Positions 1 through 64,000 of a stretch of DNA of 64,000 nt are shown here, piece after piece (positions within the stretch are counted from its first letter, which is position 1; each line of letters opens with the position of its first letter). The stretch lies in assembly GCA_963514005.1 (NCBI GenBank), contig OY740782.1, forward strand, positions 151,094,001-151,158,000, in the 5' to 3' direction. Position numbers and translations under genes: made by a program. The notes beneath the pieces were generated by a model. That model was not told the origin of the DNA and searched no databases. It was given only the letters and a program-made list of their open reading frames with translations. This DNA is from Raja brachyura (lineage: Eukaryota).

Positions 1-131
1 GTTACATTTTTGAATATCGTGTTGGATTTGTGAATGGTAGTTTGCACTCCATTTCCCAACTGTTATTATAGCTGTTGAAATAATTGCTCACCTCTCGTCT
101 TTGATGGTAAAAGCTGGACTTCCTAACGTGC

Positions 132-170
132 CGTTCTTGTACGGGTCTGACACTGAATCCTCACACTGTG
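132..170 (-). promoter_or_regulatory. V(D)J recombination signal sequence, 23-bp spacer, 3' of VH
   Basis: Minus strand: perfect heptamer CACAGTG (170-164), exactly 23-nt spacer (163-141), nonamer ACAAGAACG (140-132; 7/9 match to ACAAAAACC), directly after YYCAR. Confidence 0.95.
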
Positions 171-471
171 TTTCTCGCACAGTAATAGACAGCGGTGTCT
201 TCGATCCTCAGGTTCCTGGCGATCACGGTGAACATATTCGAACTGTCTTTGGACGGAGTAAATCGGCTCTTTATCCCCGGAGCATAGTACTCGCTACCAG
301 AACTGTAGTAGGTAAGCAGCCACTCCAGCCCCTGCCCGGGGACCTGACGGACCAAAGCCATAGAGTAGCTGCTAAGAGTGAACCCGCTGGTTTGACAGGT
401 CAGTGTGATGGAGCCTCCAGGAACGGCGGTCCCTGTCTTGGGCTGAGTTAGAACGACATCGGAATGGACAC
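171..471 (-). CDS. IGHV: Immunoglobulin heavy-chain V exon (germline, unrearranged; probably IgM-cluster VH)
   Basis: Acceptor ttgcag then open frame (R)[99 protein letters not shown]. Both Cys and the GLEW and EDTAVYYC motifs are present, no stops, ends at the RSS. Confidence 0.96.
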
Positions 472-646
472 CTGCAAGTTAAAAAAGGCATGAATGGTGA
501 GAATAAATTATTGACCATGAATCCCCCGATTCTAATTATCAATAGGAAATAAATTGGGAGGGTTCTAGAGTGGGTAGAAGGGGAACGGTGTAGTGGATAT
601 ACCACTGAGAAACTTGCGTGAGGAATTTGTCCAACTCATTACTCAC

Positions 647-692
647 GGACTATTAGCGCCAGGAACAGACTCAGTGAAACCGCCGACCTCAT
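647..692 (-). CDS. IGHV: IgH leader exon
   Basis: ATG at 692, MRSAVSLSLFLALIV plus 1 nt, donor GTGAGT (646-641); a 175-bp phase-1 intron joins in frame to the V exon. The MRSA-type leader resembles elasmobranch IgM leaders (from recall). Confidence 0.93.
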
Positions 693-749
693 CCCGCTGG
701 GAAGTGTGACCCGGTTTGTTTCTGTACAGAACCTCGCAACAAACCAACT

Positions 750-960
750 GCAAGGAAGTTGGACTTCGGACCATCTTAGAGAGGATTAAATACCCGGCAA
801 AAGAGGGTGCGGCTTTGGGCGGGACTTGTAAACCGAGAGGTGCAGCGGGCGGAGCTGAGACACGGCTCCCAACTCAACAGCAAGATGGACTCACGCTTTC
901 ACATCTATTAACTGATACAGATGCACAAGAGGTTAATAAAACAGCGTGCTTTTCCGCCCC
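750..960 (-). promoter_or_regulatory. VH promoter: TATA-like TATTTAA, three GC boxes, Ets-like site, no octamer
   Basis: TATTTAA at 792-786 (about 95 bp upstream of the ATG); GGGCGG at 817-822, 847-852 and 959-954; AGGAAGT at 753-759. Confidence 0.6.
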
Positions 961-1285
961 TTACACAATATAAACTCATGGTATAGTTGTAAATAAGATG
1001 GTGGAAAGATAGTGCAGGTTTTTCTTAAAATAACTTCGGAATTCCTCAAATTTATATTAAAATGCATCTGGGTGTGCGTGTGCTTGCGTGTGTGAGAGGG
1101 AGAGAGAGGAGAGGTGAGNNNNNNNNNNNNNNNNNNNNNNNNNNNNNNNNNNNNNNNNNNNNNNNNNNNNNNNNNNNNNNNNNNNNNNNNNNNNNNNNNN
1201 NNNNNNNNNNNNNNNNNNNNNNNNNNNNNNNNNNNNNNNNNNNNNNNNNNNNNNNNNNNNNNNNNNNNNNNNNNNNNNNNNNNNN

Positions 1286-1465
1286 GACACAAAATGCTGG
1301 AGAAACTCAGCGGGACAGGCAGCATCTCTGGAGACAAGGAATGTGTGACGTTTTGGGTCGAGACTCTTCTTCAGACCTCCAGAGATGCTGCCTGTCCCGC
1401 TGAGTTACTCCAGGAATTTGTGTCTAGCTTCGATTTAAAGCAGCATCTGCAGTTCTTTCCTACAC
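1286..1465. mobile_element. Penelope-derived palindromic terminal element with decayed hammerhead core
   Basis: Inverted repeat gacacaaa..ctcagcgggacaggcagcatctctggag / ctccagagatgctgcctgtcccgctgag..tgtgtc. The minus strand has CTGAAGA-A-GAGTCTCGACCC-AAAAC-GTC. Confidence 0.7.
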
Positions 1466-1501
1466 ATTCCAATATCAACATACATTTATTTGTCACATGT
1501 C

Positions 1502-2958
1502 CCTCATTTCCCAATGTTCAATAGATTCAGGGGGAGTTCCTGTAGATTGGAGGATAGCTAATGTTGTCACACTTTTCAAGAAAGGAGCGAGAGAGAAAAC
1601 GGGGAATTACAGACCAGTTAGCCTGACTTCGGTGGTGGGAAAGATGCTGGAGTCGATTATTAAAGATGTTACCGCGGCACATTTGGAAAGCAATGACAGC
1701 ATTGGTCAAAGTCAGCATGGCTTTATGAAAGAGAAATCATGCTTGACTAATCTGGAATTTTTTGAGGATGTGACAAGTAAAATGGATGAAGGGGTGCCAG
1801 TGGATATAGTGTATCTAGACTTTCAGAAAGCCTTTGATAAGGTCCCACACAGGAGACTGGTGACTAAAATTAAAGCACATGGTATTAGGGGTAGGGTGTT
1901 AACATGGATAGAAAATTGGGTTGGCAGACCGGAAGCAAAGAGGAGGAGTGCCGCAAGGCTCGGTGTTGGAGCCGCGACTGTTTACCATATATAGTAATGA
2001 TTTGGAAGAGGGAATTAGGAGCAACACTAGCAAGTTTGCGGATGATACAAAGCTGGATGGCAGTGTGAACTGTGAAGAGGACGTTCGGAGGTTGCAGGGT
2101 GACGTGGACAGGTTGTGTGAGTGGGCAGATGCATGGCAGATGAAGTACAATATAGATAAATGTGAGGTTATCCACTTTGGTGGCAAAAACAAGGGGGCAG
2201 ATAATTATCTCAATGGGGTTAGGTTCGGTAAGGGGGAGGTGCAGCGAGACCTGGGTGTCCTTGTATACCTGAAAGTTGGCAGGTACAGCAGGCAGAGAAG
2301 AAAGCTAATGGAATGTTGGCCTTCATAACAAGAGGATTTCAGTATAGGAGTAAAGAGGTTCTTCTGCAGTTGTATTGGGCTCTGGTGAGACCACATCTGG
2401 AGTATTGTGTACAGTTTTGGTCTCTTAATTTGAGGAAGGACACCCTTGTGATTGAGGCAGTGCAGCGTAGGTTCACGAGATTGATCCCTGGGATGGTGGG
2501 ACTGTCATATGAGGAAAGATTGAAAAAACTAGGCTTGTATTCACTGGAGTTTAGTAGGATGAGTGGAGATCTTATAGAAACATATAAAATTATAAAAGAC
2601 TGGACAAGCTAGATGCAGGAAAAATGTTCCCAATGTTGGGCGAGTCCAGAACCAGGGGCCACAGTCTTAGAATAAAGGGGAGGCCATTTAAGACTGAGGT
2701 GAGAAAAAACTTTTCACCCAGAGAGTTATGAATTTAGGGAATTCCCTGCCACAGAGGGCAGTTGAGGCCAAGTCACTGGATGGATTTAAGAGAGAGTTAG
2801 ATAGAGCTCGAGGGGCTAGTGGAATCAAGGAATATGGGGAGAAGGCAGGCACGGGTTATTGATAGGGGACAATCAGCCATGATCACAGTGAATGGCCGTG
2901 CTGGCTAGAAGGGCCAAATGGCCTCCTCCTGCAACTATTTTCTATGTTTCTATGTTTT
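1502..2958 (+). mobile_element. CR1 LINE (HER1-like family A), 5'-truncated and frameshifted
   Basis: RT peptides [36 protein letters not shown]; 3' tail (TTTCTATG)n. Confidence 0.93.
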
Positions 2959-3713
2959 ACATGGTAAATGGTAGGGAATTGAAGAATACAGTTGAACAGA
3001 GGGATCTGGGAATAACCGTGCATAGTTCCTTGAAGGTGGAATATCATATAGATAGGGTGGTAAAGAAAGCTTTTGGTATGCTAGCCTTTATAAATCAGAG
3101 CATTGAGTGTAGAAGCTGGGATGTAATGTTAAAATTGTACAAGGCATTGGTGAGACCAAATCTGGAGTATGGTGTACAATTTTGGTCGTCCAATTATAGG
3201 AAGGATGTCAACAAAATAGAGAGGGTACAGAGGAGATTTAATAGAATGTTGCCTGGGTTTCAACAGCTAAGTTACAGAGATAGGTTGAATAAGTTAGGTC
3301 TTTATTCTCTGGAACGCAGAAGGTTAAGGGGGGACTTGATAGAGGTCTTTAAAATGATGAGAGGGATAGACAGAGTTGATGTGGACAAGCTTTTCCCTTT
3401 GAGAATAGGGAAGATTCAAACAAGAGGACATGACTTTAGAATTAAGGGACAGAAGTTTAAGGGTAACATGAGGGGGAACTTCTTTACTCAGAGAGTGGTA
3501 GCGGTGTGGAATGAGCTTCCAGTGGAAATGGTGGTGGCAGGTTTGTTGGTATCATTTAAAAATAAATTGGATAGGCATATGGATGAGAAGGGTATGGAGG
3601 GTTTTGTTATTAGTGTAGGCAGGTGGGACTAAGGGAAAAAAGTTGTGCGGCACGGACTTGAAGGGCCGAGATGGCCTGTTTCCGTGCTGTAATTGTTATA
3701 TGGTTATATGGTT
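2957..3713 (+). mobile_element. CR1 LINE family B, 3' fragment
   Basis: LVRPNLEYGVQFW..RGDLIEVFK peptide; distinct (GGTTATAT)n tail. Confidence 0.9.
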
Positions 3714-3719
3714 CTATGT

Positions 3720-4909
3720 CCCAGTTGGTACAGCGAAATGTGTGGTCACCATACAGCCCTACAGATAAAATGTCAATACTGAGAGTTGTTACATAAAAGG
3801 CAGTTGAGGAAATAGATACAAAGCAAACACAAAATTCTATTAAAATGTCATTAAGAGATCGGAAGGAAATTAATGGATGGCATAGTGCAGGAGGGGAATT
3901 GTAGATCGGTGCAGTGATTGGAGAAATTATCGGCATTAGTGATGATTCATGCGGTGTTGATTTTCAGATGCTGCTTCCAAAGAGCAAAGTTGAATGAAGG
4001 CACATTCTAACCAATCAATCAATGAGCATATTTGTTGGATAGTGTTTCAATGATTCAGACTGCACTGGTTGGGCGGATGGTGTCGAAAAGTCTAATAGAG
4101 ATATCTGAAGAAGAATCCACTAGAGTTATCTGAGGAGATAGATAAAAATAGTAGTTAACCGATTTGTGAGGAAAACACGAGGAGTGTCGAACATTTAAGG
4201 TGCATGCGGGCAATTATAGTTTCCCGCGTTCCAACATAGTATTCTTCTGTGACTTGAATTTTAATTCATCATTGTATTTTCTATGCATCTGTGAATTTGT
4301 CACGTGTGGCATTCATATGTATGCAGAGAATGTTATTGATCCCAGCCATTGTTGGTAAATACAGGGATATGATACATGTTCTCAGTTAAGCTAGCTTTGT
4401 AGAAAATATTATTGACTAACATCATCTATATGCACTTCAACCTTATTTTTACAGGAGAGAACGTTGACAATGTAAAATAAATGTCTCTGATGTAATCTGT
4501 TCGGAGATTTGCATTTCTTTCTCACTTTATCTGTTTTCCGCCTCTGGGGAAACATTGATTCTGTTTCTGTCCTTCAGTAAACGAACCTGGGTCTGTGGCT
4601 GTTGAAATCAGCCTTTATTTAAATCAGCTCATCTCTGCTACCAGCCATTTTTAGAGCAACACAAACAAGGCAATGAAGATATAATTATCAACGGCTATTA
4701 TATGTTTTAACGATATTGGCAGTTGGCGCGAATCAAAGGAATTCTCCGAGGGAGTCTATTTTATCATATCTTGTTCAAATAAAATTACGTGGTTTTATAT
4801 TACGGATTCACTTTGAATATTATTTTGTTGTCCACTTGAATCTCCACTTGAAGAAATGTCTAAGCACGTGAGGTCAATGGAGGAATCGAGTTCTTTCCAC
4901 ACCTCCACT
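3720..4909 (-). pseudogene. Decayed multi-Ig-domain coding stretch (V-C2-V-C2, CD4/LAG-3-like)
   Basis: Ordered motifs across frameshifts. V: VEVWKELDSSIDLTC, FFKWRFK, SENSFDSRQLPISLKHIIAVDNYIFI(C). C2: RLISTATDPGSFTEGQ..QC..IK*ER, FYIVNV, KCI. V: ILC..DA*K, LSIS/QITLVDS. C2: FIQLCSL..TA*, FCVCFV. Confidence 0.5.
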
Positions 4910-4927
4910 GTAGGTTTTTCATTATTA

Positions 4928-5148
4928 ACACACATACACTTACGCACGCACACACACAAAATTACACATACACACACGTACGCACGCATACACACATATC
5001 AGCACACACACTCGCATTCACAAACACACACACTCACACACGCAGACTCAGACACACACACTCAGACACACACACGTAAGCACGCACAAATACACACACT
5101 CACACACACACATAGGCGCACACTCACTCACACACACAGCAGCACACA
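4928..5148. repeat. Degenerate (CA)n microsatellite
   Basis: Direct reading. Confidence 0.9.
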
Positions 5149-5659
5149 TCAGGCCCGTACGAAGCTTTTCAAAAAGGGGGGTGGCATGATAGGGTTACAA
5201 AACATTTATGTGAAGTAATGTGCGCACAGAGCACATCACGAGCGTGAAGGCCCTCACGGCTGGGGTTTTAGATGATATCTGTTGCACTTTGAGCCTTATC
5301 TAAGTTTCACTGAGAAATTCCATATTTTGATGGGTGAAAATCAGTATTTTGTTGGGGAAATCGGTATTTCTCACTTAAATGCAATGGAACGTACTACATA
5401 GAAACTAGATTTTTGAAAATCAGTGGTTTGCATGCAACCTCATGTATTCTCAAATATCATTATGGAATACTGAAAATCAGTACTACTGCATTGTGAAACC
5501 ATTTTTGAAATGTGAATTTATAATTCTTGATTTTGATTCCATAACATACAAATATATAATAATATACATATTTGACCCCCATGTCGCCCCCGGATTTTGG
5601 AATATTCAATTGAAATATTTCCTGACCAAATTCGTGATGTATACGACCAACTGTAGAAG

Positions 5660-5960
5660 TTAAACCTGGATAAATCCAACATATAGTTGTGAATGTTGCT
5701 CAATAAATAACTACAGCACTGATACTCCATATTAAGAGCACTGATTTGCTGTTAAAATGAATTCCGTAATAACGTGGCAACGGTAGCTGTGACAATCGAA
5801 CACTGCGGTTTTAATGCTTCACGTGTTCACAATTTAATAATCCATCTTAATAGATTAAATCAAATAATAACATTGGGAATTAAAACACACTTGATTGTAT
5901 TCCGCTATCAAACATCGTCAATGTTTGCTCTGAAGACATTTCCAGCGCAGTAGGGTCGGT
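5660..5960 (-). pseudogene. Further decayed Ig V-end plus C2 remnant
   Basis: LTMFDSG (V F-strand), then in one frame DGLLNCEH..RSVRLS..HFNSKSVLLIWSISAVVIY*. Confidence 0.35.
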
Positions 5961-6010
5961 GGGTGGATGAATCAGAGCAGGATGAATAGATAGCGGGGGG
6001 TTGAGAGGGC

Positions 6011-6228
6011 AATCAATAGACAATAGGTGCAGGAGTAGGCCATTCGGCCCTTCCAGCCAGCACCGCCATTCAATGTGATCATGGCTGATCATCCCCAATC
6101 AGTACCCCGTTCCTGCCTTCTCCCGCTGTTCCCTGACTCCGCTATTTTTAAGAACCCTATCTAGCTCTCTCTTGAAAGCATCCAGAGAACCTGCCTCCAC
6201 CGCCCTCTGAGGCAGATAATTCCACAGA
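6011..6228 (-). mobile_element. CR1-A 3' end fragment
   Basis: Reverse-complement 3' UTR ggagtaggccattcggccc and (caataga)n tail. Confidence 0.88.
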
Positions 6229-6319
6229 CGGTGCGGAACGGATGGATTGAGGCAGGGGAATTAGTGCGTGTCGGTTGCATTAGCTAGAATTTTAAAGGGG
6301 GGGCGCAGGGGATTATCAG

Positions 6320-6800
6320 TGGCGATCAGTACGGGATGGATTGGGATGGAAGAATCAGTAAAGGATGGATTATGGAGTTCAGTGCAGGACAAATGGGAGG
6401 TCAGTACAGGATTAATGGGAGGGATCAGAACAGGATGAATGGGAGGGGGGGGCAGTACAGGATGAATGGAGGACAGTACAGGATGGGGGGATCAGTGCAG
6501 GATGGATGGGGGGGGGGACAGTACAGATGGGGGGGAAGTCAGTGTTGGATCGAAGGGGGCATCAGTACCGGATTAATGGGGAGATCAGTGCAGGATAAAT
6601 GGAGGGGGGTGTCAGTACAGGACGAATGGGGGAAGTAGTGCAGGATGGATGGGAAAGGGGGTCCGTGCAGGATGAATTGGGGGTCCATTGTAGGATGGAT
6701 GGGGGATGGCAGGAGAATCAATGTGAGGTGGATAGGGAGATCAGTGCAGGATGTATAGATGGGGGGGAGAGAGCACAGGGGATGTCAGTGAGGACTGAAT
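6320..6800. repeat. Degenerate ~20-22-bp G-rich minisatellite (CAGTACAGGATGAATGGGGG-like)
   Basis: Roughly 20 diverged copies seen directly. Confidence 0.8.
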
Positions 6801-6903
6801 AGAGGCGGGAATTGGGATCAGCGGGTCAGGCAGCATCTCGGGAGAAAAGGAATAAGTGACGTGAGAGTCGGGGTCCCAGGATAACGGGGGTGGAGGGCGC
6901 ACA

Positions 6904-6937
<34 letters not shown>

Positions 6938-6999
6938 GGAAGGGGCAGAGGAGGTGGGGAGGAAGGAAGGTCAGCGCTCCTTGGACAACACCGGCATCA

Positions 7000-7790
7000 T
7001 TTCCCCGCTGCCTTGGCCGTCCCTGCCTCCCTCCCTCCCCCTTTGCGGCGGCACTTAGTTGGGAACTCTTCGCCACCGCCTCCCCTCCGGAGTGGCACAT
7101 AGCGACCGCTATGGGGGCGCGCGGGGCCGCCGCTGCTGCTGCTGTTGGGCGAGGCCCGACATTCGCTCCGACCCTCGGTCACCCCGCACTCCAGCCTCCG
7201 CCGCCCAAAGCCCAAAGCGAGGGCCCGCGGCGGGGAGGGGGAGGGGGAGGGGGAGGGGGAGGGGGGCGAGGGAGCGGCCGAAGAGGCGCCTGGTGACGGG
7301 TCACTGCCGCTGCCAGCAGTGTTCAGTCAGTCAGTCCTTCCCGCTTCCCACCCGGTGACGGGAGAACGGACCGCCCGCCCGCCCGCCCGCCCGCCCGCCG
7401 GCAGCGGCCCCTCTCCATGGCCGGCGGGGGGCGAGGCTCAGGCTCCGACGCCGCGGATGGATGGATGGATGGATGGATGGAGGCGATCGATGCCCCGCGC
7501 TGGGAGACACCGCAACGGAGAAGCGGCCACTCCTTTTTGTCCCAAATCATCCCGCGGGTCGGATTGGACCATTCGCGGGGAGTTTAAAACACCCGATAAA
7601 AAAACAAACGGCTTCCCTCTCCCGTAACACAACGTAACACAATATTTCACGGCCCAATATTTTACTCACCCAAACTAGGCCCGGGGCGTCGAGTCGAGGC
7701 GAGGCATTTAAAATGGCGGCGTCTAATGCCGCCCACTGCGCGTGCGCGGAGAGACGGAGCGTCACCAGCTTCCCCCCAACTGCGCAGGTC
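7000..7790. promoter_or_regulatory. CpG-island-like GC-rich segment with YY1 and NRF1-like motifs (possibly transposon interior)
   Basis: Dense CpG; AAAATGGCGGC near 7710; TGCGCGTGCGC near 7737; (GCCC)n and (GGAT)n runs. Confidence 0.5.
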
Positions 7791-8012
7791 GCTAATATTT
7801 GTTTTCAAATCATCCCGCGGCTCAATTTGTTTTTATTCTGGAAAAAAGGGGGGGTGCGTCCGTACCCAACGCAACCCCCCTTCGGACGGCCATGTCACAT
7901 ACATCAAGCACGATCCACTGCCATGTACGTCCAGGCCCAAGTAAGAATCTAATTGTACCGCTCTCGGCATTTATGAAAATTATACATTCTTGATACTTGA
8001 CCCGTCATGTGT

Positions 8013-9735
8013 TAGAAACATGGAGGAAACATAGAAACATAGGAAAATATGTGCAGGAGTAGGCCATTCGGCCCTTCGAACAGGAACCACCATTCAACAT
8101 AATCATGGCTGATCATCTAAATTCAGTACCCCATTCCTGCTTTTCCCCCATATTCCTTGATTCCATTATTCCTAAGAGCTAAATCTAACTCTCTCTTGAA
8201 AAGATCCAGTGAATTGGCCTCCGCTGCGTTCTGTGGCAGAGAGTTGCACAGATTCACAACTCTCTGGATGATTTTTTTTACCCTCATCTCAGTCCTGCAT
8301 GGCCTATCCCTTATTCTTAAACTGTGACCCCTGGTTCTGGACTCCCCCAACGTCGGGAACATTTTTCCTGCATCTAGCCTCTCAGTCCCGCCATCCTGGC
8401 AATTGACCTGGTGAACCTACGCTGCACTCCCTCAATAGCAATAATGTCCTTCCTGAAATTTGGAGACCAAAATTGCACACAATATTCCAGGTGCGGTCTC
8501 ACCTGAGCCCTGTACAACTGCCAGTAGGACCACCTTGCTCCGAAACTCAAATCCTCTCGCAATGTGCCATTAGATTTCTTCACTGCCTGCCGTACCTGCA
8601 TGCTTGCTGTCAGTGACTAATGTACAAGCACACCCAGGTCTCGTTGCACCTCCCCTTTTCCAAATCTGACACCATTCAGATAATAAACTGCCTTCCTGTT
8701 CTTGCTACCAAAGTGGGGAACCTCACATGTATCCACATTATACTACATGCATCTGTCTTATTTTAAGTCACCTTGCAGACTCATAACATCCTCATTGCAA
8801 CTCCCACTGCCACCCAGCTTTGTGTCATCTGTAAACTTAACTTGGAAATTACACATTTAATTCCCTCGTCTAAATCGTTAATAAATATTGTAAATAACTG
8901 GGGTCCCAGCACCGAGCCTTGACGCACATCATTTGTCACTGCCTGGCATTCGGAAAAGGACCAGTTAATGCCTATTCTTTGCTTCCTGTCTGCTAACCAG
9001 TTCTCCATCCACGTCAATACCCTTCCCCAATACCATGTGATCTAATTTTTCACACTAATCCCTTGTGTGGGACCTTGGCAAAGGATTTTTGAAAGTCCGG
9101 ATGCACCACATCCACTGGCTCTACCTTATCCATTCTACTTGTTACATCCTCAAAAATTTCCAGAAGATTAGTCAAGCATGATTTTCCTTCATAAAGCCAT
9201 GCTGACTTTGACCAATGCTGTCATTGCTTTCCAAATGCGCCGCTGTAACATCTTTAATAATCGACTCCAGCATCTTCCCCAGCACCGATGTAAGGATAAC
9301 TGGTCTCTAATTCCCAGTTTTCTCTCTCCCTCCTTTCTTAAAAAGTGGAGTTACAACGGTTACCCTCCAGTATACAGGAACGGATCCAGACGAGAGAATA
9401 TTGAAAAATGATAACCAATGCATTCACGATTTCTAGGGCCACCTCCTTGAGTACTCTGGGATGCAAACCATCAGGCCCTGGGGATTTATCTTCCTTCAGT
9501 CCCAACAGTTTACATAACACCATTTCCTGGCTAACGTGTGTTCCCTTCATTTCCTCCCTCCCACTAAATCCTCGGTCCCCAAGTATTTCTGGGAGATTTT
9601 TTGTGTCCTCCTTAGTAAATACTGAACCAACGTACTCGTTTAACTGTTCTGCCATTTCCTTGCTTTCCATTAGAAATTCACCTGTCTCTGATTGTAAGTG
9701 ACCTAAATTTTCTTCACTGATCTTTTCCTTTTTAT
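8013..9735 (-). mobile_element. CR1-A LINE, truncated and degenerate
   Basis: [25 protein letters not shown] and RPHLEYCVQFW on the minus strand; tail at 8013-8045. Confidence 0.92.
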
Positions 9736-9774
9736 CAAGGGGGTAGTTAGTGTGGGGGTGGTTAGTGTGATGCC

Positions 9775-9830
9775 GCATGCCCCCCACCCCGCAAACGCGC
9801 GTTGCGGAAACAGACCCAACTTGGTCTAGT
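9775..9830 (+). mobile_element. Helitron-like 3' terminus
   Basis: GC hairpin CCGCAA-acgcgcg-TTGCGG (9789-9807) followed 18 nt later by CTAG|T (9826-9830). Confidence 0.55.
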
Positions 9831-10314
9831 ACTTATTTTAAACTCTGTGTGTGTGTGTGTGGGTGTCTTATGGGTGTATGTCACATTCCATTTTTTTTTC
9901 AGATAACATTTTTGCCCTTTGATTCCGTGGTCCGCCTAAACCAGAAGCTCCAACGCCATGATTTTTTCCATTTTGCTAGACATTACACTTTTACATTCAC
10001 TAATGCACTCCTCATTACATTTAGACATTTTTACGTGCACAATTTGTAATATAATCCTTCCCCCCCCACAATATTTCAAAATGTTAAAAAAAAATCAAAC
10101 TGCTCTCACCCACAGAATGTTAGTGAACGTGCCATTGTGTGATGTCACAATGCCCAATGCTCACAGATGTCCAATCGGAATGGATCTCCTTTACATCTTC
10201 CTTTGCCCTAGCCCCCCCCCCCCCCCCCCGCAGCCTGTGTTGAAACGCGTGATCACATGTGTGGGAATAGAGATAGAGAATTGGGGGTGAGAGGGAGTGG
10301 GGAATAGATGGACT

Positions 10315-11385
10315 GCCCCTACCCCTTCCCCTCCCACTCTACCTCCCCACTCTTTCCCCTCTCCCCCCACCCCTCTCCCCCTCCCTTCGCACTCTTCCCC
10401 CTCCCTCCCCTACCCCATCTTGCTCCTCCCCTCCCTCCCCATCCCTCCCCCCCTCCCCCACACCTCTCTCCCCCTTCCCCATCCCTCTCTCCTCCCCATC
10501 CCTCTCTCCTCCCCCCTCTCCATCTCCCTCTCCTCACCCCTCTCCCTCTCCTCCCCTTCCTCCTCCCACCCCATCCATCTCTCCCCCACCCCTCTTTCCT
10601 CTCCCCCCACCCCCTTCCCCCTCCCCATTCTTTCCCCTCCCTACACACTCTTCCTCCTCTCTCCCCTACCCCTCTCTCCTCCCCCTCCCCATCTCCCTCT
10701 CCTCACCCCTCTCCCTCTCCCCATCCTCCTTCCACCCCATCCCTCTCTCCCCACCCCCTTCCCTCTCTCCCCACCCCCCTTCCCTCTCTCCCACACCCCT
10801 TTCACCTACCCCGCTGTCCCTCTTCCACCACTCCCCCTACCCCTCTCTCCATTTCCTCCCCACTTCCACTTTTCCCGCTCCCCATCCCTCTCCCTCCCCA
10901 CGCCTCTCCCCCCCACCCCTCTCTCGCCCCCTCTCTCCACCCATCCCTTTTTCCCTACCCCTCTCCACCCCTCTCCCTTCCCCTCCGTCCCCCCTCCCCC
11001 TCTCCCCTTCCCTCCCCACTATTCGACATCTCCCCCCTTCCCCCACCCCTGTCCCTCCCCACTTCTCTCCCTCCCCCTCACTCCCTATCTCACCCCCACC
11101 CCTTTCCCCTACCCCTTTCACCCTCTTCCACCACTCCCCCTACCCCTTCCCCTCCCTCTATCCCACTTCCACCACTCCCCCTTACACCTCTCCCTTTCTC
11201 CTCACCCCTCTCCCTCCTCCTACCCCCTCTCTCCCCCCAACCCTCTTCTATCTCCCCTCCACCCCCTCCCCTCTCTCTTGCACCACTCCCTGCTACCCCT
11301 CACCCCCTCACTCCCCACTCTTCCCCTCCCCTCCTCTCTCCCCCTCCCCTCTCTCCCCCTCCCCTTTCTCCCCCTCCACTCCAAG
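10315..11385. repeat. ~1.07-kb polypyrimidine/polypurine low-complexity tract
   Basis: Almost exclusively C/T on the plus strand. Confidence 0.95.
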
Positions 11386-13420
11386 GTTGACAATGGAAGA
11401 TGCTCGGTGTGGGAATGGGGAGCAGAGCTTAACTGACTGTGAACCTTACGGAGAGAGCGTAAATGGTCGTCAAAACGTTCGCCTAGTGTACGCTTGGTGT
11501 CACCAATGTACACGAATGAGCATCGCGGGAAACAAATGCTGCACACGTGATCTGCAGAGGTGCATGTGAATCTCAGTCTGAACTGGGACGACTGCCTGCG
11601 TAGCTGGTGGAAATGAAACAGGAGATGTCCGGCCGGGCGTTACATTCCATGCGGATGTAGGGGAAATGCTTGGGAATGGAGCGGTTTCGGTGGGGAGAGA
11701 TGAGCAGACCAAGCAACTGCGGACAATGTGGTGTCCACGGAAAGCGGAAGGGGCGGAAACGGAAAGATAGAGTCATAGAAACATAGAGTGATACAGTGTG
11801 GAAACAGGCCCTTCGGCCCAACTCGACCACACTGACCAACAATGTCCCAGCTACACTTGTCCCACTTTCCTGCGCTTGGTCCATAACCCTCCAAACCTGT
11901 GCTATCCATGTACCTGTCCAACTGTTTCTTAAACGATGGGATAGTCCCAGCCTCATCTACCTCTGGCAGCTTGTTCCATCCACCCATCACCCTCTGTGTG
12001 AAAATGTTACCCATCGTATTCCTATTAAGTCTTTTCCCTTTCACCGTGAACCCATGTCCTCTGGTCCTCGATTCTCCTATTCTCATCATTTTGTACACCT
12101 CTATAAGATCACCCCTCATCCTCCTGCGCTCCATGAAATAGCGACCTGGCCTACTCAACCTCTCCCTATAGTTAACGCCCTCTAGTCCTGGCGACATCCT
12201 CGTAAATCTTTGCTGAACCCCTTCAAGCTTGACAACATCTTTCCTATAACATGGTGCCCAGAACTGAACACAATATTCTAAATGCGGCCTCACCAACTTT
12301 TTATACAACTGCAACATGACCTCCCAACTTCTATACTCAATGCTCTGACTGATGAAGGCCAAAGAGCCAAAAGCCTTGTTGACCACCTTATCTACCTGCG
12401 ACTCGACCTTCAAGGAACCATGCACCTGTACTCCTAGATCCCTCTGCTCTACAACACTACCCAGAGGCCTACCATTCACTGTGTAGGTCCTGCCCTTGTT
12501 CGAAGATGCAAAATGCAACACCTCACATTTCCCTGTATTAAATTCCATCAACCATTCCTCCGCCCACCTGGCCAATCGATCCAGATCCTGCTGCAATCGT
12601 TCACAACCATTTTCACTATCTGCTAAACTTACTTTTGTATCATCAGCAAACTTGCTAATCTTGCCCTGTATGTTCTCATCCAAATCATTGATGTAGATGA
12701 CAAACAGTAACGGGCCCAGCACCGAACCCTGAGGCACACCACCAGTCACAGGCCTCCAGTCCGAGAAGCAACCTTCCACCATCACCCTCTGTTTCAGTAC
12801 TTCCTCGACGGTAACCCTGACTGCTGTCACGACACTTCCAGTGACCGGATGCGACTGGAGATGAGATCACGTTGAAGATATTGGAACTGTCGGAGAATGA
12901 TATATTATATGTGCAGGCTGGTGTGGTGAAAAGCGAGGTCCAGAGGAACATTATCCTTGTTCCGTCTGAGGAAGGGCGAGCGAGAGCAGAACTGCGAGAC
13001 ACAGGGAAGATATGGATGGAGGTGTAATCCACAACTGCACGGCTAAACCACGGCTACTGAAATTAAAGGAAGGTTTCGCATGTCGCTGGGTGAAAAGCGT
13101 TATCGTAGAAGTAGGAGTAGCTGAGACGGAGAAATCGAGAGTAAGGGATGGCTTCCTTGCAAGGGGCAGATTGGAAGGATGCAGTCAAAGTGACTGAGAG
13201 TCAGCGGGTATTAATGGACGTCTGTGCGTAGTCCACCTTTTGTGATGGAGACAGACAGATCCTGAAAGCAGAGTTCAGTCACAGAGATTGTCCTCGTGAA
13301 TGTCCGTTGTTCTATTGAATTTCTCCATGTCAGTAACACTCTCTGTAGACGTAAAGCCACTCAAGCGTCACTACGTTCTGCCAAATTCTGAAAGTATCTG
13401 ACATTAAGTCAAGGTGAATT
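11385..13420 (-). mobile_element. Penelope-like retroelement fragment (GIY-YIG endonuclease plus RT C-terminus), split by a CR1
   Basis: CSFVYIGDTKRTLGERFDDHLRS (GIY-YIG) at about 11440-11540; RT-like remnants at 12800-13420; CR1 inserted at 11768-12797. Confidence 0.8.
11768..12797 (-). mobile_element. CR1 LINE family C, 3' part
   Basis: [35 protein letters not shown]; 3' tail gggccgaagggcctgtttcc shared with the HE1 SINE. Confidence 0.92.
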
Positions 13421-14037
13421 ATCATCATTTATTCACATTTATAGTGGTCAGCACAGAATGTCCTGCAGTCACTGCAGGGAAAGGACTCTATGGACCCGGT
13501 GGCGTGGTTCCCTGAGCAGACTGCCCAAAATGCTTCATCGCCAGAACTCGCCAACAAGCACCAAGACCTGGCTTGGCTGGCGGTGAGGGGAGCACTCCCA
13601 GTCAGATCCTTCCTGCACCGTCGGAACGGGAATAGTGCCCGAGGATTGGCGCACTGCGCATGTTGTTCCATTGTTTAAAAAGGGTTCTAAAAGTAAACCT
13701 AGCAATTCTAGACCGGTTAGTTTGACTTCAGTGGTGGGCAAATTAATGGAAAAGATACTTAGAGATAATATATATAAGTATCTGGATAAAGAGGGTCTAA
13801 TTAGGAACAGTCAACATGGATTTATGCCTGGAAGGTCATGTTTGACTAATCTTCTTGAATTTTTTGAAGAGGTTACTAGGGAAATTGACGAGGGTAAAGC
13901 AGTGGATGTTGTCTATATGGACTTCAGTAAGGCCTTTGACAAGGTTCCTCATGGAAGGTTGGTTAAGAAGGTTCAACTGTTGGGTATAAATGCAGGAATA
14001 GCAAGATGGATTCAACAGTGGCTGAATGGGAGAAGCC

Positions 14038-16603
14038 AGAGGGGCCCGGGGAGCCGTTGGAGACAGAGGGTGGAGCTACCTGCGCTGTGAGTATAAACCT
14101 AGCGCGGGGCTTGCTTTTCACAGAGGCCCGGGGAGCCGTTGGAGACAGAGGGTGGAGCTACCTGCGCTGTGAGTATAAACCTAGCGCGGGGCTTGCTTTT
14201 CACAGAGGCCCGGGGAGCCGTTGGAGACAGAGGGTGGAGCTACCTGCGCTGTGAGTATAAACCTAGCGCGGGGCTTGCTTTTCACAGAGGCCCGGGGAGC
14301 CGTTGGAGACAGAGGGTGGAGCTACCTGCGCTGTGAGTATAAATCTAGCGCGGGGCTTGCTTTTCACAGAGGCCCGGGGAGCCGTTGGAGACAGAGGGTG
14401 GAGCTACCTGCTGTGAGTATAAACCTAGCGCGGGGCTTGCTTTTCACAGAGGCCCGGGGAGCCGTTGGAGACAGAGGGTGGAGCTACCTGCGCTGTGAGT
14501 ATAAACCTAGCGCGGGGCTTGCTGACACAGAGGCCCGGGGAGCCGTTGGAGACACAGGGTGGAGCTACCTGCGCTGTGAGTATAAACCTAGCGCGGGGCT
14601 TGCTGACACAGAGGCCCGGGGAGCCGTTGGAGACACAGGGTGGAGCTACCTGCTGTGAGTATAAACCTAGCGCGGGGCTTGCTGACACAGAGGCCCGGGG
14701 AGCCGTTGGAGACACAGGGTGGAGCTACCTGCGCTGTGAGTATAAACCTAGCGCGGGGCTTGCTGACACAGAGGCCCGGGGAGCCGTTGGAGACACAGGG
14801 TGGAGCTACCTGCGCTGTGAGTATAAACCTAGCGCGGGGCTTGCTGACACAGAGGCCCGGGGAGCCGTTGGAGACACAGGGTGGAGCTACCTGCGCTGTG
14901 AGTATAAACCTAGCGCGGGGCTTGCTGACACAGAGGCCCGGGGAGCCGTTGGAGACACAGGGTGGAGCTACCTGCGCTGTGAGTATAAACCTAGCGCGGG
15001 GCTTGCTGACACAGAGGCCCGGGGAGCCGTTGGAGACACAGGGTGGAGCTACCTGCGCTGTGAGTATAAACCTAGCGCGGGGCTTGCTTTTCACAGAGGC
15101 CCGGGGAGCCGTTGGAGACACAGGGTGGAGCTACCTGCGCTGTGAGTATAAACCTAGCGCGGGGCTTGCTGACACAGAGGCCCGGGGAGCCGTTGGAGAC
15201 ACAGGGTGGAGCTACCTGCGCTGTGAGTATAAACCTAGCGCGGGGCTTGCTGACACAGAGGCCCGGGGAGCCGTTGGAGACAGAGGGTGGAGCTACCTGC
15301 GCTGTGAGTATAAACCTAGCGCGGGGCTTGCTGACACAGAGGCCCGGGGAGCCGTTGGAGACAGAGGGTGGAGCTACCTGCTGTGAGTATAAACCTAGCA
15401 CGGGGCTTGCTTTTCACAGAGGCCCGGGGAGCCGTTGGAGACAGAGGGTGGAGCTACCTGCGCTGTGAGTATAAATCTAGCGCGGGGCTTGCTGACACAG
15501 AGGCCCGGGGAGCCGTTGGAGACAGAGGGTGGAGCTACCTGCGCTGTGAGTATAAACCTAGCACGGGGCTTGCTTTTCACAGAGGCCCGGGGAGCCGTTG
15601 GAGACAGAGGGTGGAGCTACCTGCGCTGTGAGTATAAATCTAGCGCGGGGCTTGCTGACACAGAGGCCCGGGGAGCCGTTGGAGACACAGGGTGGAGCTA
15701 CCTGCGCTGTGAGTATAAACCTAGCGCGGGGCTTGCTGACACAGAGGCCCGGGGAGCCGTTGGAGACACAGGGTGGAGCTACCTGCGCTGTGAGTATAAA
15801 TCTAGCGCGGGGCTTGCTGACACAGAGGCCCGGGGAGCCGTTGGAGACAGAGGGTGGAGCTACCTGCTGTGAGTATAAACCTAGCGCGGGGCTTGCTGAC
15901 ACAGAGGCCCGGGGAGCCGTTGGAGACAGAGGGTGGAGCTACCTGCGCTGTGAGTATAAACCTAGCGCGGGGCTTGCTGACACAGAGGCCCGGGGAGCCG
16001 TTGGAGACAGAGGGTGGAGCTACCTGCGCTGTGAGTATAAACCTAGCGCGGGGCTTGCTGACACAGAGGCCCGGGGAGCCGTTGGAGACAGAGGGTGGAG
16101 CTACCTGCGCTGTGAGTATAAATCTAGCGCGGGGCTTGCTGACACAGAGGCCCGGGGAGCCGTTGGAGACACAGGGTGGAGCTACCTGCGCTGTGAGTAT
16201 AAACCTAGCGCGGGGCTTGCTGACACAGAGGCCCGGGGAGCCGTTGGAGACAGAGGGTGGAGCTACCTGCGCTGTGAGTATAAATCTAGCGCGGGGCTTG
16301 CTGACACAGAGGCCCGGGGAGCCGTTGGAGACACAGGGTGGAGCTACCTGCGCTGTGAGTATAAACCTAGCGCGGGGCTTGCTGACACAGAGGCCCGGGG
16401 AGCCGTTGGAGACAGAGGGTGGAGCTACCTGCGCTGTGAGTATAAATCTAGCGCGGGGCTTGCTGACACAGAGGCCCGGGGAGCCGTGGGTCAGTGAGGG
16501 TGGAGCTACCTGCGCTGTGAGTATAAACCTAGCGCGGGGCTTGCTGACACAGAGGCCCGGGGAGCCGTGGGTCAGTGAGGGTGGAGCTACCTGCGCTGTG
16601 AGT
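14038..16603 (+). repeat. ~32 tandem copies of an 81-bp monomer (79/81/82-bp variants) forming the 5' UTR of the CR1
   Basis: Unit cagaggcccggggagccgttggagaca(c/g)agggtggagctacctgcgctgtgagtataaacctagcgcggggcttgctgaca; the last two units diverge and run into unique UTR sequence. Confidence 0.97.
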
Positions 16604-16884
16604 AGACCAGCAGCTGCAACGTTCCATCTTCCAGTGAGGAAATCTGGTGGGGAATCTGTGTAGCCTCTGATTGGTTGAAGAGGACCAGAGGAAGCAGCTG
16701 ATTGGCTGCAACCCGGGGTTTACATTTCTTCATTTCTGCCTTCAGGCTTAAGGATTCTGGGAGCTAAGGACTCTGGGTGTTAGGGATTCGTTATTTATTA
16801 GTAAAGTTTAAAGAATAAAGTTTTGTGTTTAATTTAAAAAATATATATATATATATATATTTAATAGAGCAATTTGGGAGTAAG

Positions 16885-17832
16885 ATGTCAGTGGAGATTG
16901 GTCCCGTGGTTTGCTCAGCCTGCAACATGTGGGAGATCAGGGATATGGTCGGTGTCCCTGATGACTACATTTGCAGGAAGTGTGTCCAGCTGCAGCTCCT
17001 GGCAGACCGCATGGAACGATTGGAGCTGCGGCTGGATTCATACTGGAGCATCCACGATGCAGAGAAAGTCGTGGACAGCACATACAGCGAGTTGGTCACG
17101 CCACAGGTAAAAGGTAAGAGGACAGAAAGGGAGCGGGTGGCCAATAGCCAGCAAAGCAGTAGGCAGACAGTGCAGGAGTCCCCTGCGGTCATCTCCCTAC
17201 TCAACAGGTTTACCATTTTGGATACTGTTGAGGGAGATGGCTCATCAGGGGAATGCAGCAGCAGCCAAGTTCATGGCACCATGGGTGGCTCTGCAGCACA
17301 TGATGGGGGAAAAAAGAGGGGAAGGGCTATTGTAATAGGGGATTCAATTGTCAGGGGAATAGATAGGCGTTTCTGCGGCCGCAAAAGAGACTCCAGGATG
17401 GTATGTTGCCTCCCTGGTGCAAAGGTCAGGGATGTTACTGAACGGCTGCAGAACATTCTGGAGGGGGAGGGTGAACAGCCAGTTGTCGTGGTGCATATTG
17501 GCACCAACGATATAGGGAAAAAAAGGGATGAGGTCCTACAAGGTGAATTTAGGGAGCTAGGAGATAGACTAAAAAGTAGGACTTCAAAGGTAATAATCTC
17601 TGGATTATTACCAGTACCACGGGCCAGTCAGAGTAGAAATAGGAGGATATTGCAAATGAATACGTGGCTTGAAAAATGGTGCAAGGGGGAGGGATTCAAA
17701 TTTTTAGGGCACTGGAACCATTTCTGGGGGAGGTGGGACCAGTACAAACAGGACGGTCTGCACCTGGGCTGGAATGGAACCAATGTCCTTGGGGGAGTGT
17801 TTGCTAGTGCTGTCGGGGAGGATTTAAACTAA
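16885..17832 (+). CDS. CR1 ORF1p: zinc finger, coiled coil, SGNH/GDSL esterase (315 aa, intact)
   Basis: CSAC..CRKC; LQLLADRMERLELRL; GDSIVR / HIGTND / DGLHL blocks typical of CR1 ORF1 esterases. Confidence 0.93.
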   Translation: MSVEIGPVVCSACNMWEIRDMVGVPDDYICRKCVQLQLLADRMERLELRLDSYWSIHDAEKVVDSTYSELVTPQVKGKRTERERVANSQQSSRQTVQESPAVISLLNRFTILDTVEGDGSSGECSSSQVHGTMGGSAAHDGGKKRGRAIVIGDSIVRGIDRRFCGRKRDSRMVCCLPGAKVRDVTERLQNILEGEGEQPVVVVHIGTNDIGKKRDEVLQGEFRELGDRLKSRTSKVIISGLLPVPRASQSRNRRILQMNTWLEKWCKGEGFKFLGHWNHFWGRWDQYKQDGLHLGWNGTNVLGGVFASAVGEDLN

Positions 17833-20808
17833 TGTGGCAGGGGGATGGGTACAAGAGCAGAGAGGCAGGTGGGTGTAAAACGAGGGTGGAAGCAATAGGG
17901 AGCAAGGTGAAAAGTAAAAGTGGCAGGCAGACAAAACCAGGGCAAAAATCAAAAAGGGCCACTTCTCAACAAAATTGTATAAGGGGTAAGAGCGTAGTAA
18001 AAACAAGCCTGAAGGCCTTGTGTCTCAATGTAAGGAGTATTCGTAATAAGGTGGATGAGTTGAACGTGCAGATAGCTATTAATGAGTATGATATAGTTGG
18101 GATCACGGAGACATGGCTCCAGGGTGACCAAGGCTGGGAGCTGAACATCCAGGGATATTCAATATTCAGGAGGGATAGAGAGAAAGGAAAAGGAGGTGGG
18201 GTAGCGTTGCTGGTTAGAGAGGAGATTAACGCAATGGAAAGTAAGGACATTAGCTGGAGCATGTGGAATCGGTATGGGTAGAGCTGCGAAACACTAAGGG
18301 GCAGAAAACGCTAGTGGGAGTTGTGTACAGGCCACCTAACAGTAGTAGTGAAGTTGGGGATGGTATCAAACAGGAAATTAGAAATGCGTGCAACAAAGGC
18401 AAAACAGTTATAATGGGTGACTTCAATCTACATATAGATTGGGTGAATCAAATTGGCAGGGGCGCTGAGGAAGAGGATTTTTTGGAAAGTATGAGGGATA
18501 GTTACATAAATCAACATGTAGAGGAACCAACGAGAGAGCAGGCTATTTTAGACTGGGTATTGAGTAATGAGGAAGGGTTAGTTAGCAGTCTTATTGTGCG
18601 TGCCCCCTTGGGCAAGAGTGACCATAATATGGTCGAGTTCTTCATTAGGATGGAGAGTGACATTGTTAATTCAGAAACAATGGTTCTGAACTTAAGGAAA
18701 GGTAACTTTGAGGGTATGAGACGTGAATTGGCCAAGATTGACTGGCAATCAATTCTAAAAGGGTTGACGGTGGATACGCAATGGAAGACATTTAAAGACT
18801 GCATGGATGAACTACAAAAATTGTTCATCCCAATTTGGCAAAAGAATAGATCAGGGAAGGTAGTGCATCCGTGGATAACAAGGGAAATCAGGGATAGTAT
18901 CAAAGCAAAGGATGATGCGTAAAAGTAGCCAGAAAAAGCCGCATACCAGAGGACTGGGAGAAATTCAGAGACCAGCAGAGAAGGACAAAGGGCTTGATTA
19001 GGAAAGGAAAAATAGATTATGAAAGAAAACTGGCAGGGAACATAAAAACTGACTGCAAAAGTTTTTATAGATATGTGAAGAGAAAGAGATTAGTTAAAAC
19101 AAATGTAGGTCCTTTGCAGTCAGAAACAGGTGAGTTGATCATGGGGAACAAGGATATGGCGGACCAATTGAATAACTACTTTGGTTCCGTCTTCACTAAG
19201 GAAGACATAAATAATCTGCCGGAAATAGCAGGGGACCGAAGGTCAAAGGAGTACTTGAGTGAAATCCAGGTTAGTCGGGAAGTGGTGTTGGGTAAATTAA
19301 ATGGATTAAAGGCCGATAAATCCCCAGGGCCAGATAGGCTGCATCCCAGAGTACTTAAGGAAGTAGCTCCGGAAATAGTGGATGCATTAGTGATAATCTT
19401 TCAAAACTCTTTAGATTCTGGAGTAGTTCCTGAGGATTGGCGGGTAGCAAACGTAACCCCTCTTTTTAAGAAGGGGGGGAGAGAGAAAACGGGGAATTAC
19501 AGACCAGTTAGTCTAACATCGGTAGTGGGGAAACTGCTAGAGTCAGTTATTAAAGATGGGATAGCAGCACATTTGGAAAGTGGTGAAATCATTGGACAAA
19601 GTCAGCATGGATTTACGAAAGGTAAATCATGTCTGACGAATCTTGTGGAATTTTTCGAGGATGTAACTAGTAGCGTGGATGGGGGAGAACCAGTGGATGT
19701 GCTGTATCTGGACTTCCAGAAGGCTTTCGACAAGGTCCCACATAAGCGATTAGTATATAAACTTAAAGCATATGGCATTGGGGGTTCAGTATTGATGTGG
19801 ATAGAGAACTGGCTGGCAAACAGGAAGCAAAGAGTAGGAGTTAACGGGTCGTTTTAACAATGGCAGGTAGTGACTAGTGGGGTACCGCAAGGCTCAGTGC
19901 TGGGACCCCAGCTATTTACAATATACATAAATGATCTGGATGAGGGAATTGAAGGCAATATCTCCAAGTTTGCGGATGACACTAAGCTGGGGGGCAGTGT
20001 TAGCTGTGAGGAGGATGCTAGGAGAATGCAATGTGACTTGGATAGGCTGGGTGAGTGGGCAAATGTTTGGCAGATGCAGTATAATGTGGATAAATGTGAG
20101 GTTATCCACTTTGGTGGCAAAAATAGGAAAACCGACTACTATCTAAATGGTGGCCGATTAGGAAAAGGGGAGATGCAGCGCGACCTGGGTGTCATGGTAC
20201 ACCAGTCATTGAAAGTAGGCATGCAGGTACAGCAGGCAGTGAAGAAAGCCAATGGTATGTTAGCTTTCATAGCAAAAGGATTTGAGTATAGGAGCAGGGA
20301 GGTTCTACTTCAGTTGTATAGGGTCTTGGTGAGGCCACACCTGGAGTATTGCGTACAGTTCTGGTCTCCAAATCTGAGGAAGGACATTATTGCCATAGAG
20401 GGAGTGCAGCGAAGGTTCACCAGACTGATTCCTGGGATGTCAGGACTGTCTTATGAACAAAGACTGCATAGACTCGGTTTATACTCTCTAGAATTTAGGA
20501 GATTGAGAGGGGATCTTATAGAAACTTACAAGATTCTTAAGGGGTTGGACAGGCTAGATGCAGGAAGATTGTTCCCGATGTTGGGGAGGTCCAGGACAAG
20601 GGGTCACAGCTTAAGGATAAGGGGGAAATCCTTTAGGACCGAGATGAGAAGGAATTTTTTCACACAGAGAGTGGTGTGTCTCTGGAACTCTCTGCCACAG
20701 AGGGTAGTTGAGGCCAGTTCATTGGCTATATTTAAGAGGGAGTTAGATGTGGCCCTTGTGGCTAAGGGGATCAGAGGGTATGGAGAGAAGGCAGGTACGG
20801 GATACTGA
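17832..20808 (+). pseudogene. CR1 ORF2 (APE endonuclease-RT), disrupted
   Basis: NVRSI, GITETWL, GDFN, SDH (APE); [12 protein letters not shown] (RT). One frameshift near 18260 and stops at about 18920 and 19855. Confidence 0.93.
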
Positions 20809-22676
20809 GTTGGATGATCAGCCATGATCATATTGAATGGCGGTGCAGGCTCGAAGGGCCGAATGGCCTACTCCTGCACCTAATTTCTATGTTTCTATGT
20901 TTCTATGTAATGGTGGATGGCTGTTTGTCGGGTTGGAGGCAGGTGACTAGTGGGGTGCCTCAGGGATCTGTGTTGGGTCCTTTGTTGTTTGTCATGTACA
21001 TCAATGATCTGGATGAAGGGGTGGTAAATTGGATTAGTAAGTATGCAGATGATACCAAGATAGGGGGTGTTGTGGATAATGAAGAGGATTTCCAAAGTCC
21101 ACAGAGTGATTTAGGCCAGTTGGAAAAATGAGCTGAAAGATGGCAGATGGAGTTTAATGCTGATAAATGTGAGGTGCTACATCTTGGCAGGACAAATCAA
21201 AATAGGACGCACATGGTAAACGGTAGGGAATTGAAGAATACAGTATAACAGAGGGATCTGGGAATAACCATGCATAGTTCCTTGAAGGTGGAATCTCATA
21301 TAGATAGGGTGGTAAAGAAAGCTTTTGGTATGCTAGCCTTTATAAATCAGAGCATTGAGTATAGAAGCTGGGATGTAATGTTAAAATTGTACAAGGCATT
21401 GGTGAGACCAAATCTGGAGTATGGTGTACAATTTTGGTCGCCCAATTATAGGAAGGATGTCAACAATATAGAGAGGGTACAGAGGAGATTTACTAGAATG
21501 TTACCTGGATTTCAACAGCTAAGTTACAGAGATAGGTTGAATAAATTAGTTCTTTATTCTCTGGAGCGCAGAAGGTTAAGGGGGGACTTGATAGAGGTCT
21601 TTAAAATGATGAGAGGGATAGACAGAGTTGATGTGGACAAGCTTTTCCCTTTGAGAATAGGGAAGATTCAAACAAGAGGACATGACTTTAGAATTAAGGG
21701 ACAGGTTTAGGGGTAACATGAGGGGGAACTTCTTTACTCAGAGAGTGATAGCGGTGTGGAATGAGCTTCCAGTGGAAGTGGTGGCGGCAGGTTCGTTGGT
21801 ATCATTTAAAAATAAATTGGATAGGCATATGGATGAGAAGAGTATGGAGGGTTATGGCATGAGTGCAGGCAGGTGGGACTAAGGGAAAAAGGTTGTTCGG
21901 CACGGACTTGAAGGGCCGAGATGGCCTGTTTCCGTGCTGTAATTGTTATATGGTTATATGGTTATATAACCTCACTGCCAGCGCACGCTGCCCTCGGGAC
22001 GGCTGCTATGGAGAGGAGACGGTTGCCCACCTCTTTGCAGAGTGTGGATTTGCCCAAAGAGTCTGGAGAAAAATGCAAGGGTCCCTGGTACGCTTTATTC
22101 CAAACAGCTCCGTCACAGAGGACTCTGTGATTTACGGACTGTTCCCAGGGACACATTCAGAGACTGACATCAAGTGCTGCTGGTGGGTTATCAACTCGGT
22201 GAAAGACGCTCTTTGGTCTGCCCGAGCGTTGTTCACCACCCAGCAGAGCGAGATGTCCGTCGGGGAATGTTGCCGACTGGCCCACTGCAGACTGCAGGAG
22301 TACGTGCTGAGGGACGCACTGAAGCTCGGTGCAGCCAACGCCAAGGCTCGGTGGGGGAGGGCCACAGTCTAGGGTCCTTCCGCTGCTGGATATGGGGGGC
22401 ACAGTATGGTGGAGACGCCCCTCAAAATAAGGGAAGGTACCCTATGCCGGGGGGCCACATGAGTGGCACGGGTGGGGGATCGATTTGTGAAATTTGAAAA
22501 ATGTGTATAGACTGTATGGAACAATTTGTATAGCCTCCGGAAATGTCGGATGGATTTTTCGCACGGTTGATGTATTGTATATATTTATTACTTGAATAAA
22601 GCCTATTTTGAAATATAAAAAACATTTATACTCTCTGACACGTCATTTTTACCATGTTATGCTGTTTATCATATGC

Positions 22677-23120
22677 TGAGAGAATGGAGCAGCTGAGCTT
22701 GTAAACTCTGGAGTTTAAAAGATGCGAGGGGATCTTATTGAAACATATAAGATTATTCAGGGTTTAGGTACGCTAAAGGGAGGAAACATGTTCCTGATGT
22801 TGGGGGAGTCCAGAAACAGGGGCCACAGTTCAAGAATAAGGGGTAAGCCATTTAGAACGGAGACGAGGAAACCCTTTTTCACACAGAGAGTTGCGAGTCT
22901 GTGGAATTCTCTGCCTCAGAGGGCGGTGGAGGCCGGTTTTCTGGATAATTTCAAGGAAGAGCTAGATAGGGCACTTAATGATAGCGGAGTCAGGGGATAT
23001 GGGGAGAAGGCAGGAACAGGGTACTGATTGAGGATGATCAGCCATGATCACATTGAATGGCGGTGCTGGCTCGAAGGGCTGAATAACCTACTCCTGCACC
23101 TATTGTCTATTGTCTATTGT
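22677..23120 (+). mobile_element. CR1-A 3' fragment
   Basis: RGDLIETYK..GYGEKAGTGY; (CTATTGT)n tail. Confidence 0.9.
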
Positions 23121-23329
23121 TATTGCGCATGGGACATGCTCCAGGGAAATATTTGTAACGCGATTTCATGAACAACAGTGTTGTAGACTGAAAAATATTA
23201 TAGTAACGGATCATGACTAGACACGAACATTAACGATTGGAGCAAGATAGGCCATTCGGCCCTTAAAACTGGTTCAGCCTTCAACCCAATCACTGCTGAT
23301 GGTCATATGTCCGATTCTTCCAAATATTA

Positions 23330-23901
23330 TTAGATCCCTCCAACTCCAAGAACTGCATGTAGCAAATTTGTGAATGGATGTAATGAGTGTCCATTCGGTC
23401 TTTTAATCATTTACACTTCTCACTTTCGGTCCAGAGTGCCTTTGGGTCCAAACTGTCAGAGAGCACAATTAAATTATGAATCCTAAAGACCCATTGGTTA
23501 TCCAATTGCGTCGCCAGTTGAGGGTATGAGACACGTGTTGCTGGGCAGATCTTGGAGTTGTTAGTTTGCAGTCAGCAGCTCTGTGCATCGGGCTGGAATC
23601 AGTACATTCATTTCTCTAAATAATCCACAGGTGCTTCCGTTCAGTTACCTCCTGCTCTTTGCTAACGGTGGAGTGTTGGACTCCAGCCACATCATATGTG
23701 GGGGAAAGGTGAAAACAATTGGAATATGAATAAATATGAAATGCCATTCAATTAAAAAATATTAAGCTTTAATGGCGAGTTCTGAGGCTAATAAAATGAA
23801 GTGAGACACAGATGCGGCAGGGAAAACGTAACATTTTGGCCGATCATTCATGATCAAGTTGAACGACCAATAAACAATAATGCAATAGCAAGGAGAGACA
23901 T
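23330..23901 (-). pseudogene. Decayed signal peptide plus V and partial C2 Ig-superfamily remnant (CD2/SLAM/CEACAM-like)
   Basis: MSLLAIALLFIGRST; IGQNVT/FPCRI; LIEWHF..IVFTF; KSRR*LNGSTCGLFREMNV/TDSS; II*LCSL..DPKALW, in the correct order with frameshifts. Confidence 0.45.
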
Positions 23902-23926
23902 TAGTTTGGATGTTGTAAAATCAGTA

Positions 23927-24605
23927 TGGTTCTTGGTTCTTGGTTACTTGTCCTCCAAAATATTCCAACTGGAATTTAAACTGGAGGTGGTGAAGGGAGG
24001 GGTTTAGCCAGAGAGGGTTATTGGGAAGAAAGTGCCACTTTAAATTTAGTTGCATCTGGCTGGGCAACCGTGGCTTGGTGGAGATTATTCCATGCTTTAA
24101 TAGTGCGTGGAAAGAACAAATTGCTGTACACATCTGTCTTTGAGGCTGGGACCACAAATTGGATCGAATGCCCTCGTCTGTTCCTAATTGGTTTGGGGTT
24201 GGTGTAGGTCTTGTGATCTATGTCTAGCTGACCATTTAACATTTTGTAAAAACAGGTCAAACGGTGAGCTTCACGTCTGTCTTGGAGAGGGTTCCACCCC
24301 GCCCAGAGAATTCAGAAGTTTGGTGACACTCGCTTCTCTCTCGTAGGTGTTAGTAACAAATCGAGCGGCCTGTCTTTGGACACGTTCGATGGATGAAATG
24401 TTTTTATCTGTGTATGGGTCCCAAGCTGCAACTGCGTAGTCCAGATGAGGTCTAACGAGGGTGAAATACAGCTTCTCCTTGACAGAAGCTGAACAATGAT
24501 GGAAGTTGCGCCTCAGGAAGTTTTGGACACCTGTTGCTTTCACTGTTGCATGATGAGTCTGACCATTCCAGCGTAGATCATTCTGCAATTTGATGCCAAG
24601 ATGCA
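23927..24605 (-). mobile_element. Divergent CR1/L2-group LINE 3' fragment
   Basis: LGIKLQNDLRWN..FLRRN..LVRPHLDYAVAAWDPY..ERVQRQAARF..FFPRTIKAWNNL; (CCAAGAA)n tail. Confidence 0.85.
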
Positions 24606-24609
24606 ATAT

Positions 24610-27441
24610 GGGTAGAACTGTGAAATAGCCAAGGGCAGAAAACACTTGTTGGAGTGGTGTACAGACCCCAAACAGCAGGATGGAGGTTGGGGATAGCATC
24701 AAGCAGGAAATTAGGGATGCGTGCAGCAAAGATACAGAGGTTATCATGGGTGACTTTAATTTACCGATAGATTGGGCCAATCAAATTGGGAACAGCGCTG
24801 AAGAGGATTTCCAGGAATGTACACGGGATGGGTTTTTAAACCAATATGTAGAGGAACCGACTAGAGGGCAGGCTGGGTATTGTGTAACGAGGAAGGATTA
24901 GTTAGCGATCTTGTTGTACAAATCCCCTTGGTCAACCGTGACCATAATATGGTGGAATTCCACATTAGAATGGAGAGGGACACGGTTAAAGCTAGGGGGC
25001 GCCGTCCTGTATGGGTTTGGCTGCACAGCCTGCAGCTGTCCGTTTTTTCACCTCTTTTTTTTATTGTTAGTGAGTAAAAGTGTTTTGTGTTGGAGGTTTT
25101 AGTCTTTTTTATGTGGGGGGGGGGGGCGGGGAACTGCATCTCTCAGTCCCTACCTGGTCGGGGGGTGGCTTTCCTCCGAGCAGCAGAGTCATAGTGTACT
25201 ACAGTGTGGAAACAGGCCCTTCGGTCTAACTTGCCCACATCGGCCAACAATGTCCCAGCTATACTAGTCCCACTTACCTGCGCTTCGTCAATATCCCTCC
25301 AATCCATGTCATATCAATGTACCTGTCTAACTGTCTTTTAAATGATGGGATAGTCCCAGCCGTAACTACCTCCTCTGGCAGCTTGTTCCATACACCCACC
25401 ACCCTTGGTGTGAAAACGTTACCTCTCGGAATCCTGTTAAATCTTTTCCCCTTCACCTTGAACCCATGTCCTCTGGTCCTCGATTCCCTCAATCTGGGCA
25501 CGTCTCAGGGCATGTTCCCGACCTATTCCTCTCATGATTTTGTACACCTCTATAAGATCTCTCCTCATCATCCTCCTGCGCTCCATGGCGAAAGAATAAA
25601 ACTGGGAAGGAGGCTTAACCGTGGCTGAGGAGGGAAGACAATGATAGTGTTAAAGCCAATGTAGAGGCATATAAATTGGCCAGAAGAAGCGGCAAATCAG
25701 GGGACTGGGAGAAATTTGGAACTCCAACAGAGGAGGACAAAGGGGTTAATTAAGAGGGGGGAAGAGCATGAAAGAAAGCTTGGGGGGAATATAAAAACTG
25801 GCTGTAAACGTTTATTTAGGTATGGAAAATGAAAAAGATTAGCAAAGACATATGTAGGTCTCTTACAGTCAGAGACAGGTAAATTTATAATGGGAAACAA
25901 AGAAATTGCAGAACAGTTAAGCGAGTACTTTGATTCTGTCTTCACTAAGGAAGACACAAACAAACTCCCAGAAATACTAGGGGACCGAGGATCTAGTAGG
26001 AGGGAGGATCTGAAGGGAATCCACATTAGTCAGAAAATGGTGTTAGGTAAACTGTTTTTTGACTGAAGGCAGATAAATCCCCAGGGCCTGATGGTCTGCA
26101 TCCTAGACTCCTCAAGAAGTTGACCCTAGGATGCATTAGTCATCATTTTTCACTGTTCTCTCGACTCTGGATCAGTTCCTGTGGACTGGAGGGTAGCCAA
26201 TGTAACTCCACTTTTTAAGAAAGGAGAGAGATAACGGGGAATTATAGACCAGTTAGCCTTACATCGGTGGTGGGGAAGATGCTGGAGTCGAATATTAAAG
26301 ATGTTATAGCAGCACATTTGGAAAGCAGTGACGGGATCGGTCAAAGTCAGCAAGGGGAAACCATGCTTTACTAATATTTTGGAATTTTTTGAGGATGTAA
26401 CAAGTAGAATGGATAAAGGAGAGGCAGTGGATGTGGTGTATCTGGACTTGCAGAAAGCCTTTGAAAAGGTCCCACAAAAGAGATTAGTGTGCAGAATTAG
26501 AGCACATGGTATTGGGTGTAGGGTATTGACATGGATAGAGAACTGGTTGGTAGACAGGAAGCAAAGAGTAGCAATTAACGGGTCCTTTTCAGAATGGCAG
26601 GCAGTGACTAGTGGGGTGCCACAAGGCTCGGTGCAAGGTCCAGGTTGTTTACAATATATATCAACAATTTAGACAAGGGAATTAAATGGAACATCTCTAA
26701 GTTTGCAGGTGATACAAAGCTAGGTATCAGTGTGGGCTGCGAGGAATATGCTATGCGGCTGCTGGGCTTATAGCATCTTGTACAGGTTGGGTGAGTGGGC
26801 AGAAGCATGGCAGATGCAGCATAATGTGGATAAATGTGAGGTTATCCACTTTGGTGGCAAGAACAGGAAGGTAGATTATTATCGGAATGGTGTCATTGTT
26901 ATTTGGAAAAGGGGAGGTGCAACGAGACCAGGGTGTGCTTGTACATCAGTCACTGAAAGTAAGCATGCAGGTACAGCAGGCAGTGAAGAAAGCTCATAGC
27001 GTTGGCCTTCATAGCGAGAGGATTTGAGTTTAGGAGCAAGGAGGTCCTACTGCAGTTGTCCAGAGCCCTGGTGAGACCACACCTGGAATAGTGTGTGCAA
27101 TTTTCGTCTCCGAATTTGAGGAAGGACATTCTTTCTATTGAGGGAGTGCAGCGTAGGTTCACCAGGTTAATTCCCGGGATGGTGGGACTGACGTATGATG
27201 AAAGAATGGTTGACTGGACTTGTATTCGCTGTAATTTAGAAGGATGAGAGGGGATCATGTAGAAACATATAAAATTCTTAGAGCATTGGACAGGGTAGAT
27301 GCAGGCATAATGTCCCGATGTTGGGGATGTCCAGAACTAGTGGTCACAGTTTAAGATTTTAAGGGATGGGCCATTTCGGACTGAGATGAGGAAAAACGTT
27401 TTCACCCAGAGAGATGTGAATCAGTGGAATTCTCTGCCACA
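24610..27441 (+). mobile_element. Old CR1-A (endonuclease to 3' region) with nested fragments, including CR1-C at 25186-25588 (-)
   Basis: MGDFNL..DHNMVEF, then RT peptides with many frameshifts. Confidence 0.85.
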
Positions 27442-27442
27442 T

Positions 27443-29678
27443 AAACATAGAAACATAGAAAATAGGTGCAGGAGTAGGCCATTCGGCCCTTCGAGCCCGC
27501 ACCGCCTTTCAATATGATCATGGCTGATCATCCAATTCAGTATCCTGTACCTGCCTTCTCTCCATACCCCGTGATCCCATTAGCCACAAGGGCCACATCT
27601 AACTCCCTCTTAAATATAGCCAATGAACTGGCCTCAACTACCCTCTGTGGCAGAGAGTTCCAGAGACCCACCACTCTCTGTGTGAAAAAAGTCCTTCTCA
27701 TCTCGGTCCTAAAGGATTTCCCCCTTATCCTTAAGCTGTGACCCCTTGTCCTGGACCTCCCCAACATCGGGAACAATCTTCCTGCATCTAGCCTGTCCAA
27801 CCCCTTAAGAATTTTGTAAGTTTCTATAAGATCCCCTCTCAATCTCCTAAATTCTAGAGAGTATAAACCGAGTCTATGCAGTCTTTGTTCATAAGACAGT
27901 CCTGACATCCCAGGAATCAGTCTGGTGAACCTTCTCTGCACTCCCTCTATGGCAAAAATGTCCTTCCTCAGATTTGGAGACCAGAACTGTACGCAATACT
28001 CCAGGTGTGGTCTCACCAAGACCCTATACAACTGAAGTAGACCCTCCCTGCTCCTATACTCAAATCCTTTTGCTATGAAAGCTAACATACCATTCGCTTT
28101 CTTCACTGCCTGCTGTACCTGCATGCCTACTTCCAATGACTGGTGTACCATGACACCCAGGTCGCGCTGCATCTCCCCTTTTCCTAATCAGCCTCCATTT
28201 AGATAATAGTCTGTTTTCCTATTTTTGCCACCAAAGTGGATAACCTCACATTTATCCACATTATACTGCATCTGCCAAACATTTGCCCACTCACCCAGCC
28301 TATCCAAGTCACCTTGCAGTCTCCTAGCATCCTCCTCACAGCTAACACTGCCCCCCAGCTTAGCGTCATCCGCAAACTTGGAGATATTGCCTTAAATTCC
28401 CTCATCCAGATCATTAATGTATATTGTCAATAGCTGGGGTCCCAGCACTGAGCCTTGCGGTACCCCACTAGTCACTGCCTGCCATTGTGAAAACGACCTA
28501 CTCCTACTCTTTGCTTCCTTTTTGCCAGCCAGTTCTCTATCCACATCAATACTGAACCCCCAATGCCGTATGCTTTAAGTTTATATACTAATCTCTTATG
28601 TGGGACCTTGTCGAAAGCCTTCTGGAAGTCCAGATACACCACATCCACTGGTTCTCCCCTATCCATGCTACTAGTTACATCCTCGAAAAATTCCACAAGA
28701 TTCGTCAGACATGATTTACCTTTCGTAAATCTATGCTGACTTTGTCCAATGATTTCACCACTTTCCAAATGTACTGCTATCCCATCTTTAATAACTGACT
28801 CTAGCAGTTTCCCCACTACCGATGTTAGACTAACTGGTCTGTAATTCCCCGTTTTCTCTCCCCCCCTTCATAAAAAGAGGGGTTACGTTTGCTACCCGCC
28901 AATCCCCAGGAACTACTCCAGAATCTAAAGAGTTTTGAAAGATTATCACTAATGCATCCACTATTTCCGGAGCTACTTCCTTAAGTACTCTGGGATGCAG
29001 CCTATCTGGCCCTGGGGATTTATCGGCCTTTAATCCATTCAATTTACCCAACACCACTTCCCGACTAACCTGGATTTCACTCAAGTCCTCCTTTGACCCG
29101 CGATCCCCTGCTATTTCCGGCAGATTATTTATGTCTTCCTTAGTGAAGACGGAACCAAAGTAGTTATTCAATTGGTCCGCCATATCCTTGCTCTCCATGA
29201 TCAACTCACCTGTTTCTGACTGCAAGGGACCTACATTTGTTTTAACTAATCTCTTTCTCTTCACATATCCATAAAAACTTTTGCAGTCAGTTTTTATGTT
29301 CCCTGCCAGTTTTCTTTCATAATCTATTTTTCCTTTCCTAATCAAGCCCTTTGTCCTCCTCTGCTGGTCTCTGAATTTCTCCCAGTCCTCTGGTATGCTG
29401 CTGGCTACTTTGTACGCATCATCCTTTGCTTTGATACTATCCCTGATTTCCCTTGTTATCCACGGATGCACTACCTTCCCTGATCTATTATTTTGCCAAA
29501 CTGGGATGAACAATTTTTGTAGTTCATCCATGCAGTCTTTAAATGTCTTCCATTGCGTATCCACCGTCATCCCTTTTAGAATTGATTGCCAGTCAATCTT
29601 GGCCTATTCATGTCTCATACCCTCAAAGTTACCTTTCCTTAAGTTCAGAACCATTGTTTCTGAATTAACAATGTCAAT
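27443..29678 (-). mobile_element. Young CR1-A, 5'-truncated, near-identical to the 14-21 kb copy
   Basis: Shares diagnostic peptides (EQRLHRLG, AGDRxSKExLSEIQVSRE); tail at 27443-27462. Confidence 0.93.
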
Positions 29679-29844
29679 TAACCCTTGACGTGACCCAATG
29701 ACAGTTCACTAGACTCTCTCCCATGAAATGCACTGGGACAAATGCAGCGTTGGTTGGTTACGGAGACGAGATCCATCAATACGCTATAAAGCGCACAGAG
29801 CGTGTATTTAGTGTGGTGCTCCTGCTCATGTCCTAATCTGCACA

Positions 29845-31125
29845 CTGCCACACAGTTGCACAGATCCAGGTTCGATCCTTACCTCGGGAGCTGTCTGTGT
29901 GGAGGTTGCGACCGCGTAGATTTCCTCCGGGAGCTCCGGTTTCCTACCACATCCCAAAGATATACGGGTCTGTAGGTGCAATGGGCTGTGTATTATTGCC
30001 TTTTATATGTTCGATGTGGATGAGAAAGTGGGATAACAATAAACTAGTGTGAACGGCAGGTCGATGTTCGCCCATGGACTCGTGCAAAGAGTAGGAGTAA
30101 ACAAGTCCTTTTCAGAATGGCAGGCAGTGACTAGTGGGGTACCGCAAGGCTCGGTGCTGGGACCCCAGCTATTTACAATATATATTAATGATTTGGACGA
30201 GGGAATTGAATGCAACATCTCCAGGTTTGCGGATGACACGAAGCTGAGGGGCAGTGTTAGCTGTGAGGAGGATGCTAGGAGGCTGCAAGGTGACTTGGAT
30301 AGGCTGGGTGAGTGGGCAAATGCATGGTAGATGCAGTATAATGTGGATAAATGTGAGGATATCCACTTTGGTGGAAAAAACAGGAAAGCAGACTATTATT
30401 TGAATGGTGGCCGATTAGGAAAAGGGGAGATGCAACGAGACATGTGGTCATGGCACAGCAGTCATTGAAAGTAGGCATGCAGGTGCAGCAGGCAGTGAAG
30501 AAGGCGAATGGTATGTTAGCATTCATAGCAAAACTATTTGAGTACAGGAGCAGGGAGGTTCTACTGCAATTGTACAGGGTCTTGGTGAGACCACACCTGG
30601 AGTATTGTGTACAGTTTTGGTCTCCAAATCTGAGGAAAGACTGGATAGACTCGGCTTGTACTCGCTAGAATTTAGAAGATTGAGGGTGGATCTTATAGAA
30701 ACTTACAAAACTCTTAAGGGGTTGGACAGGCTAGATGCAGGAAGATTGTTCCCGATGTTGGGGGAGTCCAGGACAAGGGGTCACAGTATAAGGATAAGGG
30801 GGAAATCTTTTAGGACCAAGATGAGAAAAACATTTTTCACACAGAGAGTGGTAAATCTCTGGAATTCTCTGCCACAGAAGGTAGTTGAGGCTAGTTCATT
30901 GGCTATATTTAAGAGGGTTAGATGTGGCCCTTGTGGCTAAAGGAATCAGGAGGTATGGAGAGAAGGCAGGTAAGGGATACTGAGTTGGATGATCAGCCAT
31001 GATCATATTGAATGGCGATGCAGGCTCGAAGGGCTGAATGGCCTACTCCTGCACCTACTTTCCATGTTTCTATGTTTCTATGTTAGGCACAAGGACCTGT
31101 ATCCATGCGGCATCTCAAAAATTAA
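29845..31125 (+). mobile_element. Degenerate HE1-type SINE interrupted by a CR1-A (30085-31083)
   Basis: B box GGTTCGATCC near 29869 and V-SINE-like body; the SINE 3' end resumes after the CR1 tail. Confidence 0.75.
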
Positions 31126-31269
31126 CATTAAATATATTCACAAGGATAGATAGCTAAAGGGGCTATTTCCATGATTTCTCATGAATGCTTCTCTTGCACT
31201 GCTCACTCATCTACGCCCGAAAATATTCTCAGGTCATTGAAAATGTAGATCATGAAGATCATGTTATAT

Positions 31270-32623
31270 CCAATAAAGAGCCATAAAAATTGGCCAGAGG
31301 AAGCAGTAAACCGGAGGTCGGGGAGACATTTAGAATTCATCAGTGGAGGACAAAAGGTTTAATTGGGGGGGGAAATAGAGCATGAAAGAAAGCTTGCGAA
31401 GAATTTAACAACTGACTGTAAACACTTTTTAAGATATGTGAAGAGGGAGAGATTAGTGAAGGCAAATATAGGTCTGTTACAGTCAGAAACAGGTGAATTT
31501 ATAATGGGAAACATGAAATGGCAGACCAGTTAAACGAGTACTTTAGTTTTGTCTTCACTAAGGACGACACAAACAATCTCCCGGAAAAATGAGGGGAGCG
31601 AGGATCTACTGGCGGGCCGTGACTAGTGGGGTGCCGCAAGGCTCGCTGCTGGGACCCCCGTTGTTTACAATATATATTAACCATTTAGACGATGGAATTA
31701 AATGTAACAATAAGTTTGCGGGTGACACAATGCTGGGTGGCAGTGTGGGCTGCGAGGAAGATTCTATGAGGCTGCGGGGTGACTTGTATAGGTTGGTTGA
31801 GTGGGAAGAAGCAGGGCAGTGCTGTATAATGTGGATTAATGTGACGTTATCCACTTTGGTGGCAAAAACAAGAAGGCAGATTATTACCCGAATGGCGTCA
31901 GATTACGAGAAGTGGAGGTGCAACGAGACCTGGCTGTGCTTGTACATCAGTCACTGAAAGTGAGCATGCAGGTACAGCAGGCAGTGAAGAAAGCTAATGG
32001 CATGTTGGCCATCATAACGAGAGGATTTGAGTTTAGGAGGTTCTACTGCAGTTGTACAGAGCCCTGGTGAGACTGCGCCTGGAGTATTGTGTGCCATTTT
32101 GATCCCCTAATTTGAGAAGGACATTATTGCTATTGAGTGAGTGCAGCGTAGGTTCAACGTGTTAATTCCCGGGATGATGGGACTGACGTATGATGAAAGC
32201 CTGCATCGACTGGACTTGTATTCGCTGGAATTTAGCAGGATGAGAGGGGATCTTATAGAAACATATAAAATTATTAGAGCATTGGACAGGGTAGATGCAA
32301 GCATGATGGTCCCGATGTTGAGGGAGTCCAAAACCAGGGTCACAGTTTAAGATTAAGGGATAGGCCATTTAGGACTGAGATGAGGAACAAGATGAGGTGT
32401 GAATCTGTGGGACTCTCTGCCAGAGGAGGCAGTGGAGTCCAAGTCACTGGATGTTTTCAAGAGAAAGTTAGATTTAGCTCTTAGCGCTAACGAATTCTAG
32501 GGATATGGGGAAAATGCTGGAACTGATTTTGGATGATCTGCAATGATCATATTGAATGGTGGTACTGGCTCGAAGGGCCGAATGGCCTACTCCTGCACCT
32601 AATTTCTAAGTTTCTATGTTTCT
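31270..32623 (+). mobile_element. Old CR1-A with internal deletion
   Basis: RT and C-terminal peptides; tail near 32620. Confidence 0.88.
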
Positions 32624-32624
32624 A

Positions 32625-32742
32625 ACCTGTAATCTGAGATCGAACGGCCCACTCATGCAATTTATCTGTAGCCTTTTGTCTGCCCATGTAATATCAAATT
32701 CATTTTAATTCGGTAACATATCGATCATCTTCCCCATTTCTT
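32625..32742 (-). pseudogene. Candidate cytoplasmic exon of the IgSF pseudogene
   Basis: Acceptor tcttgtag; phase-2 reading RNGEDDRYVTELK*. Confidence 0.35.
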
Positions 32743-32806
32743 CTACAAGACTATAGTCCATTAAATCAAAGTGGGGAAAACTAAATGAACTTTATTAACG
32801 CCTCAC

Positions 32807-32963
32807 ACTTCCCTCTAATTGTTTGTGTTTATGTGGCTCTGCAGAGATAGTCCTTATTATCATAAGAATGCGCATTGAATAAATGATAAAATGACTAATA
32901 GTGTAAGGAATGAATGCATTTAAGATTCTGCCGAATCAGAATATCCCCCCTCTTCCACATTTT
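32807..32963 (-). pseudogene. Transmembrane exon of the IgSF pseudogene
   Basis: Acceptor ggccacag; ENVEEGGYSDSAES*MHSFLTLLVILSFIQCAF/ILMII..KHKQLEGS; donor GTGAGG. Confidence 0.55.
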
Positions 32964-33135
32964 CTGTGGCCGACGACAAAACATTTCATTATGAATGATG
33001 GGCAAGAGCTCACCGTGTAACTGAAAGGAAACACCTGTGTCGGCCGTGCTGCTAAATTAATCAGGCACTTTCAATCTGCTGCTCAAACACTGAAAACTCT
33101 GATGGTGAATAACAACTAACAAAATAAAAAACTAC

Positions 33136-33684
33136 CTAGCAACAGATCTCGCAAATTCCAGCTACCAATCTTATTGGTTACATGCTGCATCATTTTGGTT
33201 AAACTGTCAGGAGTACACATTGTGATCATGTAAATCCCGGCTACTGTGTTTGATTGGGATTAGCTTTCACGTGTACAGTGGGATCAATGTCTCTTAGATT
33301 CTGTATGGAATCTGTTTAGAGATTATCTGACACAGAGTTATCAGGTAGTTCATATAGTGGGTATGATTGCTAGTCACGCACCACACAGATAGTGACCTGA
33401 GTAAAACAGAGTCAAATACCGAATGGATGCTCATTATCTTCCAGTTTAGCGAAGGCCAGAGGTGTCCACATTGTTTCCCTTTGCACACTGAAGCCGAGTA
33501 CATGAAGTGAACGCTTCTGCGTGAAGGTCACTGGGTGATATAATGTAGGCGTGTGTGAAAATGTAAAACATATCTGGGATGATCAGTGGGGTCTGGATTC
33601 CATGTACTTTAGCCAGAGCACACAGACGTTTTACAAATCGACCAATGCTGCGATCCATGTGTTCCCCGCGTATTGTATATTTCA
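33136..33684 (-). pseudogene. IgSF pseudogene exon, third V+C2 pair
   Basis: SIGRFVKRLCA; TWNPDPTDHPRYVLHF; SIRYLTLFYSGHYLCGA; VLLTV/QNDA/HVTNKIGS..LLL; phase-1 donor CTAG|GTAGTT. Confidence 0.6.
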
Positions 33685-33721
33685 CTTTGTTTCAGCAAAT
33701 TAATGCACCGCAATGCAACAA

Positions 33722-33890
33722 AATCAATGATTCAATGATTCAATGATATTTGATTGCCACGTGCACCTAGGAATAGTGACATTCTTTATGTTTGCATACA
33801 ATCTAGTAAAATCCCACAGCAGACCTCACCTAAGCAGTGCACAAAGAGTCGCCATGTTTCTGCCGCCGTGAAAGTTACAAAATGTCTATC
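33722..33890 (-). mobile_element. L2-type LINE 3' tail fragment
   Basis: gtatgcaaac..aagaatgtcact..cacgtggcaatcaaa followed by (TCATTGAA)n. Confidence 0.6.
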
Positions 33891-33900
33891 GAACAAACAC

Positions 33901-35814
33901 CGATGATGACAGTTCAGTCAAAAGTCAATTTCTTTGCACCTATAGAATCCGTCCGTGAATTAACCATTTACCCATTTAACCTTAACTGTGATTAACCATT
34001 TAATCACACTAAGCAATATCGGTATATCCGCTGGAGTCACTCCGCGGGCAATGACACCACTGGTAAATACATGGAGGTTATCTCCAAAAACATTGTTCGT
34101 TCCAATTCTACAAGGGCAGAGGGATGTACTGCTAATATACTGAGCAAAGCCCTCGCGACTGTTTTTTCAACAAATATTATAGGGGAGGGTAATCCTTGAC
34201 GAGACCCAATGACAAAGTTCACTTGGCTCTTTCGCATGAAATACATAGGGACAGACTAATCTTCTGGAATCTTTTGAGGATGTAACAAGTAGAATGGATA
34301 AGGAAGAGCCTTTAAGAAGGAACTGCAGATGCTGGAAAATCGAAGGTAGACAAAAGTGCAGGAGAAACTCAGCGGGTGCAGCATCATCTAAGGAGCGAAG
34401 GAAATAGGCAACGTTTCGGGCCAAAACCTTTCTTCAGACTGAAGGAAGAGCCAGTGGATGTAGTGTATCTGGACTTTCACAAAAGGCCCCACATTAGTGT
34501 GCAGAATTGGAGCACATGGTATTGGTGGTAGGGTATTGACACGGATAGAGAACTGAAAGAAAGCAAAGAGTAGGAATTGACGGGTCCTTTACAGAATGGC
34601 AGGGAGGGAGTTGTGGGTTGCCACAAGGCAGTGCTGGAACCCCAGTTATTTACAATATATATTAACGAATTAGACGATGGGAATTAAATGTAACATCTCA
34701 AAGTTTACGGATGACAAAGATAGGTGGCAGAGTGAACTGAGAGGAAGATGCTATGAGCCTGCAGGGTGACTTGGATGGGTTGGGTGAGTGGGCAGATAGA
34801 TCCATGGCAGATGCAGTATAATGTGGATAAATGTGAGGTTATCCACTTTGGTGTCAAGATCACGAAGGCAGATTATTATCTGAATGGTGTGAGATTAGGA
34901 AAAGGGGAGGTGCAACGATACCTGGGTGTGCTTGTACATCAGTCACTGAAAGTAAGCATGCAGGTACAGCAGGCAGTGAAGAAAGCCAATGGCATGTTGG
35001 CCTTCATTGTGAGAGAATGTGAGATTAGGAGGTCCTACTGCAATTGTACAGAGCCCTAATGAAGCCACACCTGGAGTATTGTGTGCAGTTTTGGTCTCCT
35101 AATTTAAGGAAGGGCATTCTTGTTATTGAGGGGGTGCAGTGTAGGTTCCCCAGGTTAATTCCCAGGATGTCGGGACTGACATATGATGACAGAATGGGTC
35201 GACTGGGCTTGTATTCACTGGAATTTAGAAGGATGAGAGGGGATCTTGTAGATATATATCCAATTCTTAAGGGATTGGGGAGGCTACATGCAGAAAAAAT
35301 GTTCGCCTTGTTTGGGGAGTCCAGAACCAGGGGTCACAATTTACGAATAGGGTGTAGGCTATTTATTACTGAGGTGAGGAAAACCTTTTTCACCCAGAGA
35401 ATTGTGAATCTGTGGACTTCTCTGCCACAGAAGGCAGTGGAGGCCAATTCATTGGATGTTTTCAAGAGAGAGTTAGATTTAGCCCCGATGGCTAATGGAA
35501 TCAAGGGATATGGGGAAGAAGCAGGGACGGGGTACTGATTGTGGATGATCAGCCACGATCATGTTGAATGGCGGTGCTGACTCGAAAGGCCAAATGCCCT
35601 AGTCCTGCACCTATTGTCTATGTTTCAATGTTTCTCAGCCTCATCACGCACAATCAGGCCAAGATCATCATGGGTCAGCTTCAGGCTACTTTACTTCCAT
35701 CCGATAACTGAATACACATATTACATGTTGATACAAGCCTCCCGCCTCACACTATCCTCAGCCTTTCAGGCAGAACATGGTTTCCTTCACATTGACATTC
35801 GGGTATTGACAGTT
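33901..35814 (-). pseudogene. IgSF pseudogene exon, second V+C2 pair, interrupted by a CR1 (34254-35633)
   Basis: HVLPERLRIV*GGRLVSTCNM..KVA*; after the insertion VEKTVARALLSILAVHPS / CRIG..LHVFTSGVIARGVTPADIPILLSV..TVKVKWVNG / DGFYRC..TVII. Confidence 0.62.
34254..35633 (+). mobile_element. CR1-A with nested Penelope terminal remnant (34312-34444)
   Basis: RT peptides; the nested piece reads CTGAAGA-A-AGGTTTTGGCCC-GAAACGTT on the minus strand. Confidence 0.88.
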
Positions 35815-35918
35815 CTGGGAGACGTGGTGAGAAGTTTATTAAAGAGTGAGTTGGTATGGAGAGAGCGCTGGGTCAAGGAACTCCCCTCTCCCCATTCCAG
35901 CCTTCGGAATGTTTGCAC

Positions 35919-36534
35919 AAACTACCAGTTCTGGATTTCTTTACCTGAAGTGAACGTGGATATAATCTCCATTATATTATCAAATGACGAGCAGAAAACC
36001 ATCTGAAACATTCACCATGCTTTTGAATCGGTTGAAGATTTGCATGGTGCACGGCCTAATTCTGTACTGCGTTGGTCGGGACAATTAGATGCTGTTTCTG
36101 TCTGTCAGTGTTCTAATCTGGGACTTCTATTTCTGAGATTATTTACATCAATGCGTCGGTCACGTCCAGCTGCGCTCACATCTAAAATAAACACAAAAAA
36201 CAATGTTCCTCAATGTGTTTTTCGCAACTGACCAGAGGGATTCTTTTCTGGCTACTGGCAGCAATAGTAAAATGACCTGAGATTTCCCAGACAGGCTTAT
36301 CAGGTTTTATTTTGTGCAAAGGGGACTTCCCTGCAATACGATGGCAGAGAATAACGCGGCGTTTGTGTGAGGGCAATGCAAGTATGCGACACCACTTCTG
36401 GAGAGCAGGCTGCTCTTCCACAATGTCCATTTGCAAGAGGATTGAAACCATTTGAACTCAGCACCTTTCATCTTGACCAAAGGACACTCGGACTGACCCA
36501 AACATGCCGCATTATTTAACGTCCACAGATTTAA
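35919..36534 (-). pseudogene. IgSF pseudogene exon, first V+C2 pair
   Basis: Acceptor ttttgcag; ACLGQS.ECPL..EFKWFQ; RRV..GKSPLHKI..PVWEISGHF/YYC; VFILDVSA; SDGFLLVI/DNNGDYI(C)HV..ELVV. Confidence 0.6.
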
Positions 36535-36668
36535 CTGCAAAACGTTTACATTTCAAGATTGAAAATTGAAACATTTCAGATTGGGTCACAATATGTACTT
36601 TCCAGAGTCTCAATGTCCTAAATAACCCCACAGCCACTCCGAGCTTTAAAAATGCTTCCCTGATCAGA

Positions 36669-59359: not shown

Positions 59360-62300
59360 AACCTGTCTAATCTATGTGCCTGTCCAAGTGTCTTTTAAAT
59401 GTTGCGATAGACCTGCCTCAACTACCTCCTCCGGCAGCTCATTCCATACACAAACCCTCTGTATGGAAAAGTTACACCACAGATTCCTATGTTTAAGAAA
59501 GAACTGCAGATGCTGGAAAAATTGAAGGTAGACATAAAACCTGCAGAAACTCAGCGGGTGAGGCAGCATCTATGGAGCGAAGGAATATGCGACGTTTCGG
59601 GTCGAGACCCTTCAGATTGAAGAAGGGTCAGTCTAAAGAAGGGTTTCGACCTTAACGTCGCCTATTCCTTTGCTCCATAGATGCTGCCTCATCCGCTGAA
59701 TTTATCCAGCTTTTTTGTATACCTCCTATTAAATCTTTCCCCATCACCTTGAACCGATGACCTCTGGCAAGGAACTCTGTGCAACTACTTGATCTATTCC
59801 TGGTATGATTTTGTACACCTCTATAAGATCATCCCACATCCTCCTACGCGCCAAGGAATAAAGTTAAAATGACTATAATACATAACGCAACATAATACGC
59901 TACGACACATAATACATATAATACACTATGACATGATTGTTAACACACCCAAATACAATATAATACACTGCAACATACCTTAACACAATATAACACACTA
60001 TAATACAATATAACACACTGTAATACAAAATGTGGTTGATGCCCCTCACCAAGATGGTCGCCATCGCTACAAACGCCTCTCACCAAGATGGCTTCCGTAC
60101 TCTTCAGTCACACCCACTTCCACTAATTGCCCTGCTCCAAGATGGCAGCAGCCTCCCCTCAGTCATTCACTTGCTGCAAATGCCCCGCACCAAGGTGGCT
60201 GCCTCAGTCACACTCACTCCCTGCTGATGCCCCGCAGTGTCCTTTGTGACACCCACCTGGTCATACGGTGATGACGGGTGGGACGGTCGAGCCCGTGGGG
60301 AGAGACAAGGGAAGAGAGGGGGGCAGGGCTGGGGGAGGGGTGTCACGGAGTCACACAAATTTATCACCCTCTGACTTAAAGAAATTCCTCCCCATTTCCT
60401 TTCTAAAGGAACGCTCCTTAATTCTGAGGCTGTGCCCTCTGGTCCGAGACTCTCCCACTAGTGGAAACATCCTCTCCACATCCACTCTTTCCAAGCCTTT
60501 CACTATTTGGGAAAGTTTTAATGAGGCCCCCCCACCCCCACTCTAAACACACTGTAATACAAAATGTGGTTGATGCCCCTCACCAAGATAGTCGCCATCG
60601 CTACAAACGCCGCTCACCAAGATGGCTTCCGTACTCTTCAGTCACAGTCACTTCCACTAATTGCCCTGCACCAAGATGGCAGCAGCCTCCCCTCAGTCAG
60701 CCACTTGCTGCAAATGCCCCGCACCAAGGTGGCTTCCTCAGTCACACTCACTCCCTGCTGATGCACCGCAGTGTCCTTTGTGACCCGCAGTGTCCTTTGT
60801 GACCCCCACCTGGTCATATGGTGATGACGGGTGGGACGGTCGAGCCCGAGGGCTGGGGGAGGGGCGTCACGGAGTCACACAAATTTATCACTCTCTGACT
60901 AAAGAAATTCCTCCACATTTTCTTTCTAAAGGAACGAACGCTCTTTAATTCTGAGGCTGTGCCCTCTGGTCCGAGACTCTCCCACTAGTGGAAACATCCT
61001 CTCCACATCCACTCTATCCAAGCCTTTCATTATTCGGGAAAGTTTTAATGTGGACCCCCCCACTCTTCTAAACTCCAGTGATTCCAGGCCCAGTGCAGAC
61101 AAACGCTCATCGTACATTAACCTGGGAACGTTCTTGTAAATCTCCTCTGCAGTGTCAAGCACTTCCTTCCTCTGATATGCGACCAAAAACTGCTCACAAT
61201 GGCCCATGTCCCTCGAAAGCTGTCTAATCTATGTGCCTATCCAAGTATCTTTTAAATGTTGCGATAGACCTGCCTCAACTACCTCCTCCGGCAGCTCATT
61301 CCGTACACAAAACCTCTGTCTGGAAAAGTTACACCACAGATTCCTATGTTTAAGAAAGAACTGCAGATGCTGGAAAATTTGAAGGTAGACATAAAACCTG
61401 CAGAAACTCAGCGGGTGAGGCAGCATCTATGGAGCGAAGGAATATGCGGCGTTTCGGGTCGAGACCCTTCAGATTGAACAAGGGTCAGTTTAAAGAAGGG
61501 TTCAGACCTGTAATGTCGCCTATTCCTTTGCTCCATAGATGCTGCCTCATCCGCTGAATTTATCCAGCTTTTTTGTATACCTCCAATGAAATCTTTCCCC
61601 ATCACCTTAAACCGATGTCCTCTGGTCCTCGATTCCCCTACTCTGGCAAGGGACTCTGTGCATCTACTCGCTCTATTCCTGTTGTGATTTTGTACACCTC
61701 TATAAGATCATCCCACATCCTCCTGCGCGCCAAGGAATAAAGTTAAAATGCACTATAATACATAACGCAACATAATACGCTACGACACATAATACATATA
61801 ATACACTATGACATGATTGTTAACACACCCAAATACAATATAATACACTGCAACATACCTTAACACAATATAACACACTATAATACAATATAACACACTG
61901 TAATACAAAATGTGGTTGATGCCCCTCACCAAGATGGTCGCCATCGCTACAAACGCCCCTCACCAAGATGGCTTCCGTACTCTTCAGTCACAGTCACTTC
62001 CACTAATTGCCCTGCACCAAGATGGCAGCAGCCTCCCCTCAGTCAGCCACTTGCTGCAAATGCCCCGCACCAAGATGGCTGCCTCAGTCACACTCACTCT
62101 CTGCTGATGCCCCGCAGTGTCCTTTGTGACACCCACCTGGTCATACGGTGATGACGGGTGGGACGGTCGAGCCCGTGGGGGGAGACAAGGGAAGAGAAGG
62201 GGGCAGGGCTGGGGGAGGGGTGTCACGGAGTCACACAAATTTATCACCCTCTGACTTTAAGAAATTCCTCCCCATTTCCTTTCTAAAGGAACGCTCCTTA

Positions 62301-64000
62301 ATTCTGAGGCTGTGCCCTCTGGTCCGAGACTCTCCCACTAGTGGAAACATTCTCTCCACATCCACTCTATCCAAGCCTTTCACTATTCGGGAAAGTTTTA
62401 ATGAGGCCCCCCCACCCCCCCCCACTCTAAACACACTGTAATACAAAATGTGGTTGATGCCCCTCACCAAGATGGTCGCCATCGCTACAAACGCCCCTCA
62501 CCAAGATGGCTTCCGTACTCTTCAGTCAGTCACTTCCACTAATTGCCCTGCACTAAGATGGCAGCAGCCTCCCTTCAGTCAGTCACTTGCTGCAAATGCC
62601 CCGCACCAAGGTGGCTGCATCAATCACACTCACTCCCTGCTGATGCCCTGCAGTGTCCTTTGTGACCCGCAGTGTCCTTTGTGACCCCCACCTGGTCATA
62701 CGGTGATGACGGGTGGGACGGTCGAGCCCGAGGGCTGGGGAAGGGGAGTCACGGAGTCACACAAATTTATCACCCTCTGACTAAAGAAATTCCTCCACAT
62801 TTTCTTTCTAAAGGAACGAACGCTCTTTAATTCTTAGGCTGTGCCCTCTGGTCCGAGACTCTCCCGCTAGAGGAAACATCCTCTCCACATCCACTCTATC
62901 CAAGCCTTTCACTATTCGGGAAAGTTTTAATGTGGACCCCCCCCCCCCACTCTTCTAAACTCCAGTGATTCCAGGCCCAGTGCAGACAAACGCTCATCGT
63001 ACATTAACCTGGGATCGTTCTTGTAAATCTCCTCTGCAGTGTCAAGCACTTCCTTCCTCTGATATGGGACCAAAAACTGCTCACAATGGCCCATGTCCCT
63101 CGAAACCTGTCTAATCTATGTGCCTGTCCAAGTATCTTTTAAATGTTGCGATAGACCTGCCTCAACTACCTCCTCCGGCAGCTCATTCCGTACACAAAAC
63201 CTCTGTATGGAAAAGTTACACCACAGATTCCTATGTTTAAGAAAGAACTGCAGATGCTGGAAAATTTGAAGGTAGACATAAAACCTGCAGAAACTCAGCG
63301 GGTGAGGCAGCATCTATGGAGCGAAGGAATATGCGGCGTTTCGGGTCGAGACCCTTCAGATTGAACAAGGGTCAGTTTAAAGAAGGGTTCAGACCTGTAA
63401 TGTCGCCTATTCCTTTGCTCCATAGATGCTGCCTCATCCGCTGAATTTATCCAGCTTTTTTGTATACCTCCAATGAAATCTTTCCCCATCACCTTAAACC
63501 GATGTCCTCTGGTCCTCGATTCCCCTACTCTGGCAAGGGACTCTGTGCATCTACTCGCTCTATTCCTGTCGTGATTTTGTACACCTCTATAAGATCATCC
63601 CACATCCTCCTGCGCGCCAAGGAATAAAGTTAAAATGCACTATAATACATAACGCAACATAATACGCTACGACAGATAATACATATAATATACTATGCCA
63701 TGATTGTTAACACACCCAAATACAATATAATACACTGTAACACACCTTAACACAATATAACACACTATAATACAATATAACACACTGTAATACAAAATAT
63801 GGTTGATGCCCCTCACCAAGATGGTCGCCATCGCTACAAACGCCCCTCACCAAGATAGCTTCCGTACTCTTCAGTCAGTCACTTCCACTAATTGCCCTGC
63901 ACCAAGATGGCAGCAGCCTCCCCTCAGTCAGTCACTTGCTGCAAATGCCCCGCACCAAGGTGCTGCCTCAGTCACACTCACTCTCTGCTGATGCCCCACA
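59360..64000. repeat. Tandem duplication array, unit ~1.86-1.89 kb (2 complete plus 1 partial; diverged precursor unit at 57160-58590)
   Basis: Near-identical ORFs recur at 59372, 61229 and 63116. Each unit contains CR1 pieces, a Penelope palindrome, an AT/AC minisatellite and two CAAGATGG-rich blocks. Confidence 0.93.

Follow-up and report, generated by a model that had tools for sequence, protein, structure and literature searches.

In Raja brachyura, a young family of CR1-type LINEs has at its 5' end a tandem array of 81-bp units that, judging from the DNA, quite probably acts as a row of TATA-box promoters, with one TATA presumably lost in each cycle of copying. The copy that led us to this family lies in a stretch of 64,000 nucleotides (contig OY740782.1, positions 151,094,001 to 151,158,000 of the forward strand), referred to in what follows as the window, and is organized as listed here in window coordinates.

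13630..14043, + strand: host CR1 of another family, comprising the left part of an ORF2 that is truncated at its 5' end (approximate start; the breakpoint is set by 8 host-family copies)
14044..16604, + strand: array of 31 TATA-bearing units of 79-82 bp and a last partial unit
14092..14097, + strand: first TATAAA (one per unit; the last at 16522-16527)
14120..14124, + strand: putative first start zone, ACAGA, main A at 14122, i.e. T of TATA + 30 (placed from the clustering of family 5' ends and the extra G)
16605..16884, + strand: tether with reverse CCAAT boxes at 16670 and 16701, short 16-bp repeats and an AT-rich stretch
16885..17832, + strand: ORF1, 315 aa, intact, Cys-pair N-terminus and SGNH/GDSL esterase (PF13472, PDB 4C1B)
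17832..20808, + strand: ORF2, endonuclease and reverse transcriptase, broken by 2 frameshifts and 1 stop
20809..20907, + strand: 3' UTR and (TTTCTATG)3 tail
20908..21960, + strand: right-hand part and tail of the host CR1 (approximate end)

The first-pass annotation had described a CpG-rich tandem array of TATA-containing monomers, and each element of that description holds. TRF places the array at 14043-16604 with a period of 81, 31.6 copies and 97% matches, corresponding to 32 units of 79-82 bp, 31 of which contain TATAAA; the GC content is 0.62 and the CpG observed/expected ratio 0.65, as against 0.43 in the remainder of the window. The putative start zone recurs in all units, with the last main A at 16551. 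The 3'-most monomers, units 31-32, carry a divergent GTGGGTCAGTGAGGGT segment, and the two reverse CCAAT boxes read ATTGG in a tether that is 280 bp long in this copy. The proposed break of the host at 14043 and its resumption at 20908 are borne out by 8 host-family copies in which AGAAGCC and TAATGG are separated by AGAG(A/G)G, establishing a blunt insertion with neither target duplication nor loss of host sequence; nor was a regular target duplication found consistently across the loci of the family.

By its domains and tail the window element is a CR1-type LINE inserted into another CR1. Pfam searches return PF13472 in ORF1 and PF03372, PF14529 and PF00078 (AP endonuclease and reverse transcriptase) in ORF2. 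ORF1 matches PDB 4C1B, the zebrafish ZfL2-1 ORF1, with E 2e-29; it carries Cys pairs that by eye resemble a zinc finger, and its named homologs are from sharks and rays. The ORF1 stop and the ORF2 start overlap in TAATG at 17830-17834, the stop-restart arrangement of SART1 and ZfL2-1. Several traits of the CR1 clade are present: an AP endonuclease-reverse transcriptase ORF2, an SGNH esterase ORF1 with Cys pairs and a short tandem-repeat tail in place of poly(A). A ~60-bp stretch near the ORF2 start (17918-17980), missing from many other copies, divides subfamilies. The host CR1 itself is nested in a third element (window ~13480-13630 and 21970-22372), giving three nested levels, and the right part of this third element encodes a Cys/His knuckle, presumably of the kind typical of L1/Tx1 ORF2 ends. 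Elsewhere in the window the same set of short repeats occurs at 59875-60805 and 61755-62687, ~1.88 kb apart, reflecting a local tandem duplication.

Only 6 differences in 4 kb separate the body of the window copy from those of its nearest relatives, so that the copy must be very young; both frames are open in 33 of the 84 bodies compared. Its tether shows 3 differences to other subfamilies as against 7-9 to most of its own clade, and its unit types are unlike the usual type of that clade, which together suggest that the copy carries a 5' end swapped in from elsewhere. Among near-identical bodies the order of units is shared only in part.

In order to establish how the array relates to the element we used a sample that is free of score ranking, namely every exact tether site on contigs C1 and C2 (72 of the 431 in the genome). 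A monomer lies immediately upstream of the tether at 69 of these. The 68 sites with a visible end have a median of 3 TATA units (range 0-80), where for at least three loci (L186, L240 and L241) the scored end is not the true one, a contiguous array having been cut by a later insertion. At these three loci, all on C1, a common foreign sequence meets the array at an identical point, so that the interrupted array itself would appear to have been duplicated or copied. When loci were picked by the monomer, from 150 of 358 matches listed, all 31 continue into the tether and 30 extend as far as ORF1. When they were picked by the ORF1 start, 32 of 40 have monomers, and the other 8 are simply truncated within the tether. 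The 5' monomer array is a family trait of this young CR1-type LINE, fixed at the front of the element. Exact TATA-unit matches number 3639 genome-wide. Contigs from runs labelled as other organisms also span monomer, tether and ORF1, one of them with a 79-nt tandem unit.

The 5' ends of the copies fall in a sharp register. Of the 68 ends in the C1 and C2 set, 37 lie at -2 to +2 of the A in CAC|AGAGG (p 6e-27 against an expectation of 5 of 81 positions) and 21 exactly on the A of AGAGG, which is 29-30 nt past the T of TATAAA. In a second set, picked by score and overlapping the first, 44 of 82 ends are in register, one array running off its stretch and three duplicates having been dropped. The first-pass annotation had predicted starts 25-30 nt after TATAAA, in good agreement with the observed clustering of ends 28-32 nt past the T of TATA. 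These ends also carry an extra G. Although the template letter before both main A's is C, 20 of the 23 starts at these two positions have a preceding G, compared with 4 of the 31 that lie outside the start zone (p 4e-8). In the genome as a whole, a letter other than C occupies this position at 136 sites, and among the first 100 listed 83 have G, 11 T and 6 A; 27 of 30 such sites inspected are array starts, 24 of these with G. An untemplated G at full-length 5' ends has been attributed to reverse transcription of the cap (PMC4859970). Taken together, the register and the untemplated G point to capped Pol II transcripts, which likely begin downstream of a TATA box that the resulting copy lacks. 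A Pol III promoter was considered and rejected, on the strength of the cap-like G and of T-runs in the body.

The remaining 31 of the 68 ends lie outside the five-base zone and are read as truncations; they include the window copy, which starts 4 nt past the main family start (+4) with no clear extra G. Of the 37 copies in register, 9 retain a single TATA and 3 lack it altogether, which is what a ratchet that consumes promoters would leave as run-down products. In the L185, L187, L209, L093 and C25 arrays the true start is preceded by short re-copied pieces of the first 10-25 bases of the unit, which suggests that the template was switched at the 5' end in the course of insertion.

Of 800 units across the family, 786 have an intact TATAAA and 784 are free of ATG. 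The inverted repeat GCGCT..AGCGC that had been proposed to enclose the TATA box does flank it in most units of the window copy; of the 800 family units only 313 retain it in full, and we have rejected it as a functional part. A sister family with an ORF1 84-93% identical (128 motif matches, 30 examined) has a homologous unit, identical in 64 of 86 columns, at 19 of the 30 loci, with 1-3 starts each. At the same spacing it carries TTTAAAAA, TTATAAAA or TGTTTAAA, i.e. an AT-rich box with changed letters; several of its copies begin G-AGAG, and both CCAAT boxes are retained. A distant CR1 family, with ORF1 ~35-50% identical, has a 36-bp tandem repeat within its 5' UTR right before ORF1 at 2 of 29 loci examined, with 25 and 14 copies at L138:499-1398 and L150:906-1415, respectively (ORF1 orientation).

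In the explanation that we favor each TATA box of the array would start a capped RNA ~30 nt downstream, that is, in the next unit. As the active TATA would not be part of the RNA, a daughter should have fewer TATA boxes than its parent, by at least one, and a lineage would end in dead copies lacking any TATA if its arrays were not lengthened again by slippage or unequal exchange. Units free of AUG would permit a long leader, and the CCAAT pair of the tether may provide activator sites.

An alternative is that each unit is an internal promoter, as with YY1 in mammalian L1, whose downstream elements, or the CCAAT boxes of the tether, set the start, with the TATA an accessory and the outermost unit firing without loss. 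Indeed, a downstream element within the unit could fix the same start, the motif that sets it is not distinguishable from static 5'-end data, the sequence directly past the start is well conserved between the two families, and the starts of mouse L1 cluster near YY1 sites (PMC10620060). We nevertheless regard such a promoter as unlikely, since TATAAA lies at the canonical distance from the start and is conserved in nearly all of the 800 units (786), the sister family preserves an AT box at the same spacing with its letters changed, and neither a GCCAT nor a YY1-type CCAT core is seen by eye in the common units. A quite different possibility is that the clustering of 5' ends reflects a pause or preferred truncation by the reverse transcriptase, with a non-specific G, and that the array is a passive UTR minisatellite. 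Several junctions with other extra or re-copied letters (L185, L187, L209) and a tailing of the ends to +10 would fit such an origin, which is made very improbable by the specificity of the G for A-starts (20/23 as against 4/31) and by the spacing to TATAAA, which would have to be a coincidence and one that recurs in the sister family.

The units might also serve splicing, with GTGAGT donors (found in 784 of 800 units and conserved in the sister family) and acceptors in TTTTCACAG or in the tether, where a strong acceptor-like stretch ends at 16746, removing the array from the mRNA. Against this, exact-pattern searches gave 0 genomic copies with a donor-to-tether junction and, across 314 loci (1.79 Mb, overlaps included), no instance of either junction, counts that concern genomic copies and that spliced RNAs translated and not copied would escape. 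Contigs of presumed-RNA runs, which cannot show starts, contain no splice joint either, and the span within a unit is just 37 nt; we consider splicing very improbable. The least probable of the alternatives is a monomer that is an independent satellite, within or beside which CR1 copies happen to lie. Matches to the TATA unit are biased in strand, 2376 forward and 1263 reverse, with tethers balanced at 210 and 221, so that a very long unlocated array may exist; a search for one turned up arrays of 185, 108, 80 and 48 units, which explain the excess only in part. However, every array examined, those of 80, 108 and 185 units included, ends at the tether, and no free satellite was found among them, the longest, up to 14.6 kb, still being joined to an element; a role of the array as a seed for satellite DNA, as proposed earlier, is conjectural. 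The first-pass annotation had named an unlinked satellite, and full-length copies lacking the monomer, as findings that would count against it. Neither refutes it, given the linkage at 31 of 31 monomer loci and 69 of 72 tether sites and the truncation within the tether of the ORF1-picked copies without monomers.

How might an array of consumable promoters be replenished? Array lengths change at the DNA level once an element has inserted, with units both gained and lost. Of two C25 copies that share a flank, one has 108 units and the other 185, with 5 differences in 2 kb downstream and 24 in 3 kb upstream, and other same-flank sets have 31/21, 25/27 and 6/3 units. The unequal counts establish that length changes in place, a conclusion that is unaltered if the pairs are alleles rather than duplicates. 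In an 80-unit array beginning G-AGAGG a block of 22 units (1754 bp) is present twice with zero differences, in a copy whose body is 1.0% from its nearest sampled relative, and identical blocks of 17 and 14 units occur in other arrays, the copy with the 14-unit block being at least 0.5% from the relatives compared. Such perfect blocks could reflect an assembly artefact or an unsampled closer parent, 84 bodies having been compared where at least 431 tethers exist. The earlier suggestion of a self-renewing array gains support from these same-flank duplicates and identical blocks. The related suggestion that the 79/82-bp variants mark block amplification fared less well: the variants do recur, as family-wide alleles, and the window array has no repeated block of at least 3 identical units. 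No correlation was seen between the length of an array and divergence (rho 0.04, n = 73). Regrowth through re-priming once the cap has been copied found no support; it would put G for C within arrays, where the internal variants at this site are 8 T, 3 G and 2 A.

The closest parallel is with mouse L1, in which monomers are followed by a tether (PMC5381506). As in L1Md A/Tf/Gf, variable tandem CpG-rich units precede a tether, ~250-280 bp long, ahead of ORF1 and 5' ends cluster at one position of the unit. Mouse daughters have 0.6-1.8 units fewer than their donors, with starts near YY1 (PMC10620060), and young families average 3-4 units (PMC9022269). A 50-unit outlier has been ascribed to unequal crossing-over, the mechanism of monomer rebuilding has been called unclear, and change of array length in place is said to have lacked quantitative support in mouse (PMC6454616). 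Unlike mouse L1, the present element is of the CR1 type, with an esterase ORF1 and an 8-bp tail that place it outside the L1 clade. Its unit is 81 bp as against ~200 in mouse, and its TATA lies upstream of the start, while the mouse element has a YY1 site near or after it; the word TATA is absent from the main text of those mouse L1 monomer papers that were checked for it. Furthermore, arrays here reach 185 units and the same-flank duplicates provide direct evidence of length change in place. By analogy, a CR1-type element would appear to work like the mouse monomer promoters without being a member of that system.

CR1-clade LINEs with an esterase ORF1, such as ZfL2-1 and HER1, the latter a LINE of sharks and rays (listed in PMC3747384), have in common with the present element the endonuclease-reverse transcriptase ORF2, the 8-bp tandem tail and the lack of a target duplication. 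No description of a 5' monomer array was found for them in the literature searched. A promoter upstream of the 5' end, or repeated at it, offsets loss on copying in two further elements as well. Drosophila HeT-A has an upstream promoter borrowed from the 3' end of a neighbour, and Dictyostelium TRE5-A has A-module repeats at its 5' end that are described as internal promoters; in these respects the present family would differ from both.

The general view is that LINEs depend on internal promoters, since a copy does not inherit sequence that lies 5' of the transcription start. The present CR1, from a vertebrate, appears to rely on a TATA box upstream of its start, at the price of one unit per cycle. 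In the literature searched on CR1 and other non-LTR elements with tandem or TATA features we found no such array described, and Repbase or Dfam may already record it. Whether in the CR1s of cartilaginous fish every jump burns at least one unit of upstream TATA promoter, so that a lineage would survive only via re-expanded or subfamily-swapped arrays and the instability of the array would pick the masters, is a proposition that we hold to be evenly balanced. How monomer promoters are rebuilt becomes directly testable in this family, whose young copies number in the hundreds, whose starts show a sharp register and whose same-flank duplicates differ by up to 77 units.
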